Below, one piece after another: positions 1-64,000 of a stretch of DNA of 64,000 nucleotides. The position numbers and the translations under genes are program-made. Location: the sequence record PP418987.1; one strand, 5' to 3'. How positions within the stretch are numbered: the stretch's first letter is position 1; every line of letters starts with the position of its first letter. The notes under the pieces were generated by a model. The model was not told where the DNA came from and searched no databases. It saw only the letters and a program-made list of their open reading frames with translations. Origin of the DNA: Escherichia phage UPWr_E4.

Positions 1-111
1 ATTAACTCAAAGGTTGAAAAATTTAAATCTCCAGAAAGTAAAAGTAAATCAGCTGCTGATTTAGAAACTGACCTCGAACAGTTAAGTGATATGGAAGAAT
101 TTAATGAATAA
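1..111 (+). CDS. uvsX: UvsX recombinase, C-terminal fragment (5' end outside window)
   Basis: Frame-1 ORF open from window edge, ends ...DLETDLEQLSDMEEFNE, stop 109-111; acidic tail and position upstream of 40/41 match T4 UvsX. Confidence 0.6.
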   Translation: MNSKVEKFKSPESKSKSAADLETDLEQLSDMEEFNE

Positions 112-448
112 AGATGATTTAGATTTAGATCTAGAAATTATCGATGAATCCCCCTCTTCGGAGGGGGAAGAAGAAAGAAAAGAACGTCTTTTTAATGAGT
201 CTCTTAAGATAATTAAATCCGCTATGGAAAATGTTATCCAGGAGATTGTCATTAAACTAGAAGATGGTTCTACACATATAGTGTATGTAACTAAACTGGA
301 TTGGGTTGATGGAAAGGTTGTAATGGACTTTGCTGTTCTTGATCAAGAAAGAAAAGCTGAGTTAGCTCCTCATGTAGAAAAATGTATTACAATGCAACTG
401 CAAGATGCATTCAATAAAAGGTCAAAGAAAAAGTTTAAATTCTTTTAA
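104..448 (+). CDS. 40: gp40-like head vertex assembly protein (start uncertain: ATG 104 with GGAAG upstream, or GTG 86 as in ORF track)
   Basis: ORF between uvsX end and gene 41; size about 114-120 aa; position as in T4. Confidence 0.55.
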   Translation: MNKDDLDLDLEIIDESPSSEGEEERKERLFNESLKIIKSAMENVIQEIVIKLEDGSTHIVYVTKLDWVDGKVVMDFAVLDQERKAELAPHVEKCITMQLQDAFNKRSKKKFKFF

Positions 449-457
449 GGAGTAAGT

Positions 458-1885
458 GTGGTAGAAATTATTCTTTCTCATCTCATATTTGATCAAGCTT
501 ATTTTTCAAAAGTTTGGCCATATATGGATTCAGAATATTTTGAAAGTGGTCCAGCTAAAAATACATTCAAATTAATTAAATCTCATGTTAATGAGTATCA
601 TAGCGTTCCATCTATTAATGCGTTAAATGTTGCATTAGAAAATAGTTCATTTACTGAAACAGAATATTCTGGTGTAAAAACACTTATTTCAAAACTGGCT
701 GATTCTCCGGAAGACCACAGTTGGTTAATAAAAGAAACAGAAAAATATGTTCAGCAAAGGGCGATGTTTAATGCTACGTCTAAAATAATCGAAATTCAAA
801 CTAATGCTGAGCTTCCTCCGGAAAAACGAAATAAGAAAATGCCAGATGTAGGTGCTATTCCTGACATCATGCGCCAAGCATTATCAATTTCATTTGATAG
901 TTACGTTGGTCATGATTGGATGGATGACTACGAAGCACGTTGGCTATCTTATATGAATAAAGCTCGTAAGGTTCCATTTAGACTCAAAATTCTAAATAAA
1001 ATTACTAAAGGTGGAGCTGAAACTGGAACACTGAACGTTTTAATGGCTGGTGTTAACGTCGGTAAGTCATTAGGTCTGTGTTCATTGGCAGCAGATTATT
1101 TGCAGCTCGGACATAATGTTCTTTACATTTCCATGGAAATGGCAGAAGAAGTCTGTGCTAAGCGTATTGATGCTAATATGCTTGATGTTTCTCTTGATGA
1201 CATTGATGACGGGCATATTTCTTACGCTGAGTATAAAGGAAAAATGGAAAAATGGCGCGAGAAATCTACTCTCGGTCGTTTAATAGTTAAACAGTATCCT
1301 ACTGGTGGAGCAGATGCTAATACATTTCGATCGCTTTTAAACGAATTAAAGCTCAAGAAGAATTTTGTTCCAACAATCATTATTGTCGACTATCTGGGTA
1401 TTTGTAAATCTTGCCGCATTAGAGTTTACTCAGAAAATAGTTACACAACTGTTAAAGCCATTGCAGAGGAATTACGTGCTCTTGCTGTTGAAACCGAAAC
1501 TGTTCTTTGGACTGCAGCACAGGTTGGTAAACAAGCTTGGGATTCTTCTGATGTTAACATGAGCGATATTGCAGAATCTGCCGGTCTTCCAGCAACAGCT
1601 GATTTTATGCTTGCGGTCATTGAAACCGAGGAGCTAGCAGCTGCTGAACAACAACTCATTAAGCAAATCAAATCACGATACGGTGATAAGAATAAATGGA
1701 ATAAGTTTTTGATGGGTGTTCAAAAAGGAAATCAGAAATGGGTAGAAATTGAACAAGATTCTACTCCAACTGAAGTGAACGAAGTAGCAGGTTCACAGCA
1801 AATTCAGGCTGAACAGAATCGCTATCAAAGAAACGAATCCGCTCGAGCTCAGTTAGATGCTTTGGCAAATGAATTAAAATTTTAG
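458..1885 (+). CDS. 41: Replicative DNA helicase gp41 (DnaB family)
   Basis: 475 aa, GTG start after AAGGAG; Walker A GVNVGKS; N-terminus MVEIILSHLIFDQAYFSKVWPYMD matches T4 gp41. Confidence 0.95.
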   Translation: MVEIILSHLIFDQAYFSKVWPYMDSEYFESGPAKNTFKLIKSHVNEYHSVPSINALNVALENSSFTETEYSGVKTLISKLADSPEDHSWLIKETEKYVQQRAMFNATSKIIEIQTNAELPPEKRNKKMPDVGAIPDIMRQALSISFDSYVGHDWMDDYEARWLSYMNKARKVPFRLKILNKITKGGAETGTLNVLMAGVNVGKSLGLCSLAADYLQLGHNVLYISMEMAEEVCAKRIDANMLDVSLDDIDDGHISYAEYKGKMEKWREKSTLGRLIVKQYPTGGADANTFRSLLNELKLKKNFVPTIIIVDYLGICKSCRIRVYSENSYTTVKAIAEELRALAVETETVLWTAAQVGKQAWDSSDVNMSDIAESAGLPATADFMLAVIETEELAAAEQQLIKQIKSRYGDKNKWNKFLMGVQKGNQKWVEIEQDSTPTEVNEVAGSQQIQAEQNRYQRNESARAQLDALANELKF

Positions 1886-1922
1886 TTTACAAGCTGACAA
1901 GACTATGGTATAGTAGTCTTGT
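1885..1922 (+). promoter_or_regulatory. T4-type early promoter for dmd embedded in a 9-bp inverted repeat
   Basis: GTTTAC 1885-1890 overlaps gene 41 stop; TATAGT 1909-1914; ACAAGACTA (1897-1905) / TAGTCTTGT (1914-1922). Confidence 0.6.
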
Positions 1923-1943
1923 TGGTTAAATGAGGAGATTGTT

Positions 1944-2126
1944 ATGGAATTGGTAAAGGTAGTTTTTATGGGGTGGTTTAAGAACGAAAGCATGTTTACT
2001 AAAGAGATCACAATGATGAAAGATGACGTTCAATGGGCTACTACTCAATATGCTGAAGTTAATAAAGCACTAGTTAAAGCTTTCATTGATGACAAGAAGG
2101 TATGTGAAGTGGATTGCCGAGGATAA
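1944..2126 (+). CDS. dmd: Dmd, discriminator of mRNA degradation (antitoxin against RnlA/LsoA-type toxins)
   Basis: 60 aa, MELVKVVFMGWFKNESMF..., size and position (61.5) as T4 Dmd; own early promoter. Confidence 0.8.
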   Translation: MELVKVVFMGWFKNESMFTKEITMMKDDVQWATTQYAEVNKALVKAFIDDKKVCEVDCRG

Positions 2127-2127
2127 T

Positions 2128-2385
2128 ATGCATATCGTTTTATTTAAACCTACTCCGTATAATGTCAGGAAAAATACTCAATTCAAAGCACTTATTGCAG
2201 ATACGTGGGAATTAGTATTAGATATTCCGGCAGAAGAAAGCCCTCCATTTGGTCGAGTGGAATTTATTAAGTTTGCTGTGCGCCCTACAAAGCGACAGAT
2301 TCGTCAATGCAAAAGATACTTTCGTAAAATCGCCAAGTTAGAGAAACAGTTTGTAACATGTGATTATGCAGAAGTTTTAAAATAA
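2128..2385 (+). CDS. Hypothetical early protein (T4 61.4 position)
   Basis: In-frame ATG at 2128 directly after dmd stop with GAGGA upstream; ORF track gives longer 2086 start overlapping dmd. Confidence 0.55.
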   Translation: MHIVLFKPTPYNVRKNTQFKALIADTWELVLDIPAEESPPFGRVEFIKFAVRPTKRQIRQCKRYFRKIAKLEKQFVTCDYAEVLK

Positions 2386-2387
2386 CT

Positions 2388-2417
2388 GTTTACTTTTATT
2401 GGAAATTGAGATACTAT
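2388..2417 (+). promoter_or_regulatory. T4-type early promoter for sp
   Basis: GTTTAC 2388-2393, 18-bp spacer, TACTAT 2412-2417. Confidence 0.55.
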
Positions 2418-2445
2418 ATAAACATAAACTACTGAGGAGATTATC

Positions 2446-2739
2446 ATGAAAAAATTTATCTTTGCTGCAATTTTTGCTTTATCTTCTTGCGCTGCTCAGC
2501 CTGCTATGGCGGGTTATGACAAAGATTTGTGCGAATGGTCTATGACTGCAGATCAGACTGAAGTTGAAATTCAAATTGAAGCGGATATTATGAATATCGT
2601 TGAACGTGATCGTCCTGAAATGAAAGCTGAAGTGCAAAAACAACTTAAATCTGGTGGTGTAATGCAGTATAATTATGTTCTGTATTGCGATAAAAACTTT
2701 AATAATAAAAATATCATCGCTGAAGTGGTAGGTGAGTAA
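2446..2739 (+). CDS. sp: Spackle (Sp) periplasmic protein, superinfection exclusion / gp5 lysozyme inhibitor
   Basis: 97 aa with N-terminal signal peptide (MKKFIFAAIFALSSCAAQPAMA); size and position (61.3) as T4 Sp; RBS GAGGAGA. Confidence 0.8.
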   Translation: MKKFIFAAIFALSSCAAQPAMAGYDKDLCEWSMTADQTEVEIQIEADIMNIVERDRPEMKAEVQKQLKSGGVMQYNYVLYCDKNFNNKNIIAEVVGE

Positions 2740-2751
2740 TTAGAGGTTAGT

Positions 2752-3108
2752 ATGTATAGTTCTGAATTTTCATATTTAAAAATGGAAAAAATTTCATACG
2801 ATTTTATAGATGAAAAGGTTTATTACAGTTTCCATGAACCACGTTTTAATAGTGAGGTTGGGTTTATTGTAGTAAAAGACAATTTTATTTTAAAAATATA
2901 TTCAGCATTAAAGGATTTTCATTACGAAAATATTAACCTAAAATTTAATAAAGAAAACGTTCGTAATTGTGCAGTAACAATTACAGGAAATAAAGGCACA
3001 TGTGTTATGCTATCTGATGAAATTAATGATTTGCTAAATGATGCCGAAAAGGTTGCTATTCCATCTATTGATGACCAAATTTTTAATGCTTTTATGAATA
3101 GAGGTTAA
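2752..3108 (+). CDS. Hypothetical early protein (T4 61.2 position)
   Basis: 118-aa ORF, RBS AGAGG upstream, in the dmd-sp accessory islet. Confidence 0.6.
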   Translation: MYSSEFSYLKMEKISYDFIDEKVYYSFHEPRFNSEVGFIVVKDNFILKIYSALKDFHYENINLKFNKENVRNCAVTITGNKGTCVMLSDEINDLLNDAEKVAIPSIDDQIFNAFMNRG

Positions 3109-3109
3109 T

Positions 3110-3274
3110 ATGAAAACATATAAAGAATTTATTAAAGAAGATATGGTTGCTGGAGATTCAGGTGGTAATCCTGAAAATATCTCTACTGGAACAACATCAG
3201 GTGCTGTAGTAAATAAAGGTCCTGAACAGATTCCTAAAAAGAAAAAAGAGGAATCTAAAGAAAAAGAAGAGTAA
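3110..3274 (+). CDS. Hypothetical small lysine-rich protein (T4 61.1 position)
   Basis: 54 codons from ATG 3110 to TAA 3272-3274, fills the gap between 61.2 and gene 61; below ORF-track cutoff. Confidence 0.45.
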   Translation: MKTYKEFIKEDMVAGDSGGNPENISTGTTSGAVVNKGPEQIPKKKKEESKEKEE

Positions 3275-3277
3275 AGA

Positions 3278-4306
3278 ATGTCATCAATAGCTTGGATTGA
3301 TAATGAGTTTGCATATCGTGCATTAGCTCATTTACCTAAATTCACACAAGTAAATAATAGTTCAACTTTTAAATTACGGTTTAGATGCCCAGTTTGTGGA
3401 GATTCAAAAACCGACCAAAATAAAGCGCGTGGATGGTATTATGGTGATAATAATGAAGGAAATATTCATTGTTATAACTGTAACTATCATGCGCCAATCG
3501 GAATATATTTAAAGGAGTTTGAACCTGATTTATATCGTGAGTATATCTTTGAAATAAGAAAAGAAAAAGGTAAAAGTCGTCCAGTAGAAAAACCTAAAGA
3601 ACTTCCTAAACATCCTGAGAAGAAAATAATTAAATCTCTTCCGTCATGTGTTAGATTAGATAAACTGGCGGAAGACCATCCAATTATAAAATATGTAAAA
3701 GCTCGTTGTATTCCAAAGGATAAATGGAAATATCTTTGGTTTACAACCGAATGGCCTAAATTAGTTAATAGCATAGCACCGGGAACATACAAAAAGGAAA
3801 TTTCTGAGCCTCGTCTTGTTATTCCAATTTATAATGCTAATGGAAAAGCTGAGTCTTTTCAAGGACGTGCATTAAAGAAAGATGCTCCTCAAAAATATAT
3901 CACCATCAAAGCTTATCCTGAGGCAACAAAAATATATGGAGTCGAACGAGTTAAAGATGGTGATGTATATGTTCTAGAAGGACCTATAGATTCACTTTTT
4001 ATTGAAAATGGTATAGCTATTACGGGTGGTCAATTAGACCTAGAAGTTGTTCCATTTAAAGATAGACGAGTGTGGGTTTTAGATAATGAACCTCGTCATC
4101 CTGACACTATTAAGCGAATGACTAAATTAGTTGATGCAGGAGAAAGGGTTATGTTTTGGGATAAATCTCCCTGGAAATCAAAAGATGTTAATGATATGAT
4201 TAGAAAGGAAGGTGCAACCCCTGAACAAATTATGGAATATATGAAAAATAATATTGCCCAGGGGTTAATGGCTAAAATGCGGTTATCTAAATATGCCAAG
4301 ATTTAA
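3278..4306 (+). CDS. 61: DNA primase gp61
   Basis: 342 aa; N-terminal zinc ribbon CPVCGDS...CYNCNYH; size and position as T4 gp61. Confidence 0.95.
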   Translation: MSSIAWIDNEFAYRALAHLPKFTQVNNSSTFKLRFRCPVCGDSKTDQNKARGWYYGDNNEGNIHCYNCNYHAPIGIYLKEFEPDLYREYIFEIRKEKGKSRPVEKPKELPKHPEKKIIKSLPSCVRLDKLAEDHPIIKYVKARCIPKDKWKYLWFTTEWPKLVNSIAPGTYKKEISEPRLVIPIYNANGKAESFQGRALKKDAPQKYITIKAYPEATKIYGVERVKDGDVYVLEGPIDSLFIENGIAITGGQLDLEVVPFKDRRVWVLDNEPRHPDTIKRMTKLVDAGERVMFWDKSPWKSKDVNDMIRKEGATPEQIMEYMKNNIAQGLMAKMRLSKYAKI

Positions 4307-4503
4307 ATTAACCCAACTAAAGCAAATGCTAAATCTACGAATGTATCAAGAGTAACTACTGGAATATTAATACCATGTGCAATTGCAATGGGTGATAAAA
4401 TAAAGTTCCAGAGTAAAATTCCTACCATAGCAGAAATAGTAAAAGCTATACGTTTTTTATTACCTTTTATGGCATCAACAAGTGCCATTAATTTTTGTGC
4501 CAT
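4303..4503 (-). CDS. Small hydrophobic two-TM membrane protein, convergent with gene 61
   Basis: 66-aa minus-strand ORF in an otherwise empty 296-bp gap; strong SD (AAGGAGG, 4-nt spacer) before ATG at 4503-4501; two hydrophobic segments. Confidence 0.6.
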   Translation of the reverse strand: MAQKLMALVDAIKGNKKRIAFTISAMVGILLWNFILSPIAIAHGINIPVVTLDTFVDLAFALVGLI

Positions 4504-4530
4504 GTGTCCTCCTTTAAATTAATATTTATC

Positions 4531-4549
4531 ACAAATTTCATAAATTTGT
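4531..4549. repeat. Perfect palindrome ACAAATTT-CAT-AAATTTGT overlapping the -35 of the downstream early promoter
   Basis: 8-bp arms with 3-bp spacer read directly from sequence. Confidence 0.6.
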
Positions 4550-4577
4550 TTACTTTCTCAGCTTGTTATGGTATTAT
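4548..4577 (+). promoter_or_regulatory. T4-type early promoter (GTTTAC ... TATTAT) for the nuclease-like ORF and dam
   Basis: -35 GTTTAC 4548-4553, 18-bp spacer, -10 TATTAT 4572-4577; about 25 nt upstream of the ATG at 4603. Confidence 0.6.
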
Positions 4578-4602
4578 AAAATAAATTGCTGAGGATGATA
4601 TA

Positions 4603-5942
<1,340 letters not shown>

Positions 5943-5943
5943 T

Positions 5944-5968
5944 TGCTTACATACTCAAATGATATAAT
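5944..5968 (+). promoter_or_regulatory. Candidate MotA-dependent middle promoter upstream of gene 56
   Basis: MotA-box-like TGCTTAC at 5944-5950 followed 12 nt later by TATAAT (5963-5968); spacing fits middle rather than sigma70 -35/-10. Confidence 0.35.
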
Positions 5969-6002
5969 TATTTAACTTATTGATGAATTGAAAGGAAAAA
6001 TA

Positions 6003-6521
6003 ATGGCTTACTTTAACGAATGTAGTCAACTGATCGAAGGCGCTGATAAAGCTCAAAATGAATATTGGGATATTCTCGGTGATGAAAAAGACCCGCTGCA
6101 GGTAATGCTTGACATGCAGAAATCTCTGCAGATTCGTTTAGCTAAAGATAAACCTGAATATAACCGTCATCCTGATGATTTGGCTACTGCAGGTGAAGTT
6201 GTTGATTGGCTGCGTAATCAGAAAGATTATATTGATGATGAATTCCGCGAACTTCTGACTTCTCTTGGTGGTATGAGCAATGGTGAAAAAGATGCATCTG
6301 CTGTATGGAAGCCTTGGAAAGCTCAACATGGTGAACGACGTGAAACTCTGATTACTGATTTGTCTCCACAAGACCAGTTGGAAATTAAATTCGAAATGAT
6401 TGATATTCTTCATTTCGTTCTGAACATGTTCCAAGGCCTCGGTCTTACGGCTGAAGAAATCTTTAAACTTTATTATCTGAAAAATGCTGAAAATTTCGCT
6501 CGTCAAGACCGAGGTTATTAA
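6003..6521 (+). CDS. 56: dCTPase/dUTPase gp56 (dCTP pyrophosphatase)
   Basis: 172 aa from ATG 6003 (RBS AAAGGAAAA); MazG-like; position after dam as in T4. Confidence 0.85.
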   Translation: MAYFNECSQLIEGADKAQNEYWDILGDEKDPLQVMLDMQKSLQIRLAKDKPEYNRHPDDLATAGEVVDWLRNQKDYIDDEFRELLTSLGGMSNGEKDASAVWKPWKAQHGERRETLITDLSPQDQLEIKFEMIDILHFVLNMFQGLGLTAEEIFKLYYLKNAENFARQDRGY

Positions 6522-6551
6522 CAGCTCGTCTTAAAAGCCGCGAGAATTTAT

Positions 6552-6559
6552 TATAAATA
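6552..6559 (+). promoter_or_regulatory. T4 late promoter TATAAATA for soc
   Basis: Exact TATAAATA 30 nt upstream of soc ATG; soc is a late capsid gene. Confidence 0.7.
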
Positions 6560-6589
6560 ATCATGTAATTTAAATAAAAGGAGAATTAC

Positions 6590-6835
6590 ATGGCTAGTAC
6601 TCGCGGTTATGTTAATATCAAAACATTTGAGCAGAAATTAGATGGAAATAAGAAAATTGAAGGAAAGGAAATTTCAGTAGCTTTCCCTCTTTATTCTGAC
6701 GTTCACAAAATTTCTGGTGCTCATTACCAGACGTTCCCTTCAGAAAAAGCAGCATATACTACTGTATATGAAGAAAATCAGCGTACTGAATGGATTGCTG
6801 CAAACGAAGATTTGTGGAAAGTAACTGGTGGTTAA
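6590..6835 (+). CDS. soc: Small outer capsid protein Soc
   Basis: 81 aa, MASTRGYVNIKTFEQKLDGNKKIEG...; size and sequence as T4 Soc. Confidence 0.9.
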   Translation: MASTRGYVNIKTFEQKLDGNKKIEGKEISVAFPLYSDVHKISGAHYQTFPSEKAAYTTVYEENQRTEWIAANEDLWKVTGG

Positions 6836-6843
6836 TAATTCAA

Positions 6844-6866
6844 GGACTCCTTCGGGAGTCCTTTTT
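6844..6866 (+). terminator. Intrinsic terminator GGACTCC-TTCG-GGAGTCC plus T5
   Basis: 7-bp GC-rich stem, UUCG tetraloop, U-run; directly after soc. Confidence 0.8.
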
Positions 6867-6876
6867 CATTTAAATG

Positions 6877-6906
6877 GTTTACTTTCCAAAATGAGTATGG
6901 TATAAT
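6877..6906 (+). promoter_or_regulatory. T4-type early promoter
   Basis: GTTTAC 6877-6882, 18-bp spacer, TATAAT 6901-6906. Confidence 0.65.
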
Positions 6907-6932
6907 AGAATTATCTTATAGAGGAGAGCGCT

Positions 6933-7139
6933 ATGTTAAATCGTTGGATTAAACCGAATGAAGATTTAGATATTATCATTTCACGGCATGTAATGAAGAA
7001 ATATGAACTACAGCCATGGTCTACAGAAGTTGTTGTGCATTCATTTATGATGTACGCAGATGGTTCTGTTGAATTTAATGCAGAGATTCGATATGATTAT
7101 GGCGAGAAGCAAGTTGAATTCAAAAGAGGCTTTTTGTAA
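6933..7139 (+). CDS. Hypothetical early protein
   Basis: 68-aa ORF, RBS GAGGAGAG, ATGA-coupled to next ORF. Confidence 0.55.
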   Translation: MLNRWIKPNEDLDIIISRHVMKKYELQPWSTEVVVHSFMMYADGSVEFNAEIRYDYGEKQVEFKRGFL

Positions 7140-7477
7140 TGTTTATCTTTAATTGGTTTAAAAGTTTCTTTACGGATTTTTTCTCTACAACTCCCGGAGA
7201 AGGTGTAGTTCCTATTTCAAATGACTACCTTCCTTTAACTGTAGTTGAGTATGTTTATATGGGAGATGGAACAGTAGAAGCAGTTACTATGACTTATGAA
7301 GAAGCCCAAGAATATTATAAAAATCCTTGGCGCTGGTCAACACCTACATCATCTAATACGCAGAATACACAGTCTAGTTCTGATTCATATGATACTAATG
7401 TTCCTGTTCATGTGTGGACGGGCGATTCATGTGGAAGTTCTTGTGATTCTAGTTGTTCATCTACATCTTGTGATTGA
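7139..7477 (+). CDS. Hypothetical protein with Ser/Cys-rich C-terminal tail
   Basis: 112 aa; C-terminus ...[19 protein letters not shown]; translationally coupled on both sides. Confidence 0.55.
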
Positions 7478-7971
7478 GGAAAATTATGGAAGCGATTTTG
7501 TTTGAAATGTATATTAGCAGTAATAGTTTGTCATTTGCTAAAGATGTTCCAATTACTGTAGCAGTAATGATTGATAAGGGTTATTGTGACCCAATGTATC
7601 TCGTAGAAAATTTCGTTTCAATGCCAGTTCCAGAAGATGCTGAAATAAAACTTAAAAAGATTGGTATTATTGAAACTGTACCAAATATTCCATTTAGAGC
7701 AATTGAAGCATTTACTAAATCCGAATACATTAATGTTAGCGCAGAACAATATAATGATAAGCCTTTATCTTTTTATTCGTACGATTCACTATATAGTTGG
7801 AAAATAGATAAAGGAAATAAATTTATAATTGCAAGTGAAGATGCGTTATCATACTTTATTTCTTCTGTATGGAATAGTTTACATCCAAATTTGCTAAAAA
7901 TTCATGAATTTGATGATGCTCCTACTGTTGTTTTAGGTAAAACAAATGAAAGTTCTGAAGAAAATGTTTGA
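7474..7971 (+). CDS. Hypothetical early protein
   Basis: 165-aa ORF, ATGA overlap with upstream ORF. Confidence 0.55.
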
Positions 7972-8149
7972 ATGGTTCAATAGACCAAACTCAATGTATA
8001 TTGATGATGGCTGGGTTGAACAAGCAAATAAAGAAATGCAGAACGAATCGGAAGAATGGATGAAATCAATGATTAGTGCTGAGAAAGAAAAGAAATTAGA
8101 ACGCTCAGCGCTTAAATTGATGAGAGACATCTATGGTGATAAATCATGA
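7946..8149 (+). CDS. Hypothetical small protein
   Basis: 67-aa ORF, overlaps upstream ORF 3' end. Confidence 0.45.
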
Positions 8150-8310
8150 ACAAAGATATGACGTTAGAAGAGGCCAAGGCTAAAGCAAATGAAGCACTGG
8201 ATTTGCTTCTTAAAATTGGCAGTAAAATGATGGAAGAAAATGAGAAATATATCCAGGAAAACAAAATTCCTGACGGCCCATTAGTAGGCAAAAGGAAATC
8301 ACATGATTGA
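8146..8310 (+). CDS. Hypothetical small protein
   Basis: 54 codons from ATG 8146 (ATGA overlap with upstream stop) to TGA 8308-8310; fills an otherwise uncoded gap. Confidence 0.4.
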
Positions 8311-8785
8311 AGTAGCAAAACATTATTCAATAGAATTTATGTCTAAAGAAGGTAAATCAGTAAATGCACTTGATAAAAAATGCTCATTAATTATTCCTTT
8401 AGCAGAAAATCCGGATCTTTTAATTAAAGATATAAAAGAAAGAAAATATCCAGAAAATGTTATTCTAATTATAAAGCATACTGAAGATATTTTACAGAAT
8501 ACTGATTCACCGTTTTCTTCTTCTGAAGCTTTAACTATTAAAGGCTATAAAAGAGCTCATGAATATGGTCTTTTTGCCCTGTTTGAAGACGATAAAGTTA
8601 AATTAGCACTTAATTTAGCAGGTCAACCTTCTAAAAGTAAAACATTCATTATTGAAGATATTAAAGATATAAATGCATTTGTTAAGATGGTCTGGGCTCA
8701 TTTTGATGTTGGACTACGCTGGAGAATATCTGAAGAAGAAAGAAAGATTATTGAAGCTAATCGTTATTTTGGTTTTTATCGCTAG
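8303..8785 (+). CDS. Hypothetical early protein
   Basis: 160-aa ORF in the soc-modB interval. Confidence 0.55.
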
Positions 8786-8793
8786 GAATTAAT

Positions 8794-8976
8794 ATGGATT
8801 TATTTGAGATGTTAGAAGATAATCATTCTACGAATATCCAGAATGATTCTAGTGATTATAAGAAAGAGTACCGTATAGTATTACAGAATTATGGAATTGA
8901 AGCCCCAGATGCTCTTCTAGAAGAACTAGCTTCATACCATCTTGACCCTCCGCCTTGGGCTCCCTGGGCAAAATAA
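8794..8976 (+). CDS. Hypothetical small protein (proline/tryptophan-rich C-terminus)
   Basis: 60-aa ORF, ends ...LDPPPWAPWAK. Confidence 0.4.
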   Translation: MDLFEMLEDNHSTNIQNDSSDYKKEYRIVLQNYGIEAPDALLEELASYHLDPPPWAPWAK

Positions 8977-8987
8977 TTCAAAAAGTT

Positions 8988-9017
8988 GTTTACTTTCCTT
9001 CCTAACAATGATATGAT
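8988..9017 (+). promoter_or_regulatory. T4-type early promoter
   Basis: GTTTAC 8988-8993, -10 TATGAT about 9012-9017. Confidence 0.55.
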
Positions 9018-9043
9018 AGCTTCTGAAGTATATGGAGGCTATC

Positions 9044-9667
9044 ATGATTATTAATCTCGCAGATGTTGAACAGTTATCTATAAAAGCTGAAAGTGTTGAT
9101 TTTCAATATGATATGTACAAAAAGGTCTGTGAAAAATTTACTGACTTTGAACAGTCAGTTCTTTGGCAGTGTATGGAAGCCAAAAAGAATGAAGCTCTTC
9201 ATCGGCAGTTGAATAAAATCGTTAAAAAGCATTTAACTAAATCGCCTTATCAGCTATATCGTGGTATATCAAAATCGACAAAAGAACTCATTAAAGATTT
9301 ACAAGTCGGAGAAGTGTTTTCAACGAACAGAGTAGATTCATTTACTACTAGTTTGCACACAGCATGTGGTTTTTCTTATGTTGAGTATTTCACTGAAATA
9401 ATATTTCGCTTAAAAACTGATAAAGCTTTTAATTATTCTGACCATATCAGCGATATTATACTTTCTTCTCCTAATACTGAATTTAAGTATACATATGAAG
9501 ATACTGATGGATTAGATTCAGAGCGTACTGATAACTTAATGATGATTGTGCGTGAACAAGAATGGATGATTCCAATTGGAAAGTATAGAATAACTTCTAT
9601 TTCAAAAGAAAAATTACACGATTCATTTGGAACATTTAAAGTGTATGATATTGAGGTAGTTGAATGA
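9044..9667 (+). CDS. modB: ADP-ribosyltransferase, ModB-like
   Basis: 207 aa from ATG 9044 (GGAGG 5 nt upstream; track start 9032); R-S-E ART motifs (YRGI, STS-like, QEWMIP); size as T4 ModB. Confidence 0.65.
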   Translation: MIINLADVEQLSIKAESVDFQYDMYKKVCEKFTDFEQSVLWQCMEAKKNEALHRQLNKIVKKHLTKSPYQLYRGISKSTKELIKDLQVGEVFSTNRVDSFTTSLHTACGFSYVEYFTEIIFRLKTDKAFNYSDHISDIILSSPNTEFKYTYEDTDGLDSERTDNLMMIVREQEWMIPIGKYRITSISKEKLHDSFGTFKVYDIEVVE

Positions 9668-10275
9668 AATATTCAGCAATGCAATTAAAAGATTTTAAAA
9701 TCAAATCAATGGATGCATCTGTGCGTGCTTCTATTCGTGAAGAATTACTTTCTGAAGGATTTAATTTATCTGAAATTGAACTTTTAATTCATTGTATTAC
9801 TAATAAACCAGACGATCATTCTTGGTTAAATGAAATAATCAAATCTCGTTTGGTTCCAAACGATAAACCTCTTTGGAGAGGTGTTCCAGCTGAGACTAAG
9901 CAGGTGTTAAATCAAGGAATTGATATTATTACATTTGATAAAGTCGTATCAGCTTCATATGATAAAAATATAGCTCTACATTTTGCTTCTGGATTAGAAT
10001 ACAACACACAAGTTATTTTTGAATTCAAAGCTCCTATGGTGTTTAATTTCCAGGAGTATGCTATAAAAGCTCTACGCTGTAAAGAATACAATCCAAACTT
10101 TAAGTTTCCGGATAGTCATCGTTATCGTAATATGGAATTAGTTTCAGATGAACAAGAAGTAATGATACCAGCTGGAAGTGTATTTAGAATTGCAGATAGA
10201 TATGAGTACAAAAAGTATTCAACATATACTATCTATACTATCTATACTCTTGATTTTGAAGGATTTAATCTATAA
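9664..10275 (+). CDS. modA: ADP-ribosyltransferase, ModA-like
   Basis: 203 aa; ART motifs (LWRGV, SAS, EQEVMIPAGS); paralog of upstream gene; ATGA-coupled. Confidence 0.65.
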   Translation: MKYSAMQLKDFKIKSMDASVRASIREELLSEGFNLSEIELLIHCITNKPDDHSWLNEIIKSRLVPNDKPLWRGVPAETKQVLNQGIDIITFDKVVSASYDKNIALHFASGLEYNTQVIFEFKAPMVFNFQEYAIKALRCKEYNPNFKFPDSHRYRNMELVSDEQEVMIPAGSVFRIADRYEYKKYSTYTIYTIYTLDFEGFNL

Positions 10276-10331
10276 TGGAAGGACTTAGATTCATTATACC
10301 ATGAAAGTTTTAAAGCATTTTTCATAAAGTT

Positions 10332-10361
10332 GTTTACAAGCTGAAGTAAAAATGTTATAGT
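10332..10361 (+). promoter_or_regulatory. T4-type early promoter
   Basis: GTTTAC 10332-10337, 18-bp spacer, TATAGT 10356-10361. Confidence 0.55.
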
Positions 10362-10391
10362 ATAAGTAGTTAACCCGTCCGTGAGAAAAAT

Positions 10392-11138
10392 ATGAAACTG
10401 TCTAAAAATCAAATTCGTAAAATTACACGTCGTCTAGAGCATACTCAGGCATCTGCTAAAAGACGTTCTAAAGATTTTAACTTAGACTTCAATTACATTA
10501 AGAACATTTTAGATCAGAAAGTTTGCGCTTACTCAGGAGAACCTTTTGATAATCGTATTGAAGGAGAGAAATTATCATTAGAACGTTTTGATAATAACGT
10601 TGGATACATTAAAGGGAATGTTATTGCAGTAAAGAAAAAGTACAATACATTTCGTTCTGATTATACTTTAGAAGAGTTGATTGAAAAGCGTGATTTATTT
10701 GCTTTGCGAATTGGTCGTTCATCTGCGAAAAAAGTTCATAAACTAAATTTAGATGAAAAGAAATGGGCTAAAATCAAAAAGACTTATAATCAAATTAAAG
10801 CTATACAGAAAAAACGTGAAAACCGAATTGAACACATTTCTCAGCTTTCTAAATCAAAACAGACCTCTGACATTAAGCTAAGGATTATAGCACTTAAAGC
10901 ACGTATTGATGGTTCTCGCATAGCAGAAGGCGCTGAAGTTGTTAAATTGAACGTTCTTCTTAAAGGCTCGGATTGGAAAATTGTGAAAAAGTTGTCAGAA
11001 GCAGAAATGCAATATGATATGTGTGATAAAATTATTCAAGGTGTAGAGCGGTATCAAAACTTGTCTTTTATTGATAAACTTAAACTGAAAAGAGGATACC
11101 CGCTAAATTGTTCAATTTTTAAACTTATCCGAGGATAA
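10392..11138 (+). CDS. Hypothetical early protein (T4 srd position)
   Basis: 248-aa basic protein between modA and dda.1, size close to T4 Srd; identity not verified. Confidence 0.55.
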   Translation: MKLSKNQIRKITRRLEHTQASAKRRSKDFNLDFNYIKNILDQKVCAYSGEPFDNRIEGEKLSLERFDNNVGYIKGNVIAVKKKYNTFRSDYTLEELIEKRDLFALRIGRSSAKKVHKLNLDEKKWAKIKKTYNQIKAIQKKRENRIEHISQLSKSKQTSDIKLRIIALKARIDGSRIAEGAEVVKLNVLLKGSDWKIVKKLSEAEMQYDMCDKIIQGVERYQNLSFIDKLKLKRGYPLNCSIFKLIRG

Positions 11139-11139
11139 T

Positions 11140-11451
11140 ATGGTTTATGTATATGCGATAGTTTACCGAGACAAAGACGGATTTACGGCGCCAGTTCCGC
11201 TTGATGAACATCGTCCTGCTGTATTTTTTGAATGGAATATTGCTGATAAAGTATTTACTACTCTTAAAGAGCAGTATCGACTAGCTTTAGGTAAAGGAAT
11301 TCCAAGATTAGTTGAGACTCCACGTAAATTTTGGTTTAATAAAATAGAAGTTAAACATGTTAAGCCTGACGTAGACACACAAAGATTATATCAGCGAATT
11401 TTAGATACTGGGCGTATTGTTAGTATACCAATTGCAGGGAATTTACGATGA
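11140..11451 (+). CDS. Hypothetical protein (T4 dda.1 position)
   Basis: 103-aa ORF, ATGA-coupled to dda. Confidence 0.55.
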   Translation: MVYVYAIVYRDKDGFTAPVPLDEHRPAVFFEWNIADKVFTTLKEQYRLALGKGIPRLVETPRKFWFNKIEVKHVKPDVDTQRLYQRILDTGRIVSIPIAGNLR

Positions 11452-12767
11452 CATTTGATGATTTGACCGAAGGCCAGAAAAATGCCTTTAACATTGTTAT
11501 GAAGGCTATTAAAGAAAAGAAACATCATGTAACTATTAATGGACCTGCCGGTACCGGTAAGACTACTCTTACTAAGTTCATCATTGAAGCTTTAATATCT
11601 ACGGGTGAAACTGGTATTATTTTAGCAGCTCCTACTCATGCGGCTAAAAAGATTCTTTCAAAACTATCAGGGAAAGAAGCAAGTACTATTCATAGCATTC
11701 TTAAAATTAACCCAGTAACATATGAAGAAAACGTTCTTTTTGAACAAAAAGAAGTACCAGATTTAGCTAAATGCAGGGTATTAATCTGCGACGAAGTGTC
11801 AATGTATGATAGAAAGCTCTTCAAAATTTTGCTTTCAACTATCCCGCCGTGGTGTACTATAATTGGAATAGGTGATAATAAGCAGATTAGACCTGTTGAC
11901 CCAGGAGAAAACACTGCTTATATCAGTCCATTCTTTACACACAAAGATTTTTATCAGTGTGAACTCACTGAAGTTAAACGCAGTAATGCTCCTATTATTG
12001 ATGTAGCTACTGACGTTCGTAACGGTAAGTGGATTTATGATAAAATTGTTGACGGGCATGGAGTACGTGGATTTACTGGTGATACCGCTTTACGCAATTT
12101 TATGGTAAATTATTTTTCAATCGTCAAATCACTAGATGATTTGTTTGAAAATCGCGTAATGGCATTTACGAATAAATCTGTTGACAAGTTAAATAGCATT
12201 ATTCGTAAAAAGATTTTTGAAACTGATAAAGATTTTATTGTCGGTGAAATTATTGTAATGCAAGAACCGTTAATTAAAACATATAAAATTGATGGAAAGC
12301 CTGTATCAGAAATTATTTTTAATAATGGACAATTAGTTCGTATTATAGAAGCAGAGTATACATCGACGTTTGTTAAAGCTCGTGGTGTTCCTGGAGAATA
12401 CTTAATTCGTCATTGGGATTTAACAGTAGAAACTTACGGCGATGATGAATATTATCGTGAAAAGATTAAAATAATTTCATCTGATGAAGAACTGTATAAG
12501 TTTAACCTATTTTTAGGTAAAACGGCAGAAACTTATAAAAATTGGAACAAAGGCGGAAAAGCTCCATGGAGTGATTTTTGGGATGCTAAATCACAGTTTA
12601 GTAAAGTGAAAGCACTTCCTGCATCAACATTCCATAAAGCACAGGGCATGTCTGTAGACCGTGCTTTCATTTATACGCCTTGTATTCATTATGCAGATGC
12701 TGAATTGGCTCAACAACTTCTTTATGTTGGTGTTACCCGTGGTCGTTATGATGTGTTTTATGTATGA
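11448..12767 (+). CDS. dda: Dda DNA helicase (SF1B)
   Basis: 439 aa; Walker A GPAGTGKTT; size and N-terminus as T4 Dda. Confidence 0.95.
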   Translation: MTFDDLTEGQKNAFNIVMKAIKEKKHHVTINGPAGTGKTTLTKFIIEALISTGETGIILAAPTHAAKKILSKLSGKEASTIHSILKINPVTYEENVLFEQKEVPDLAKCRVLICDEVSMYDRKLFKILLSTIPPWCTIIGIGDNKQIRPVDPGENTAYISPFFTHKDFYQCELTEVKRSNAPIIDVATDVRNGKWIYDKIVDGHGVRGFTGDTALRNFMVNYFSIVKSLDDLFENRVMAFTNKSVDKLNSIIRKKIFETDKDFIVGEIIVMQEPLIKTYKIDGKPVSEIIFNNGQLVRIIEAEYTSTFVKARGVPGEYLIRHWDLTVETYGDDEYYREKIKIISSDEELYKFNLFLGKTAETYKNWNKGGKAPWSDFWDAKSQFSKVKALPASTFHKAQGMSVDRAFIYTPCIHYADAELAQQLLYVGVTRGRYDVFYV

Positions 12768-12788
12768 TTAAATTTGAGGAAGCTATTC

Positions 12789-13034
12789 GTGGAAATAACT
12801 AAAGACCAGTTTTATCTGCTTCAAGATAAAGTGAGCGAAATTTATGAAATAGCTTATAGTAAAAATCGTAGAAATGTAAAAATTGAATCTGGCAAGTTAA
12901 TGCTTCAATTAGAAGAAATTGAACGAGATTTAATTGCGTTAGAATTCTTTTGTGGTGAAGTGAAAACTGTTACAATCAGTGATTATGTTTTAGGCGAAAT
13001 TAGCCATCTTTATAAGGCGATTATTAATGATTGA
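12789..13034 (+). CDS. Hypothetical small protein
   Basis: GTG at 12789 preceded by GAGGAAG; ORF track uses TTG at 12774. Confidence 0.45.
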   Translation: MEITKDQFYLLQDKVSEIYEIAYSKNRRNVKIESGKLMLQLEEIERDLIALEFFCGEVKTVTISDYVLGEISHLYKAIIND

Positions 13035-13269
13035 ATTAAGTTGGTATCAGTTTAAATCTCTTATGGCAAATGTTAAAGCTGTCATTGAAGAAAATCCAGG
13101 ACCTGAAAATGTAACTATTCGTGAAAAAGCTTCAAAGATAGTATACAGTCTTGAAGAGATGCAAAAAGATATTGAATCTATGGCAAAATTTATTGATGAG
13201 CCCATTAATAAAGTTTATATCCAAGATTATACTGTAGGTCAAATTCGCGATTTAGCGAGGAAAGTTTAA
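13027..13269 (+). CDS. Hypothetical small protein
   Basis: 80-aa ORF, coupled to dexA (ATG overlaps stop). Confidence 0.5.
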   Translation: MIELSWYQFKSLMANVKAVIEENPGPENVTIREKASKIVYSLEEMQKDIESMAKFIDEPINKVYIQDYTVGQIRDLARKV

Positions 13270-13952
13270 TGTTTGATTTTATTATAGATTTTGAAACGAT
13301 GGGAAGCGGTGAAAAAGCAGCTGTTATTGATTTGGCTGTAATTGCTTTTGACCCTAATCCAGAAGTAGTTGAAACGTTTGATGAATTAGTTTCACGTGGC
13401 ATTAAAATCAAATTTGATTTAAAAAGCCAAAAAGGACATCGTCTTTTTACTAAAAGCACTATCGAATGGTGGAAGAATCAATCTCCTGAAGCTAGAAAAA
13501 ATATTGCACCATCAGATGAAGATGTAAGCACTATCGATGGTATTGCAAAATTCAATGATTACATCAATGCACATAACATCGATCCTTGGAAATCTCAAGG
13601 TTGGTGCCGTGGAATGTCGTTTGATTTTCCAATTTTAGTCGATCTCATTCGCGATATTCAACGTCTTAACGGCGTTTCCGAGAATGAGCTTGATACATTT
13701 AAGTTAGAACCGTGTAAATTCTGGAATCAACGCGACATTCGTACTAGAATTGAAGCACTTCTCCTTGTTCGTGATATGACCACTTGTCCTCTTCCAAAGG
13801 GAACTTTAGATGGATTCGTTGCACATGATTCTATTCATGACTGTGCGAAAGACATCTTGATGATGAAGTATGCTTTGCGCTATGCTATGGGTCTTGAAGA
13901 CGCTCCATCAGAGGAAGAATGCGATCCTCTATCTCTTCCAACAAAACGATAA
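13269..13952 (+). CDS. dexA: Exonuclease A (DexA), DnaQ-like 3'-5' exonuclease
   Basis: 227 aa; DFETMG and YAMGLED-type motifs; size as T4 DexA. Confidence 0.9.
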   Translation: MFDFIIDFETMGSGEKAAVIDLAVIAFDPNPEVVETFDELVSRGIKIKFDLKSQKGHRLFTKSTIEWWKNQSPEARKNIAPSDEDVSTIDGIAKFNDYINAHNIDPWKSQGWCRGMSFDFPILVDLIRDIQRLNGVSENELDTFKLEPCKFWNQRDIRTRIEALLLVRDMTTCPLPKGTLDGFVAHDSIHDCAKDILMMKYALRYAMGLEDAPSEEECDPLSLPTKR

Positions 13953-13958
13953 AAAGTT

Positions 13959-13988
13959 ATTTACTTCCTCGGTTAGTTGTGGTATTAT
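13959..13988 (+). promoter_or_regulatory. T4-type early promoter
   Basis: ATTTAC 13959-13964, 18-bp spacer, TATTAT 13983-13988. Confidence 0.55.
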
Positions 13989-14015
13989 AACACCATAGCT
14001 ACTGAGGATAATAAA

Positions 14016-14516
14016 ATGAAAATTTATCGTGTTGAATCATCGTTTAGTATTCTTGATTATGAAGATGCTATAATAATACGTCGAAATCTTTGTGTTCAAA
14101 TAACGCCGTACAGGAGTATAATAGATTCATGTAGCGAAGAGTGGCTATTACACGTAGGTTATGACAGACCTAATTTTATGCATCATAGCGATAATAATAA
14201 AAGAATTCCTTTACCACACGAAGATAAACTATTAGTTAAAAACGCTAATATAGTAATTAATACTAAGTTCAAGAAAGATTATGTTGGAGTAGAATATCAT
14301 ATTCCAGGATGGTTTATAGGTCTTTATCATTTTGCTTTCGCTAGTGAATATGATATGATGAGATGGTTCACACGAGAAGAGCGGGAAGAATTATCTTCTA
14401 AAGGATTTTATCTCGCTGTATACGAAGTTCCTGAAGATGAAGTTATCATTGGTGGGCACCAAGTAATGTTCCGCAAATCGCATGCTGAACTCGTAGATTT
14501 TATTGAAATGAGATAA
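14016..14516 (+). CDS. Hypothetical early protein (T4 motB position)
   Basis: 166 aa from ATG 14016 (GAGGA upstream; track gives longer 13977 start). Confidence 0.55.
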   Translation: MKIYRVESSFSILDYEDAIIIRRNLCVQITPYRSIIDSCSEEWLLHVGYDRPNFMHHSDNNKRIPLPHEDKLLVKNANIVINTKFKKDYVGVEYHIPGWFIGLYHFAFASEYDMMRWFTREEREELSSKGFYLAVYEVPEDEVIIGGHQVMFRKSHAELVDFIEMR

Positions 14517-14518
14517 TT

Positions 14519-15067
14519 ATGAAATTTAATTATAATCCTGAATACATACCAAATCCGGTAGCTAAACTGATTGATTTTGATGTTGTAAGCACTTATGTAT
14601 GCCCTGTTAAACCACTGGAAATTAAGGAACCTACTATGACTACCGCTATTGAAATCGGCAAAACCTACAAACTGGTTGAACCTAAAATTAAAACTAATGC
14701 CTTGATTTCTGGTCATAAAACTCTGACTGATGTTTTTGGCGAAGGCGAATTTATTGTTGAAGAATTTGCCAAAAGTGAGTGGTTTGACAAATCTTACGTC
14801 ATCCACGGTCGCCGGTTAGATAATAACAAAATAAAGAAAAACCTGGTTTATGAAGATGAGTTCATCCTGTTCCAAGAAGTTGAAGAACAAGACCCTACAG
14901 ACCTGTTGTGTGCTGCTGTGTCTATCCGTCGTCCTTTTGATAATCCTATCTGTGGTTGGGTAACAGACCAGTGGATTGAAGATGGCGTTGAACTTCTGAA
15001 CGTAGTTCATGCTGGAGAATACTCTGTAGTTCCTCGTAGCGCAGTGATTAATGTTCGTGTAAGCTAG
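14519..15067 (+). CDS. Hypothetical protein, paralog of 15141-15632
   Basis: 182 aa; C-terminus WVTDQWIEDGVELLNVVHAGEYSVVPRSAV aligns with the downstream ORF. Confidence 0.6.
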   Translation: MKFNYNPEYIPNPVAKLIDFDVVSTYVCPVKPLEIKEPTMTTAIEIGKTYKLVEPKIKTNALISGHKTLTDVFGEGEFIVEEFAKSEWFDKSYVIHGRRLDNNKIKKNLVYEDEFILFQEVEEQDPTDLLCAAVSIRRPFDNPICGWVTDQWIEDGVELLNVVHAGEYSVVPRSAVINVRVS

Positions 15068-15096
15068 TTTACAAACTCTTGGGACCAGAGTATAAT
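15067..15096 (+). promoter_or_regulatory. T4-type early promoter with dyad symmetry around the -10
   Basis: GTTTAC 15067-15072, TATAAT 15091-15096; inverted repeat GGACCA/TGGTCC flanks the -10. Confidence 0.6.
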
Positions 15097-15140
15097 GGTC
15101 CTGTGGAGTATAAAATCTTTTTAACAAGTGAGAGATAATT

Positions 15141-15632
15141 ATGAATATTAATATCGGTGAAATTGCTCGTGTATCTGATAAATCCCGTTCTAAAGCAGCA
15201 GGAAAATTGGTCGAAGTTGTAAGCATTCAGCTTAAACACGGTGTTAAAGATGAAGATTCTGAAGTAAAAGTACGTATCATTGCTAAAGATGGAATGTCTA
15301 AGCCCCAGTTTGGTTATGTTCGATGGAAATTTCTTGAGCCTGCGTTTTTGAAAGCTGTTCCTGCTAAAGGAATTGAAACGATTGATACTTCGCATGTAGG
15401 TGTAGACTTTAAGTGGAAACTTGGTCAAGCTATCAAGTTCATTGCTCCTTATGAGTTTGAATTTACCGAAGGTGGACAACCACTTCCTCAGCGTACTCGC
15501 GCTATGTGTGCATACATTACTGATCAATGGGTAGAAGATGGCGTTAAGTTATACAACGCGGTATTTTTAGGAACATACAAAGTCATTCCTGAAAGTTGGA
15601 TTAAACACTACAGCAAAGCTCGCTATGCATAA
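15141..15632 (+). CDS. Hypothetical protein, paralog of 14519-15067
   Basis: 163 aa; C-terminus YITDQWVEDGVKLYNAVFLGTYKVIPESWI. Confidence 0.6.
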   Translation: MNINIGEIARVSDKSRSKAAGKLVEVVSIQLKHGVKDEDSEVKVRIIAKDGMSKPQFGYVRWKFLEPAFLKAVPAKGIETIDTSHVGVDFKWKLGQAIKFIAPYEFEFTEGGQPLPQRTRAMCAYITDQWVEDGVKLYNAVFLGTYKVIPESWIKHYSKARYA

Positions 15633-15662
15633 AGTTTAAAATTTTTTCATAAAACTATATAC

Positions 15663-15705
15663 ATCAGTAGTTGATTATGGTACTATATCAATATCAACTA
15701 CTGAT
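15663..15705. repeat. 13-bp perfect inverted repeat (ATCAGTAGTTGAT / ATCAACTACTGAT) with 17-nt loop containing a -10-like GGTACTATAT
   Basis: Arms at 15663-15675 and 15693-15705, counted from the flanking ORF boundaries. Confidence 0.6.
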
Positions 15706-15803
15706 ACAGAAAACAACTTGAAGAATAAAATGGATAATTCGTTAAAGGTGCGCTGATACTCTTCTGAAACGCATCGCTCCAATGTTCAATTAATGAGGAA
15801 ATT

Positions 15804-16022
15804 ATGATGAAACGTAAAATTGTTCAGAATTGCACTAATGATGAATTTGAAGATGTATTATTCGATCCAGATTTGGTAGTAGTTCAAAAGGAACACACTA
15901 TCAAGTTTACTCACTTGACTTCGGTTTATGTATATGAGAAAGTCGGTGATAAACAACCAATTTACGGTGTATTTCGTGAAATCACTGAAGATGGTACAAC
16001 TTACTGGAAGGAAATTTATTAA
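15804..16022 (+). CDS. Hypothetical small protein (T4 cef position)
   Basis: 72-aa ORF, RBS GAGGAAA. Confidence 0.5.
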
Positions 16023-16456
16023 TGGCTATTAAATTTGAAGTTAATAAATGGTATCAATTTAAAAATAAACAAGCTCAAGAAAATTTTATTAAAGACCATA
16101 CTGATAACGGAATCTATGCACGCCGTTTAGGTATGCATCCTTTTAAAATTTTAGATGTGGATGCTCTTGGGCGTCCTATTAAAATTATGTCATTTGCTGG
16201 AAATTTAGTACTATCTTCTGGTAAAGATATTTTGGATGAAGATTTTATTTGGCTTTCATCGAATGAAGCTGAATTCTTTAATGAAGTTGAAAATCCATAC
16301 CAGGCAGCTGAAGAACAAGAACAGGAAGAGCAAGAACAGGAAGAGCAAGAACAGATAGAAGATTTTACAGAATTCCCTGTAATGAAAGTTACTATTGAAA
16401 ATAATGAACAGGCATGGTCCTTGTATCAGATGTTGAAAGCTCACTTTAAGGAATAA
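16022..16456 (+). CDS. Hypothetical acidic protein with EEQEQ repeats (T4 goF position)
   Basis: 144 aa; in-frame 15-bp tandem repeats encode EEQEQ x3. Confidence 0.55.
16310..16354 (+). repeat. In-frame 15-bp tandem repeat (3 copies) encoding EEQEQ
   Basis: gaagaacaagaacag / gaagagcaagaacag / gaagagcaagaacag. Confidence 0.6.
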
Positions 16457-16458
16457 TT

Positions 16459-16635
16459 ATGCCGCTTTATGATTATAAATGTCAATCAAAAGACTGCGCA
16501 AAAGAATACGAAAAAATCAAGAAAATTTCTGAAAGAGATACTGATGTATGTCCTGATTGTCATCGGTTGGCTGTTCGGTTAGTTTCCGCTCCTAAGCATG
16601 TGAATGGCGGATTTTACGACTTGCTTAAAGGGTAA
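16459..16635 (+). CDS. FmdB-family zinc-ribbon protein
   Basis: 58 aa; MPLYDYKCQSKDC...CPDCH two CxxC pairs; ATG 16459 directly after upstream stop. Confidence 0.55.
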   Translation: MPLYDYKCQSKDCAKEYEKIKKISERDTDVCPDCHRLAVRLVSAPKHVNGGFYDLLKG

Positions 16636-16637
16636 TT

Positions 16638-16898
16638 ATGAAATATATTAATCGTTCTATCGCAGCATTAGTATTAGTAGTGTCTTTAGTAGGATGTACT
16701 GATGCTGATAACGCAACCAAAGTTTTGTCTTCAAGCGGTTTTACTAATATTGAAATCACTGGATATAATTGGTTCGGTTGCTCTGAAAATGATTTCCAGC
16801 ATACTGGATTTCGTGCTATTGGACCTACTGGGCAGAAAGTAGAAGGAACAGTATGTTCTGGACTGTTCTTTAAGGATTCAACTATTCGTTTTAAATAA
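16638..16898 (+). CDS. Putative lipoprotein
   Basis: 86 aa; signal peptide with lipobox LVGC (MKYINRSIAALVLVVSLVGCTD). Confidence 0.55.
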   Translation: MKYINRSIAALVLVVSLVGCTDADNATKVLSSSGFTNIEITGYNWFGCSENDFQHTGFRAIGPTGQKVEGTVCSGLFFKDSTIRFK

Positions 16899-16899
16899 A

Positions 16900-16921
16900 A
16901 GGCCTTCGGGCCTTTAGCTTT
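16900..16921 (+). terminator. Intrinsic terminator AGGCC-TTCG-GGCCT plus T-rich tail
   Basis: UUCG hairpin immediately after the lipoprotein gene. Confidence 0.6.
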
Positions 16922-16964
16922 ATGATTACCGGAGTATAATATTCCCGAAACCAAACGAGGATAA

Positions 16965-18785
16965 GTGATGATTAAGAATGAAATTAAAATTCTGAGCGAT
17001 ATTGAGCATATCAAAAAGCGTAGTGGCATGTATATTGGCTCTTCTGCTAATGAAATGCATGAGCGCTTTCTGTTTGGTAAATGGGAAAGTGTTCAGTATG
17101 TACCTGGTCTTGTTAAGCTTATTGATGAAATTATCGATAACTCAGTAGATGAAGGTATTCGTACTAAGTTTAAATTCGCAAATAAAATTAATGTTACTAT
17201 TAAAAACAATCAAGTAACAGTTGAAGATAACGGTCGTGGTATTCCACAAGCGATGGTCAAAACACCTACCGGTGAAGAAATTCCTGGTCCAGTTGCTGCG
17301 TGGACTATTCCAAAAGCAGGTGGTAACTTCGGTGATGATAAAGAACGCGTCACTGGCGGTATGAATGGTGTTGGTTCTAGTTTGACAAACATTTTTTCTG
17401 TGATGTTTGTCGGTGAAACTGGTGATGGTCAAAATAATATTGTAGTTCGTTGTTCAAATGGCATGGAAAATAAATCATGGGAAACTATTCCTGGAAAATG
17501 GAAAGGAACTCGTGTTACTTTCATTCCTGATTTTATGTCATTTGAAACTAATGAGCTGTCCCAAGTTTATCTTGACATTACACTAGATCGTCTCCAGACA
17601 CTTGCAGTAGTTTATCCTGATATTCAATTTACCTTTAATGGTAAAAAGGTTCAGGGCAATTTTAAGAAATATGCACGCCAATATGATGAGCATGCTATCG
17701 TTCAAGAACAAGAAAATTGTTCTATTGCGGTTGGTCGTTCACCGGATGGTTTTCGTCAATTAACATACGTCAATAACATTCACACTAAGAATGGTGGCCA
17801 TCACATTGACTGTGTTATGGATGATATTTGTGAAGACCTTATTCCACAAATCAAACGTAAGTTCAAAATTGATGTAACTAAAGCGCGTGTTAAAGAATGT
17901 TTGACTATCGTTATGTTTGTCCGTGATATGAAAAACATGCGATTTGATTCTCAAACTAAAGAACGACTTACTTCTCCATTTGGCGAAATTCGTAGTCATA
18001 TTCAACTTGATGCTAAAAAGATTTCACGCGCTATTCTAAATAATGAAGCAATTTTAATGCCGATTATTGAAGCTGCTTTGGCTCGTAAATTGGCGGCAGA
18101 AAAAGCAGCAGAAACTAAAGCAGCTAAAAAGGCTTCTAAAGCTAAGGTTCATAAACATATCAAAGCGAATCTTTGTGGTAAAGATGCTGATACTACTCTT
18201 TTCTTGACTGAGGGTGATTCTGCTATCGGATATCTTATTGATGTTCGTGATAAAGAACTTCATGGTGGTTATCCATTGCGCGGTAAAGTTCTCAACAGTT
18301 GGGGTATGTCTTATGCAGATATGCTTAAAAACAAAGAACTATTTGATATTTGCGCAATCACTGGATTAGTTCTCGGTGAAAAAGCTGAAAACTTGAATTA
18401 TCATAATATTGCTATTATGACTGATGCTGACCATGATGGTCTAGGAAGCATTTATCCTTCTCTGCTCGGGTTTTTTAGTAATTGGCCAGAACTGTTTGAG
18501 CAAGGAAGAATTCGTTTTGTCAAAACTCCTGTAATCATCGCTCAGGTCGGTAAAAAACAAGAATGGTTTTATACAGTCGCTGAATATGAGAGTGCTAAAG
18601 ATGCTCTACCTAAACATAGCATCCGTTATATTAAAGGACTTGGCTCTTTGGAAAAATCTGAGTATCGTGAGATGATTCAAAATCCAGTATATGATGTTGT
18701 TAAACTTCCTGAGAACTGGAAAGAGCTTTTTGAAATGCTCATGGGAGATAATGCTGACCTTCGTAAAGAATGGATGAGCCAGTAG
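16965..18785 (+). CDS. 39: DNA topoisomerase II large (ATPase) subunit gp39, fused form (no gene 60 split)
   Basis: 606 aa; GyrB-like GHKL ATPase motifs (DNGRGIP, GG..GVGSS) plus C-terminal TOPRIM region in one ORF. Confidence 0.9.
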   Translation: MMIKNEIKILSDIEHIKKRSGMYIGSSANEMHERFLFGKWESVQYVPGLVKLIDEIIDNSVDEGIRTKFKFANKINVTIKNNQVTVEDNGRGIPQAMVKTPTGEEIPGPVAAWTIPKAGGNFGDDKERVTGGMNGVGSSLTNIFSVMFVGETGDGQNNIVVRCSNGMENKSWETIPGKWKGTRVTFIPDFMSFETNELSQVYLDITLDRLQTLAVVYPDIQFTFNGKKVQGNFKKYARQYDEHAIVQEQENCSIAVGRSPDGFRQLTYVNNIHTKNGGHHIDCVMDDICEDLIPQIKRKFKIDVTKARVKECLTIVMFVRDMKNMRFDSQTKERLTSPFGEIRSHIQLDAKKISRAILNNEAILMPIIEAALARKLAAEKAAETKAAKKASKAKVHKHIKANLCGKDADTTLFLTEGDSAIGYLIDVRDKELHGGYPLRGKVLNSWGMSYADMLKNKELFDICAITGLVLGEKAENLNYHNIAIMTDADHDGLGSIYPSLLGFFSNWPELFEQGRIRFVKTPVIIAQVGKKQEWFYTVAEYESAKDALPKHSIRYIKGLGSLEKSEYREMIQNPVYDVVKLPENWKELFEMLMGDNADLRKEWMSQ

Positions 18786-18814
18786 TTTACTTTACCACAA
18801 GGATGTGGTATAAT
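18785..18814 (+). promoter_or_regulatory. T4-type early promoter
   Basis: GTTTAC 18785-18790 overlapping gene 39 stop; TATAAT 18809-18814; CCACA/TGTGG dyad in the spacer. Confidence 0.55.
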
Positions 18815-18839
18815 TAATTGGGCAAATGAGGATATTGAA

Positions 18840-19043
18840 ATGAAATCATATAAAGTAAATTTAGAACTTTTTGATAAAGCAGTTCATCGAGAATATAGAA
18901 TCATTCAACGCTTTTTCGATATGGGAGAAGCCGAAGAATTTAAAAACCGCTTTAAAGATATTAGAGATAAAATTCAATCCGACACCGCAACTAAAGATGA
19001 ACTACTAGAAGTTGCCGAAGTTATTAAACGTAATATGAATTAA
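18840..19043 (+). CDS. Hypothetical small protein (T4 rIIA.1 position)
   Basis: 67-aa ORF with RBS upstream. Confidence 0.5.
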
Positions 19044-19053
19044 TGAGGAAATT

Positions 19054-21231
19054 ATGATTATCACCACTGAAAAAGAAACAATTCTTGGCAATGGTTCTAA
19101 ATCAAAAGCATTTAGCATCGCAGCAAATCCTAAAGTATTTAAAATTCTATCATCTGATTTGTATACAAACAAGATTCGCGCAGTGGTCCGTGAATTAATT
19201 ACTAACATGATTGATGCCCATGCTCTCAATGGAAATCCTGAAAAATTTATCATTCAAGTTCCAGGACGATTAGACCCGCGATTTGTTTGTCGAGATTTTG
19301 GTCCGGGTATGAGTGATTTTGATATTCAGGGTGATGATAATTCTCCTGGGTTGTATAATTCATACTTCAGTTCATCTAAAGCTGAATCTAATGACTTTAT
19401 TGGCGGATTTGGTTTAGGTTCTAAATCTCCGTTTAGTTATACTGATACGTTTAGTATTACTTCGTATCATAAAGGTGAAATTCGTGGTTATGTAGCTTAC
19501 ATGGATGGTGATGGTCCGCAGATTAAACCTACATTCGTAAAGGAAATGGGTCCAGACGATAAAACTGGTATTGAAATTGTAGTTCCAGTTGAAGAAAAAG
19601 ACTTTAGAAACTTTGCTTATGAAGTTTCTTATATCATGCGACCGTTCAAAGATTTGGCTATCATTAATGGTCTTGACCGCGAAATTGATTATTTTCCTGA
19701 TTTTGATGACTATTACGGTGTAAATCCAGAAAGATACTGGCCTGATCGCGGTGGATTATATGCTATCTATGGCGGTATTGTTTATCCTATCGACGGTGTT
19801 ATTAGAGACCGTAACTGGCTAAGCATTCGCAATGAAGTGAATTACATTAAGTTTCCAATGGGTTCACTTGATATTGCTCCATCTCGCGAGGCTCTTTCAC
19901 TGGATGATCGCACTCGTAAAAATATTATTGAACGAGTTAAAGAACTCAGTGAGAAAGCATTTAATGAAGATGTAAAACGATTTAAAGAATCTACATCTCC
20001 TCGTCACACATATCGTGAATTGATGAAGATGGGGTATTCTGCTCGAGATTATATGATTAGTAATTCAGTCAAATTCACGACTAAAAATCTGTCATATAAG
20101 AAGATGCAGAGTATGTTTGAACCTGATAGTAAGTTATGTAACGCGGGAGTTGTGTATGAAGTAAATCTTGACCCTCGACTGAAACGCATTAAGCAAAGTC
20201 ATGAAACTTCAGCCGTTGCATCAAGTTATCGTCTGTTTGGTATTAATACAACAAAAATTAATATCGTTATTGATAATATTAAAAATCGTGTTAATATTGT
20301 CCGTGGATTAGCACGTGCATTAGATGATAGTGAATTTAATAACACTTTAAATATTCATCACAACGAACGCCTTCTGTTTATTAATCCGGAAGTAGAATCA
20401 CAGATTGATTTACTCCCTGATATTATGGCAATGTTTGAAAATGATGAAGTTAACATTCATTATTTGTCAGAAATCGAAGCTTTAGTTAAAAGCTATATTC
20501 CAAAGGTAGTTAAAAGTAAAGCTCCTCGTCCTAAAGCTGCTACAGCATTTAAGTTTGAAATTAAAGACGGGCGCTGGGAAAAAGAGGAATTATTTACGCT
20601 CACATCAGAAGCAGATGAAATTACTGGTTATGTAGCGTATATGCATCGTTCTGATATTTTCTCTATGGATGGTACTACATCTCTTTGTCATCCATCTATG
20701 AATATTTTGATTCGTATGGCTAATCTTATTGGCATTAATGAATTTTATGTTATTCGTCCGCTTTTACAGAAAAAGGTAAAAGAACTCGGTCAGTGCCAAT
20801 GTATTTTTGAAGCTTTGCGTGATTTATATGTAGATGCTTTTGATGATGTAGATTATGATAAGTACGTAGGTTATTCAAGTTCAGCTCAACGATATATTGA
20901 TAAAATTATCAAGTATCCTGAACTAGATTTTATGATGAAGTACTTCAGTACAGATGAAGTTTCTGAAGAATATACACGACTCGCTAATATAGTTAGTTCA
21001 TTGCGCGGTGTATATTTTAATGGTGGAAAAGATACCATTGGTCATGACATCTGGACAGTAACTAATCTTTTTGATGTATTATCAAATAATGCTTCAAAAA
21101 ACAGTGATAAAATGGTTGCTGAGTTTACCAAGAAATTCCGCATTGTTTCCGACTTCATCGGTTATCGCAACTCTTTAAGTGATGATGAAGTTTCTCAAAT
21201 CGCTAAAACTATGAAGGCCCTTGCGGCCTAA
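19054..21231 (+). CDS. rIIA: rIIA protein
   Basis: 725 aa, exact size of T4 rIIA; followed by rIIB. Confidence 0.9.
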
Positions 21232-21242
21232 TAAGGAAAATT

Positions 21243-22181
21243 ATGTACAATATTAAATGCCTGACCAAAAACGAACAAGCTGAAATTGTTAAACTGTATT
21301 CAAGCGGTAATTATACCCAACAGGAATTGGCTGATTGGCAAGGTGTATCGGTTGACACAATCCGTCGTGTTTTGAAAAATGCCGAAGAAGCTAAACGCCC
21401 TAAAGTTACTATTAGTGGTGATATTACAGTTAAAGTTAATAGCGATGCAGTTATTGCTCCAGTTGCTAAATCTGACATTATTTGGAATGCATCTAAAAAA
21501 TTCATTTCAATTACTGTTGATGGTGTAACTTATAACGCAACTCCTAATACTCATTCAAACTTCCAGGAAATTCTTAATCTGCTTGTAGCGGATAAGTTGG
21601 AAGAAGCGGCACAAAAAATTAATGTTCGTCGCGCTGTTGAAAAATATATTTCCGGTGATGTTCGAATTGAAGGTGGAAGCTTGTTCTATCAAAATATCGA
21701 ATTGCGGTCTGGTTTGGTTGATCGTATTCTTGACTCGATGGAAAAAGGCGAAAACTTTGAATTTTATTTTCCGTTCTTGGAAAATCTGTTGGAAAACCCA
21801 AGCCAAAAAGCTGTATCTCGACTCTTTGATTTCTTGGTAGCAAACGATATTGAAATTACAGAAGATGGTTACTTCTATGCTTGGAAAGTAGTTCGCAGCA
21901 ATTACTTTGACTGTCACTCAAACACCTTTGATAACAGTCCTGGTAAAGTAGTTAAAATGCCACGTACTCGTGTGAATGACGATGATACACAAACTTGTTC
22001 TCGTGGTCTGCATGTGTGTTCTAAATCTTATATTCGTCACTTTGGCAGTTCAACCAGCCGAGTTGTAAAAGTTAAAGTGCATCCTCGCGATGTGGTATCA
22101 ATTCCGATTGATTACAACGACGCTAAAATGCGTACCTGCCAATACGAAGTAGTTGAAGACGTTACTGAACAATTTAAATAA
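21243..22181 (+). CDS. rIIB: rIIB protein
   Basis: 312 aa, size as T4 rIIB; adjacent to rIIA. Confidence 0.9.
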   Translation: MYNIKCLTKNEQAEIVKLYSSGNYTQQELADWQGVSVDTIRRVLKNAEEAKRPKVTISGDITVKVNSDAVIAPVAKSDIIWNASKKFISITVDGVTYNATPNTHSNFQEILNLLVADKLEEAAQKINVRRAVEKYISGDVRIEGGSLFYQNIELRSGLVDRILDSMEKGENFEFYFPFLENLLENPSQKAVSRLFDFLVANDIEITEDGYFYAWKVVRSNYFDCHSNTFDNSPGKVVKMPRTRVNDDDTQTCSRGLHVCSKSYIRHFGSSTSRVVKVKVHPRDVVSIPIDYNDAKMRTCQYEVVEDVTEQFK

Positions 22182-22209
22182 GGGCTTCGGCCCTTAACTA
22201 AGGAAAATT

Positions 22210-22404
22210 ATGTTAGGTTATCAAGCGCGAGTAAAAGAAGAATACGATCAATTAATGCTCAAAATTAATGCACTGAGCAAATTTTTAGAAAGTACAAAGT
22301 TTCTAACGATTAATGAAGTTGAGCAAGAATTACTGCTTTCACAGTTCATCTCAATGAAATCTTATGCAGATTGTTTAGAAAAAAGAATTGCGCAATTCAA
22401 ATAA
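22210..22404 (+). CDS. Hypothetical small protein
   Basis: 64-aa ORF flanked by UUCG hairpins. Confidence 0.5.
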   Translation: MLGYQARVKEEYDQLMLKINALSKFLESTKFLTINEVEQELLLSQFISMKSYADCLEKRIAQFK

Positions 22405-22407
22405 AAT

Positions 22408-22431
22408 AAGGGGCTTCGGCCCTTTTGTTTT
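22408..22431 (+). terminator. Intrinsic terminator GGGGC-TTCG-GCCCC plus U-run
   Basis: Hairpin followed by TTTTGTTTT. Confidence 0.7.
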
Positions 22432-22492
22432 AAGGAAAAATTATGATTTATTGTATGAATATCGGTGATTCCGACATAAAAGGAAAGTTTAA

Positions 22493-23050
22493 ATGCAGAA
22501 AACGAATCCGGGGTTACAGAGACTATTTCAGATTCCGACATTTACCCTATCGAACAGTGACTTGACTAGTGAAATGAAGGTCAAAATTGTTGATACTGCA
22601 AGATACTCTTTAAAACAAAACCCAAATCAGGATAAGGCAGAAGTTATCGAAAGATGCCGTATCGCTGTGTACGCAGAGTTTTTTGTAGCAGATTGGCTGA
22701 GCGGGTATGTTAACAAAGGTCAAGAAGATGTCGATGATCCGTACACATATGCATGGGATGTATTGGCGCATCCAAGATACTGCGGGCTTCGTGTAGAAGT
22801 TAAGACACATCAAACTGACTCACGTTGGATTTCTGTAACAACAGGATGCAGCGGAGAGTATCCATACGGTTCTGGAATAAATCTAGGGCCCATTCTAAAT
22901 CATCAAGTCGCTGACTGTATAATTATATTCAACACTAAAGAAATTCATCCAGGTGTTATCCAGTACACTCCGAAGTTCATCGGTGACAGAGAAGACCTTC
23001 GTAAGGTTGTAAGAAAAAGCAACTACAATGGATGGTATCTTTCCATTTAA
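22493..23050 (+). CDS. denB: Endonuclease IV (DenB)
   Basis: 185 aa, size and position after rIIB as T4 DenB. Confidence 0.75.
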   Translation: MQKTNPGLQRLFQIPTFTLSNSDLTSEMKVKIVDTARYSLKQNPNQDKAEVIERCRIAVYAEFFVADWLSGYVNKGQEDVDDPYTYAWDVLAHPRYCGLRVEVKTHQTDSRWISVTTGCSGEYPYGSGINLGPILNHQVADCIIIFNTKEIHPGVIQYTPKFIGDREDLRKVVRKSNYNGWYLSI

Positions 23051-23067
23051 AAAATTTTCACAAAACA

Positions 23068-23097
23068 GTTTACATACCACAAGGACCGTGGTACTAT
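23068..23097 (+). promoter_or_regulatory. T4-type early promoter (cassette family GTTTACA...TGGTACTATACAACTATC)
   Basis: GTTTAC 23068-23073, TACTAT 23092-23097; ACCAC/GTGGT dyad. Confidence 0.6.
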
Positions 23098-23124
23098 ACA
23101 ACTATCAGCTACGGAGGAGTAAAA

Positions 23125-23388
23125 ATGAAATTTAAATTTTATTACGCTAAACATAAAATTACCGGTGAATTTATTGCATTTACGACTTCAACTACAGATG
23201 AAGGAGATATTTTTACTGCAGTATTTTTATCAAAATGGGAATCAGATCAACCTTACTTATCATCACGTGAAGATCTCCAACGATTAGTTAATGGAGAATA
23301 TAATGATTCATGGTCATATTTAGTCCATGATTGTGTTAAAAAGGCAATAAAACAAAAACACTTGGAAATCGTTGAGATTGAACTATGA
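23125..23388 (+). CDS. Hypothetical protein
   Basis: 87 aa from ATG 23125 (GGAGGAG upstream); ORF track gives longer start 23032. Confidence 0.5.
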   Translation: MKFKFYYAKHKITGEFIAFTTSTTDEGDIFTAVFLSKWESDQPYLSSREDLQRLVNGEYNDSWSYLVHDCVKKAIKQKHLEIVEIEL

Positions 23389-23471
23389 GTTCATTATGTT
23401 GGTGTTTTGTTTGGTTAATTAGTATTCCAGTAATTTGTTTAACATTTACTTTTGTGATGAGGTTATTATGA
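23385..23471 (+). CDS. Tiny hydrophobic peptide (28 aa)
   Basis: ATGA-coupled to upstream stop; MSSLCWCFVWLISIPVICLTFTFVMRLL. Confidence 0.3.
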   Translation: MSSLCWCFVWLISIPVICLTFTFVMRLL

Positions 23472-23566
23472 AAATTTTGAATTCTGTACTTATTGCTTGT
23501 GCGTGGTGGGTTGCACAGGTTTCAGCGGTAGTAGTTGGTATTCACATTTATTACGAATATTTTTAA
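23468..23566 (+). CDS. Tiny hydrophobic peptide (32 aa)
   Basis: ATGA-coupled; MKILNSVLIACAWWVAQVSAVVVGIHIYYEYF. Confidence 0.3.
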   Translation: MKILNSVLIACAWWVAQVSAVVVGIHIYYEYF

Positions 23567-23574
23567 AAAAAGTT

Positions 23575-23604
23575 GTTTACAAGACTGTTCTTCCGTGGTA
23601 CTAT
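23575..23604 (+). promoter_or_regulatory. T4-type early promoter (cassette family)
   Basis: GTTTAC 23575-23580, TACTAT 23599-23604; shares GTTCTTCC(G/A)TGGTACTAT with the 44316 promoter. Confidence 0.55.
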
Positions 23605-23632
23605 TACCCTATCAACTACGGAGGAACAGAAA

Positions 23633-23746
23633 ATGAAAAAGATTGTTAAAGCTATATGGAATGTAGTTATAATACTAGTAGTTTTGAGTATATTCCCAAT
23701 CGTTTTAATGATTGATGTATTAAACGTTTACTTTGGATTTATGTGA
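23633..23746 (+). CDS. Small membrane peptide (37 aa)
   Basis: RBS GGAGGAA; single hydrophobic helix. Confidence 0.4.
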   Translation: MKKIVKAIWNVVIILVVLSIFPIVLMIDVLNVYFGFM

Positions 23747-23753
23747 GGAAAAT

Positions 23754-23951
23754 ATGAAGCGTAAACGCAGTGCTTTTACATTTATTGAATGGTTTTTCGA
23801 TAATATTTTTCCGGCTTTATTCATTTTCATGCTGATTTTTGCCTTAGGTTCAGTTGTAGTTGGAATTTATTTGATGACGGTAGTCGGAATGGATATTCAT
23901 CAAAATGGTTTAAAATCCGTGGTTGAAACAATTTGGAATGGTGTAAAATGA
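23754..23951 (+). CDS. Small membrane protein (65 aa)
   Basis: ATG 23754 with GAGGAAAAT upstream (track uses TTG 23733); MKRKRSAFTFIEWFFDNIFPALFIFMLIFALGSVVVGIYLMTVV. Confidence 0.5.
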   Translation: MKRKRSAFTFIEWFFDNIFPALFIFMLIFALGSVVVGIYLMTVVGMDIHQNGLKSVVETIWNGVK

Positions 23952-24058
23952 TGAATTTGATGAGTGGTTGGTTTTATATTCTTATGTTTTACATTGGCGC
24001 AAATTTTCCATATTGGATGGGATGGTCAACAACTGCATTTGGATTTTATACTCCTTGA
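23948..24058 (+). CDS. Small membrane peptide (36 aa)
   Basis: ATGA-coupled; Trp/Phe-rich hydrophobic peptide. Confidence 0.35.
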   Translation: MMNLMSGWFYILMFYIGANFPYWMGWSTTAFGFYTP

Positions 24059-24066
24059 GGTGAATT

Positions 24067-24282
24067 ATGAAAAGTTTTAAAGATGTAAAAGTTGGTGAAA
24101 TTTTTTGCTTGGATAGTGGTGATCAGTTAATTCGTATTTCACCTCTTAAGAGCACTAGCGAAAAAATGACAGTTAATGCTACTTTAGCAAATAACAGTAA
24201 TGAACGTTTCTGTATTGAAAATGATACTGAAACTTATACCGTAGAAGAGTTTTGGGAATTGAGCGTCGACTGCGACGATTAA
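24067..24282 (+). CDS. Hypothetical small protein
   Basis: 71-aa ORF, RBS GAGG. Confidence 0.5.
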   Translation: MKSFKDVKVGEIFCLDSGDQLIRISPLKSTSEKMTVNATLANNSNERFCIENDTETYTVEEFWELSVDCDD

Positions 24283-24342
24283 TTTAATGGCCGCGTGTAT
24301 TCATGCGGCCTTGGAGTAGAAAATAATTTAGAGGAAATTAAT

Positions 24343-24801
24343 ATGAAATACATGACTGTTACTGATCTGAATAATGCAGGCGCTACTGTTATTGGTACAA
24401 TCAAGGGTGGTGAGTGGTTTTTGGGAACTCCGCATAAAGATATTTTATCTAAACCTGGATTTTATTTTTTAGTAAGTAAATTAGATGGTCGTCCATTTAG
24501 TAATCCATGTGTGTCTGCACGATTTTATGTAGGTAATCAGCGTTCTAAGCAAGGATTCAGTGCAGTTCTAAGTCATATTCGTCAACGTCGGTCTCAGCTT
24601 GCACGTACTATTGCAAATAACAATATGGTATACACAGTATTTTATCTGCCTGCTTCTAAGATGAAACCTCTGACGACGGGATTTGGAAAAGGACAGTTAG
24701 CTTTAGCGTTTACTCGTAATCATCATTCTGAGTATCAAACACTTGAAGAAATGAACCGTATGTTGGCTGATAATTTTAAATTCGTTTTGCAGGCGTATTA
24801 A
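24343..24801 (+). CDS. ndd: Nucleoid disruption protein Ndd
   Basis: 152 aa from ATG 24343 ([18 protein letters not shown]...), RBS GGAGGAAA; size and position as T4 Ndd. Confidence 0.8.
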
Positions 24802-24860
24802 TGAGTAATTTCCACAACGAACACGTGATGCAGTTCTATCGTAATAATCTTAAAACTAAA

Positions 24861-24876
24861 GGCGTCTTCGGACGCC
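24861..24876 (+). other. RNA stem-loop GGCGTC-TTCG-GACGCC directly upstream of the SD of the next gene (no U-tract)
   Basis: 6-bp GC stem with UUCG tetraloop, followed by AGTGAGGAAAATATG. Confidence 0.5.
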
Positions 24877-24888
24877 AGTGAGGAAAAT

Positions 24889-25047
24889 ATGAATATCGCA
24901 AAATTATTAGGAGTTATTTCATTTATTTGTTGGATAGTAGCATGTGTTTTAACTATCTGTATTGATGCCAGCAGTGTGTTTTCGCAAGCTTTAGCTCAGG
25001 GTATGTGTGCATATTTAACATTTGTGTTGTTATCTACTAATGATTAA
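24889..25047 (+). CDS. Small membrane protein (T4 ac position)
   Basis: 52 aa, hydrophobic; between ndd and gene 52. Confidence 0.5.
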   Translation: MNIAKLLGVISFICWIVACVLTICIDASSVFSQALAQGMCAYLTFVLLSTND

Positions 25048-25180
25048 GAAAATCTTGGGCTATTCATTAGCCCTTGCTATTTTATTGATAGCATTATATT
25101 ACGGAATAATGTTCGGATTAATTCAAGTCGTGCTTTTCATTTCTGATGTTATTATGGCACTACATTCACTAGTATGGTAA
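25040..25180 (+). CDS. Small membrane protein
   Basis: 46-aa hydrophobic ORF overlapping upstream stop; ends 4 nt before gene 52. Confidence 0.4.
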   Translation: MIKKILGYSLALAILLIALYYGIMFGLIQVVLFISDVIMALHSLVW

Positions 25181-25184
25181 ATTT

Positions 25185-26513
25185 ATGCAACTGAATAATC
25201 GTGATTTAAAAAGTATCATTGATAATGAAGCATTGGCTTATGCTATGTACACGGTTGAAAATCGTGCCATTCCAAATATGATTGACGGATTTAAGCCAGT
25301 TCAACGATTTGTTATTGCTCGAGCTCTTGATTTGGCACGAGGAAATAAAGATAAGTTTCACAAACTCGCTTCTATCGCAGGCGGTGTAGCGGACCTTGGA
25401 TATCATCATGGTGAAAACTCTGCGCAAGACGCAGGTGCTTTGATGGCTAACACTTGGAATAATAACTTTCCTCTGTTAGACGGTCAAGGAAACTTTGGTT
25501 CTCGTACTGTCCAAAAGGCAGCAGCAAGTCGTTATATTTTTGCTCGTGTAAGTAAAAATTTCTATAACGTATATAAAGATACTGAATATGCTCCAGTACA
25601 TCAAGATAAAGAACACATTCCGCCTGCTTTCTATTTGCCTATTATTCCTACTGTTCTTCTTAATGGCGTTTCCGGTATTGCAACTGGTTATGCAACTTAC
25701 ATTCTTCCTCATAGTGTTTCTTCTGTCAAGAAAGCTGTACTGCAAGCTCTTCAAGGAAAGAAAGTAACTAAACCGAAGGTAGAATTCCCAGAATTTCGTG
25801 GTGAAGTCGTTGAAATTGATGGGCAATATGAAATTCGTGGAACATATAAGTTTACTTCACGAACTCAAATGCATATCACTGAGATTCCATATAAGTATGA
25901 TCGTGAAACTTATGTGAGTAAAATCTTAGACCCGCTTGAAGATAAAGGCTTCATTACATGGGATGATGCTTGTGGTGAGCATGGCTTTGGCTTCAAAGTT
26001 AAATTCCGAAAAGAATACTCTTTGAGCGATAATGAAGAAGAACGCCATGCAAAAATTATGAAAGACTTCGGGTTGATTGAGCGTCGTTCCCAGAATATTA
26101 CCGTCATTAATGAGAAAGGAAAGCTGCAAGTTTACGATAATGTAGTTGATTTAATCAAAGACTTCGTTGAAGTTCGTAAAACTTATGTCCAAAAACGAAT
26201 TGATAACAAAATCAAAGAAACTGAATCAGCATTTCGTTTAGCTTTTGCCAAGGCACATTTCATTAAGAAAGTAATTTCAGGTGAAATTGTTGTACAAGGT
26301 AAAACTCGCAAAGAACTGACCGAAGAACTTTCTAAAATTGATATGTATTCTTCTTATGTTGATAAACTAGTTGGAATGAACATTTTTCATATGACTTCCG
26401 ACGAAGCAAAGAAACTTGCTGAAGAAGCTAAAGCCAAAAAAGAAGAAAACGAATATTGGAAAACTACTGATGTAGTTACAGAATACACCAAAGATTTAGA
26501 GGAAATCAAATGA
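25185..26513 (+). CDS. 52: DNA topoisomerase II medium (DNA-cleaving, GyrA-like) subunit gp52
   Basis: 442 aa; N-terminal GyrA-like region; size as T4 gp52. Confidence 0.9.
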   Translation: MQLNNRDLKSIIDNEALAYAMYTVENRAIPNMIDGFKPVQRFVIARALDLARGNKDKFHKLASIAGGVADLGYHHGENSAQDAGALMANTWNNNFPLLDGQGNFGSRTVQKAAASRYIFARVSKNFYNVYKDTEYAPVHQDKEHIPPAFYLPIIPTVLLNGVSGIATGYATYILPHSVSSVKKAVLQALQGKKVTKPKVEFPEFRGEVVEIDGQYEIRGTYKFTSRTQMHITEIPYKYDRETYVSKILDPLEDKGFITWDDACGEHGFGFKVKFRKEYSLSDNEEERHAKIMKDFGLIERRSQNITVINEKGKLQVYDNVVDLIKDFVEVRKTYVQKRIDNKIKETESAFRLAFAKAHFIKKVISGEIVVQGKTRKELTEELSKIDMYSSYVDKLVGMNIFHMTSDEAKKLAEEAKAKKEENEYWKTTDVVTEYTKDLEEIK

Positions 26514-26659
26514 GTCCATTCATTGGTATCACAAGCGCTGCATTAGTATCTGGTGGCATTTTACTGGCGGGTTTAGGTGTTGTTCCTGCCGTAGCAGGAG
26601 GTCTTCTTGCGTTCGGAATTCAACGTGTTATCATGACAGTTATCACAGTCATGCAGTAA
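26510..26659 (+). CDS. Small glycine-rich membrane protein
   Basis: 49 aa, ATGA-coupled to gene 52; followed by strong terminator. Confidence 0.45.
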   Translation: MSPFIGITSAALVSGGILLAGLGVVPAVAGGLLAFGIQRVIMTVITVMQ

Positions 26660-26664
26660 TTTTA

Positions 26665-26690
26665 GGGAGAGCCGAGGCTCTCCCTTTTTT
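26665..26690 (+). terminator. Intrinsic terminator GGGAGAGC-CGAG-GCTCTCCC plus T6
   Basis: 8-bp perfect stem and U-run. Confidence 0.85.
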
Positions 26691-26715
26691 ATTTCAAAAA
26701 TTTTTTCACAAAATG

Positions 26716-26745
26716 GTTTACAACCAAAGCATACTGTGGTACTAT
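26716..26745 (+). promoter_or_regulatory. T4-type early promoter (cassette family)
   Basis: GTTTAC 26716-26721, TACTAT 26740-26745; downstream leader CTATCAAATAAATGAACTGAAAC repeated at the motA promoter. Confidence 0.6.
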
Positions 26746-26794
26746 ACAACTATCAAATAAATGAACTGAAACAAACAACCCGGAGATACAAAAA

Positions 26795-27022
26795 ATGAAA
26801 TTTAAAATCGAAAACGAAATCGTTAAAGCTAAAAATGCTCTGACTGCTAACAAACTGGTTGTAGATGGTATTGAATATGATATCTGTGGAGTTCGTGAAG
26901 AAAAACCTGGTGTTCTGACTTTCTTCACAATGATTTTTAAATTTAAAGGTGACACAGAATTCAAACAGTTTGATTTTGCCCATGAAGACGAAATCGAAGT
27001 TCGTAATCTGAACATTAAGTAA
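26795..27022 (+). CDS. Hypothetical small protein
   Basis: 75-aa ORF with RBS GGAGA. Confidence 0.5.
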   Translation: MKFKIENEIVKAKNALTANKLVVDGIEYDICGVREEKPGVLTFFTMIFKFKGDTEFKQFDFAHEDEIEVRNLNIK

Positions 27023-27061
27023 GTACTTTATTAGAGCTCTTGAAAAAGAGTGCAAAAAAGT

Positions 27062-27090
27062 GTTTACTTCTGCTTTAAACATGATACTAT
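27062..27090 (+). promoter_or_regulatory. T4-type early promoter for motA
   Basis: GTTTAC 27062-27067, TACTAT 27085-27090; same leader as the 26716 promoter. Confidence 0.6.
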
Positions 27091-27127
27091 AGACCTATCA
27101 AATAAATGAACTGAAACGGAGATTAAA

Positions 27128-27763
27128 ATGTCTAAAGTAACTTACATCATCAAAGCTTCTAACGATGTTCTGAATGAAAAAACTGCTGCGATTTTAATTA
27201 CCATTGCTAAGAAAGATTTCATTACAGCCGCAGAAGTTCGTGAGGTGCATCCAGATTTAGGTAATGCAGTAGTTAATAGTAATATTGGGGTATTGATTAA
27301 AAAAGGCCTGGTGGAGAAATCTGGTGATGGATTAATCATTACTGGTGAAGCTCAGGATATTATTTCAAATGCAGCAACTTTATACGCACAGGAAAACGCT
27401 CCGGAACTGCTGAAAAAACGAGCAACTCGTAAAGCTCGTGAGATTACTTCTGATATGGAAGAAGATAAAGACTTCATGTTAAAACTTTTAGATGAAAATG
27501 GATTTGTTCTTAAAAAGGTTGAAACTTACCGCAGTAACTATCTCGCTATTTTAGAAAAACGCACTCACGGAATTCGTAATTTTGAAATTAACAACAATGG
27601 AAATATGCGAATTTTTGGATACAAAATGATGGAACATCATATTCAGAAATTTACTGACATCGGAATGTCATGTAAAATCGCTAAAAACGGTAATGTGTAT
27701 CTTGACATTAAACGCTCGGCAGAAAACATTGAAGCTGTAATCACTGTAGCATCTGAACTGTGA
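27128..27763 (+). CDS. motA: MotA, middle-promoter transcription activator
   Basis: 211 aa; N-terminus MSKVTYIIKASNDVLNEKTAAILITIAKKDFITAAEVREV as T4 MotA. Confidence 0.85.
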   Translation: MSKVTYIIKASNDVLNEKTAAILITIAKKDFITAAEVREVHPDLGNAVVNSNIGVLIKKGLVEKSGDGLIITGEAQDIISNAATLYAQENAPELLKKRATRKAREITSDMEEDKDFMLKLLDENGFVLKKVETYRSNYLAILEKRTHGIRNFEINNNGNMRIFGYKMMEHHIQKFTDIGMSCKIAKNGNVYLDIKRSAENIEAVITVASEL

Positions 27764-27773
27764 GGAATAAATA

Positions 27774-28103
27774 ATGAACAAGTTAGAAATTGTTAATGAA
27801 CTTCGTCGTTGTGCAGAACCTACTCAAGAGGGTTGGGATATTTGGTACCATGGAGCTTATCTTGGAACTATTGTAAAGATTAAGACTGGTAAATACATGA
27901 TTATTCGTGAAAGTAAAGATGCTCCAGTAGGTATTCGCAATAATTTTATGGCAGCGATAAGTTCATTTACGGATGCAGCTTACGAAATTTACCTTGCTGA
28001 TTATAAAGAATTCCAGGAATCTCAACCAGTTATTCGTTCAATTGGTGTTAACAAAGCTCAACAGAAAACTTTATGGCAACGTATTAAAGGATGGTTTAAA
28101 TGA
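27774..28103 (+). CDS. Hypothetical protein
   Basis: 109-aa ORF in the motA-arn interval. Confidence 0.55.
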   Translation: MNKLEIVNELRRCAEPTQEGWDIWYHGAYLGTIVKIKTGKYMIIRESKDAPVGIRNNFMAAISSFTDAAYEIYLADYKEFQESQPVIRSIGVNKAQQKTLWQRIKGWFK

Positions 28104-28255
28104 AAACATTTAAAATTGTCGTAGAATTTTATAACGGCGAAGGTGTAGTCCATCTTAAAGCGGCCAACCAGTTTGATGCGGTAAGAGTATATTGTCAATG
28201 CTTTGAAAGTTCTAAACAAGCTATAAAAATTAAAAGTGTTGAGGAAACCAAATGA
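28100..28255 (+). CDS. Hypothetical small protein
   Basis: 51 aa, ATGA-coupled on both sides. Confidence 0.4.
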
Positions 28256-28719
28256 AAACCTTCAAAGAGCGTCTTGAATTATTAGACCTAGCTTTATTAC
28301 GTGAAACTCCAGAAAGTCTAGCAGCTAAATTACAGGCCTATGGCGACTACACCGAATATACGGAAGAGGATGTTTTAGAAGAGGTTCCTGAAATCTGTTG
28401 GCAAGTAGCTCATTGGAACAATAATGAAAAATATCAACGTCGAATTGTGTGTGCAGCCAACCGCTTTAAGTTAAAAGATGGTGGGACTCTGGTTATTCCT
28501 GGTGCTCGTCATTATTCTAAAGATATGGCTGAAGTTCTTGACCAGGTAAGTGATAAACTTGTATCAGACCATGTTTGTGGTGAAGACCAAGGATTTATTG
28601 ACCAGTATAGCAATTACTGGACACGTGAAGAAGCAATGATTATTGCAACTTACGCTGGACAAGTGCGTATTGAACGTGGTGGTAGTGAAAAAGAACTTTA
28701 CTCTGAGGACCTTTACTAA
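28252..28719 (+). CDS. Hypothetical protein
   Basis: 155-aa ORF. Confidence 0.55.
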
Positions 28720-29015
28720 TGAATATTAAAAAGTTTCAAATTGATGGAATTAAGAATCAAATCCAGGCGTTGGAATATGCCAATAAAATGATGTCAACTA
28801 ATTGGGGAATTTATGCCAATGAACCGGCATTTCAGTTCTGTGATATGGAATTCACTAAAAAGCTCGTAGGAAAAGATTATGTATGTCCATTTAGTTATCC
28901 AGTAAATGGAATGCTAAAACTTGCTTTACGCGATCTTTATATTGCGATGAACGAAGAGATGATAAAAGAGCTAAAACGCCAACTGAAGGTGATTCAAATT
29001 GGCCAGGGAAATTAA
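28719..29015 (+). CDS. Hypothetical protein
   Basis: 98-aa ORF, coupled start. Confidence 0.5.
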   Translation: MNIKKFQIDGIKNQIQALEYANKMMSTNWGIYANEPAFQFCDMEFTKKLVGKDYVCPFSYPVNGMLKLALRDLYIAMNEEMIKELKRQLKVIQIGQGN

Positions 29016-29223
29016 TTCAAAATCCGATTATTTTAATTCTCTCAACGATAAAGATAAAAATCTAATACGGCATTTTATTGTTGAGATGGGATATACTGAC
29101 ACACGCGATTTAAGAGAACATATATTTGAATGTGGTGTAGCTAAAAAGTTTTCATTCACATGCAAGTGTTTGAGAGAGGTAATTCAGCACTATGAACAAT
29201 TTAGTCGCAAAACACAATTTTAA
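28999..29223 (+). CDS. Hypothetical small protein
   Basis: 74-aa ORF overlapping upstream 3' end. Confidence 0.45.
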   Translation: MAREINSKSDYFNSLNDKDKNLIRHFIVEMGYTDTRDLREHIFECGVAKKFSFTCKCLREVIQHYEQFSRKTQF

Positions 29224-29300
29224 TAAAGCTTCTGTCCATAAGGATAAGAAGAAAGCGTTTAAAGAATCTAATCGCAAACAGAAACATAAGGGGAAGGTCT

Positions 29301-29579
29301 ATGATTATTGATTCTCAGTCCGTGGTTCAATACACAATCAAAATTGATATTCTAGAAAAGCTATATAAGTTTCTACCAAATTTATACCACTCAATTGTTA
29401 ATGAATTAGTTGAAGAACTACATCTTGAGAATAATGATTTCTTGATTGGAACTTATAAAGACCTCTCAAAAGCAGGATATTTTTACGTAATTCCAGCTCC
29501 AGGAAAAAGTATTGATGATGTATTAGAAACTATAATGATTTATGTCCATGATTACGAAATTGAAGATTATTTCGAATGA
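29301..29579 (+). CDS. arn: Arn, anti-restriction nuclease (McrBC inhibitor)
   Basis: 92 aa, acidic; size and position immediately upstream of asiA.1/asiA as in T4. Confidence 0.7.
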   Translation: MIIDSQSVVQYTIKIDILEKLYKFLPNLYHSIVNELVEELHLENNDFLIGTYKDLSKAGYFYVIPAPGKSIDDVLETIMIYVHDYEIEDYFE

Positions 29580-29728
29580 GTCATAATCTTGAAATGGTAA
29601 TCGAGCATAATGTAGCTCAGGAACGCGAGTCGTTCAAGGAATTCGTAGAAAAAATTTTTGAAGAAAATAACACAGACCAGTTTACAAATCAAGCGTCTGA
29701 TGATATTATAATAAAGTCAACTAATTGA
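29576..29728 (+). CDS. Hypothetical small protein (T4 asiA.1 position)
   Basis: 50 aa, ATGA-coupled to arn. Confidence 0.4.
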   Translation: MSHNLEMVIEHNVAQERESFKEFVEKIFEENNTDQFTNQASDDIIIKSTN

Positions 29729-29740
29729 GTGGTATAGTTA

Positions 29741-30013
29741 ATGAATAAAAACATTGATACAGTTCGTGAAATTATTACTGTTGCATCTATTTTGATTAAA
29801 TTTTCCAGAGAAGATATTGTTGAGAATCGTGCTAATTTTATTGCATTTCTTAATGAGATTGGAGTAACGCATGAAGGTAGAAAGTTAAATCAGAATTCAT
29901 TTCGTAAAATTGTTTCTGAATTAACTCAAGAAGATAAGAAAACCCTCATCGACGAATTCAACGAGGGTTTTGAGGGTGTATATCGATATCTAGAAATGTA
30001 TACGAACAAATAA
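29741..30013 (+). CDS. asiA: AsiA anti-sigma70 factor
   Basis: 90 aa, MNKNIDTVREIITVASILIKFSREDIVENRANFIAFLNEIG... matches T4 AsiA. Confidence 0.9.
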   Translation: MNKNIDTVREIITVASILIKFSREDIVENRANFIAFLNEIGVTHEGRKLNQNSFRKIVSELTQEDKKTLIDEFNEGFEGVYRYLEMYTNK

Positions 30014-30670
30014 TTATTTAGCCCTTCCTAATATTCTGGCCGCCTGAGCACATATTGATTCAAGGCGGTCATTACTTATATGATCATTTCTATACCAGTA
30101 CATGGTTATCGTTCCAGCATAGATATTATCCAAATTAAAATATGGACAACTGTACATGTAGTTTATTTCGGGAGTAGGCTTTTTAGTTGGTAAAAAAGCA
30201 AATTTTGAGTCGGAATAATAATGACGTCCATTTAAATGAACTGTATATTCATCCATAGTTTTATCAACAGGATATCCTCCAAGTGATTTTTCACTTATTG
30301 TTGAAGGTAATTTTCCTTCATATGCTATAATATCAACAAAATAGTTTAAGTTTTTAGGGCGGAAAGAATACACCGCACTAAAGTCTGCCTCAGATGATAT
30401 GTGAACTATCTGGAGTTGTTCCAGGGCGACAGATTCAAAGCGTGCATTTCTTTCCTTTTCAATAATTTCACTGTATGTTTCATACTTTGATTGCTTATAG
30501 TACTCAAAGAAACTATCTCCCCTATACCAAACAATCGCCATCATAAACAAAAGAATTACGACAGCTACCCGGGAAGCAAGAACTTTCCCGGTAGCGTTAT
30601 CTTTGAACAAGCGATCTAGAACACCAAATAGAATATCAGAGGGCGAAAATGATATTCTAGGTGCTGCCAT
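30014..30670 (-). CDS. t: Holin T
   Basis: 218 aa, one N-terminal TM segment and large periplasmic domain; size as T4 T; SD AAGGAGG; stop abuts asiA stop. Confidence 0.9.
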   Translation of the reverse strand: MAAPRISFSPSDILFGVLDRLFKDNATGKVLASRVAVVILLFMMAIVWYRGDSFFEYYKQSKYETYSEIIEKERNARFESVALEQLQIVHISSEADFSAVYSFRPKNLNYFVDIIAYEGKLPSTISEKSLGGYPVDKTMDEYTVHLNGRHYYSDSKFAFLPTKKPTPEINYMYSCPYFNLDNIYAGTITMYWYRNDHISNDRLESICAQAARILGRAK

Positions 30671-30701
30671 AGACCCTCCTTTTAGGGGTATTTATTCAAA
30701 A

Positions 30702-31499
30702 TTATACTCTTGGACCATATATTACTCCAACATTTTGCCAAGTTGGAGCAGATCCTATGACAGCATAACCTGCTGCTCCTCCTGCACCAACCTTTAGAAC
30801 TTTACCACCATCAGACCAGGCATTTTGTCCATTTCCTCCGGCATCGCCGCCCTGGCCAGAGTGAGCATTTCTGTATTGGTAACCACCTCCTGGGGCGACG
30901 TATGAAGCTGCGCCACCTGAGTAACCACCGCCACCACCTGGGCCAAATGGTCTTCCGCCGCCACCACCAATATCTTGCCAGTTTGCCCCTGAGCGAACAC
31001 GGTAAGCAATGCCGCCACCACCGCCTCCGCCACCACAGATTACTCCACCATTGTTAATTCTTAATCGTCCACCAATGTCGTTTTGAATACAATGCCCGCC
31101 TTGTTGTCCATTACCATCTCCACCGGAATGAGTCCATCCACCTTGTCCACCTCTACCCCACATATGAGCGCCAATAATATTTAACTGAACATATTCATTT
31201 GGTGTATCTCCGTACATGAAGAATAAAGGAACATCTTTAGAATATGATACTAAATCACCTGTAATATTAAACACTATAGGTGCATTACCTGCCTCAAAAC
31301 ATCTATCTCGGAACCATTGACCATTGAAGTTATGGTCTGCTCCAAGCGTGTGAATAATTTCTCGTGAGCGACCTGCAAATTGACTCATCCAGCAAGGAAC
31401 ACCCAATCTTAATTGACCAGCCGCTTGACTCATCCAGCGCTGACCCGTTTCATTTACGGATGAACTTCCAATCCAACCGGGAACACCAACTACTGCCAT
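30702..31499 (-). CDS. 38: gp38 tail-fibre adhesin, T2-type with glycine-rich motifs
   Basis: 265 aa from ATG 31499 ([13 protein letters not shown]..., GGAG upstream; track start 31511); poly-Gly islands GGGGGGG / GGGGGY typical of T2-like receptor-recognising gp38. Confidence 0.8.
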
Positions 31500-31512
31500 A
31501 ATTATCTCCAAA

Positions 31513-31525
31513 GGGGCAAAGCCCC
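31513..31525 (-). other. Stem-loop GGGGC-UUU-GCCCC between genes 37 and 38 (minus-strand RNA)
   Basis: GC hairpin in the 32-nt gap, followed by SD GGAG of gene 38. Confidence 0.5.
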
Positions 31526-31531
31526 TTGTTG

Positions 31532-34500
31532 TTAGAATTTAAAATAATTACTAATTTTGCGAGCAATTTTAGTGAAGAAAGGCGTTTTTAATTCTTTAAT
31601 TTCTTCGCTCATTTCTTGGATAGCCTTAATTAAAAGAGCATTTACAGCGGAGTTAGAAATTGTCAGAACATCAGAACCATCAACTTCAACTTTAGACACA
31701 GCTTCCGGTAATTCCTTTTCAAGGTCCTGAGCAATAATACCAACTTCGCGTTTAATAACACTACGGTCTTTAATAGACTTAACCTTATCGTAAATATAAA
31801 CTTTCAGTCGGCATACTTTTTCAAGTGCTCCGTTTTCTAGCTCTTTTTTATTAATCTTAAGACGACCATCGGAACGAATATACACATCGTTAAAGTTACC
31901 ATTACCAGGAGAATAGAAAGTACCGTCGTAATGAAATTCAAATACCGCGTTAGGGTGTCCAGTCGCTGGCGATGCCTGTGCAGATCCAACACGAATAATT
32001 GCTTGCCCCCAATTATTAGGGACACGACGAATACCAAGATCGACGGCAGTTACAAACCCTTGATTGGTGATTACACTTTTTCCTTTAATAATTGGATAAT
32101 AACAATCCTGTGAAACATAACCATGATCGACGAATAATGGAGCTTCTACTCGCCATTGGTTGCCCCAATCACCCGGTTGTCTAGCAATCCATCCAGAACC
32201 GTTAATGTGTACACGATCGCGGTTAACGTTAACCATTGCGATATTTTGTGGATTTAGCGAAATCTCACCATTGTTTGTGATATGTACTGCCGCCTGAGTA
32301 GCATAGCTATAAAATGCTAGCGAATTATCAGCACCACCCTTACCAATATACCAGTTACCACTCCCGTCTACGTCACCACGAATATGCAAAGCATTACCAG
32401 CAGTTGTTGATAATACAATAGAATCACCCGGACGTTTAATAATCAATCTACCTTCGGATTCAACTTCACCAAAGAATTTAGTTTTAATTGCACCAGTCGC
32501 TAAAGTACGTTCAGTGGAAAAATGAACGCCTTTGCTGTCTTCTAACTGAATAATGTTATCGCGCGCATTATTACTATCACCCCAATGGTTAAATTTAAAA
32601 TAATCTCGTGATCCTAAACGTCCGGCATCAAAAGTCATCAAGCCTTTTATATTAATATCACCACCAAAAAATGCGGTGAGAGAATCGCGTTTTAATTTTA
32701 AAACGTTAGCACCACTAGTACCACCCAAAGTAACATCACCAGTTCTTAATTCATAACGGAAAGGTCTATTTGTATTAAAGTTTCCATCTTGATCATTTTC
32801 GTCGGTGGAAAGAATATAAAGACTCTCTCCATCATTACGGAAAATTGTACCAAATTTTCCGCCATACATACGGAATGCATTAGATGAGCGGAATTTAACT
32901 TCTGTTTTAAATGTGGTAGTGTTATTAAGGTTAACAGTAGAGTTAAAATTGGTAGGAGCACCGAAGTTAACTGCGCCATTAAAATCTTGTTGAGCTGTCC
33001 ATGTGTGGCGACCATCTTCAAGAACAACACGGCGGACTGTGCAAGTTCTATTTCCAGAATTACCGAACACACGAACGACAAAATAACGGTAGTTTGTCTG
33101 GGATACAGTACCGCGCCAAACCTGAACAGTACGCCCTGTGCTAGTGTGTTCACTAGGACCAACGGAAAACATAACCAGGTTTCCGTCAATCGTCCCCCAA
33201 TCCATATTTGCTGGCATGTTCTTTATTTTGTTCAAAGGAACGCTAAACATACTACCAGGAACAAAATCAAAGGTTTGCCAATCTAACTCCGCTAATTGAG
33301 CTTTAATACCACCCATACCCAAAGTAATTGGAAGAGAATAAATCGTCCCCCAATCCATATTTGCTGGCATGTTCTTTATTTTGTTCAAAGGAACGCTAAA
33401 CATACTACCAGGAACAAAATCAAAGGTTTGCCAATCTAACTCCGCTAATTGAGCTTTAATACCACCCATACCCAAAGTAATTGGAAGAGAATAAGATGTA
33501 TATACTTCGTTCCATGCACCCCACGCACCACCAGTATATGCACGCTCAAAAATACGATCGCGAGTAGTTGCACCCGTTCCGGCAGTAGTAAATTTTTGGA
33601 AAATAGCACCACCAGAAGCACGCTGTTTAACTTCCAGCAAACCAACAATAACAGTCGGCAAACCTTCACCGGTAGGACAGTTAATAACGGCATCAGTGCC
33701 TAAAATATTATATAACCCAGGAGTTTTAAAATCATTCAGATCTCCGTCATAGAAAGTCGCCGGTGTGACATTACCGACTTGTTGCCAAGGTCCCCATTTA
33801 GGCGCAGAAGCATCCCACGCAGCAGTAAGACAACGAGTATAAACAACACCAAATCTGGTCGTATATCTCTGTGTGCGAGAATAGTTTCCACCTTCATATA
33901 CTTCTAAAAGTCCTTGAGCGGACGATCCTTCTTCTGGGAAATTTCTGTCAAAGGTAGCAATGGAACTTGAACTATTTCGCCACAAACCAAAGTGTTCAGC
34001 GCCTCCTAGATCATTAAGATCAATTGTTGTTGACAGTGGACGAGTACCAGATTGAATATTTCGCCACACACTCCACGGACCATTTACTCCGTTCCATGTA
34101 GCAGTCAAGGAACGAATATAAACATTTCCGTATCTAGTTGTATATCTCTGAGTACCAGCAAATTGACCGGCCACAAATACTTCTAGCACACCTACAGCAT
34201 TTTCTTCTGGAAATTTATTTGCTGGTTGAGCGTTGGTTGAAGTTGCTTTCGACCAAACTCCAAGACATTCTTCAACAGGCCCATACGTATCTAAATTAGC
34301 ATCAACAGGTAATTCGCCATTATTTTTTATAAACGTTGTGCTATTGACATTTATGTCAGATGGAGTTAGCGTGATATCTTTTGACCCATCAAAGGATATA
34401 CCATTAATTTTTCGTGCTGTTTTTAATTTCGTTGCAGTTGCAGCGTTACCTGTTAAATTTCCAATTATATTTCCATTAACAGTTAAAGAACCATCAATTG

Positions 34501-34669
34501 TTCCTCCATATTTTAAACCTAATTCTATAACACTACCTGAGTCATCTTTTGTGAAAATTGTTTTATCTTTTAAGTTTATAGCCAATTCACCTTCGGCTAA
34601 TACTGAAGCAGCAGGACGTTGACCTGCAGTTTTGCTTCTTTTAAATTGTATTTGTTTTAAAGTAGCCAT
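31532..34669 (-). CDS. 37: Long tail fibre distal subunit gp37
   Basis: 1045 aa (T4 gp37 1026 aa); N-terminus [33 protein letters not shown]; contains a tandem 51-aa duplication. Confidence 0.9.
33188..33493 (-). repeat. Perfect tandem duplication, 2 x 153 bp, inside gene 37 (residues 393-443 and 444-494)
   Basis: Identical DNA at 33188-33340 and 33341-33493; protein [51 protein letters not shown] repeated twice. Confidence 0.85.
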
Positions 34670-34677
34670 AAGTCCTC

Positions 34678-35328
34678 TTAATAATAGCCGAAATCTTGAA
34701 CAGAATCCTTAATTACGATTTGGTCAAATCGTGGAACGTGTGAAGGTTGAGATGCAGGATTCTGTGAAAAAAGGTTTGGCGCAGTTAAATTTCCTGTCAT
34801 AGTGTCTCCAGAGCGTAATACCCTAGAGTTTGCATTTGCTGTAACAGTATTTATTGCTCCATCAACATAATCTTTACGAGTAACATCAGATGCTGCGGAA
34901 GGAGTAGATGTAACAGTTACAGATGGAGCCGTTACAGCTTTGGTAAATGTTGTCAAACCTTCTGGCGTAATCGTAATTTGTCCAGTAGTGATTTCACTAC
35001 CTGCTGGTCTAAAACTAATACCGCCAGAAGAGCCACCAACTACAAGAGTATTACCAGTGCCGCCACCAGAACGAATTCGGATAGGGGTTTCATTATTACT
35101 TAATTGAAGATAACTATTTACCCCGTAATTAATAGTAATTGGACCGGCGTAAGTACCACCATTAGCTTTAGAAACGAAATCGTTATCAGCTGCCTGCGGT
35201 TTATTATATTCTGAATATATTTTAAATGATTTGTAGAGTACATCGTCACCGGCTGAATTCAATGGAAAATTTCCTTGATGCCAAATGACAGATCCACCCA
35301 CAGTTGAACCTACTTTTAAATCAGCCAT
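34678..35328 (-). CDS. 36: Long tail fibre hinge/distal connector gp36
   Basis: 216 aa (T4 gp36 221 aa), between 35 and 37. Confidence 0.85.
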
Positions 35329-35351
35329 TATATGCCCCTTTATTTTAATAT

Positions 35352-35359
35352 TATTTATA
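35352..35359 (-). promoter_or_regulatory. T4 late promoter TATAAATA (minus strand) upstream of gene 36
   Basis: Plus strand TATTTATA = TATAAATA on minus. Confidence 0.65.
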
Positions 35360-35385
35360 AAGAAAAAGGGAACCCGAAGGCTCCC
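35360..35385 (-). terminator. Intrinsic terminator after gene 35 (GGGAGCC-UUCG-GGUUCCC plus U-run on minus-strand RNA)
   Basis: Hairpin has a G.U pair on the minus RNA but an A-C mismatch on the plus RNA, so it is minus-strand specific. Confidence 0.7.
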
Positions 35386-35390
35386 TCAGT

Positions 35391-36506
35391 TTAAAATTCT
35401 CTAAATTCCTGTCCAAACACTTTGCCAGTTTTAGAAGAGGCTTGTGTAGGAAGTACCATTATATCTGGAGGTGAAGCCGATTCACAGACATAATTAACGC
35501 GAATACCGTTGACGCCAAATTCGGCAGGTTTTGAAATGCCGCCATTTCTTGATACTTCAGAAAAACTTAAATTTCTCATGCCGCCTTGACCTGCTTGAGC
35601 AGTTCTTTGTGCATATATCGTAAATCCTACGGCGTTTTCTGGAACAACTACATAGTCTTCTTTTAATTCCCAAGACCCAGCTTGCCCAGTAAACTCAGCT
35701 TGGGTCGAGGAAATATATCCATTTGATGCATCATAAAAACGAATGGATATGTTTGTAGTTCCAAGATCAAGTAAATCAGCATCAGCATATAACTGTGCTT
35801 TAAGATAAAGAACATCACCAGGAATTAAATTATAGTCAGAAAGTTTACTTATAGCAGCTGAAGTTGGCAATCGCGCAATTTCGTTATTAGTTCCACCAAC
35901 TGCTGACATGAATTGCTCGACACTTTCATAAGTTCTTTTTGGAAATCCTGTCGCTCCGACGTCTTCTAAACTATCAAATACAACATCTAAAATAGTTTGA
36001 TAATCATCTGTGCTTTTTCTATTACTTAGTTTAACATGCTCTAATGCAATAGCTCTTTTAGAAGAAGTATAAAAAGCAGCATATGATACGTCAAATCTTG
36101 ACAATACTGAATCTGATGGAAAAACTGAAGTTCCTGCTCCCCTTAACCAAGATACCACTTCAGGAGGAAAATTAACCTTTCCGCTAGTTAATATAGCAAC
36201 AAGTCTATTGTTTGACAAAGAATTCATGAAACTAACAAAAGCGGCAGATGTTGTATTGTTTGAAGCAGAAAAAGCATATGACTTACTATCAACTAATGCT
36301 CCCGTAGAAGGGTCAAAAACTCTTAAATGAAGACCTGCACTAAATGTTTGATTTCCAACGGGATTATCCTGAAATTTAACATATGGCCCCGCAGTAGAAA
36401 GCGGGCAAGAACCCGCTATGCTTATTTTATATCTTACTGAATTGCTTTCCGATAAAAATGGCGTTTGGACATATCCTTGTCCAAACTCTGCCATAAATTT
36501 TTCCAT
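35391..36506 (-). CDS. 35: Long tail fibre hinge protein gp35
   Basis: 371 aa (T4 gp35 372 aa). Confidence 0.85.
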   Translation of the reverse strand: MEKFMAEFGQGYVQTPFLSESNSVRYKISIAGSCPLSTAGPYVKFQDNPVGNQTFSAGLHLRVFDPSTGALVDSKSYAFSASNNTTSAAFVSFMNSLSNNRLVAILTSGKVNFPPEVVSWLRGAGTSVFPSDSVLSRFDVSYAAFYTSSKRAIALEHVKLSNRKSTDDYQTILDVVFDSLEDVGATGFPKRTYESVEQFMSAVGGTNNEIARLPTSAAISKLSDYNLIPGDVLYLKAQLYADADLLDLGTTNISIRFYDASNGYISSTQAEFTGQAGSWELKEDYVVVPENAVGFTIYAQRTAQAGQGGMRNLSFSEVSRNGGISKPAEFGVNGIRVNYVCESASPPDIMVLPTQASSKTGKVFGQEFREF

Positions 36507-36514
36507 AATACCTC

Positions 36515-39500
36515 TTATTCAATCCACTCAAATTTAACAGTTTTATTCACTGGGTCAGGAATAATGCGAACATTACCAATTCGCAAGAAATCGCGAATAG
36601 TAAGATTACCTATTATTCCATTATCAGATGGGATCGCTCCTATATCTGAAGGTTGAGGAGGGTTACCTCCGTCAAATACCTGAACAAAACTTGACCAAGA
36701 GTTTTTGGTTTTCTGCCATGTACGTGTCCAGCGAGTGGTACGTGCTTCTGGGGTCGTTGGATAAGTAATCCAATCTTGGTAAAGTGAATCAAGTGTGTTA
36801 CCAAACTGAGTCAATGTACCAGGAGATTTAACTTCTTCACCACGTTCTAAGTATGGAAGTCCAGTCACTTCATTAGTTTTTTCAACCATTTTAAAATAAC
36901 CCGGGAACTGGTTATAAGTGGCTGAATCATTAATATCGATTGACCAGAATCCTACTGTATCAGATGTTGGCGCACGGGTATATAAATCAGAGGTTTTAGT
37001 ACCCTGAGAACGAATTCTCGAGTTAACAGTCAAACCACCCGAACTTATAGTAGCACCTTTTGCAATGATTAAGCTTTCACCAATCGTTACTTGGCCAGAT
37101 GCATTATTAATAGCTAAAGGACGCAATCCATTAAATCCGCCAGTTTGATCACCCGATGCAGTAAGCATAAAATTCGTTACTGACCCGTCATTGCGAACAA
37201 TGAAACCATAATTTCCGCTAATAGCACGGAAAGCATTTGCGCTTCGAGAAATAATTTCACCAGTTGCAGTGACTGAATTACCAAATGTTGCTACACCATT
37301 TGCATTCAATGTTCCTGAAGCATTAACATTTATCGGTGTTACTGTACCGTTGATATTAAATGTTATATTTCCAGCTTTATTACGCTGAGAATAAAAATGA
37401 CTAGACGTTTCATCACTAACTTCAAATACGGTAGAACGTGTTGTGTCTGATTCCCCACTAAACTGATTTCCCCACACTCTGACTGTCATCGTTTGAGCTG
37501 GGTTTGTTCCAGTTTGAGGTCCTTTCTCAAAAATCAGACGAGTTGCCGTTCCAGTATTAGAAATAGTTAATGTACTATTTGCTGAAACTGATCCACCGAA
37601 TGTAGCAGTACTAGATGATACAAGAGGGGCACTCAGATTCGTTTGTTGGGTTAAGGTTAGTGAACCATTAACTGTTTGTGCAATGTCCCTACGAATGAAC
37701 TGGAGCGAATCTAGACCATCTAATAAATTACTATCTACAGCTTTTGCTTTTAATGGCAAATAATTTGCTAATACGCGATTTAATTCATATGGTGATACTG
37801 CATAACCATTTTTCTCATATGATTCTAATGGCTGTGTTGAACCTACCGTATCATTACCAACAAACGTTAATGAACCAGAAGAAGTTTTAACAAACCCTCT
37901 TATCAGAGTAGTTGCTGCCCAAGTTGGTTCACTCTGCACAATCCATTTTAAATTTTTTGGAGATACAGCAGTATTTGCTGACGTTCCAGTCACAGTTTCA
38001 GACTGAGTTGCAACTTTAATAACACCTTCTTGCGATTCGGTAGATTTAGTACCTAAAAGCTTTTTAGGAGTTATTAAAACATTATCTAATGTTCCTGCAG
38101 CAGCTTCAACTTGTGTAGCTACACGAAGTGTACCACGCTGTGTCTCATTTGCTTCAAGAATATTAAGGGTATAATGGTCCCAGAGAGTTCCTGATTCAAC
38201 TAATCCAGATAGAGCAACAACAGAAGTACGATCAGTACTATTAAATCTGGTTTTAATTTTTAATGGTGTAGAGATACGAGTATCGTCGACGCCTGCGTCG
38301 AATTCAACCTGTGTAGCAATTTCAGCTATACCACTTAAACTTTCAGTTGCTCTACGGTCATTTAAAGTTTTAGGAGTGACTGCACGAGTATAGTCAGTTC
38401 CTGTATTAACTTCACTTTGCGTAGCAATTTCAATTAAACCAATTCTTCCATCAGTTGATGTCTTTTTATGTAACGTTTCTGGCGTTACAACCGCATTTGC
38501 CCATCCTTCTTGGCTTTGTCCAGCAATTACTTCACTTTCAACTGCTAAAATTACTGCGCCTTGTTGCGTTGGAGTAGCTTTATACTGATCCAAAGCTTTA
38601 GGTGAAACAACTAAATTATTAGTGTTTTTATTATAAACATTCGTACCATTTAATTCACGACTAGAAGCTGGAGTAGCTCCTGCGGTAGATACAAAAGTTA
38701 CAATACCCGATAATGTTTCAGAACCTTGACGAGCTTGAAGCTTTTTAGGAGTGATGATTGTAGTATCATCAGTACCTGTATTAGTTTCCTGCTGCGTAGC
38801 AATTTCAGCGACACCTCTGCGAGTTTCTGTAGCAGTTCTTTCATTCAGCTTTTTAGGAGTGATGATAAGGTCATCTGCAAAAGAGAATGTGGTGTTCTGA
38901 TTCACTTGAGCAGTAGTTGCTATTCTTGCAATACCTCTGCGAGTTTCTGTAGCAGTACGATTAGCTAACGTTTCTGGAGTAATTGCCAATTCTTTTTGCG
39001 GAGAATTTTCTAAATCAGCATTTGCTTGAGCTTGTGTAGCTAAAGCAATTACGCCTAATCTTGCTCTAGTAGAATTATTTAAAGAATCGACTCTTTCAAC
39101 TGTTGGAACGTTTTGCTGTACAACCCAGTATTTTCCATCAGAATCTTCTATATAAGCAAGTTGCAAAACTGGTACATAATTAGTTTCACCGTTAAAAACT
39201 AATTCTTGAACTGTTACCCATTCAGCTTCAGGCGGATATTCTGAACGTTTTGGGAATTGCAGCAATTGAACTGAAGAAGCAATTTTATCTTCACCAGCAG
39301 CTTTGATTTTAACTGTTTGTCCTTTTCTCATGTAATTCATGGAAATTTTAACAGTATCACCAACAGAAATATCAGTCGGAAGCTGAAGTTCAATTGTTTG
39401 GGTTGTTCCATTATTCGCGCCAAATACCATGACTTCTTCATTTGGACGAATATTTGAATTAGTTGTTATAATGCGTAAACGTGCTTTACTATCCCCGTCA

Positions 39501-40384
39501 AACAATCTCCACAATTTCTCATTATCGTCAAACATCAAGAAACCGTCAATCGATGTACGGCCTTCAATGGAATGAGTTCCAACTTCTTGTACTGAAGTCG
39601 TTTCATCGTATGTAGTAACAATTGTATGATAAAGTGGATTCAGTTTATCTAAATCAACGAAATTAATAATATCGCCATGATTAGCAAATCTCGGAAGTTT
39701 AACATTAATTGGTGCAGCAGAAGTAAATCTACGTACGATAAAATCATTAGATTGTGCTTGATATGCAGTCGATGGAGTAACAATCGCAGCTTCTCTGCTA
39801 TAATCAGCAATATACATTTGCCACAAACGATTATTAAAAATGAATACCATCTGTGACTTTGGATGAGTCATTAAAACTGAACGTACCTGTTCACCTCTAA
39901 AATTGACAATACTCTGATTTGAAGAATTTATTTTAACCTGATTTATGCCAGGTTTTCCACCGATATCTTGAATTATTACGGTTTCTCCATCAAGCGGAGA
40001 AGGTGGTAAAGTAAACTCAATGTCATTGCCAACTGATGTATCTACTGAAATTGCTTCTCCGGATTTTAATTGATATGGTCCAGATGATACAGTTGTATAT
40101 ACGGCATCAGTACGTAATGCTTTCCAACGAATTCTATTAAAATTTCCAGCAGGTTTTGGAATATTATCCGTTGCTGCCCAAAAACGATTATTATAAATGA
40201 TTACAAAATCTTTTAAATATCCACGAGTTGGATCATATTGCTGAACTGTGTTTTCTTGAATTAAGTAATCAACGTTAACACCGTCAGTTCCTACGGTACG
40301 ATCAGCTAAAGCTACGTTGATTATTTTATCGCCACCTGCGTCCAGACCATCTTCTGCTCTGAACTTTCTTTTAATCTCGGCCAT
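36515..40384 (-). CDS. 34: Long tail fibre proximal subunit gp34
   Basis: 1289 aa, exact size of T4 gp34; repeated TETRRG(I/V)A-IAT-type motifs. Confidence 0.9.
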   Translation of the reverse strand: MAEIKRKFRAEDGLDAGGDKIINVALADRTVGTDGVNVDYLIQENTVQQYDPTRGYLKDFVIIYNNRFWAATDNIPKPAGNFNRIRWKALRTDAVYTTVSSGPYQLKSGEAISVDTSVGNDIEFTLPPSPLDGETVIIQDIGGKPGINQVKINSSNQSIVNFRGEQVRSVLMTHPKSQMVFIFNNRLWQMYIADYSREAAIVTPSTAYQAQSNDFIVRRFTSAAPINVKLPRFANHGDIINFVDLDKLNPLYHTIVTTYDETTSVQEVGTHSIEGRTSIDGFLMFDDNEKLWRLFDGDSKARLRIITTNSNIRPNEEVMVFGANNGTTQTIELQLPTDISVGDTVKISMNYMRKGQTVKIKAAGEDKIASSVQLLQFPKRSEYPPEAEWVTVQELVFNGETNYVPVLQLAYIEDSDGKYWVVQQNVPTVERVDSLNNSTRARLGVIALATQAQANADLENSPQKELAITPETLANRTATETRRGIARIATTAQVNQNTTFSFADDLIITPKKLNERTATETRRGVAEIATQQETNTGTDDTTIITPKKLQARQGSETLSGIVTFVSTAGATPASSRELNGTNVYNKNTNNLVVSPKALDQYKATPTQQGAVILAVESEVIAGQSQEGWANAVVTPETLHKKTSTDGRIGLIEIATQSEVNTGTDYTRAVTPKTLNDRRATESLSGIAEIATQVEFDAGVDDTRISTPLKIKTRFNSTDRTSVVALSGLVESGTLWDHYTLNILEANETQRGTLRVATQVEAAAGTLDNVLITPKKLLGTKSTESQEGVIKVATQSETVTGTSANTAVSPKNLKWIVQSEPTWAATTLIRGFVKTSSGSLTFVGNDTVGSTQPLESYEKNGYAVSPYELNRVLANYLPLKAKAVDSNLLDGLDSLQFIRRDIAQTVNGSLTLTQQTNLSAPLVSSSTATFGGSVSANSTLTISNTGTATRLIFEKGPQTGTNPAQTMTVRVWGNQFSGESDTTRSTVFEVSDETSSHFYSQRNKAGNITFNINGTVTPINVNASGTLNANGVATFGNSVTATGEIISRSANAFRAISGNYGFIVRNDGSVTNFMLTASGDQTGGFNGLRPLAINNASGQVTIGESLIIAKGATISSGGLTVNSRIRSQGTKTSDLYTRAPTSDTVGFWSIDINDSATYNQFPGYFKMVEKTNEVTGLPYLERGEEVKSPGTLTQFGNTLDSLYQDWITYPTTPEARTTRWTRTWQKTKNSWSSFVQVFDGGNPPQPSDIGAIPSDNGIIGNLTIRDFLRIGNVRIIPDPVNKTVKFEWIE

Positions 40385-40418
40385 TCTCCCGGGCTCCTAT
40401 TGTGTTTTCAATAATAAG

Positions 40419-40426
40419 TATTTATA
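40419..40426 (-). promoter_or_regulatory. T4 late promoter TATAAATA (minus strand) for gene 34
   Basis: TATAAATA about 35 nt upstream of the gene 34 ATG; divergent from the rnh early promoter. Confidence 0.65.
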
Positions 40427-40429
40427 CCT

Positions 40430-40459
40430 GTTTACTTTAAGATTTAGATAGTATATAAT
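40430..40459 (+). promoter_or_regulatory. T4-type early promoter for rnh with dyad symmetry enclosing the -10
   Basis: GTTTAC 40430-40435, TATAAT 40454-40459; inverted repeat AGATTT (40440-45) / AAATCT (40462-67). Confidence 0.6.
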
Positions 40460-40488
40460 AGAAATCTCACTAATTGAACGAGGTTCAT

Positions 40489-41406
40489 ATGGATTTAGAA
40501 ATGATGCTGGATGAAGATTACAAAGAAGGAATTTGCTTTATTGACTTTAGTCAAATTGCTCTTTCAACTGCTCTGGTAAACTTCCCAGATAAAGAAAAAA
40601 TTAATTTATCAATGGTTCGTCATTTGATATTGAACTCAATTAAGTTTAATGTCAAAAAAGCAAAAACACTTGGATACACTAAAATTGTACTGTGTATTGA
40701 TAACGCGAAATCTGGATATTGGCGTCGTGATTTCGCGTATTATTACAAGAAAAACCGTGGAAAAGCACGAGAAGAATCTACTTGGGACTGGGAAGGTTAT
40801 TTTGAATCCAGCCATAAAGTTATAGATGAATTGAAAGCTTATATGCCATACATTGTTATGGATATTGATAAGTATGAAGCAGATGACCACATTGCTGTTC
40901 TTGTTAAAAAGTTCTCTTTAGAAGGACATAAGATTTTAATCATTTCATCGGATGGTGACTTTACACAGCTTCACAAATATCCAAATGTTAAGCAATGGTC
41001 ACCGATGCATAAGAAATGGGTTAAAATTAAAAGCGGTTCTGCTGAAATTGACTGTATGACTAAAATCCTTAAGGGCGACAAAAAGGATAACGTTGCTTCA
41101 GTTAAAGTACGATCTGACTTTTGGTTTACCAGAGTTGAAGGTGAACGAACTCCTTCAATGAAAACTTCAATCGTTGAAGCTATTGCTAATGACCGTGAGC
41201 AAGCTAAGGTGCTTCTCACAGAATCTGAATATAATCGTTATAAAGAAAATTTAGTTCTAATTGATTTTGATTATATTCCTGATAATATTGCTTCAAACAT
41301 TGTGAATTACTATAATTCATATAAATTACCACCGCGTGGCAAAATTTATTCATATTTTGTAAAAGCGGGTCTTTCTAAATTAACTAATAGCATTAATGAA
41401 TTTTGA
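40489..41406 (+). CDS. rnh: RNase H (5'-3' exonuclease, FEN family)
   Basis: 305 aa from ATG 40489 (MDLEMMLDEDYKEGICFIDFSQIAL..., GAGG upstream; track uses TTG 40474); matches T4 RNase H. Confidence 0.9.
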   Translation: MDLEMMLDEDYKEGICFIDFSQIALSTALVNFPDKEKINLSMVRHLILNSIKFNVKKAKTLGYTKIVLCIDNAKSGYWRRDFAYYYKKNRGKAREESTWDWEGYFESSHKVIDELKAYMPYIVMDIDKYEADDHIAVLVKKFSLEGHKILIISSDGDFTQLHKYPNVKQWSPMHKKWVKIKSGSAEIDCMTKILKGDKKDNVASVKVRSDFWFTRVEGERTPSMKTSIVEAIANDREQAKVLLTESEYNRYKENLVLIDFDYIPDNIASNIVNYYNSYKLPPRGKIYSYFVKAGLSKLTNSINEF

Positions 41407-41414
41407 GGTGAATA

Positions 41415-41684
41415 ATGGCTAAAAAAGAAATGGTTGAATTTGATGAAGCTATCCATGGCGAAGACTTGGCTAAATTTATTAAAGAAGCATCTGATCATAA
41501 ACTGAAAATTTCCGGTTATAATGAACTGATTAAAGATATTCGAATTCGTGCCAAAGATGAACTTGGCGTTGATGGTAAGATGTTTAATCGTCTATTAGCT
41601 TTGTATCATAAAGATAACCGTGATGTGTTTGAAGCTGAAACTGAAGAGGTAGTTGAACTTTATGACACAGTTTTCTCTAAATGA
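41415..41684 (+). CDS. dsbA: Double-stranded DNA-binding protein DsbA
   Basis: 89 aa, size and position as T4 DsbA. Confidence 0.7.
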   Translation: MAKKEMVEFDEAIHGEDLAKFIKEASDHKLKISGYNELIKDIRIRAKDELGVDGKMFNRLLALYHKDNRDVFEAETEEVVELYDTVFSK

Positions 41685-42000
41685 CATTCGTCCGGTCGAT
41701 GAGACCGGTCTTTCAGAAAAAGAACTTTCAATTAAGAAAGAAAAGGATGAAATAGCAAAGCTTCTTGATCGTCAAGAAAATGGATTTATTATTGAAAAAA
41801 TGGTAGAAGAGTTTGGAATGAGTTATCTTGAAGCTACGACAGCATTCTTGGAAGAAAACTCTATTCCTGAAACTCAATTTGCTAAATTTATTCCTTCGGG
41901 TATAATTGAAAAAATTCAGTCAGAAGCTATCGACGAAAATCTTTTGCGTCCTTCTGTTGTTCGTTGTGAAAAAACTAATACATTAGATTTTCTACTATGA
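41662..42000 (+). CDS. 33: Late transcription co-activator gp33
   Basis: 112 aa from ATG 41662 (track 41653), size as T4 gp33; overlaps dsbA 3' end. Confidence 0.75.
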   Translation: MTQFSLNDIRPVDETGLSEKELSIKKEKDEIAKLLDRQENGFIIEKMVEEFGMSYLEATTAFLEENSIPETQFAKFIPSGIIEKIQSEAIDENLLRPSVVRCEKTNTLDFLL

Positions 42001-42650
42001 TTAAACTCCGCATGCCTGCTGGTGGTGAAAGATACATTGATGGTAAATCAGTTTATAAATTATACTTAATGATAAAACAACATATGAATGGAAAGTATGA
42101 TGTTATTAAGTATAATTGGTGCATGCGGGTGTCTGATGCCGCTTATCAAAAGCGAAGGGATAAGTATTTTTTCCAGAAGTTATCAGAAAAATATAAATTA
42201 AAGGAACTTGCTTTAATCTTTATAAGCAATCTTGTTGCTAACCAGGATGCTTGGATTGGCGACATCTCTGACGCTGATGCACTTGTGTTTTATCGTGAAT
42301 ATATCGGACGCTTAAAGCAAATTAAATTTAAGTTTGAAGAAGATATTCGCAACATTTATTATTTTAGTAAGAAAGTTGAAGTTTCTGCTTTTAAAGAAAT
42401 CTTTGAGTATAATCCAAAAGTTCAATCAAGTTATATTTTTAAACTACTTCAATCGAATATAATTTCGTTTGAAACGTTTATCTTGCTTGATTCGTTTTTA
42501 AATATAATTGATAAACACGATGAACAGACTGATAATTTAGTCTGGAATAATTATTCTATAAAGTTAAAGGCTTATAGAAAAATTTTAAATATTGATTCAC
42601 AGAAAGCTAAAAATGTTTTCATTGAAACTGTGAAATCTTGCAAGTATTGA
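41997..42650 (+). CDS. 59: Helicase loader gp59
   Basis: 217 aa, exact size of T4 gp59; ATGA-coupled. Confidence 0.85.
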   Translation: MIKLRMPAGGERYIDGKSVYKLYLMIKQHMNGKYDVIKYNWCMRVSDAAYQKRRDKYFFQKLSEKYKLKELALIFISNLVANQDAWIGDISDADALVFYREYIGRLKQIKFKFEEDIRNIYYFSKKVEVSAFKEIFEYNPKVQSSYIFKLLQSNIISFETFILLDSFLNIIDKHDEQTDNLVWNNYSIKLKAYRKILNIDSQKAKNVFIETVKSCKY

Positions 42651-42651
42651 T

Positions 42652-43284
42652 ATGAATATAGTATATTGGTTTACATTTGAAGACCGTGTCAAAAATAAGA
42701 CTCCGCCATACTATTATATCGGTAGTAAATTAAATTGCTCATTTGAGAACGGAATAATATATGACTCTTCCGGAAAGGAATACTGGAGCTCATGTAAACA
42801 AAAAAGATTTTTGAATGCGCTAATGCTTCAAAAACCGAGCGTTAAAATAATTCAAATTGATGATGACTTGGATGTTATTGAAGCAGAACGAAAATACCAA
42901 CTTGAAGTAAATGCCAGAGATAATCCAGACTATTTTAATCTGGTATATGCTGGTGGTGGATTTGGTGTGAGTGGTGAAACTCATCCAGCCAAAGACCCGG
43001 AAGTTAGAGAGCATATGAGATTGGCTAATTATATGAACCGTGACGATTTTAGACCTTGGAAAACATCACGAGCTAATATAGAGTCTTGGAAATTATCTCA
43101 TATTGCTTACGAGAATTATGTGTTATTATTATCCTCTAATCTGTACGGTAAAACTCCTGGATGGCGAAGAGTTAAAGGTAATATAAATATAACTGATACA
43201 ACTGCTAAATCGATGGTAAAGTATTTCAACTCAGGTTGGATACCTCTCGAAGACCCAGAGTATTGCGAATTATGCCAGCTATGA
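42652..43284 (+). CDS. segG: GIY-YIG homing endonuclease, SegG-like (freestanding)
   Basis: 210 aa; N-terminal GIY-YIG-like motif (IVYWFTF...PYYYIGSK); located between 59 and 32 like T4 segG. Confidence 0.65.
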   Translation: MNIVYWFTFEDRVKNKTPPYYYIGSKLNCSFENGIIYDSSGKEYWSSCKQKRFLNALMLQKPSVKIIQIDDDLDVIEAERKYQLEVNARDNPDYFNLVYAGGGFGVSGETHPAKDPEVREHMRLANYMNRDDFRPWKTSRANIESWKLSHIAYENYVLLLSSNLYGKTPGWRRVKGNINITDTTAKSMVKYFNSGWIPLEDPEYCELCQL

Positions 43285-43338
43285 GGTAAAGTGTCATAGC
43301 ACCAACTGTTAATTAAATTAAATTAAAAAGGAAATAAA
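43278..43338 (+). promoter_or_regulatory. Gene 32 translational operator (pseudoknot plus AU-rich gp32 binding tract)
   Basis: GCUAUGA...UCAUAGC stem then UUAAUUAAAUUAAAUUAAAAAGGAAAUAAA before the gene 32 ATG, as in T4 gene 32 autoregulation. Confidence 0.7.
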
Positions 43339-44244
43339 ATGTTTAAACGTAAATCTACTGCTGAACTTGCTGCACAAATGGCTAAACTGAATGGCAATAA
43401 AGGTTTTTCTTCTGAAGATAAAGGCGAGTGGAAACTGAAACTCGATAATGCGGGTAACGGTCAAGCAGTAATTCGTTTTCTTCCGTCTAAAAATGATGAA
43501 CAAGCACCATTCGCAATTCTTGTAAATCACGGTTTCAAGAAAAATGGTAAATGGTATATTGAAACATGTTCATCTACCCATGGTGATTACGATTCTTGTC
43601 CAGTATGTCAGTACATCAGTAAAAATGATCTGTACAACACTGACAATAAAGAGTACAGTCTTGTTAAACGTAAAACTTCTTACTGGGCTAATATTCTTGT
43701 TGTAAAAGACCCAGCTGCTCCAGAAAATGAAGGTAAAGTATTTAAATATCGTTTCGGTAAGAAAATCTGGGATAAAATCAACGCGATGATTGCGGTTGAT
43801 GTTGAAATGGGTGAAACTCCGGTTGATGTAACTTGTCCGTGGGAAGGTGCTAACTTTGTACTGAAAGTTAAACAGGTTTCTGGATTTAGTAACTACGACG
43901 AATCTAAATTCCTGAATCAATCTGCGATTCCAAACATTGACGATGAATCTTTCCAGAAAGAACTGTTCGAACAAATGGTTGACCTTTCTGAAATGACTTC
44001 TAAAGATAAATTCAAATCGTTTGAAGAACTGAGCACTAAATTCGGTCAAGTTATGGGAACTGCTGCAATGGGTGGTGCCGCTGCAACTGCCGCTAAGAAA
44101 GCTGATAAAGTTGCTGATGATTTGGATGCATTCAATGTTGATGACTTCAAAACAAAAACTGAAGATGATTTTATGAGCTCAAGCTCTGGCAGTTCATCTA
44201 GTGCTGATGACACGGACCTGGATGACCTTTTGAATGACCTTTAA
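43339..44244 (+). CDS. 32: Single-stranded DNA-binding protein gp32
   Basis: 301 aa; [49 protein letters not shown] matches T4 gp32; acidic C-terminus. Confidence 0.95.
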
Positions 44245-44266
44245 TAGATTATATTACTAATTAATT

Positions 44267-44296
44267 GGGGACCCTAGAGGTCCCCTTTTTTATTTT
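44267..44296 (+). terminator. Intrinsic terminator GGGGACCC-TAGA-GGGTCCCC plus T6
   Basis: 8-bp perfect GC stem and U-run after gene 32. Confidence 0.85.
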
Positions 44297-44315
44297 AAAA
44301 ATTTTTCACAAAACT

Positions 44316-44345
44316 GTTTACATCCTTGTTCTTCCATGGTACTAT
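44316..44345 (+). promoter_or_regulatory. T4-type early promoter (cassette family)
   Basis: GTTTAC 44316-44321, TACTAT 44340-44345, followed by ACAACTATC. Confidence 0.6.
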
Positions 44346-44388
44346 ACAACTATCGGCAATACTGCTGATGATTAAAGAGGAAAACAAT

Positions 44389-44616
44389 ATGGCTAAAGTT
44401 GATATTGACATCGTTGATTTTGAATATATTGAAGAGATTATTCGTAATCGTTATCCTGAACTTAGTATCACAAGCGTGCAAGATTCTAAGTTTTGGAGTA
44501 TTCAAATCGTTATTGAAGGTCCTCTTGAAGACCTCACCCGCTTTATGGCTAATGAATATTGTGATGGTATGGATGCTGAAGACACAGAATTTTACATGGG
44601 AATGATTGAACAATAA
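44389..44616 (+). CDS. Hypothetical small acidic protein
   Basis: 75 aa from ATG 44389 (AAAGAGGAAAA upstream); track start 44326 lies within the promoter. Confidence 0.5.
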
Positions 44617-44661
44617 TTATCAAGGGGCTATTAAGCCCCTATTAAAATGAGGAAAATCAAA

Positions 44662-45048
44662 ATGGAAATCGGCAAAAAATACGAGTTAAATCCACACCGT
44701 ATTAAATCTTTCATTGATATTAGTTCATCAAATGCTAATATGGTCGGCATCATTCAAGAAAATGGTGGTTGGTTTGAAGTTAAATCAATATCAAGTTTAG
44801 ATGGCTTTGATTATGTAACCGAAATCATTTGTGCTAATGGTGAAATCTATAATGATGATGGTATGGGTGATGATTATTTTGAACTTAGTGAAGAAGAGTT
44901 TTATTGTTTCCGCGAATATAAAGAACCGACTTCTGAAGAAGATGAAGTCAAAGACAAGGTTTCTGGCGTAACAAAAATTCACTGCATTGTTGACGAAAAC
45001 AATGTAGATGAAATCATTGAACTTTTGCGAAAAACTTTCAAAAAGTAG
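44662..45048 (+). CDS. Hypothetical protein
   Basis: 128 aa from ATG 44662 (GAGGA upstream). Confidence 0.55.
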   Translation: MEIGKKYELNPHRIKSFIDISSSNANMVGIIQENGGWFEVKSISSLDGFDYVTEIICANGEIYNDDGMGDDYFELSEEEFYCFREYKEPTSEEDEVKDKVSGVTKIHCIVDENNVDEIIELLRKTFKK

Positions 45049-45077
45049 TTTACATAGGGTTTTAGTTGTGATACTAT
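45048..45077 (+). promoter_or_regulatory. T4-type early promoter with -10 in the loop of a 7-bp inverted repeat
   Basis: GTTTAC 45048-45053, TACTAT 45072-45077; ATAGGGT (45054-60) / ACCCTAT (45079-85). Confidence 0.6.
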
Positions 45078-45107
45078 TACCCTATCAAAACTAATGGAGA
45101 AAAGAAA

Positions 45108-45176
45108 ATGTTAGCACCTTATATTATGGCAGCAGTTATGTTGGTTTGTTTATATCTTTTGATTAAAGCTTGCTAA
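45108..45176 (+). CDS. Tiny hydrophobic peptide (22 aa)
   Basis: MLAPYIMAAVMLVCLYLLIKAC with GGAG upstream; very short, may not be translated. Confidence 0.3.
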   Translation: MLAPYIMAAVMLVCLYLLIKAC

Positions 45177-45186
45177 GGAGAATAAA

Positions 45187-45429
45187 ATGAGATTACAACG
45201 TCAGAGCATTAAAGATTCGGAAGTTAGAGGTAAATGGTATTTTAATATCATCGGTAAAGATTCTGAACTTGTTGAAAAAGCTGAACATCTTTTACGTGAC
45301 ATGGGATGGGAAGATGAATGTGATGGATGCCCTCTTTATGAGGATGGAGAAAGCGCAGGATTTTGGATTTACCATTCTGACGTCGAGCAGTTTAAAGCTG
45401 ATTGGAAAATTGTGAAAAAGTCTGTTTAA
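45187..45429 (+). CDS. Hypothetical small protein
   Basis: 80-aa ORF, RBS AAGGAG. Confidence 0.5.
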   Translation: MRLQRQSIKDSEVRGKWYFNIIGKDSELVEKAEHLLRDMGWEDECDGCPLYEDGESAGFWIYHSDVEQFKADWKIVKKSV

Positions 45430-45439
45430 GGAAAATAAT

Positions 45440-45795
45440 ATGTCTGACATTCGTGTAGCTGGAATTGCTCGAGTAAGTATTCGTTGCCAACTTAAAACTG
45501 CACCTGGGACGGCTTATATTAATTTATCACACGACCTATGTTCTAGTGAAAGACAGTTAACAGGTGTAATTACATTTTACGCTGGATTTGGCGGAAACGA
45601 ATTTACTGTAGGCGAATTTGTTGGCTGTAAATTAAAAGTTCAGAAGAACGTATTAGAACTTTTTAATGACCTTTACGATGATAGTGATGAAGTTTTTGAT
45701 GAAATCGCACAAGCAGTTAACAGAGGAATGGTAACTTTAGTTAAAATGATTAAAGATAGCGGATTTGCTTCTGGCCCCTTTCAGTGGGAGGTAAT

Positions 45796-45799
<4 letters not shown>
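45440..45799 (+). CDS. Hypothetical protein
   Basis: 119-aa ORF. Confidence 0.55.
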
Positions 45800-46824
<1,025 letters not shown>

Positions 46825-46825
<1 letters not shown>

Positions 46826-47373
46826 TGAAACAATACCAATTTTTAATTAAAGATATCCTGGAAAATGGCTACGAAACCGATGACCGAACAGGCACAGGAA
46901 CAATTGCTTTGTTCGGTACTAAATTACGCTGGGATTTAACTAAAGGTTTTCCTGCAGTAACAACTAAGAAGCTCGCCTGGAAAGCTTGCATTGCTGAGCT
47001 GCTTTGGTTTTTATCGGGAAGCACAAATGTCAATGATTTGCGATTAATTCAACATGATTCGTTAATCCAAGGCAAAACAGTTTGGGATGAAAATTACGAA
47101 AATCAAGCAAAAGATTTAGGATACCATAGCGGTGAACTTGGTCCAATTTATGGAAAACAGTGGCGTGATTTTGGTGGTGTAGACCAAATTATAGAAGTTA
47201 TTGATCGTATTAAAAAATTGCCAAATGATAGGCGTCAAATTGTTTCAGCATGGAATCCAGCTGAACTCAAGCAGATGGCATTACCGCCTTGTCATATGTT
47301 CTATCAGTTTAATGTGCGTAATGGCTATTTGGATTTGCAGTGGTATCAACGATCAGTAGATGTTTTCTTGGGT
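46825..47373 (+). CDS. td: Thymidylate synthase, exon 1
   Basis: 183 codons ending ...QRSVDVFLG at the 5' splice site; continues in exon 2. Confidence 0.9.
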
Positions 47374-48389
47374 TAATTGAGGCCTGAGTATAAGGTGACT
47401 TATACTTGTAATCTATCTAAACGGGGAACCTCTCTAGTAGACAATCCCGTGCTAAATTGTAGGACTGCCCTTTAATAAATACTTCTATATTTAAAGAGGT
47501 ATTTATGAAAAGCGGAATTTATCAGATTAAAAATACTTTAAACAATAAAGTATATGTAGGAAGTGCTAAAGATTTTGAAAAGAGATGGAAGAGGCATTTT
47601 AAAGATTTAGAAAAAGGATGCCATTCTTCTATAAAGCTTCAGAGGTCTTTTAACAAACATGGTAATGTGTTTGAATGTTCTATTTTGGAAGAAATTCCAT
47701 ATGAGAAAGATTTGATTATTGAACGAGAAAATTTTTGGATTAAAGAGCTTAATTCTAAAATTAATGGATACAATATTGCTGATGCAACGTTTGGTGATAC
47801 ATGTTCTACGCATCCATTAAAAGAAGAAATTATTAAGAAACGTTCTGAAACTGTTAAAGTTAAGATGCTTAAACTTGGACCTGATGGTCGGAAAGCTCTT
47901 TACAGTAAACCCGGAAGTAAAAACGGGCGTTGGAATCCAGAAACCCATAAGTTTTGTAAGTGCGGTGTTCGCATACAAACTTCTGCTTATACTTGTAGTA
48001 AATGCAGAAATCGTTCAGGTGAAAATAATTCATTCTTTAATCATAAGCATTCAGACATAACTAAATCTAAAATATCAGAAAAGATGAAAGGTAAAAAGCC
48101 TAGTAATATTAAAAAGATTTCATGTGATGGGGTTATTTTTGATTGTGCAGCAGATGCAGCTAGACATTTTAAAATTTCGTCTGGATTAGTTACTTATCGT
48201 GTAAAATCTGATAAATGGAATTGGTTCTACATAAATGCCTAACGACTATCCCTTTGGGGAGTAGGGTCAAGTGACTCGAAACGATAGACAACTTGCTTTA
48301 ACAAGTTGGAGATATAGTCTGATCTGCATGGTGACATGCAGCTGGATATAATTCCGGGGTAAGATTAACGACCTTATCTGAACATAATG
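47374..48389 (+). mobile_element. td group I intron (1016 nt) carrying the I-TevI ORF
   Basis: Starts TAATTGAGGCCTGAGTATAAGGTG after exon 1 ...TTGGGT and ends ...AACATAATG before exon 2 CTTCCATTT; exon reading frame is restored exactly. Confidence 0.9.
47505..48242 (+). CDS. I-TevI: GIY-YIG intron homing endonuclease I-TevI
   Basis: 245 aa; GIY-YIG motif (GIYQI...VYVGSA) and C-terminal zinc-finger/DNA-binding region; inside the td intron. Confidence 0.9.
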   Translation: MKSGIYQIKNTLNNKVYVGSAKDFEKRWKRHFKDLEKGCHSSIKLQRSFNKHGNVFECSILEEIPYEKDLIIERENFWIKELNSKINGYNIADATFGDTCSTHPLKEEIIKKRSETVKVKMLKLGPDGRKALYSKPGSKNGRWNPETHKFCKCGVRIQTSAYTCSKCRNRSGENNSFFNHKHSDITKSKISEKMKGKKPSNIKKISCDGVIFDCAADAARHFKISSGLVTYRVKSDKWNWFYINA

Positions 48390-48701
48390 CTTCCATTTAA
48401 TATTGCATCATATGCTACGTTAGTTCATATTGTAGCTAAGATGTGTAATCTTATTCCGGGAGATTTGATATTTTCCGGTGGTAATACTCATATCTATATG
48501 AATCACGTAGAACAATGTAAAGAAATTTTACGTCGTGAACCTAAAGAGCTTTGTGAACTGGTAATAGGCGGATTGCCTTATAAATTCCGCTATCTTTCTA
48601 CTAAAGAACAATTGGAATACATTCTTAAACTCAGGCCTAAAGATTTCGTTCTCAAAGATTATCAGTCCCACGGCGTCTTGAAAGGAAAAATGGCGGTGTA
48701 A
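48390..48701 (+). CDS. td: Thymidylate synthase, exon 2
   Basis: 103 codons LPFNIASYATLVHIV...KGKMAV; exon1+exon2 = 286 aa as T4 Td. Confidence 0.9.
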   Translation, partial: LPFNIASYATLVHIVAKMCNLIPGDLIFSGGNTHIYMNHVEQCKEILRREPKELCELVIGGLPYKFRYLSTKEQLEYILKLRPKDFVLKDYQSHGVLKGKMAV

Positions 48702-48724
48702 TTTTAATTTAATTGTGAGGATTT

Positions 48725-48988
48725 ATGATTTTACGATTTAAAGATACTTCTGGTGTAGTTCTTTTTACACTTCCTAACCCAAGTGAGTTAGAAGTTCCAG
48801 GACCAAATCAGCCTATTATCATTTATGGCAAAAAATATTATACTCATAAAATGACTCGTGAGTATTTTGATAATAAAATTTCCACAGTTAAAACTTCTTC
48901 TGACTGTTACTACGATATTACTGTTTTAACGGAAAAACAATATGCCGAATTATCACCGCGCGGGCCGTCTATGTCGGGTAGTGAATAA
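48725..48988 (+). CDS. Hypothetical small protein
   Basis: 87-aa ORF, RBS GAGGA. Confidence 0.5.
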
Positions 48989-49268
48989 ATACAAATCCGA
49001 CTTTGATGTGAATATTCACCGTGGTACATTTTGGGGAAATTACGTCGGTAAAGATGCTGGCAGCCGGGAGGCTGCCATTGAATTATTCAAAAAAGATTTT
49101 ATACGTCGAATTAAATCCGGAGAAATAACTAAAGCACATTTAGAGCCTTTACGTGGAATGAGGCTAGGATGCACATGTAAACCAAAGCCGTGTCATGGTG
49201 ATATAATAGCTCATATAGTTAACCGACTGTTTAAAGACGATTTTCAAGTTGAGGACTTATGCAATTAA
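48942..49268 (+). CDS. Hypothetical protein with C-terminal Cys/His cluster
   Basis: 108 aa; [12 protein letters not shown] motif; overlaps upstream ORF and nrdA start. Confidence 0.5.
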
Positions 49269-51523
49269 TTAATGTTATCAAAAGTAGTGGTGTTTCTCAG
49301 AGCTTTGACCCGCAAAAAATTATTAAAGTTTTATCTTGGGCATCTGAGGGAACATCAGTAGATCCTTATGAATTATATGAAAATATTAAATCATATCTCC
49401 GTGATGGAATGACAACTGATGACATTCAGACTATTGTCATTAAGGCTGCTGCGAATTCTATTTCGGTTGAAGAGCCTGATTATCAATATGTAGCTGCACG
49501 CTGTTTAATGTTCGCTCTTCGTAAGCATGTTTATGGGCAGTATGAACCACGTTCATTTATTGACCATATTTCTTACTGTGTAAATGAAGGTAAATACGAC
49601 CCTGAACTGTTGTCAAAATATTCAGCAGAAGAAATTACATTTTTAGAATCAAAAATTAAGCACGAACGGGATATGGAATTTACTTATTCCGGGGCGATGC
49701 AATTAAAAGAAAAATATCTAGTTAAAGATAAAACCACTGGTCAAATTTATGAAACTCCACAGTTTGCATTTATGACTATTGGAATGGCCTTGCATCAAGA
49801 TGAACCTGTTGATAGATTAAAACATGTTATCCGTTTTTATGAAGCGGTATCTACTCGACAGATTTCATTACCAACTCCTATTATGGCTGGTTGCCGTACT
49901 CCAACTCGGCAGTTTAGTTCATGCGTTGTTATTGAGGCAGGCGATTCACTGAAGTCTATCAATAAGGCTTCTGCTTCAATTGTTGAATATATCTCTAAAC
50001 GCGCTGGAATTGGTATTAACGTTGGTATGATTCGTGCTGAAGGTTCTAAGATTGGCATGGGTGAAGTACGCCATACTGGTGTTATTCCTTTTTGGAAACA
50101 TTTTCAGACTGCAGTTAAATCATGTTCACAGGGTGGAATTCGTGGCGGCGCTGCTACTGCTTATTATCCTATTTGGCATTTGGAAGTTGAAAATCTTCTC
50201 GTTTTGAAAAATAACAAAGGCGTAGAAGAAAACCGCATTCGTCATATGGATTATGGTGTTCAACTGAATGATTTGATGATGGAACGTTTTGGAAAGAACG
50301 ATTACATTACTTTGTTCAGTCCCCATGAAATGGGCGGAGAGCTTTATTATTCTTATTTTAAAGACCAAGACCGTTTCCGTGAATTATACGAAGCAGCAGA
50401 AAAAGACCCTAATATTCGTAAAAAGCGTATTAAAGCCCGTGAACTATTTGAATTGCTCATGACTGAACGCTCAGGAACAGCAAGAATTTATGTACAGTTC
50501 ATTGATAATACGAATAACTATACTCCGTTTATTCGTGAAAAGGCACCTATTCGTCAGAGTAACTTGTGCTGTGAAATTGCTATTCCAACAAATGATGTGA
50601 ATAGTCCTGATGCTGAAATTGGATTGTGTACTCTCTCTGCATTCGTACTAGATAATTTTGACTGGCAAGACCAAGATAAAATTAATGAATTGGCAGAAGT
50701 TCAAGTTCGTGCTCTTGATAATCTGTTGGATTACCAAGGATATCCAGTTCCTGAAGCAGAAAAAGCTAAAAAGCGTCGTAACCTCGGTGTAGGTGTTACC
50801 AACTATGCAGCTTGGCTGGCAAGTAACTTTGCTTCTTATGAAGATGCTAATGATTTAACACATGAACTATTTGAGAGATTACAGTATGGACTCATTAAAG
50901 CATCCATTAAGCTCGCCAAAGAAAAAGGACCTTGCGAATATTATTCAGACACTCGTTGGTCTCGAGGCGAATTACCTATCGACTGGTACAATAAAAAGAT
51001 TGACCAAATCGCAGCTCCAAAATACGTTTGTGACTGGTCGTCGCTGCGGGAAGACCTTAAGCTCTTTGGCATCCGTAATAGCACATTATCAGCACTTATG
51101 CCATGTGAGTCATCTTCCCAAGTTTCTAACAGTACAAACGGTATCGAGCCTCCACGTGGACCAGTCTCTGTTAAAGAATCAAAAGAGGGTTCCTTTAATC
51201 AAGTCGTGCCCAATATTGAGCATAACATAGACCTCTATGATTATACGTGGAAATTAGCTAAGAAAGGTAATAAACCTTATCTTACGCAAGTAGCTATTAT
51301 GCTTAAATGGGTATGTCAATCAGCTTCAGCAAATACATACTATGACCCGCAGATTTTTCCAAAAGGAAAGGTTCCAATGTCAATAATGATTGATGACATG
51401 CTATACGGATGGTATTATGGCATTAAAAATTTCTATTATCATAATACCCGTGATGGTTCTGGTACTGATGATTATGAAATAGAAACTCCAAAAGCTGAAG
51501 ATTGTTCATCCTGTAAATTATGA
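49259..51523 (+). CDS. nrdA: Ribonucleoside-diphosphate reductase alpha subunit NrdA
   Basis: 754 aa, exact size of T4 NrdA; N-terminal ATP-cone and class I RNR active-site region. Confidence 0.95.
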   Translation: MQLINVIKSSGVSQSFDPQKIIKVLSWASEGTSVDPYELYENIKSYLRDGMTTDDIQTIVIKAAANSISVEEPDYQYVAARCLMFALRKHVYGQYEPRSFIDHISYCVNEGKYDPELLSKYSAEEITFLESKIKHERDMEFTYSGAMQLKEKYLVKDKTTGQIYETPQFAFMTIGMALHQDEPVDRLKHVIRFYEAVSTRQISLPTPIMAGCRTPTRQFSSCVVIEAGDSLKSINKASASIVEYISKRAGIGINVGMIRAEGSKIGMGEVRHTGVIPFWKHFQTAVKSCSQGGIRGGAATAYYPIWHLEVENLLVLKNNKGVEENRIRHMDYGVQLNDLMMERFGKNDYITLFSPHEMGGELYYSYFKDQDRFRELYEAAEKDPNIRKKRIKARELFELLMTERSGTARIYVQFIDNTNNYTPFIREKAPIRQSNLCCEIAIPTNDVNSPDAEIGLCTLSAFVLDNFDWQDQDKINELAEVQVRALDNLLDYQGYPVPEAEKAKKRRNLGVGVTNYAAWLASNFASYEDANDLTHELFERLQYGLIKASIKLAKEKGPCEYYSDTRWSRGELPIDWYNKKIDQIAAPKYVCDWSSLREDLKLFGIRNSTLSALMPCESSSQVSNSTNGIEPPRGPVSVKESKEGSFNQVVPNIEHNIDLYDYTWKLAKKGNKPYLTQVAIMLKWVCQSASANTYYDPQIFPKGKVPMSIMIDDMLYGWYYGIKNFYYHNTRDGSGTDDYEIETPKAEDCSSCKL

Positions 51524-51574
51524 TATAATTTGACTCACGGACGAGTCACCAACTATTAACTAAGCGGAAAATTT

Positions 51575-52753
51575 ATGAGCACAGTTTTTAATACAAACCC
51601 AGTTGATGTTTTAAAAGAACCTATGTTTTTTGGTTCAGGTCTTGGTATTGCGCGTTATGATATTCAACGTCATAAAGTTTTTGAAGATTTAACCGAAAAG
51701 CAGTTGTCATTTTTCTGGCGTCCTGAAGAAGTAAACTTAATGATGGATGCTGCACAGTTTAATAAGCTTCCTCAGTACCAGCAAAATATTTTTACTAACA
51801 ACCTGAAGTATCAATCACTTTTAGATAGCATTCAGGGTCGTGCGCCGTCTGCTGTACTTATGTCATTAATTTCAGACCCAAGTCTTGATACATGGGTTGC
51901 TACATGGACTTTTAGTGAAACTATTCACAGTCGTTCATATACTCATATCATGCGAAATCTTTATACTGATCCATCGAAGGTATTTGATGAGATTGTATTA
52001 GATGAAGCTATTATGAAACGTGCTGAATCCATTGGACGTTATTATGATGATGTTCTGATTAAAACTCGTTATTGGGAAAACGCTAAAGCTGATATCGAAT
52101 ACCAAAAAGAAATTAATGCAGACGAAGACGTTATTGAAGATGCTATTGAGCATGAGACATATTGGAAGCGTGAGTTAATGAAATCTCTTTACCTCTGTTT
52201 GCACGTTATTAATGCCTTAGAAGCTATTCGTTTTTATGTATCTTTCGCATGTACCTTTAACTTCCATAAGAACATGGAAATCATGGAAGGTAATGCCAAG
52301 ATTATGAAGTTCATTGCACGCGATGAACAGCTTCACCTTAAAGGCACCCAATATATTATTCGTCAACTTCAATCTGGTACTGATGGAGATCAATGGGTTA
52401 AAATTGCTCAAGAGTGTGAACAAGAAGCAGTTGATATTTTCATGGAAGTTAACCGCCAAGAAAAAGATTGGGCAGTTCATTTATTTAAAGATGGAGATGT
52501 TCCTGGATTAAATACAAATAGCATGTGGAGCTTTATTGATTACTTAACTGTATCTCGTATGAAGCAGTGTGGTCTTCCATGCCCAATTACCGATGCTCCG
52601 GTTAAACATCCATATCCTTGGATTCGTGAATATCTTAATTCTGATAATGTTCAATCTGCGCCACAAGAAGTAGAATTGTCATCTTATCTTGTTGCACAGA
52701 TTGATAATGATGTTGATGATAAAGTTATGATGAGTTTTAAAAAATACTTTTAA
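51575..52753 (+). CDS. nrdB: Ribonucleoside-diphosphate reductase beta subunit NrdB (uninterrupted, no intron)
   Basis: 392-aa continuous ORF with diiron/tyrosyl-radical subunit features. Confidence 0.95.
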   Translation: MSTVFNTNPVDVLKEPMFFGSGLGIARYDIQRHKVFEDLTEKQLSFFWRPEEVNLMMDAAQFNKLPQYQQNIFTNNLKYQSLLDSIQGRAPSAVLMSLISDPSLDTWVATWTFSETIHSRSYTHIMRNLYTDPSKVFDEIVLDEAIMKRAESIGRYYDDVLIKTRYWENAKADIEYQKEINADEDVIEDAIEHETYWKRELMKSLYLCLHVINALEAIRFYVSFACTFNFHKNMEIMEGNAKIMKFIARDEQLHLKGTQYIIRQLQSGTDGDQWVKIAQECEQEAVDIFMEVNRQEKDWAVHLFKDGDVPGLNTNSMWSFIDYLTVSRMKQCGLPCPITDAPVKHPYPWIREYLNSDNVQSAPQEVELSSYLVAQIDNDVDDKVMMSFKKYF

Positions 52754-52757
52754 GGAG

Positions 52758-52780
52758 TGGGCCGCAAGGCCCATTTTATT
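52758..52780 (+). terminator. Intrinsic terminator TGGGCC-GCAA-GGCCCA plus U-run
   Basis: GNRA-loop hairpin followed by TTTTATT immediately before the denA ATG. Confidence 0.7.
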
Positions 52781-54368
<1,588 letters not shown>

Positions 54369-54371
54369 GCT

Positions 54372-54401
54372 GTTTACAAGTCCCTCGTGTTGTGTTATAG
54401 T
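54372..54401 (+). promoter_or_regulatory. T4-type early promoter for alc, nested in an imperfect hairpin that also covers the alc SD
   Basis: GTTTAC 54372-54377, TATAGT 54396-54401; AAGTCC (54378-83) pairs with GGACTT (54423-28) overlapping SD GAGGA; inner GTTAT/ATAAC. Confidence 0.55.
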
Positions 54402-54429
54402 AGTCTTACTGACATAACATGAGGACTTT

Positions 54430-54936
54430 ATGATGGATTTGCAGCTTATTACTACTGAAATGGTCGTTGAAGCATACGGTGATACTACAGATGGGATTTC
54501 TGTATTTAAAGGAAATCGTCGAGTTGGATATATCACCGATCTTAAGAAAGATTTAGCTAAGCAAGTCAAGCGGAAAACGACCATTAAAGAATATCGAAAT
54601 CGTCGTCTTGAGCAAGCCCGTGATATGCTTCCTGATGCGGTTGAGGAGATGAAAGTCTTTTTAGAAAATCAGCTTGCGAAATATGATTGCGATGTGTTCA
54701 TTAATCAGACTCAACCTAATGTTCATATTAACAACTGTAAATGCTATATCATCGTTAATCCTTTAACGGGAAAACATCGTCTTGGAATTAGTAATCCAAA
54801 TCGTAGCGCATCGGATATGGCAGAAGATGTTGCGGCGTGCTTTAAAATTTCTAAATCTCCGGCTGAACATCATATTTTAATTAACGGTCTTTCTCAAGAC
54901 GATATTATAGAGGTTATTAAAACTTTATGCAATTAA
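54430..54936 (+). CDS. alc: Alc, host transcription shutoff (allows late transcription on cytosine DNA)
   Basis: 167-168 aa, size and position after gene 63 as T4 Alc; alternative start 54433. Confidence 0.65.
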   Translation: MMDLQLITTEMVVEAYGDTTDGISVFKGNRRVGYITDLKKDLAKQVKRKTTIKEYRNRRLEQARDMLPDAVEEMKVFLENQLAKYDCDVFINQTQPNVHINNCKCYIIVNPLTGKHRLGISNPNRSASDMAEDVAACFKISKSPAEHHILINGLSQDDIIEVIKTLCN

Positions 54937-55280
54937 GTAATACGACAGCAGGTTTGCTATTAATTGTAATTGCATTAGGCGGAACTTCTTTAATTTTAAA
55001 AAATAAAATTGAAAGATTAGAAACGTCTGTTGTAGAAATTACAAAAACGGCCAATGAAAACGCCTTAGCATTAAATAATTTGCGAATTCAGTATAATTAT
55101 ATTGATGCGATGAATAATAAAAATCGTGAGGCGATTGCTGCTATTGAGCGTGAAAATGAAAAACTGCGCAAAGATGCAAAGAAGGCGGATGTGGTGGCTC
55201 GTAAGCCAGGATTGGTTGAAAAACAAATCAACAACTCCTTCAACAAGTTCGCAGAAGACATCCAGGACCTTTCTAAATGA
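54927..55280 (+). CDS. i-spanin (inner-membrane spanin subunit, T4 pseT.3 position)
   Basis: 117 aa; N-terminal TM anchor (LLLIVIALGG) followed by coiled-coil region; immediately upstream of lipoprotein gene. Confidence 0.65.
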   Translation: MQLSNTTAGLLLIVIALGGTSLILKNKIERLETSVVEITKTANENALALNNLRIQYNYIDAMNNKNREAIAAIERENEKLRKDAKKADVVARKPGLVEKQINNSFNKFAEDIQDLSK

Positions 55281-55576
55281 TTAAACTATCAGCAGTAATA
55301 TTATCTATTGGTCTTCTAGTTGGTTGTTCGACAAAGCCTCTAGAAGTAAAGAAAGAAACAGTTCATCCTAATTGGCCTGTACAAATAAAGTCATATGACG
55401 AAGCTAAATTATCTTGGCAAGTTAAAGTTATTGATGGTAAAGCTTGGGTCGGTATGCCATTTGAAGATTCTCAGGAATTTCGTATTTGGCTTAATGATGT
55501 AAAACGATATGTACACGACCAGAAAACTATGATATGTTATTATCGTCAAGAGTTAAAAGAGGATAAATGTAAATGA
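55277..55576 (+). CDS. o-spanin (outer-membrane lipoprotein spanin subunit, T4 pseT.2 position)
   Basis: 99 aa; lipobox LLVGC after signal peptide; ATGA-coupled to i-spanin. Confidence 0.65.
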   Translation: MIKLSAVILSIGLLVGCSTKPLEVKKETVHPNWPVQIKSYDEAKLSWQVKVIDGKAWVGMPFEDSQEFRIWLNDVKRYVHDQKTMICYYRQELKEDKCK

Positions 55577-55799
55577 TTTCATGGCATCAATTTGAACATC
55601 TCAAAGGATTGATTTATGAATCCGAGATGGCTGCAATGATTTATGGACGTCAGATTCAGCGATTAGAATCTTTACCTCCAACTAATGATGTTTTATTAGC
55701 TCAATCACGTGCTAATCTTAAAAATGAATACCAAAATAAGTGGGGCAAAGCATCTAAAGACCTGCATGATTATATTCAATCATTGGTTGAGAAAAATAA

Positions 55800-55803
<4 letters not shown>
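55573..55803 (+). CDS. Hypothetical small protein
   Basis: 76 aa, ATGA-coupled. Confidence 0.5.
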
Positions 55804-57021
<1,218 letters not shown>

Positions 57022-57022
<1 letters not shown>

Positions 57023-57219
57023 TGGCTTGGCACCATGAAACTTGGGCTATTGTTATTGTAAATAGCGGTTTAGTTGGTACTAGTAATGGGCAATTTTGTG
57101 TATTTACTAGTGAAAATAGAGCATGGGAGGAATGCCTTAAATTAAGAGAAAAGAATCCTGATGTTGAACTAGTAGTAAAGAAAACTAAACTGCCTTTACC
57201 ATGGAAAACGTATGAATAA
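57022..57219 (+). CDS. Hypothetical small protein
   Basis: 65 aa from ATG 57022 (TAATG overlap with pseT stop); track start 56992 lies inside pseT. Confidence 0.5.
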
Positions 57220-57412
57220 CCTAGAAAAGATTTATCGTCTTTGTGATAAAATTGAAAAAGAAAAGAAATATCTATTTTGTCTATGGCCTATTGTTGACGG
57301 AAGAGTAGGCCTAGATGTTCTTGATTATGAAACAGAAGACAAAGTAGATGGCGCAACTTTTGATAACGCTTTGGATGTTATTGATTGGCTTGAAGAAAAT
57401 TATGTGAGGTAA
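57212..57412 (+). CDS. Hypothetical small protein
   Basis: 66-aa ORF. Confidence 0.5.
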   Translation: MNNLEKIYRLCDKIEKEKKYLFCLWPIVDGRVGLDVLDYETEDKVDGATFDNALDVIDWLEENYVR

Positions 57413-57414
57413 AT

Positions 57415-57690
57415 ATGTTTCCGACTTACTCTAAAATCGTAGAAGTAGTGTTTAGCCAAATTATCGCTAATAATATGTTTGAAAAACTTGATAACGCAGC
57501 TGAGCTTCGAATCCATGCTCAAGTGACTCATGTATTGAACACTTTGCTTCCAGACCAGGTGGATTCTGTTGCCATCACGTTGTATCCAGGTTCCGCGCAT
57601 ATCATTGTCGTATTCGGTCTTGATGCTGAGCTAGTCATCAAAGGCGATATTCGCTTTGAATCACAGACATCAGAATTCAAAGCAATTTAA
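57415..57690 (+). CDS. Hypothetical small protein
   Basis: 91-aa ORF. Confidence 0.5.
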   Translation: MFPTYSKIVEVVFSQIIANNMFEKLDNAAELRIHAQVTHVLNTLLPDQVDSVAITLYPGSAHIIVVFGLDAELVIKGDIRFESQTSEFKAI

Positions 57691-57691
57691 A

Positions 57692-57721
57692 GTTTACTTT
57701 ACGGTAGAGTTGTGATATTAT
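57692..57721 (+). promoter_or_regulatory. T4-type early promoter with -10 in the loop of a 7-bp inverted repeat
   Basis: GTTTAC 57692-57697, TATTAT 57716-57721; GGTAGAG (57703-09) / CTCTACC (57724-30). Confidence 0.6.
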
Positions 57722-57751
57722 AGCTCTACCAAAACAAACGAGGAAATTGAA

Positions 57752-58279
57752 ATGAGCGAATGGTTTGAAGAAGATAAGGTTTATCGCTTTAAAACTGGGT
57801 ATAAAGATATTTTTAATGAAACTTGCGGGGCTAATAAACGAATTGCCCAGTTTATTGGGGAAAATTCATTTAAAGTAAAAATAGATCCTGCGAAAAATGT
57901 TATTAGCATTAAACGCGAAATTGATGATTGTTGGTATAAAGCTGTTGATGTAATGGGTGAATCCTATAAAGTTAGCCCGTTATTTTCAATTGCTTATATG
58001 TTAGAATATTCTTTTTTCGAAGAAGTTCAAAAAGATGATTCTGTAAGTAAATTTGAAATTAAAACTGATAAAGAAATTAAGTGGAAAGTAGTAGGTATTA
58101 CTGGTTGCATGTTTTATATCTATGCTCAAACTGATACAAAGGAAGAAGCTAAAAAGAAAGCTCTAGAATATCTTGAAGAGTATGAAGAAGGCCCGGTAAT
58201 GATTACTCAAGATGCTGAATTAGTTTCTGTCAAATTAGTTAAAAACGTTGAAAGTAAGGAGCTGGGATCAACATGCTAA
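57752..58279 (+). CDS. Hypothetical protein
   Basis: 175-aa ORF, RBS GAGGAAA. Confidence 0.55.
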   Translation: MSEWFEEDKVYRFKTGYKDIFNETCGANKRIAQFIGENSFKVKIDPAKNVISIKREIDDCWYKAVDVMGESYKVSPLFSIAYMLEYSFFEEVQKDDSVSKFEIKTDKEIKWKVVGITGCMFYIYAQTDTKEEAKKKALEYLEEYEEGPVMITQDAELVSVKLVKNVESKELGSTC

Positions 58280-58509
58280 GTGAAAAACCAATTACTGTTA
58301 AAGAATTCCAAGAAAAAGTTAAACTATTTGCGCAGGAATTAGTAAATAAGGTTTCTGAACGATTTCCCGAAACATCGGTTCGTGTTATTACCGAAACTCC
58401 TCGTTCAGTATTAGTAATTGTGAATCCAGGTGATGGCGATCAAATATCGCATCTTAAACTGGATTTTGATGGATTAGTTGAAGCACAAAGGGTGTATGGC
58501 GTACTATGA
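58273..58509 (+). CDS. Hypothetical small protein
   Basis: 78-aa ORF overlapping upstream stop. Confidence 0.5.
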   Translation: MLSEKPITVKEFQEKVKLFAQELVNKVSERFPETSVRVITETPRSVLVIVNPGDGDQISHLKLDFDGLVEAQRVYGVL

Positions 58510-58844
58510 TGAATTTAACTGATATAATTGATAATTGTCTTGAAAATGATACTGGCGATCATAGAGCGCTTGATTCTGAAACAGCACAGTTCATTAGAAT
58601 AACTTTAATGAATGATACTTTGGTGAATAGTATTCATCCTTCTGTGTATGATGCTATTATTGTGACGAAGTATCCAGTTGAGCTTCACAAAAAGATGGTT
58701 GGTGCAATTTTTATTGATAAGAAAAACCGCTTTAAAGATGGGCAGAATATAATTAGTTCTGTTATTAAAAGTATAACTAAACTTCGTCACGAAATTTATC
58801 GTGTTGAAACTGCTAAATCTGCTTATCTGGTGATTATGAAATGA
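58506..58844 (+). CDS. Hypothetical protein
   Basis: 112-aa ORF, ATGA-coupled. Confidence 0.5.
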   Translation: MMNLTDIIDNCLENDTGDHRALDSETAQFIRITLMNDTLVNSIHPSVYDAIIVTKYPVELHKKMVGAIFIDKKNRFKDGQNIISSVIKSITKLRHEIYRVETAKSAYLVIMK

Positions 58845-59422
58845 AAGCGAGTACAGTACTTCAAATTGCATATTTAGTATCACAAGAATCAAAATGTTGC
58901 TCCTGGAAGGTAGGAGCAGTAATTGAAAAGAATGGACGTATTATTTCTACTGGGTATAATGGTTCACCTGCAGGGGGTGTGAACTGTTGTGATTATGCTG
59001 CTGAGCAAGGTTGGTTGCTGAATAAACCTAAACATACTATCATTCAAGGTCATAAGCCTGAATGTGTATCATTTGGTTCAACTGATCGTTTTGTCTTGGC
59101 GAAAGAACATCGTAGTGCTCACTCGGAATGGTCATCTAAAAATGAAATTCATGCTGAACTAAATGCGATTTTGTTTGCTGCACGAAATGGTTCTTCAATT
59201 GAAGGTGCTACTATGTATGTAACACTTTCTCCTTGTCCGGATTGCGCAAAAGCGATAGCTCAGTCTGGAATTAAAAAACTGGTTTATTGCGAAACATACG
59301 ATAAAAATAAACCTGGCTGGGATGATATTCTGCGAAATGCAGGTATTGAAGTGTTTAATGTTCCTAAGAAAAACTTGAATAAGTTAAACTGGGAAAATAT
59401 CAACGAATTCTGTGGTGAATAA
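58841..59422 (+). CDS. cd: dCMP deaminase (Cd)
   Basis: 193 aa; zinc-binding HAE and PCxxC motifs (HAELNAILFAARNG, PCPDCAKAI); size as T4 Cd. Confidence 0.9.
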   Translation: MKASTVLQIAYLVSQESKCCSWKVGAVIEKNGRIISTGYNGSPAGGVNCCDYAAEQGWLLNKPKHTIIQGHKPECVSFGSTDRFVLAKEHRSAHSEWSSKNEIHAELNAILFAARNGSSIEGATMYVTLSPCPDCAKAIAQSGIKKLVYCETYDKNKPGWDDILRNAGIEVFNVPKKNLNKLNWENINEFCGE

Positions 59423-59658
59423 TGAAATTTCGTTTGGTACAGCTCACAGCAATTAGTTCTTATTCTAATGAGAATATTTCATTTGCTGTAGAGTATAAGA
59501 AATATTTTTTCTCTAAATGGAAGCAGTATTATAAGTCAGAATGGGTTTGTATTGATAGACCATATAGTTGGAAATCTGATTTAGAAAAATGCCAAAAATT
59601 ACTTTCCACTCTTAAAGAACGTGGAACAACTCATATTAAAACTGTAATAGGTAAATAA
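59422..59658 (+). CDS. Hypothetical small protein
   Basis: 78-aa ORF. Confidence 0.5.
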   Translation: MKFRLVQLTAISSYSNENISFAVEYKKYFFSKWKQYYKSEWVCIDRPYSWKSDLEKCQKLLSTLKERGTTHIKTVIGK

Positions 59659-59967
59659 ATGAAACTGACGACTGAACAAAAAGTAGCAATTCGTGAAATT
59701 TTGAAAACTAAATTGTCCATGGGTGTTTCAAACGTAGTTTTTGAAAAGTCTGACGGTACTATTCGTGTTATGAAAGGTACTCGCGACGCGGACTTTATGC
59801 CAACCATGCAAACTGGCAAATTGACTGAATCTACTCGGAAAGAATCTACTGACATGATTCCGGTATTTGATGTTGAGCTTGGTGCATGGCGAGGTTTTTC
59901 TATTGACAAATTGATTTCCGTTAATGGTATGAAAGTTGAGCATTTGCTCCAATTTATTGGTAAATAA
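59659..59967 (+). CDS. Hypothetical protein
   Basis: 102-aa ORF. Confidence 0.5.
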   Translation: MKLTTEQKVAIREILKTKLSMGVSNVVFEKSDGTIRVMKGTRDADFMPTMQTGKLTESTRKESTDMIPVFDVELGAWRGFSIDKLISVNGMKVEHLLQFIGK

Positions 59968-60023
59968 ATGCTTTAAGAATTATTTGTTATTATTAATTCA
60001 TCTGTTAACAAAAAGGAAAAACG

Positions 60024-60359
60024 ATGTCTGAAGTACAACAGCTACCAATTCGTGCTGTCGGTGAATATGTTATTTTAGTTTCTGAACCTGCACAAGCCGG
60101 TGATGAAGAAGTTACAGAATCAGGACTTATTATCGGTAAACGTGTTCAAGGTGAAGTTCCTGAACTGTGTGTAGTTCACTCTGTCGGTCCTGATGTTCCT
60201 GAAGGTTTCTGCGAAGTTGGCGATTTGACTTCTCTTCCAGTTGGTCAAATTCGAAATGTTCCGCATCCTTTTGTAGCTCTGGGTCTTAAGCAGCCAAAAG
60301 AAATTAAACAAAAATTCGTTACCTGTCACTATAAAGCTATTCCGTGTCTTTATAAGTGA
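60024..60359 (+). CDS. 31: Co-chaperonin gp31 (GroES analogue for capsid folding)
   Basis: 111 aa; [30 protein letters not shown] matches T4 gp31. Confidence 0.9.
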
Positions 60360-60367
60360 TATAAATA
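60360..60367 (+). promoter_or_regulatory. T4 late promoter TATAAATA upstream of rIII
   Basis: Exact TATAAATA immediately after the gene 31 stop. Confidence 0.55.
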
Positions 60368-60506
60368 ATAATATGAATTGGGTGTCGGAATAATAAGTTA
60401 ACCGAACAATTCTATGTGGTAGTCTACAACTGAGAGATCTGTCGAAAGAAGATGAAATTCAGAAGAACGTGACTACCGAGTTTTAATCTCTAACGAGAAT
60501 TTTTAA

Positions 60507-60755
60507 ATGATTAAACAATTACAACACGCTCTTGAACTGCAACGAAACGCATGGAATAATGGTCACGAAAACTATGGCGCATCTATTGATGTTGAAGCCG
60601 AAGCTCTTGAAATCCTGCGTTATTTCAAACATCTGAATCCTGCTCAAACTGCATTAGCTGCTGAGCTTCAGGAAAAAGATGAACTTAAATATGCTAAGCC
60701 TCTGGCTTCTGCTGCACGAAAAGCAGTTCGTCACTTTGTGGTAACACTGAAGTAA
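60507..60755 (+). CDS. rIII: rIII lysis-inhibition accessory protein
   Basis: 82 aa, size and position after gene 31 as T4 rIII. Confidence 0.75.
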   Translation: MIKQLQHALELQRNAWNNGHENYGASIDVEAEALEILRYFKHLNPAQTALAAELQEKDELKYAKPLASAARKAVRHFVVTLK

Positions 60756-61153
60756 TTTATTGGAGAGTCACTGCCTTAGTGTGAAGTTAAAACGAGGAGC
60801 CGTCGAACTGTCTGATTAATGATTTGCGAATCATTATAGTTTTAAGACCCCGGCAGTTTTACGGTGTACCTCTTGAATGTTATTCTTATAGCGGCAAGTG
60901 CATGCTACCCCGAGGTGATGGCCAATCGGGAGTACGCCTCAAGGCCTATATATCCATCAGTATATATCTTATCCTCGAGAAATCGAACCCGGAACCTTTA
61001 AGCTAACGGTGTGCAACAGATAAGAGCTATAAGGTATGATGACGGGTTTATGGTTATCCTGGTCGTTAAATATCAAAAAACCTATGTTCCCCTTGAGGGC
61101 TTGCGCAGGCAATGCCAATAAGTCCTGCATTTTCATTTAAAAGAGAATTTATA
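60756..61153 (+). other. ORF-free, GC-enriched intergenic region with multiple stem-loops (candidate structured RNA or long 3' UTR)
   Basis: About 400 bp with no ATG-initiated ORF on either strand; hairpin TAATGATT-TGCG-AATCATTA near 60816-60835; long-range 8-bp pairing CCTCAAGG / CCTTGAGG; terminal hairpin GCAGG...CCTGC plus U-rich tail around 61104-61137. Confidence 0.3.
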
Positions 61154-61330
61154 ATGGCAAAACAAGCTAAAGCAAAGAAAGCAGTTGAAAAGAAAGTTGG
61201 TGATTCTAAACGCGCTGGCTACAAGCGTGGGTCGAACTCTCGTATCAATCAAACTGTTGAGAAGATCATGCGCCGAGCACGTGCGGTTCTTCGAGATGAT
61301 GCTTCTCGTTTTGGTAAGCAGAAAGCATAA
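61154..61330 (+). CDS. Small basic protein (T4 30.9 position)
   Basis: 58 aa from ATG 61154 (AAAGAGAA upstream; track start 61112); MAKQAKAKKAVEKKVGDSKRAGYKRG... Confidence 0.5.
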   Translation: MAKQAKAKKAVEKKVGDSKRAGYKRGSNSRINQTVEKIMRRARAVLRDDASRFGKQKA

Positions 61331-61335
61331 GTTGA

Positions 61336-61364
61336 GGACTCCTTCGGGAGTCCTTTTTTATTTT
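61336..61364 (+). terminator. Intrinsic terminator GGACTCC-TTCG-GGAGTCC plus T6 (same hairpin as at 6844)
   Basis: Identical 18-nt hairpin to the soc terminator, followed by U-run. Confidence 0.8.
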
Positions 61365-61383
61365 CCAAAGATTGCATAAAGTT

Positions 61384-61416
61384 GTTTACAGTATGGTTCC
61401 TTTGTGATAGTATTAT
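61384..61416 (+). promoter_or_regulatory. T4-type early promoter with -10 in the loop of an inverted repeat
   Basis: GTTTAC 61384-61389; TAGTATTAT -10 region; TTTGTG (61402-07) / CACAAA (61421-26). Confidence 0.55.
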
Positions 61417-61440
61417 CTTACACAAACAAAGGAGAATAAA

Positions 61441-61773
61441 ATGAAAACGATTAATCTGAACGCTGCAGTTAAAACTAAATGCTTCAATGGTAAATATGAT
61501 GAAACTATGTGGTTCTTAATGGCAGTTGAAGGTGATATTATTGAAGTAGAAACAACAGAAGGTATGGGAACAGATTTCACCTTTACAATTCAAGTTCATA
61601 ATTTCTTTACTGGTTGGATTTATGAATTGAATACAGTAATCGTTGGAAAAATTGAACAAAATGAATTAGGTGAATGGTATTATGTTACAGCTCGCCAACG
61701 TGCCGAACGCTTAATTGAGAAGATGAAAAAAGTTGGTAAACTTGACATGCAGCATTGGAAAGTAGTAAAATAA
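61441..61773 (+). CDS. Hypothetical protein (T4 30.8 position)
   Basis: 110-aa ORF, RBS AAAGGAGAA. Confidence 0.55.
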   Translation: MKTINLNAAVKTKCFNGKYDETMWFLMAVEGDIIEVETTEGMGTDFTFTIQVHNFFTGWIYELNTVIVGKIEQNELGEWYYVTARQRAERLIEKMKKVGKLDMQHWKVVK

Positions 61774-61775
61774 TT

Positions 61776-61804
61776 GTTTACTTTGGTACAGGATATGATA
61801 TTAT
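61776..61804 (+). promoter_or_regulatory. T4-type early promoter with -10 in the loop of an 8-bp perfect inverted repeat
   Basis: GTTTAC 61776-61781, TATTAT 61799-61804; GGTACAGG (61785-92) / CCTGTACC (61808-15). Confidence 0.65.
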
Positions 61805-61840
61805 ATACCTGTACCGCAATTAAACATCTTGGAGAATAAA

Positions 61841-62215
61841 ATGAACTACATCAACTTTGAACGTAAATATGTTTCTAATGTTTCTAACGGTATTACAGGT
61901 TCTATTGATACTATTTGCCTTTGGAAACATCAAAATGGATCAGTATGCGAAATTGAGCAGTATATGACTCCTAATTACGTTTATATGCGATTTGAAAACG
62001 GTATCACGGTTTCAATCACGATGGAAGGTTCCAACTTTAAAATCGCTCTGGATGATGATTTCCGTGAACGCGATTTAGGGACTCATCCTTGCTGGAATGG
62101 CGTTAATCGCAAGCTTTTGGTTAAAACTTGGATTCGTCATATTCTGAGTAACAGAGCTAAACCTGAGCATCTTGAAGCAATCTTTGATGTAGTTCTTAAC
62201 GAATTTGATATTTAA
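61841..62215 (+). CDS. Hypothetical protein (T4 30.7 position)
   Basis: 124 aa from ATG 61841 (GGAG upstream; track uses TTG 61829). Confidence 0.55.
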   Translation: MNYINFERKYVSNVSNGITGSIDTICLWKHQNGSVCEIEQYMTPNYVYMRFENGITVSITMEGSNFKIALDDDFRERDLGTHPCWNGVNRKLLVKTWIRHILSNRAKPEHLEAIFDVVLNEFDI

Positions 62216-62224
62216 AATAAATGA

Positions 62225-62238
62225 GGGGCTTTGGCCCC
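62225..62238 (+). other. RNA stem-loop GGGGC-TTTG-GCCCC (no U-tract) upstream of the next SD
   Basis: 5-bp GC stem directly after the 61841 ORF and before GAGGAAAATGTTATG. Confidence 0.5.
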
Positions 62239-62255
62239 TTACTGAGGAAAATGTT

Positions 62256-62543
62256 ATGTTTATGACTACTTATTTTGATACCCGTAAAAACTTCTGCGAA
62301 GTAGTTTTCTCAAAGGCGCCTAAAGACCTTCCTGCACATTTGCAACCTACTAGCGAATCGATTAAAAACTACGTTAATGTAGTCTGCCCTTTAGAGTTTC
62401 GTACTGTAAATGGGCGCGATACTTTAGCTATCACTAAACTCAATCGCGAAATTGACATTGATCCCTCAATTGCGCGTGAAATTAATAGTTCTGATATTAA
62501 TGGCGGTAATGTTAAATCGCACGGTTTTCAGATGAGGTTTTAA
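62256..62543 (+). CDS. Hypothetical protein (T4 30.6 position)
   Basis: 95 aa from ATG 62256 (GAGGA upstream; track uses TTG 62205). Confidence 0.5.
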   Translation: MFMTTYFDTRKNFCEVVFSKAPKDLPAHLQPTSESIKNYVNVVCPLEFRTVNGRDTLAITKLNREIDIDPSIAREINSSDINGGNVKSHGFQMRF

Positions 62544-62740
62544 TGAAATTCTTTTTAGGTCAAACTGTTGAATTAAAGGGAGTTGGTATACCTGGATTAA
62601 TTTCTAAGGTTCTACCTCCGTTTAAATGGAGTGGTATTCAAATAAAAGAGGCTTATATTGTTTTCTGGGTAGATGGAAATGAAGACCTTCGTATGGGTGA
62701 TGAATTATCTCCTATCTACGGATTAAAGGAAATAGTATGA
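62543..62740 (+). CDS. Hypothetical small protein
   Basis: 65 aa, coupled. Confidence 0.5.
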   Translation: MKFFLGQTVELKGVGIPGLISKVLPPFKWSGIQIKEAYIVFWVDGNEDLRMGDELSPIYGLKEIV

Positions 62741-62943
62741 ATATAATTAATAAGATTTTTGGAATTCAGTACATTAAGGTCACATATAAAGTAACAGATA
62801 AAAATCCGTATACTGATGAACATGAAGAACCGCAAGTTGAGTCTATTATATTAGAAAAGGACCCTAACTGGCCAGTTGAATTTCGTCTTCCTTGCTATGG
62901 TCATTGGGCTGATGTTGAAATTATAAGCATTGAAAATGTCTGA
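62737..62943 (+). CDS. Hypothetical small protein
   Basis: 68 aa, ATGA-coupled. Confidence 0.5.
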   Translation: MNIINKIFGIQYIKVTYKVTDKNPYTDEHEEPQVESIILEKDPNWPVEFRLPCYGHWADVEIISIENV

Positions 62944-63394
62944 GTTAGAGATTAGAAGCAATTTTAGGTGGCCATCATGTGCATTAAGTAATTTCGCCCA
63001 TTGGCCTTTCGTTATGGATGGCATTCAATTTGGAGGTCTTGAAGGATTCCTCCAAGGATGCAAAGTGAAAAATGTTGAACAACAACGTCGTATATTTGGG
63101 TTATCCGGGCTTGCCGCCCAACAAGCTGGAAGGTCTTATGCAAGAGCTCAGGACCGTGGGACCCTCTTCTGGCTTGGAGTTCCATTTTCAAGATACTCCC
63201 CGGCGTGGAAAGAATTATACACAAATGCATATTTTGAAGCAGCGATCCAAAACAAGGGCTTCCGTGATGCATTACAAGCCTCGAAAGGAAAAGTTTTGAA
63301 GCACAGCATGGCTAGTGGTCTAACAAAAGATGATACAATACTAACCGAAGCTGAATTTATTGATGTGTTAAACCTATTAAGAGACTCTCTATGA
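62930..63394 (+). CDS. NADAR/YbiA-family (DUF1768-like) protein
   Basis: 154 aa; LSNFAHWPFVMDG resembles the conserved FSNFA.WP motif of YbiA/NADAR proteins; GC content higher than neighbours. Confidence 0.55.
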   Translation: MKMSELEIRSNFRWPSCALSNFAHWPFVMDGIQFGGLEGFLQGCKVKNVEQQRRIFGLSGLAAQQAGRSYARAQDRGTLFWLGVPFSRYSPAWKELYTNAYFEAAIQNKGFRDALQASKGKVLKHSMASGLTKDDTILTEAEFIDVLNLLRDSL

Positions 63395-64000
63395 AGCCTA
63401 CTATTTTAACTGATATTGATGGAGTATGTTTAAGCTGGCAATCAGGCCTTCCTTATTTTGCTCAGAAATATAATCTTCCGTTAGAACATATTTTAAAAAT
63501 GATCCAGGATGAGAAATTTATTTCTCCTGGTAAACTATTTAATTGCGATGAAGAACTTGGCGTTAAGCTAATTGAAAAATACAATCGTTCGGATTTTATT
63601 CGATACTTGTCTCCATATAAAGATGCCCTGTGTGTAATTAACAAATTAAAAGAAGATTATAATTTTGTAGCTGTTACAGCATTGGGTGATTCTATTGACG
63701 CTCTGCTGAATCGTCAATTTAATTTGAATGCTCTTTTTCCTGGTGCCTTCTCAGAAGTACTGATGTGTGGTCATGATTCTTCAAAAGAAGAGTTGTTCAA
63801 AAAGGCAAAAGAAAAATATAACGTAATTTGTTATATTGACGATCTCGCTCACCACTGCGATCACGCAAGTGAAATATTAAATGTTCCTGTTTATTGGATG
63901 GCTCGAGGGGAACGTGACAGTATTCCAAAAACTGCACAGCGAGTTTATACATGGAATGATGTAGAGAATAAGCTTTTTCCATCGAAGGAAAATAAAGAAA
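63391..64000 (+). CDS. HAD-superfamily phosphatase / nucleotidase-like protein (3' end outside window)
   Basis: ATGA-coupled start 63391; HAD motif ILTDIDGV and later YIDD; no stop before window end. Confidence 0.55.
   Translation, partial: MKPTILTDIDGVCLSWQSGLPYFAQKYNLPLEHILKMIQDEKFISPGKLFNCDEELGVKLIEKYNRSDFIRYLSPYKDALCVINKLKEDYNFVAVTALGDSIDALLNRQFNLNALFPGAFSEVLMCGHDSSKEELFKKAKEKYNVICYIDDLAHHCDHASEILNVPVYWMARGERDSIPKTAQRVYTWNDVENKLFPSKENKE

Follow-up and report, generated by a model that had tools for sequence, protein, structure and literature searches.

A perfect, in-frame 153-bp tandem duplication within long tail fibre gene 37 in the deposited sequence of Escherichia phage UPWr_E4

Gene 37 of T4 is essential for adsorption. 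The shaft of the fibre is thought to relay the receptor signal through its stiffness, and domains P3 and P4 of the gp34 fibre protein are five-stranded antiparallel sheets (PMC5537660). Buth et al. (2018) class phi11 gp45 (5efv), phage K gp144 (5m9f) and T4 gp34 (5nxf) as pyocin-knob-like, beside the pyocin fibre (PMC6116203). Viable, selected tandem duplications in T4 gene 37 are credited to Tetart et al. (1996) where that work is cited in PMC7002106. Perfect repeats can also have a technical origin, and artificial end overlaps or terminal repeats are known inside deposited phage sequences (PMC5923482, PMC8785237).

The window analysed here is a stretch of 64,000 nucleotides from Escherichia phage UPWr_E4 (PP418987.1). 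The tail fibre genes run in the order gp34-gp35-gp36-gp37-gp38-holin t, which is the same in the annotated records of fFiEco06 and a15. Around gene 37, Pfam matches are found to Phage_holin_T, GP38, Phage_T4_gp36 and Gp34 domains. The first 66 residues of gp37 are 79% identical to T4 gp37, and the remainder is of the T2/T6 mosaic type. The gene had been named gene 37 in the first-pass annotation, and synteny, the N-terminus, the S74 domain and colinearity all support that name and a T2/T6-type fibre with gp38 downstream. The positions of gene 37, its domains and the duplicated units are collected in Table 1.

Table 1. Gene 37, its neighbour gp38, and the domains and duplicated units within gp37 (positions are those of the window)
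Feature	Positions	Strand	Basis
Gene 37, long tail fibre distal subunit, T2/T6 type, 1045 aa (994 aa in close relatives)	31532..34669	-	ORF and colinearity
gp38 adhesin, 269 aa, marks the T2/T6-type fibre	30702..31511	-	Pfam GP38 E=8.6e-67, Gp38_N E=3.2e-19
Knob 1, aa 120-206	34052..34312	-	Internal repeat HMM, pyocin fibre profile match
Knob 2, aa 213-299	33773..34033	-	Internal repeat HMM, pyocin fibre profile match
Knob 3, aa 305-392, third of three pyocin-type knobs	33494..33757	-	Internal repeat HMM, pyocin fibre profile match; directly abuts the upstream edge of the duplication
Duplication copy 1 (first in the protein), aa 393-443	33341..33493	-	Repeat comparison and translation
Orphan half-domain, aa 399-443, HMM positions 1-45	33341..33475	-	hmmsearch, 48.7 bits
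Duplication copy 2, aa 444-494, runs straight into the remainder of the domain	33188..33340	-	Repeat comparison and translation
Complete knob-like domain, aa 450-548, HMM positions 1-99	33026..33322	-	hmmsearch, 111.8 bits
gp34-like trimerisation / beta-helix segment, aa 573-638	32756..32953	-	Pfam PF21446 E=2.5e-12
C-terminal intramolecular chaperone, Peptidase_S74, aa 933-991	31697..31873	-	Pfam PF13884 E=4.5e-11

The gp34-like segment of gp37 aligns by phmmer to the gp34 structures 4uxe, 5nxf and 9x3r, sits downstream of the duplication and is unaffected by it. PDB entry 9x3r is a full-length T4 gp34 chain of 1289 aa. The match of gp37 to the tip structure of S16 gp37 (6f45) is weak, and no PDB chain matches the N-terminal or middle part (aa 1-490) by sequence. 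Two further observations concern the neighbouring fibre genes. The knee-cap protein gp35 (371 aa, 35391-36506) has a Pfam match to ILEI (PF15711, interleukin-like EMT inducer) at aa 58-112, with an E-value of 8e-8 and above the gathering score. Gene 34 (36515-40384) contains four diverged 68-nt direct repeats at 38007-38983 that are 63-72% identical and are probably repeated fibre motifs of the proximal half-fibre.

Other repeated elements also occur in the window. A 59-nt element is found in seven copies, at 15638, 23049, 23556, 26697, 29661, 44297 and 45029. It has the form AAAAATTTTTCACAAAAC.GTTTACA...GGTACTATA..ACTATCA with an upstream A/T tract, and we take it to resemble T4-type early promoters. 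At 16310-16354, a 15-nt unit (GAAGAGCAAGAACAG) is repeated three times in tandem with 96% matches and an in-frame length.

The first-pass annotation had described two perfect, in-frame 153-bp copies in gene 37, and this description stands. Direct comparison shows that 33188-33340 and 33341-33493 are byte-identical units in tandem, and Tandem Repeats Finder reports a period of 153 with 2.0 copies, 100% matches and a score of 614. No other long tandem or perfect direct repeat exists within the 64-kb window. Both units are in frame and cut on codon boundaries, and they encode the same 51 aa, beginning YSLPITLG, in aa 393-443 and again in aa 444-494. The second copy adds a computed 5.63 kDa to each gp37 chain. 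The identity of the copies extends by one base more, an A at 33494, so the unit boundaries are ambiguous by 1 nt.

At the junction of the two copies, GGAAGAGAATA is followed directly by AATCGTCCCC. In the window the 35-nt junction is present a single time, and none of 100 shuffles contains it, a result that excludes a chance origin of the 153-bp repeat. The breakpoints share no microhomology beyond 1 nt, and no notable hairpins or inverted repeats flank them. A new T4 late promoter at the junction was considered and rejected, since by eye the junction reads AATAAATC and not TATAAATA.

The nature of the copied material was approached through homologues of the region. A HMMER search of 1.84 billion protein representatives with gp37 aa 444-565 as the query returned 48 proteins. 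The distant matches are P2-like and other myophage fibres, all aligned from query position 6/7 to 105/106, and many of them carry 2-3 matched stretches. One hit with 15 matched stretches (P0036) is a eukaryotic Ig-repeat protein and was left out as a false positive. An earlier homologue search had yielded only fragmentary P2-like prophage proteins (3, then 12), which are unsuited to copy counts. From 45 full-length fibre proteins, a profile of 99 positions was built, with the consensus LGiGg...mtNvPaG...NYr.y.VrvsGakGsRtFtVRqi (middle part omitted). The domain that it describes occurs in T-even gp37, in P2 gpH-type fibres and in many other myophage and prophage fibres.

Across the 45 full-length proteins, each of the approximately 65 domain instances starts at position 1-3 and ends at position 97-99, and a further 12 instances in 11 IMG/VR loci are complete too. 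Taken together, none of the roughly 75 other instances is truncated; whole domains often stand in tandem, 2-3 to a protein, and in other fibres NGGTGAtT..AR.NLG linkers separate them. By comparison with this profile, the 51-aa unit of UPWr_E4 is a 6-aa linker (YSLPIT) followed by the first 45 of the 99 positions of the conserved domain. No Pfam or NCBIfam model covers the 99-position domain, and no solved homologue was found for it in the PDB by sequence. The definition of this widespread, unannotated 99-aa knob-like fibre domain family is the more durable by-product of the analysis and may be more useful for annotation than the duplication itself.

The fold of the domain was modelled with AlphaFold as a monomer of aa 444-557, using a 53-sequence alignment of the domain. 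The model has a mean pLDDT of 88.3 and a pTM of 0.78, and it contains five main strands at model residues 31-40, 55-63, 70-76, 86-94 and 97-104. The duplication boundary between I494 and D495 (model residues 51/52) lies in a well-ordered loop between strand 1 and strand 2, and the copied part is predicted to hold only strand 1 and the N-terminal loops. The predicted fold is nearest to a knob-like set comprising 9euf, 5efv, 6cu2/6cl6, 5nxh and 5m9f. With high rmsd values and no significant Foldseek result, the assignment of this fourth domain to a five-stranded knob-like fold carries only moderate confidence. Such a fold agrees with phmmer, which aligns gp37 aa 492-650 to gp34 aa 928-1103. A second AlphaFold run on aa 300-620 with both copies, using a 4-sequence alignment, gave a mean pLDDT of 41.6 with only knob 3 moderately confident, and because its pLDDT is so low it says nothing on the folding of the duplicated region.

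An alternative identity for the 51 aa was also considered, namely a self-contained neck and beta-helix linker joining knob 3 to a gp34 P3-like prism. Two findings led to its rejection. Alignments to distant homologues invariably cover the full 99-aa unit, and the confident model places strand 1 of the sheet inside the copied part. The first-pass annotation had read the 51 aa as a piece of the shaft that lengthens the distal half-fibre. That reading is replaced here by the linker and 45 of the 99 domain positions, with strand 1 only; lengthening by a rigid module is unsupported because the copied part corresponds to strand 1 of a five-stranded sheet.

The domains that precede the duplication are of another type. 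Positions 33494-34312 (aa 120-392) encode three tandem repeats of ~87 aa that are homologous to the R1/R2 pyocin Knob. A profile of knobs 1-3 matches the R1/R2 pyocin fibres 6cl5 (E=1.2e-9) and 6cl6 (E=1.9e-6), and Pa193 gp47 is also matched. Pfam annotates none of these three repeats in gp37. A fourth repeat of this kind in the region after knob 3 was considered and rejected, as the knob HMM finds nothing there at E<=1000 and the hhalign probability is 0.4%. Any resemblance of the fourth domain to knobs 1-3 would be at the level of the predicted fold only.

Related phages carry the duplicated segment once. Without one copy, UPWr_E4 gp37 is 2985 nt long and colinear with fFiEco06 gp37 (994 aa), from which this single-copy version differs by 24 nt and 7 aa (99.2% nucleotide identity), with no difference inside the unit. 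Against a15, megablast aligns the window in 8 colinear blocks of 94.7-99.0% identity. Besides the duplication junction, the alignment is broken by two small a15 insertions and three short unaligned stretches of the window. Among the early genes, small variable insertions or replacements account for the stretches at 28112-28360, 44678-44874 and 45442-45792, which are unaligned to a15, the closest relative. In the region of gene 37, the single structural difference from a15 is that the subject coordinates overlap by 154 nt at 33341. The nearest relative does not switch across the junction, and the best phage match across 24 kb is 98.7%.

A query with the region matches 188 phage records, and the best 40 of these each span 153 bp less. 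The junction-spanning DNA query matches 187 records; the best 30 of the 187, including every record at 100% identity, match as two pieces, as expected of a single copy. In tblastn, the 51-aa unit matches 223 records at exactly 223 places, one copy each, and this set includes P2-type gpH fibres at ~59% identity. The comparison with gp37 of related phages that the first-pass annotation had suggested is thereby provided: 223 of 223 records are single-copy, and the fFiEco06 and a15 genes are both 2985 nt. Neither the exact 35-mer junction nor the exact 28-mer junction occurs in IMG/VR, in JGI metagenome contigs or in 185,579 species genomes. The codon-degenerate junction M-D-W-G-[TV]-I-Y-S-L-P, whose pattern matches the window itself as a positive control, is absent from IMG/VR, metagenome contigs and genome contigs. 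The exact 1045-aa protein is absent from an index of 153 billion genes, and a literature search on gp37 tandem duplication or a 153-bp long tail fiber repeat returned nothing relevant. Among the public sequences searched, the duplication appears unique to UPWr_E4.

The zero divergence of the copies had earlier been taken to mean either a very recent event or an artefact, and with byte-identical copies this pair of choices holds. We lean towards the view that the tandem duplication in gene 37 is genuine and very recent, and that it arose by illegitimate recombination and became fixed. The repeat is perfect, in frame and codon-aligned, and random placement would give an in-frame result only one time in three. 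The remainder of the gene is intact and colinear with the 994-aa gp37 genes. We reason that a de Bruijn assembler cannot create a junction in the middle of a contig without reads that contain this junction. Fibre shafts tolerate extra material at this position because the domain is amplified repeatedly as 2-3 whole copies elsewhere, and the viable duplications credited to T4 gene 37 also favour a real event.

It is also quite possible that the duplication is a finishing artefact. In that case, the contig ends of a circularly permuted genome would have overlapped by 153 bp and been circularised or rotated untrimmed, and the gp37 of the phage would really be 994 aa. The copies are identical, the junction is essentially without microhomology, and neither the ~234 related loci nor the three large collections contain a second example: the 223 records are single-copy, and the 11 IMG/VR loci hold complete domains only. 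These features recall the end overlaps already known from deposited phage sequences; however, a very recent real event would account equally for the perfect identity and for the absence from relatives. The position of the breakpoint is a further point for the artefact and against a real event. It falls in the middle of a domain of which every other full-length instance is complete, which is expected of a random join and not of selection for a functional module.

The handling of related genomes bears on the same question. The records of the nearest relatives begin exactly at a CDS start codon and have therefore been re-oriented to a gene start, which counts against a real duplication. Re-orientation is the step that turns untrimmed contig-end overlaps into internal tandem repeats. 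SPAdes was the assembler used for these relatives (PMC8614997). Moreover, a 153-bp perfect direct repeat should be lost fast through T4 recombination, and its persistence as the consensus needs explaining. Several points nevertheless weigh against the artefact. Besides the one-in-three chance of an in-frame outcome, gene 37 makes up only ~1.8% of a ~168-kb genome. The window is otherwise without assembly oddity, having no other long perfect repeats and being colinear with a15. The 153 bp also differ from the documented SPAdes end overlap of 127 bp (PMC5923482), although overlap-layout assemblers are expected to give arbitrary overlap lengths.

In another account, the duplication is real but is a minority or heterogeneous allele, so that part of the stock carries it and the two-copy path was chosen by the assembler or a curator. 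A loop in an assembly graph can be walked either one or two times, the one-copy and two-copy forms should convert into each other through T4-type recombination, and nothing in the window speaks against such a mixture. This account is a sub-case of a real duplication, and we consider it very unlikely in its own right.

For the favoured genuine event, illegitimate recombination or replication slippage is proposed as the origin because the homology at the junction is only 1 nt. The zero divergence may have been kept through fixation by a plaque-purification bottleneck or by selection. Each chain would gain 51 aa from the duplication, placed after the third pyocin-type knob and ahead of the domain that follows it. 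The resulting gp37 would be ordered as knob 3, an orphan half-domain, the complete domain, the gp34-like beta-helix, the tip and the C-terminal chaperone. From the start of the complete domain to the C-terminus the protein would be left intact, the register should be kept because the same insert is present on all three chains, and the trimer probably still assembles. With one beta-strand and loops, the orphan half would be unable to build a five-stranded sheet or a three-sheet prism alone. We infer that it is most likely a poorly ordered bulge or a flexible joint rather than an extra rigid bead, and that the length of the fibre could change by anywhere from about 0 to several nm.

The strongest form of this proposal, a real and stably maintained duplication giving a viable T-even phage with an orphan half-knob (51 aa in each of three chains) in its stiff distal half-fibre, is unlikely in our judgement. 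If it were true, the flexible joint or bulge might alter reach, adsorption kinetics or host range. The phage would then provide an equivalent, in the middle of the shaft, of the tip-domain duplications of Tetart et al., and would capture the initial stage in the rise of whole-domain fibre arrays. A real duplication would also be a natural test of the structural insult that a trimeric phage fibre tolerates, and repeated fibre domains may have evolved through raw intermediates like it, which bears on the engineering of fibre length and host range. If the duplication is an artefact, it is a curation error that makes the deposited gp37 51 aa too long and should be corrected before receptor-binding-protein engineering or comparative work. 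Either way, the significance is modest, as this is one single unreplicated event.

Several known systems resemble parts of this locus. The tandem duplications described earlier in T-even gene 37 reportedly lie in the C-terminal receptor-recognition region of gp37. As far as they are described where they are cited, they are likewise in frame and give a longer gp37 (Tetart, Repoila, Monod & Krisch 1996, J Mol Biol 258:726; cited in PMC7002106). In contrast, the UPWr_E4 event lies in the middle of the shaft, at aa 393-494 of 1045 and far from the tip, and UPWr_E4 has a separate gp38 adhesin. Whereas the earlier type reportedly copies a whole small domain, UPWr_E4 copies only a linker and 45 of 99 domain positions.

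Untrimmed contig-end overlaps (PMC5923482; PMC8785237) likewise leave a perfect direct repeat that is about as long as a read or k-mer and has no biological counterpart in relatives. For SPAdes, the overlap on record measures 127 bp and is located at the contig ends, whereas the repeat of UPWr_E4 is 153 bp, internal, tandem and in frame.

Among fibre domains, knobs 1-3 of gp37 are homologous in sequence to the R-type pyocin knobs, whereas the fourth domain is alike in predicted fold only. The five-stranded model of the fourth domain fits the sheets of gp34 P3 and P4 (PMC5537660). The natural whole-domain arrays of P2-like and other myophage fibres belong to the same domain family and also follow pyocin-type knobs. 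These arrays consist of complete units (HMM positions 1 to 97-99) that are diverged and separated by linkers, whereas UPWr_E4 has a zero-divergence copy of the first half only. An in-frame tandem duplication in gene 37 is thus of a known kind, and it is the mid-shaft position and the copying of half a domain that set UPWr_E4 apart.

Follow-up and report, generated by a model that had tools for sequence, protein, structure and literature searches.

What occupies the long and comparatively G+C-rich gap between rIII and 30.9 in Escherichia phage UPWr_E4, and does it act as RNA? We examined this question in a stretch of 64,000 nucleotides of the phage genome (PP418987.1; hereafter the window), in which the gap covers 398 bp (60756-61153), the rIII stop codon ending at 60755 and the 30.9 ATG lying at 61154. 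The genes of the plus strand follow the order cd, 31.2, 31.1, gene 31, rIII, gap, 30.9, terminator, early-promoter-like site and 30.8, and the 1.2 kb around the gap are 100% identical to Yersinia phage PYPS2T and to several Escherichia Tequatroviruses. The transcription unit that includes the gap ends after 30.9, and 30.8 has a promoter-like site of the early type directly after the terminator. Within the gap itself, a consensus scan found no sigma-70-like promoter, no late promoter TATAAATA was present, and the terminator scan called no intrinsic terminator in 60756-61153. Upstream of rIII, the 147-bp spacer that separates it from gene 31 (60360-60506) carries a late-promoter box TATAAATA at about 60360. 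The features of the region are collected in Table 1.

Table 1. Genes, RNA elements and helices of the rIII-30.9 region, in window coordinates.
Feature	Position	Strand	Evidence
Gene 31	60024-60359	+	
rIII coding sequence, 82 aa, upstream neighbour	60507-60755	+	ORF list; named rIII in identical phages
M0, small hairpin CACU-GCCUU-AGUG	60769-60781	+	Sequence, judged by eye
M1, long imperfect hairpin	60794-60872	+	Minimum-energy fold, alignment, gap sequences
Predicted structured RNA domain, four-way junction and kissing loop	60886-61032	+	RNAalifold, pair counts, P0' test, covariance model R1
P0'	60886-60892/61026-61032	+	
P1	60893-95/60944-46	+	
P2	60904-13/60926-37	+	
L2, GAUGG	60917-21	+	
P3	60947-53/60960-66	+	
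L3, CCAUC	60954-58	+	
P4, branching into P5 and P6	60967-73/61019-25	+	
P5, loop GAAA	60975-78/60983-86	+	
P6	60987-91/61007-12	+	
Invariant GCUAACGGUGUGCAACAGAU	61001-61020	+	
M3: UAUGAUG, hairpin, A-rich tail GUUAAAUAUCAAAAAACC	61035-61082	+	Alignment, 31 distinct copies
Hf, hairpin CCC-UUGA-GGG, then CUUGC	61089-61104	+	Local pair counts
Stem GCAGG/CCUGC, 14-nt loop	61105-61128	+	Alignment, variant folds
Predicted small hairpin UUUUC/GAGAA, 30.9 Shine-Dalgarno region in 3' arm	61130-61147	+	Leader folds, 25 variants
30.9, 58-aa basic protein, downstream neighbour	61154-61330	+	ORF list
Strong intrinsic terminator 3' of 30.9	61334-61355		Terminator scan

The initial annotation of this stretch, made from the letters alone, had described the gap as richer in G+C than its surroundings, and this was borne out: the gap has a G+C content of 0.42-0.45, rising to 0.48 in the conserved core, against 0.355 in the whole window and about 0.30 in the other long gaps. 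With the exception of the 3' part of the td intron, it is the sole G+C-rich long gap in the window. That group I intron (47505-48386) consists of an I-TevI ORF (47505-48242; MKSGIYQIKNTLNNKVYVGSAKDFEKRW...) and a G+C-rich 3' part (48243-48386); we take the ORF to be the I-TevI endonuclease and the sequence 3' of the intron to be exon 2 of thymidylate synthase, both recognised by eye from their protein sequences. Other parts of the initial description have to be corrected. The gap was said to be free of ATG-initiated ORFs on either strand, but it holds a 34-aa ATG ORF on the plus strand (61036-61140) and a 55-aa one on the minus strand (60969-61136), and some database records annotate short 'hypothetical proteins' within it. 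All other spacers were said to be under 100 bp, whereas on a crude ATG-ORF map more than ten other gaps reach 100 bp or more, including gaps of 259, 365 and 402 bp. In three AT-rich stretches of 259-402 bp (12768-13026, 23389-23753 and 63395-63796), neither strand has an ATG ORF that reaches 45 aa; these stretches may contain small genes or genes with non-ATG starts.

To define which part of the gap is conserved, we compared it by sensitive BLAST with 50,697 phage records. The middle 135 nt (approximately 60892-61026) are 91-96% identical in other phage genera, namely Jiaodavirus-like Klebsiella phages, Karamvirus, Moonvirus and Kanagawavirus, in which the rest of the gap is not alignable, while T4 and most Tequatroviruses match only the flanks of the gap. 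Between the window and three other genera the identity of this core is 93-96%, and among those three it is 97-99%; the corresponding values for the neighbouring genes between genera are 66-76% for gene 31, 71-74% for rIII, 60-71% for 30.8 and 67-87% for 30.9, with dS of the flanking genes ranging from 0.4 to more than 1.5. The domain evolves roughly 10-100 times more slowly than adjacent synonymous sites, and the core of a Klebsiella phage differs from that of Citrobacter phage Merlin at one position in 135 nt. Such near-identity between genera could stem in part from recent exchange of the segment as a cassette, and not from selection alone.

The distribution of the domain was then extended with the copy of Escherichia phage EcS1, the most divergent of the well-characterised ones, as BLAST query. 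At least 377 GenBank phage records were matched, from phages of Klebsiella, Escherichia, Enterobacter, Shigella, Yersinia and Citrobacter, and further from those of Salmonella, Erwinia, Raoultella, Edwardsiella, Kosakonia and Serratia. The phages vB_EcoM_G29 and JD18 are among the carriers. Two patterns, a 20-base motif without variation among the 18 copies collected first and a more tolerant composite pattern, matched only T4-like phage contigs in IMG/VR, mostly of 165-178 kb, and both were absent from 185,579 bacterial and archaeal species represented by one genome each. In the fetched loci the domain always lies between rIII and 30.9. The motif search does not depend on either gene, and it placed the domain 5' of 30.9, on the same strand, at every locus that had both flanks. 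A covariance model of the core (R1) scored one match in the window, at 174.7 bits, and none in T4 or in the rIII loci that had no BLAST match.

The fold of the 147-nt domain was derived from the comparison of these copies. RNAalifold, applied to 31 sequences, predicted 42 pairs, 13 of them with compensatory changes; the contact between loops L2 and L3 and the helix P0' were added by eye to the RNAalifold helices and then tested on the alignments. The arms of the resulting model are P0', P1-P2, P3 and P4 (with P5 and P6), and L2 and L3 are joined by a kissing contact of five pairs. P0' is a short terminal helix that joins both ends, adjoins P1 and P4 and so closes the domain. Since P0', P1, P3 and P4 abut without any linker base, the model is a perfect, self-closed four-way junction, and A/U-rich single strands flank this compact fold. 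The P5 loop is GAAA in most copies and GUAA, UAAA or UAAU elsewhere, which indicates that it is probably peripheral. Another closing helix, GCAAG/CUUGC, showed only uncompensated breaks, the true closing helix being P0', and a local hairpin GCC-UCAA-GGC conflicts with covarying P2 pairs. The centroid fold of the window sequence alone recovers the junction. The single-sequence fold of the domain is not unusually stable (z = -1.27), and the 398-nt gap folds no better than its shuffles (z = -1.0 on the plus strand and -0.4 on the minus strand). Single-sequence thermodynamics therefore gives no signal, and the evidence for structure comes wholly from the comparison among phages.

This comparison is based on copies from 39 loci found via rIII, from motif-found and 30.9-found loci and from selected GenBank records, which together gave 26 distinct cores that were aligned with MAFFT. 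In this alignment 99.3% of the 1065 pair cells are standard pairs, and both sides have changed in 18 of the 41 pairs, against 4.6±1.6 after shuffling (0/500) and 1-4 in slid controls. The L2-L3 kissing helix is paired in 100% of cases and covaries at two positions (GC to UA and GC to AU at one pair, GC to AU at the other), with variants that stay in register, such as UAUGG/CCAUA in Serratia-type copies and AAUGA/UCAUU in locus L124. P0' is 95.4% paired, compared with 70.5±3.5% for shuffled partners (0/2000), and three of its five positions show at least three standard pair types. Its variants include UAAAC/GUUUA in Klebsiella phages, UUAUAGC/GCUAUAA in the window, CAUAC/GUAUG in Serratia phage PS2 (L032) and UAAUC/GAUUG in L124. 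G-U pairs are frequent, with 24 U-G pairs at P3 and 7 at P5; they fit the plus strand only, which places the RNA on the same strand as the genes. P1, of 3 bp, is invariant, and of the five P6 pairs only one varies, changing from A-U to U-A in L124; because they never vary, P1 and the other four P6 pairs are predictions. Unpaired columns are less variable than paired ones (39% versus 52%). On this comparative basis we consider it about 90% probable that the domain is a genuine, selected, structured RNA of the plus strand.

A metagenome contig (L077, QZLZ01027750.1) carries the only change seen in P1, a C-to-U change that gives a U-G pair. In the same contig the leader after Hf is deleted and runs straight into the middle of 30.9; the contig is just 1,537 bp long, and the deletion may be an assembly artefact.

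The identity of the domain was also compared with known classes. The proposal of a non-coding structured RNA has strong support, owing to the conserved and covarying 147-nt junction and not to the features that had been cited for it. The other proposal, a decayed gene or a remnant of an intron or homing endonuclease, finds no support. Variable columns are spread evenly over the codon phases (23/24/22), without three-base periodicity, and the core lengths of 138, 140, 141, 142 and 150 nt break every reading frame; the ORFs of the gap have no convincing Pfam or PHROGs family match. No group I intron was matched by Rfam. Searches with Rfam 15 at E<=10 returned nothing overlapping the domain in the window (60300-61500) or in four other loci (L003, L031, L030 and L022), and a scan of the whole window at gathering thresholds gave 0 matches. 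The gathering scan also missed the td group I intron of the window, so that Rfam negatives are not absolute.

Likenesses to other RNAs were considered in the same way. ARAGORN finds no tRNA in the window, the loop contact of the domain joins the neighbouring arms P2 and P3 and not the first and third arms, and GGUAUG follows P0'. Between E. coli RNase P RNA (rnpB, L081) and the domain (60888-61028) there are shared segments, GUGCAACAGA, CGAUGGCC, CAAGGCC and GAACCCGG, which are not collinear and have p of about 0.04 by shuffling; they are probably due to chance. Against 16S, 23S and 5S rRNA, tested for complementarity and similarity, the strongest complementarity covers 11 nt (p = 0.08) and involves bases that are not constant among the phages. 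In the literature searched, we found no published description of the domain. The text of a 2023 viral and phage catalogue (PMC10690425) mentions neither T4-like phages nor rIII, and a conserved 18-mer of the domain occurs in no searchable paper, though the motif may have been listed somewhere before. On the basis of the comparison among phages, we regard the domain as a new, well-supported structured RNA family in a classic phage group.

The domain is not the sole structured element of the leader between rIII and 30.9, which is a mosaic of conserved RNA modules including M3, Hf, a covarying stem and a Shine-Dalgarno hairpin. The first hairpin, M0, is variable and, as judged by eye, recurs in other gaps at other positions, with variants such as CGC/GCG and GCUAC..GUGC. 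M1 is confined to gaps of the Tequatrovirus type, being present in T4 and absent from Merlin, the Klebsiella phage and PEi26. The UGCG-loop hairpin described in the initial annotation, TAATGATT-TGCG-AATCATTA, exists (60817-60836) but is a part of M1, and shares its restriction to Tequatrovirus-type gaps. M3 is found in nearly all rIII-30.9 gaps, including those of T4 (L002) and of loci L003, L020, L023 and L040, and is thus commoner than the four-way-junction domain. Its stem pairs 61041-43 with 61062-64 and 61045-46 with 61058-59, and its conserved loop contains GGUUAUC. The outer three pairs are formed in 31 of 31 copies, with pair types AT/TA/GC and CG/GC/TA; the variants of this covarying outer stem are GAC/GUC, GUG/CAC, GUC/GAC, GUU/AAC and GGC/GCC, and the tail also occurs as GUUAAAUAUCCAAAACC. 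The local pairs of Hf are 97.8% paired, with G-U variants and a compensatory GCC/GGC in L124.

The existence of Hf bears on the long-range pairing of 8 bp that had been proposed earlier. Both segments, CCTCAAGG at 60937-60944 and CCTTGAGG at 61091-61098, are present as described; the helix between them has no compensatory change, its paired fraction equals the shuffle expectation, its central pairs cannot form in 6-8 of the 30 sequences, and CCTTGAGG sits in the local hairpin Hf. The hairpin before 30.9, which had been described as a terminal hairpin, fared better as a structure than as a terminator. GCAGG (61105-61109), CCTGC (61124-61128) and the following ATTTTCATTT are all in place, and the stem covaries between lineages (GGGAGC/GCUCCC, GGGAAC/GUUCC, GAGAG/CUCUC and GGCGA/UCGCC); it is kept in every lineage, with a loop of about 5 to about 48 nt, the latter in Klebsiella phages. 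As a terminator it fails the terminator scan, has a 14-nt loop where 3-8 nt would be expected, and is followed in other genera by a U-poor tail, AUGUAUUUCUCC. Further downstream, the folds of all lineages put the 30.9 Shine-Dalgarno sequence into what we infer to be the 3' arm of a hairpin, the equivalents in other genera being UUUCUCC/GGAAGA or CCUC/GAGG.

The comparison of these leaders showed that the domain is not fixed within them. In T4 exactly the domain segment is missing and the remaining leader is kept. In six loci of other Tequatroviruses (L006, L008, L011, L012, L013 and L019) the place of the domain is taken, at exactly that point, by an unrelated hairpin insert of about 47 nt (..CUAUCACGCGUCAGAAAAAGGUUAUCUGUCUAAGUCGUGG..). 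In the UPWr_E4 window, Merlin, EcS1 and L124 the domain precedes M3, whereas the Klebsiella phage, L030 and PS2 have M3 on its 5' side; the Karamvirus-type copy L022 has Hf there. Lineages also differ in how far the domain stands from the 30.9 ATG and in which hairpins separate the two. The absence from T4 and its relatives, taken together with the lineage-dependent position relative to M3, indicates that the domain behaves as an optional and movable cassette. Within the 64 kb it is single-copy, and no repeats of the gap modules were found elsewhere in the window. In L023 the 47-nt insert is found within the stem that precedes 30.9. The inner hairpin of the insert covaries (CAGA/UCUG versus CAGC/GCUG), and its loop has GGUUA(U/G)C in common with M3.

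The gene that follows the leader is itself conserved to an unusual degree. The product of 30.9 is a very basic protein of 58 aa with invariant SKRAGYKR..SN and RARAV motifs, assigned to PHROG 1427, of unknown function. No Pfam match was obtained, and matches in the PDB were weak and insignificant. Among its 68 homologue clusters, all named ones come from T4-like phages. The AlphaFold model, of low confidence (pLDDT 66.8), consists of a disordered N-terminus and one helix at residues 29-53. The nucleotide identity of 30.9 reaches the upper end of its range, 87%, between genera, which is unusually high, and its dS of 0.4-0.9 is below that of rIII. The protein gp30.9 is a candidate RNA-binding partner.

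Which function, then, could such an RNA have? Our tentative preference is for an independent RNA module. The domain would be transcribed as part of the rIII-30.9 messenger, as neither a promoter nor a terminator belonging to it was detected, and might be released by cutting at its A/U-rich flanks. The module would bind a partner conserved across the enterobacterial hosts or across these phages, which might be a small molecule, a protein, or the machinery of transcription or translation. The near-invariance of the domain in phages of many hosts, unpaired bases included, suggests that this partner is itself highly conserved. Because the domain has no fixed position relative to other leader elements and the start codon, and T4 has an identical 30.9 and 3' leader without it, a direct switch of 30.9 is less likely than an independent module, and we think that the latter is likelier than a classical riboswitch or terminator wired to the start of 30.9. 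The constant site 5' of 30.9 fits cis-regulation of that gene equally well.

A cis-regulatory leader of 30.9, that is, a riboswitch aptamer or a protein operator, possibly for gp30.9, which would gate access to the Shine-Dalgarno sequence, is a possible explanation, although we give it somewhat less weight than the independent module. The location upstream of 30.9 at every flanked locus of the motif search agrees with it, as do the predicted hairpin around the Shine-Dalgarno sequence, the high conservation of 30.9, and the conserved unpaired bases, junction and loop contact that are typical of aptamers. The first of these points has to be read with care, since only 5 of the 39 rIII loci depart from rIII-30.9 synteny and the location before 30.9 is thus not independent evidence. 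A conserved, aptamer-like structure supported by covariation is indeed present in a 5' leader, but an expression platform is not apparent: between the domain and the ribosome-binding region we saw no mutually exclusive pairing, and no conserved alternative pairing either, GCAAG/CUUGC included. The spacer hairpins vary, and lineages differ in how domain, M3 and Hf are arranged. Moreover, T4 lacks the domain, yet its gp30.9 is 98-100% identical and its 3' leader is the same.

Of comparable, modest probability is the idea that the domain represents a new class of RNA of T4-like phages, acting as a self-cleaving ribozyme, a ligand aptamer, or a decoy or sponge for a conserved host factor or an immune signal molecule. 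If a decoy or sponge, it would be an accessory tool of counter-defence or takeover, which would jointly explain the near-invariance across genera, the autonomy of the fold and the patchy presence, including the absence from T4.

We consider it rather unlikely that the domain determines the stability or processing of the messenger, or that it is a self-cleaving ribozyme that splits the rIII and 30.9 cistrons. The compact closed fold with its A/U-rich single-stranded flanks and the site between two cistrons would suit such a role, and invariant unpaired nucleotides would suit a catalytic core, but a barrier to nucleases needs no sequence identity of 93-99%, and no known ribozyme family matches. 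Slightly less likely still is a modifier of RNA polymerase or Rho comparable to the put RNA of phage HK022, which would permit read-through of the terminator after 30.9 or shield the untranslated stretch from Rho. The case for it is the long untranslated stretch upstream of a strong terminator, the flexible position within the leader, and an extreme conservation over many hosts that would suit a partner as conserved as RNA polymerase. This case is circumstantial, however: Rfam scans showed no likeness to any catalogued antitermination RNA, 30.8 has a promoter-like site right after the terminator, and T4 manages without the domain. Finally, the absence of any RNA function (a decayed gene, an intron or homing-endonuclease remnant, a DNA-level site or a selfish cassette) is very improbable, since the variable presence among close relatives, the alternative inserts at the same site and the 'hypothetical proteins' of some records are outweighed by compensatory changes and strand-specific G-U pairs that indicate RNA, by the negative coding and intron tests described above, and by the single copy in the window.

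Natural material makes the function of the domain directly testable: T4 and its like are natural 'knock-outs', and the alternative inserts offer natural replacements. The carriers include phages of Klebsiella, Escherichia and Enterobacter, hosts that are of interest for phage therapy. The RNA has seemingly gone unnoticed in the well-studied T4-like phages, probably because the reference phage T4 lost the domain. In intricacy the predicted fold equals those of riboswitches and small ribozymes.

This comparison with riboswitches can be made in more specific terms. Purine and lysine riboswitches have L2-L3 kissing loops, and SAM-I and cobalamin riboswitches are built on four-way junctions. The domain resembles them in its closing helix, linkerless junction, loop-loop contact and 5' leader location, and in the stronger conservation of its unpaired bases relative to the stems; it differs from them in having no Rfam match (E<=10, five copies) and no overlapping expression platform, and in being movable and dispensable in T4. 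The put RNA of HK022 consists of two simple stem-loops of about 70 nt. Like put, the domain is a self-contained structured RNA that lies ahead of a terminator in a phage transcript, and it would have a highly conserved host machine as its partner, but it is a 147-nt junction with a kissing loop, and no similarity between the two was detected. T4-type phages reportedly carry PeSL cassettes (Arbiol and colleagues, 2010), many per genome, each composed of an early promoter and a stem-loop, whereas the domain occurs once in 64 kb, in a gap without a sigma-70-like promoter.

Within T4 itself, the stable RNAs species 1 and 2 (rnaC and rnaD; 139 and 119 nt) are likewise small structured phage RNAs within a longer transcript, and we know of no function established for them. 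They are annotated in the T4 record at a different locus, and rnaC ends in a tRNA-like T-arm, which the domain does not have; R1, run with filters off, gave no match in the tRNA/rnaC/rnaD region of T4. The closest parallel in the kind of evidence is provided by the orphan structured-RNA motifs (Weinberg et al. 2010, PMC2864571; 2017, PMC5737381; and the 2023 catalogue, PMC10690425), which were reportedly likewise recognised by intergenic conservation together with covariation.

Follow-up and report, generated by a model that had tools for sequence, protein, structure and literature searches.

Early promoters in the T4-like phage DNA analysed here carry hairpins that are real, occur above chance and are centred on the -10 element, and these hairpins are likely to be selected as sense-RNA structures specific to read-through transcripts. 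With their 5' arm invariably placed in the spacer of the promoter, they can fold only on RNA that enters from upstream. The window, by which we mean the whole stretch of 64,000 nucleotides from Escherichia phage UPWr_E4 (PP418987.1), belongs by sequence identity to Tequatrovirus; over positions 60000-64000 it shares 99.8% identity with Yersinia phage PYps5T and ~99% with many Tequatrovirus genomes. A first, sequence-only reading had flagged the inverted repeat at 61785-61815, which annotated relatives and T4 place in the pseT-cd-31-rIII-30.9...30 early region, where the early-transcribed strand is the + strand of the window. The RNA fold of this repeat reaches -16.1 kcal/mol (z = -5.4 against dinucleotide shuffles). 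Its promoter, at 61777, lies upstream of the homologue of T4 30.7, promoter 61385 lies upstream of the 30.8 homologue, and promoter 57693 has as its T4 homologue the annotated promoter Pe133295, between cd.2 and cd.3. The hairpins of all three are identical base for base in T4 (coordinates in Table 1).

The promoter pattern TTTAC-N16-18-TAnnnT has 25 matches on the + strand of the window and 9 on the - strand. Complete early-promoter features, namely a G preceding TTTAC, an upstream stretch rich in A, a -10 extended by TGn, and an ATG with its Shine-Dalgarno sequence 20-40 nt downstream, accompany 21 of the 25 + strand matches, and a position-weight scan added a 22nd early promoter at 15658 (PWM score 30.4) with the variant -35 TATACA. 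All 22 early promoters are on the + strand, and their general pattern, TTTACW-N17-TAYWAT with TGn and an A-rich upstream region, is the same as the early-promoter consensus published for the PST/T4 pair. Stop codons stand 0-25 nt ahead of the -35 at promoters 1886, 45049, 57693 and 61777, and the genes downstream of hairpin promoters include homologues of 30.7, 30.8 and cd.2. Just after the -10, early promoters have a loose consensus CYTAYCAA, and the right arms of the hairpins and the linkers that follow them are C/A-rich and G-poor. In the ORF map, the promoter at the 40440 repeat follows a divergent junction, with no co-directional gene directly upstream.

Table 1. Promoter elements and hairpins in the window; class I and class II, and ddG, are defined in the text.
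Feature	Coordinates	Strand	Basis
-35 TTTACT of the early promoter before the 30.7 homologue	61777..61782	+	regex, PWM and independent sigma-70 scans; identical in T4
5' arm GGTACAGG in the promoter spacer, class I	61785..61792	+	inverted repeat; RNA fold lengthens the arm to 61784-61797
Extended -10 TGa-TATTAT, the hairpin loop	61796..61804	+	sequence and sigma-70 scan
3' arm CCTGTACC over the predicted start site (~61811, 7th nt after -10)	61808..61815	+	inverted repeat, RNA folding
Shine-Dalgarno GGAG and ATG of the 30.7 homologue, unmasked by the class I hairpin	61829..61843	+	ddG ~0
Class I hairpin GGTAGAG(UUGUG)/(UAUAG)CTCTACC around -10, Pe133295 homologue	57703..57730	+	inverted repeat, fold
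Class I hairpin ATAGGGT/ACCCTAT	45054..45085	+	inverted repeat, fold
Class I hairpin, perfect 9-bp core ACAAGACTA/TAGTCTTGT, 15 pairs with G.U	1892..1927	+	inverted repeat, fold
Hairpin GGACCA/TGGTCC, outer helix ACUCU/GGAGU, around -10	15075..15109	+	inverted repeat, fold
Class I hairpin, perfect 13-bp stem ATCAGTAGTTGAT/ATCAACTACTGAT, TGGTACTAT in loop	15663..15705	+	-20.2 kcal/mol, z -5.3
Class II hairpin UUCCUUUGU/ACAAAGGAG, spacer paired with Shine-Dalgarno of 30.8 homologue	61397..61434	+	ddG 10.4 kcal/mol; identical in T4
Class II hairpin, spacer pairs with ..ACATGAGGACTT (Shine-Dalgarno)	54378..54428	+	ddG 13.4, -24.4 kcal/mol; orthologue series
Class II hairpin CTGTTCTTCCGTGGT/ACTACGGAGGAACAG	23585..23629	+	ddG 17.9; fold -22.7
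Class II hairpin TCCTCGGTTAGTTGTGGT/ACCATAGCTACTGAGGA	13966..14008	+	ddG 13.4; fold -23.7
Class II hairpin TTCTCAGC../..GCTGAGGA	4555..4595	+	ddG 12.1; fold
Class II variant ATGATAGC/GCTATCAT, left arm from inside -10, right arm over ATG 9032	9013..9045	+	ddG 12.3
AGATTT/AAATCT repeat, indistinguishable from chance	40440..40467	+	RNA fold

The excess over chance was measured by the longest perfect Watson-Crick stem that pairs the spacer with sequence no more than 22 nt after the -10. For the 21 window promoters found by TTTAC-N17/18-TAnnnT, stems of at least 6 bp spanning the -10 occur at 9, against 2.2 expected from 2000 shuffles (maximum 8), and stems of at least 7 bp occur at 5, against 0.56. 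The suggestion that dyad symmetry around the -10 is commoner than in shuffled sequence is thus borne out by a promoter-wide scan. A second control used chimeras in which a promoter's spacer is followed by the downstream part taken from a different promoter, so that all position-specific composition is kept; such chimeras have stems of at least 6 bp in 11.7% and of at least 7 bp in 3.3% of cases, compared with 42.9% and 23.8% observed in the 21 window promoters. A family set was assembled by four protein-anchored scans of viral contigs, which gave 153 T4-like phage loci and, with the same pattern plus AT-rich upstream sequence and a downstream Shine-Dalgarno/ATG as filter, 196 unique promoter sequences (192 on the early strand), 98 of which were left at <75% identity. 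Among these 98, stems of at least 8 bp are found in 26 (1.05 expected from shuffles, 2.08 from chimeras) and stems of at least 10 bp in 15 (0.05-0.28 under the nulls); the longest, at 13 bp, take up the entire free spacer length. Inverted repeats of at least 8 bp also number 76 in the window as a whole, mostly AT-rich, against 46.5 in a Markov null.

The position of the arms is sharply specific. When ~150 nt around each promoter were scanned, hairpin centres peaked on the -10 hexamer; left arms are restricted to -17..-5 relative to the first base of the hexamer, and right arms form two groups, at +5..+16 and +23..+31. The view that the fold could form only on read-through RNA, or as DNA, agrees with this geometry, in which right arms straddle the 7th nucleotide after the -10, and the predicted start site comes to lie between the helix strands or inside the 3' strand. 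The start rule of 7 nt was compared with the T4 promoter name Pe133295; if its number is the start coordinate, it maps to an A within the right arm CTCTACC. A search of the literature for T4 transcript 5'- or 3'-end maps (Term-seq, dRNA-seq, cappable-seq) returned none that was usable.

All seven inverted repeats listed by the sequence-only reading are present, one arm given as beginning at 61402 in fact beginning at 61401, and six of the seven fold beyond dinucleotide shuffles (z -2.6 to -5.6). Besides the flagged site, these are the hairpins of promoters 1886 (-18.9 kcal/mol, z -5.6), 57693 (-16.3 kcal/mol, z -5.2), 15068 (-17.4 kcal/mol, z -3.9), 45049 (-13.7 kcal/mol, z -3.2) and 61385 (-12.1 kcal/mol, z -2.6). 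The exception is the 40440 repeat at promoter 40431, whose RNA fold (-2.8 kcal/mol, z +0.83) is at chance level. At 61385 there is indeed a hairpin at the promoter, but the TTTGTG/CACAAA pairing proposed for it (61402-61426) is a weaker alternative to the stable, Shine-Dalgarno-masking stem of Table 1. The strongest hairpin in the window, at 15663-15705 (promoter 15658), was absent from that list. Approximately 12 of the 22 window promoters have their -10 enclosed by a hairpin of -11 kcal/mol or lower, and approximately 10 are without a convincing one. MotA-box-like and TATAAATA candidate sites in the window, which are few, showed no comparable hairpin enrichment, and the whole window gave no match to Rfam at gathering thresholds.

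Two classes of hairpin can be distinguished by the position of the 3' arm. In both, the 5' arm uses the ~13 free spacer nucleotides between TTTACW and the TGn-extended -10. In class I, which includes the flagged 61785-61815, the 3' arm falls 0-14 nt downstream of the -10, across the predicted start site, beginning within a few nucleotides of the -10 and ending 4-14 nt past it. In class II it is the downstream gene's Shine-Dalgarno sequence or AUG that the 3' arm covers. The effect on the ribosome-binding site was expressed as ddG, the additional energy needed to open the site when the RNA is a read-through transcript and not one started at the promoter. It amounts to 5-18 kcal/mol at 8 of the 22 window promoters (4549, 6878, 8989, 13960, 15068, 23576, 54373 and 61385), whereas at class I sites it is ~0-2.6 and the ribosome-binding site stays open. 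In the family set, 19 of 97 promoters have a ddG of at least 8 kcal/mol, whereas shuffling the spacers gives 6.0 (maximum 9); the excess is confined to the tail of the distribution. A chimera null for masking gave P = 0.07 and is uninformative, because many spacers contain anti-Shine-Dalgarno motifs such as TTCCTC and TCTCC, so that swapped spacers mask too. By these folding calculations, roughly a third of the hairpins would mask the ribosome-binding site. None of the class I hairpins is terminator-like: the sequence after the stem is A/C-rich without a U run (e.g. GCAATTAAAC, AAAACAAACG, CAAAACTAAT and similar), unlike an intrinsic terminator, whose G+C-rich, short-looped stem runs directly into a U tract, and efficient intrinsic termination is therefore not expected.

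Orthologous promoters, grouped by the protein encoded downstream, allow the arms of one allele to be paired with each other and with those of its orthologues. The idea that structure is conserved and sequence is not holds up well in this comparison. In the 30.7 promoter group, 17 of 18 alleles reach a stem score of 8 or more (stems of 8 bp or longer), with at least six arms unrelated between lineages (GGTACAGG, TTTGGTACAGGT, TTTGTAGGAGAC, GCTGATTGAGTGT, GGTGAGGGTCT, TTGGTGTAGGAGTA); some relatives have Shine-Dalgarno-masking stems instead (CTCCGTTGTATGT/ACATACAACGGAG, CTCCGAGGTTT/AAACCTCGGAG), and in the L003 allele the sole difference from the window is a C-to-T change, which produces a G.U pair. 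Orthologues of promoter 54373 carry a stem in 15 of 16 alleles, with both classes represented. Among relatives that are not phylogenetically independent, and from which duplicates only were removed, the mean stem score is 11.0-11.3 for a promoter's own arms and 6.7-7.1 for arms taken from different orthologues; the hairpin is kept while its arms are exchanged. The stem register relative to the -10 shifts slightly between orthologues, which indicates that part of the turnover is re-invention or cassette exchange and not pair-by-pair compensation. Orthologous promoters carry swapped cassettes, and downstream promoter halves are common to non-orthologous promoters within one genome. The class itself can change: the 30.7 promoter has class I in most lineages and class II in L018-L023, and the 54373 promoter has class II in most lineages and class I in L014 and L024. 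Hairpins have been lost in L008, L012 and L015-17 (57693 group) and in L024 (30.7 group). As the hairpin is missing from some orthologues and from the ~10 window promoters mentioned above, the element is dispensable.

The mismatches within the stems bear on whether RNA or DNA is the selected form. Interior mismatches in real stems are 22 G.U, 6 A.C and 10 other, compared with 75, 83 and 203 in chimeras (P = 0.0008). A G.T mismatch on one DNA strand is an A.C mismatch on the opposite strand, so that a G.U bias is unexpected for a cruciform. The stability of the sense RNA also exceeds that of the antisense RNA by 1.1 kcal/mol more than composition would predict (P = 6e-5); examples are -16.3 versus -9.1 kcal/mol at 57693 and -18.9 versus -10.1 kcal/mol at 1886. 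Together, the dominance of G.U and the better folding of the sense strand argue for selection on sense RNA rather than on DNA, and we consider this evidence good but not final, given that the sequences are related.

We lean towards the interpretation that these are stem-loops of the published promoter-early stem-loop (PeSL) type, and that both classes insulate an early gene from upstream read-through. RNA begun at the gene's own promoter would have no 5' arm and would stay open, while upstream-derived RNA would fold, and the expression of each small early cassette would then be set by its own promoter. In class II, by analogy with known T4 genes, the ribosome-binding site would be hidden in read-through RNA, which would be translated poorly, and free in own-promoter RNA, which would be translated well. 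Class I probably works either as an attenuator lacking a U tract or as a stem-loop at the 3' end of the upstream message; we put attenuation, as opposed to stabilisation or processing of that message, at less than an even chance. Since one class can take the place of the other at a given promoter, we favour a common role, and it is from this interchangeability that we infer insulation for both, acting on the RNA in class I and on translation in class II. A more far-reaching and, on balance, doubtful version is that the spacer is a general, evolvable 'anti-leader' selected to pair with the gene's own start region or ribosome-binding site, so that every early cassette would be expressed from own-promoter RNA only, read-through would be silenced or cut off, and the classes would swap freely. 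If true, this would amount to a genome-wide insulation code for immediate-early expression, and the control principle of e, soc, 49 and I-TevI would apply not just to a few late genes but also to a large part of the early ones.

Insulation by attenuation has to be weighed against a role of class I as a stability or processing element on the sense read-through RNA. The hairpin might be a 3'-exonuclease barrier guarding the upstream cistron after downstream cleavage, e.g. by RegB at the Shine-Dalgarno GGAG; it might also impede scanning by RNase E or hide the C-rich start region from Rho. Such a role shares the RNA-level evidence (G.U bias, position and sense stability) with the main explanation, and it suits the absence of a U tract, the base composition of the right arms and linkers, and the many downstream ribosome-binding sites with GGAG(AAUAAAAUG), which resemble the RegB targets of PMC3014915. 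However, by itself it does not account for the replacement of class I by class II at orthologous promoters, and the RB49 reporter result described below suggests lowered downstream expression; we regard it as unlikely. The repeats could instead act as DNA, either as a cruciform or hairpin tuning promoter melting or as recombination hot spots for early cassettes. The PeSL papers connect the cassettes with indels and mini-circles and map crossovers within or beside the stem-loop; the shared downstream promoter halves point in the same direction, and in an earlier T4 sequence precisely the 14 nt of one hairpin's loop were inverted. Yet the excess of G.U over A.C and the greater stability of the sense strand are unexpected for a duplex or cruciform, loops of 8-20 nt are unfavourable for cruciform extrusion, what varies within the cassette is the stems, which would lower homology instead of supplying it, and class II arms show specific complementarity to the Shine-Dalgarno sequence or AUG. 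Action as DNA thus appears improbable.

That the symmetry has no function, and stems from AT-rich low complexity, symmetry of the promoter consensus, template-switch (quasipalindrome) mutation or gene conversion, would suit the chance-level 40440 site, the general excess of mostly AT-rich inverted repeats in the window and the loose consensus after the -10. This explanation is largely refuted by the controls and seems very improbable: chimeras that retain position-specific composition yield 2-6 fold fewer stems, the position is sharply specific and the mismatches are biased to G.U, and the stem is kept in nearly all alleles of the 30.7 and 54373 groups despite replaced sequence. We also give very little credence to a service of the hairpins to antisense (late or opposite-strand) transcripts, e.g. 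as terminators or stabilisers. Perfect stems do fold on both strands, and on the antisense strand the A-tracts upstream of the -35 become a U-rich sequence ~8-10 nt after the hairpin; but that tract stands apart from the stem, folding is better on the sense strand, where the mismatches are G.U, and the Shine-Dalgarno complementarity of class II would be meaningless on the antisense strand. Sigma-dependent pausing of read-through complexes at the -10 was considered separately and rejected by reasoning on pause geometry, since a complex at the expected pause position would still hold the 3' arm in its RNA:DNA hybrid.

With sense-RNA insulation as the preferred reading, the closest published relatives are the PeSLs. 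In their description (Arbiol et al. 2010, PMC2839356), they were defined in RB49 and phi1 as a stem-loop over an early promoter, mostly between the -35 and -10 or over the -10, and were proposed as attenuators and recombination sites; the stem-loop of the RB49 PeSL 211/210 cut downstream lacZ about as much as the rrnB T1 terminator. In the RB49 genome this stem-loop reads AGGGGAT-cacgt-ATCCCCT, with no U tract behind it. In the portions available, the functional evidence on PeSL stem-loops consists of this one reporter assay, in a distant relative. The window shares with PeSLs a strong sigma-70-type early promoter (-35, ~17-bp spacer, -10 and AT-rich upstream sequence); a stable stem-loop with G.U pairs that overlaps the promoter, as at 61785-61815; and an intergenic position in the short gap from the upstream stop to the downstream Shine-Dalgarno/ATG, before small genes of unknown function, a setting that for PeSLs is preferentially in variable regions. 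RB49 likewise has stems flanking the -10, e.g. GGAGTA-gtaaga-TACTCC and AAACGGGG..CCCCGTTT. In contrast, RB49 and phi1 have many short Gn-loop-Cn hairpins wholly within the spacer, and the stems in the window are 7-13 bp long, have no common sequence and bracket the -10. In all forms, the spacer-internal hairpins of RB49 included, the 5' arm is upstream of the start site. The match with PeSLs that the sequence-only reading had drawn is therefore fair as regards an overlapping stem-loop, but it does not extend to the drawing in Comeau et al. 2014 (PMC4122927): that paper shows, for the T4/PST pair, stem-loops with an AGNA-loop-TCNT motif "just upstream" of the promoter, and those of the window stand around the -10.

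Promoter-inside-hairpin control is established for T4 e, soc, 49 and I-TevI (PMC3014915). Class II hairpins such as 61397-61434 and 23585-23629 resemble this system in that the 5' strand of the helix is upstream of the start, and only long transcripts are predicted to hide the Shine-Dalgarno sequence or AUG. However, e, soc, 49 and I-TevI use late promoters (TATAAATA), which delays translation to late infection, whereas the window promoters are early-type, and the same logic with an early internal promoter would confine translation to the early RNA from that promoter. The flagged class I site differs from these genes, as its ribosome-binding site is unmasked: at 61777 the hairpin of the long transcript adds practically no cost to opening the Shine-Dalgarno sequence and AUG (ddG ~0). 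T4 early promoters rank with the most thoroughly studied promoters of bacterial type. Even so, in the available text of reviews on them, only "additional regions of consensus" are mentioned, together with promoter-in-hairpin control for the four late-promoter genes (PMC3014915), and the accessible parts of PMC2839356 and PMC4122927 report no Shine-Dalgarno-masking stems, statistics or compensatory change between orthologues. The element described here is of modest novelty, a refinement of the published PeSL and not a new kind. Compared with the accessible portions of this literature, what appears new is the -10-bracketing hairpins of T4 proper, the statistics, the sense-RNA signature, the masking class and the class switching.

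The analysis gives the PeSL idea a quantitative footing, in that about half of the early promoters carry a hairpin for read-through RNA only, which is kept through sequence turnover. It also turns the label "terminator/attenuator" into two testable mechanisms, namely masking of the ribosome-binding site and an intercistronic stem-loop without a U tract. The results are of use for the annotation of phage transcription units and for the engineering of T4-like phages, where a cassette inserted behind such a promoter would alter what the read-through RNA expresses.

The window also contains UUCG-loop terminators, at 6842-6863, 26664-26685 and 61335-61354. Promoter stems after a true terminator tend to be shorter (4.9 vs 6.5 bp), which is the direction expected but not a significant difference (P = 0.09, n = 9). 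Intrinsic terminators and promoter hairpins are alike in being stable intergenic stem-loops between co-directional genes. However, the true terminators of the window lie upstream of the A-rich region of the promoter and have 4-nt loops followed by a T run, whereas the promoter hairpins have loops of 8-30 nt that hold the -10 and are followed by no T run.

The T4 reference sequence carries a misc_feature at the early promoter Pe133295, described as 'inverted complement of previously reported sequence; corrects the early promoter Pe133295', whose extent is exactly the 14-nt loop separating the GGTAGAG and CTCTACC arms of the hairpin in the homologous promoter at 57693 (promoters are named by the position of their -35 element). 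An older version of the T4 sequence therefore carried a flipped hairpin loop, which could be explained either by a sequencing or cloning artefact driven by the hairpin or by a genuine inversion between the inverted repeats.

Coordinates of the hairpins, terminators and associated features
Feature	Position in window	Remarks
Pe133295 hairpin loop TTGTGATATTATAG	57710-57723	6801-6814 in the T4 locus L155, corresponding to T4 133300-133313
Small hairpin ACCACA-AGGA-TGTGGT	18793-18808	18786 promoter
Early promoter with hairpin	15658-15705	-35 variant TATACA; PWM score 30.4
Late-promoter-like site TATAAATA	35359, - strand	between CCCTTT and AAAGGG (35310-35348)
UUCG-tetraloop terminator, two copies	6842-6863; 61335-61354	each shortly 5' of an early promoter
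Third terminator	26664-26685	stem differs from the repeated pair
22-codon hydrophobic ORF MLAPYIMAAVMLVCLYLLIKAC	45108-45176	immediately 3' of the 45049 promoter
Identical 43-nt segment ATTTTGTTC...GAACAAAAT, two copies	33225-33267; 33378-33420	153 nt apart

The geometry of the hairpins varies among promoters. The strongest -10-enclosing hairpin of the window, with a perfect stem of 13 bp, is found at the 15658 promoter; an 8-codon ORF lies downstream (ATG at 15730), and the next real gene begins only at 15804. The hairpin of the 18786 promoter, unlike the form that brackets the -10, is located entirely within the spacer and overlaps the TGn and the first -10 base, matching the geometry typical of the promoter-early stem-loops (PeSLs) of RB49. 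On the - strand, the right arm of the repeat enclosing the late-promoter-like site adjoins the ATG of the gene at 34678-35328, an arrangement resembling the one classically known for T4 e and soc, in which a late promoter lies in a hairpin.

Many hairpin right arms are supplied by CYTAYCAA, a loosely conserved, promoter-proximal consensus motif situated at the start site and just beyond it. The ribosome-binding site GGAGAATAAAATG recurs 3' of many early promoters (e.g. 61829-61843 and 61429-61443) and resembles the GGAG targets of RegB that a review of RNA decay in T4 describes (PMC3014915). On the 5' side, two loci separated by 54 kb share one UUCG-tetraloop terminator, AGGACTCC TTCG GGAGTCCT with a T run behind it, which constitutes a repeated terminator cassette.

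The small ORF behind the 45049 promoter carries a GGAG of its own and ends in a stop codon that overlaps the Shine-Dalgarno sequence belonging to the following gene, whose ATG is at 45187; the ORF could be a leader or code for a small membrane peptide. The duplicated 43-nt segment is in itself an inverted repeat, and both copies fall within the large - strand ORF 31532-34669, where they are probably a repeat internal to a gene of the tail-fibre type.
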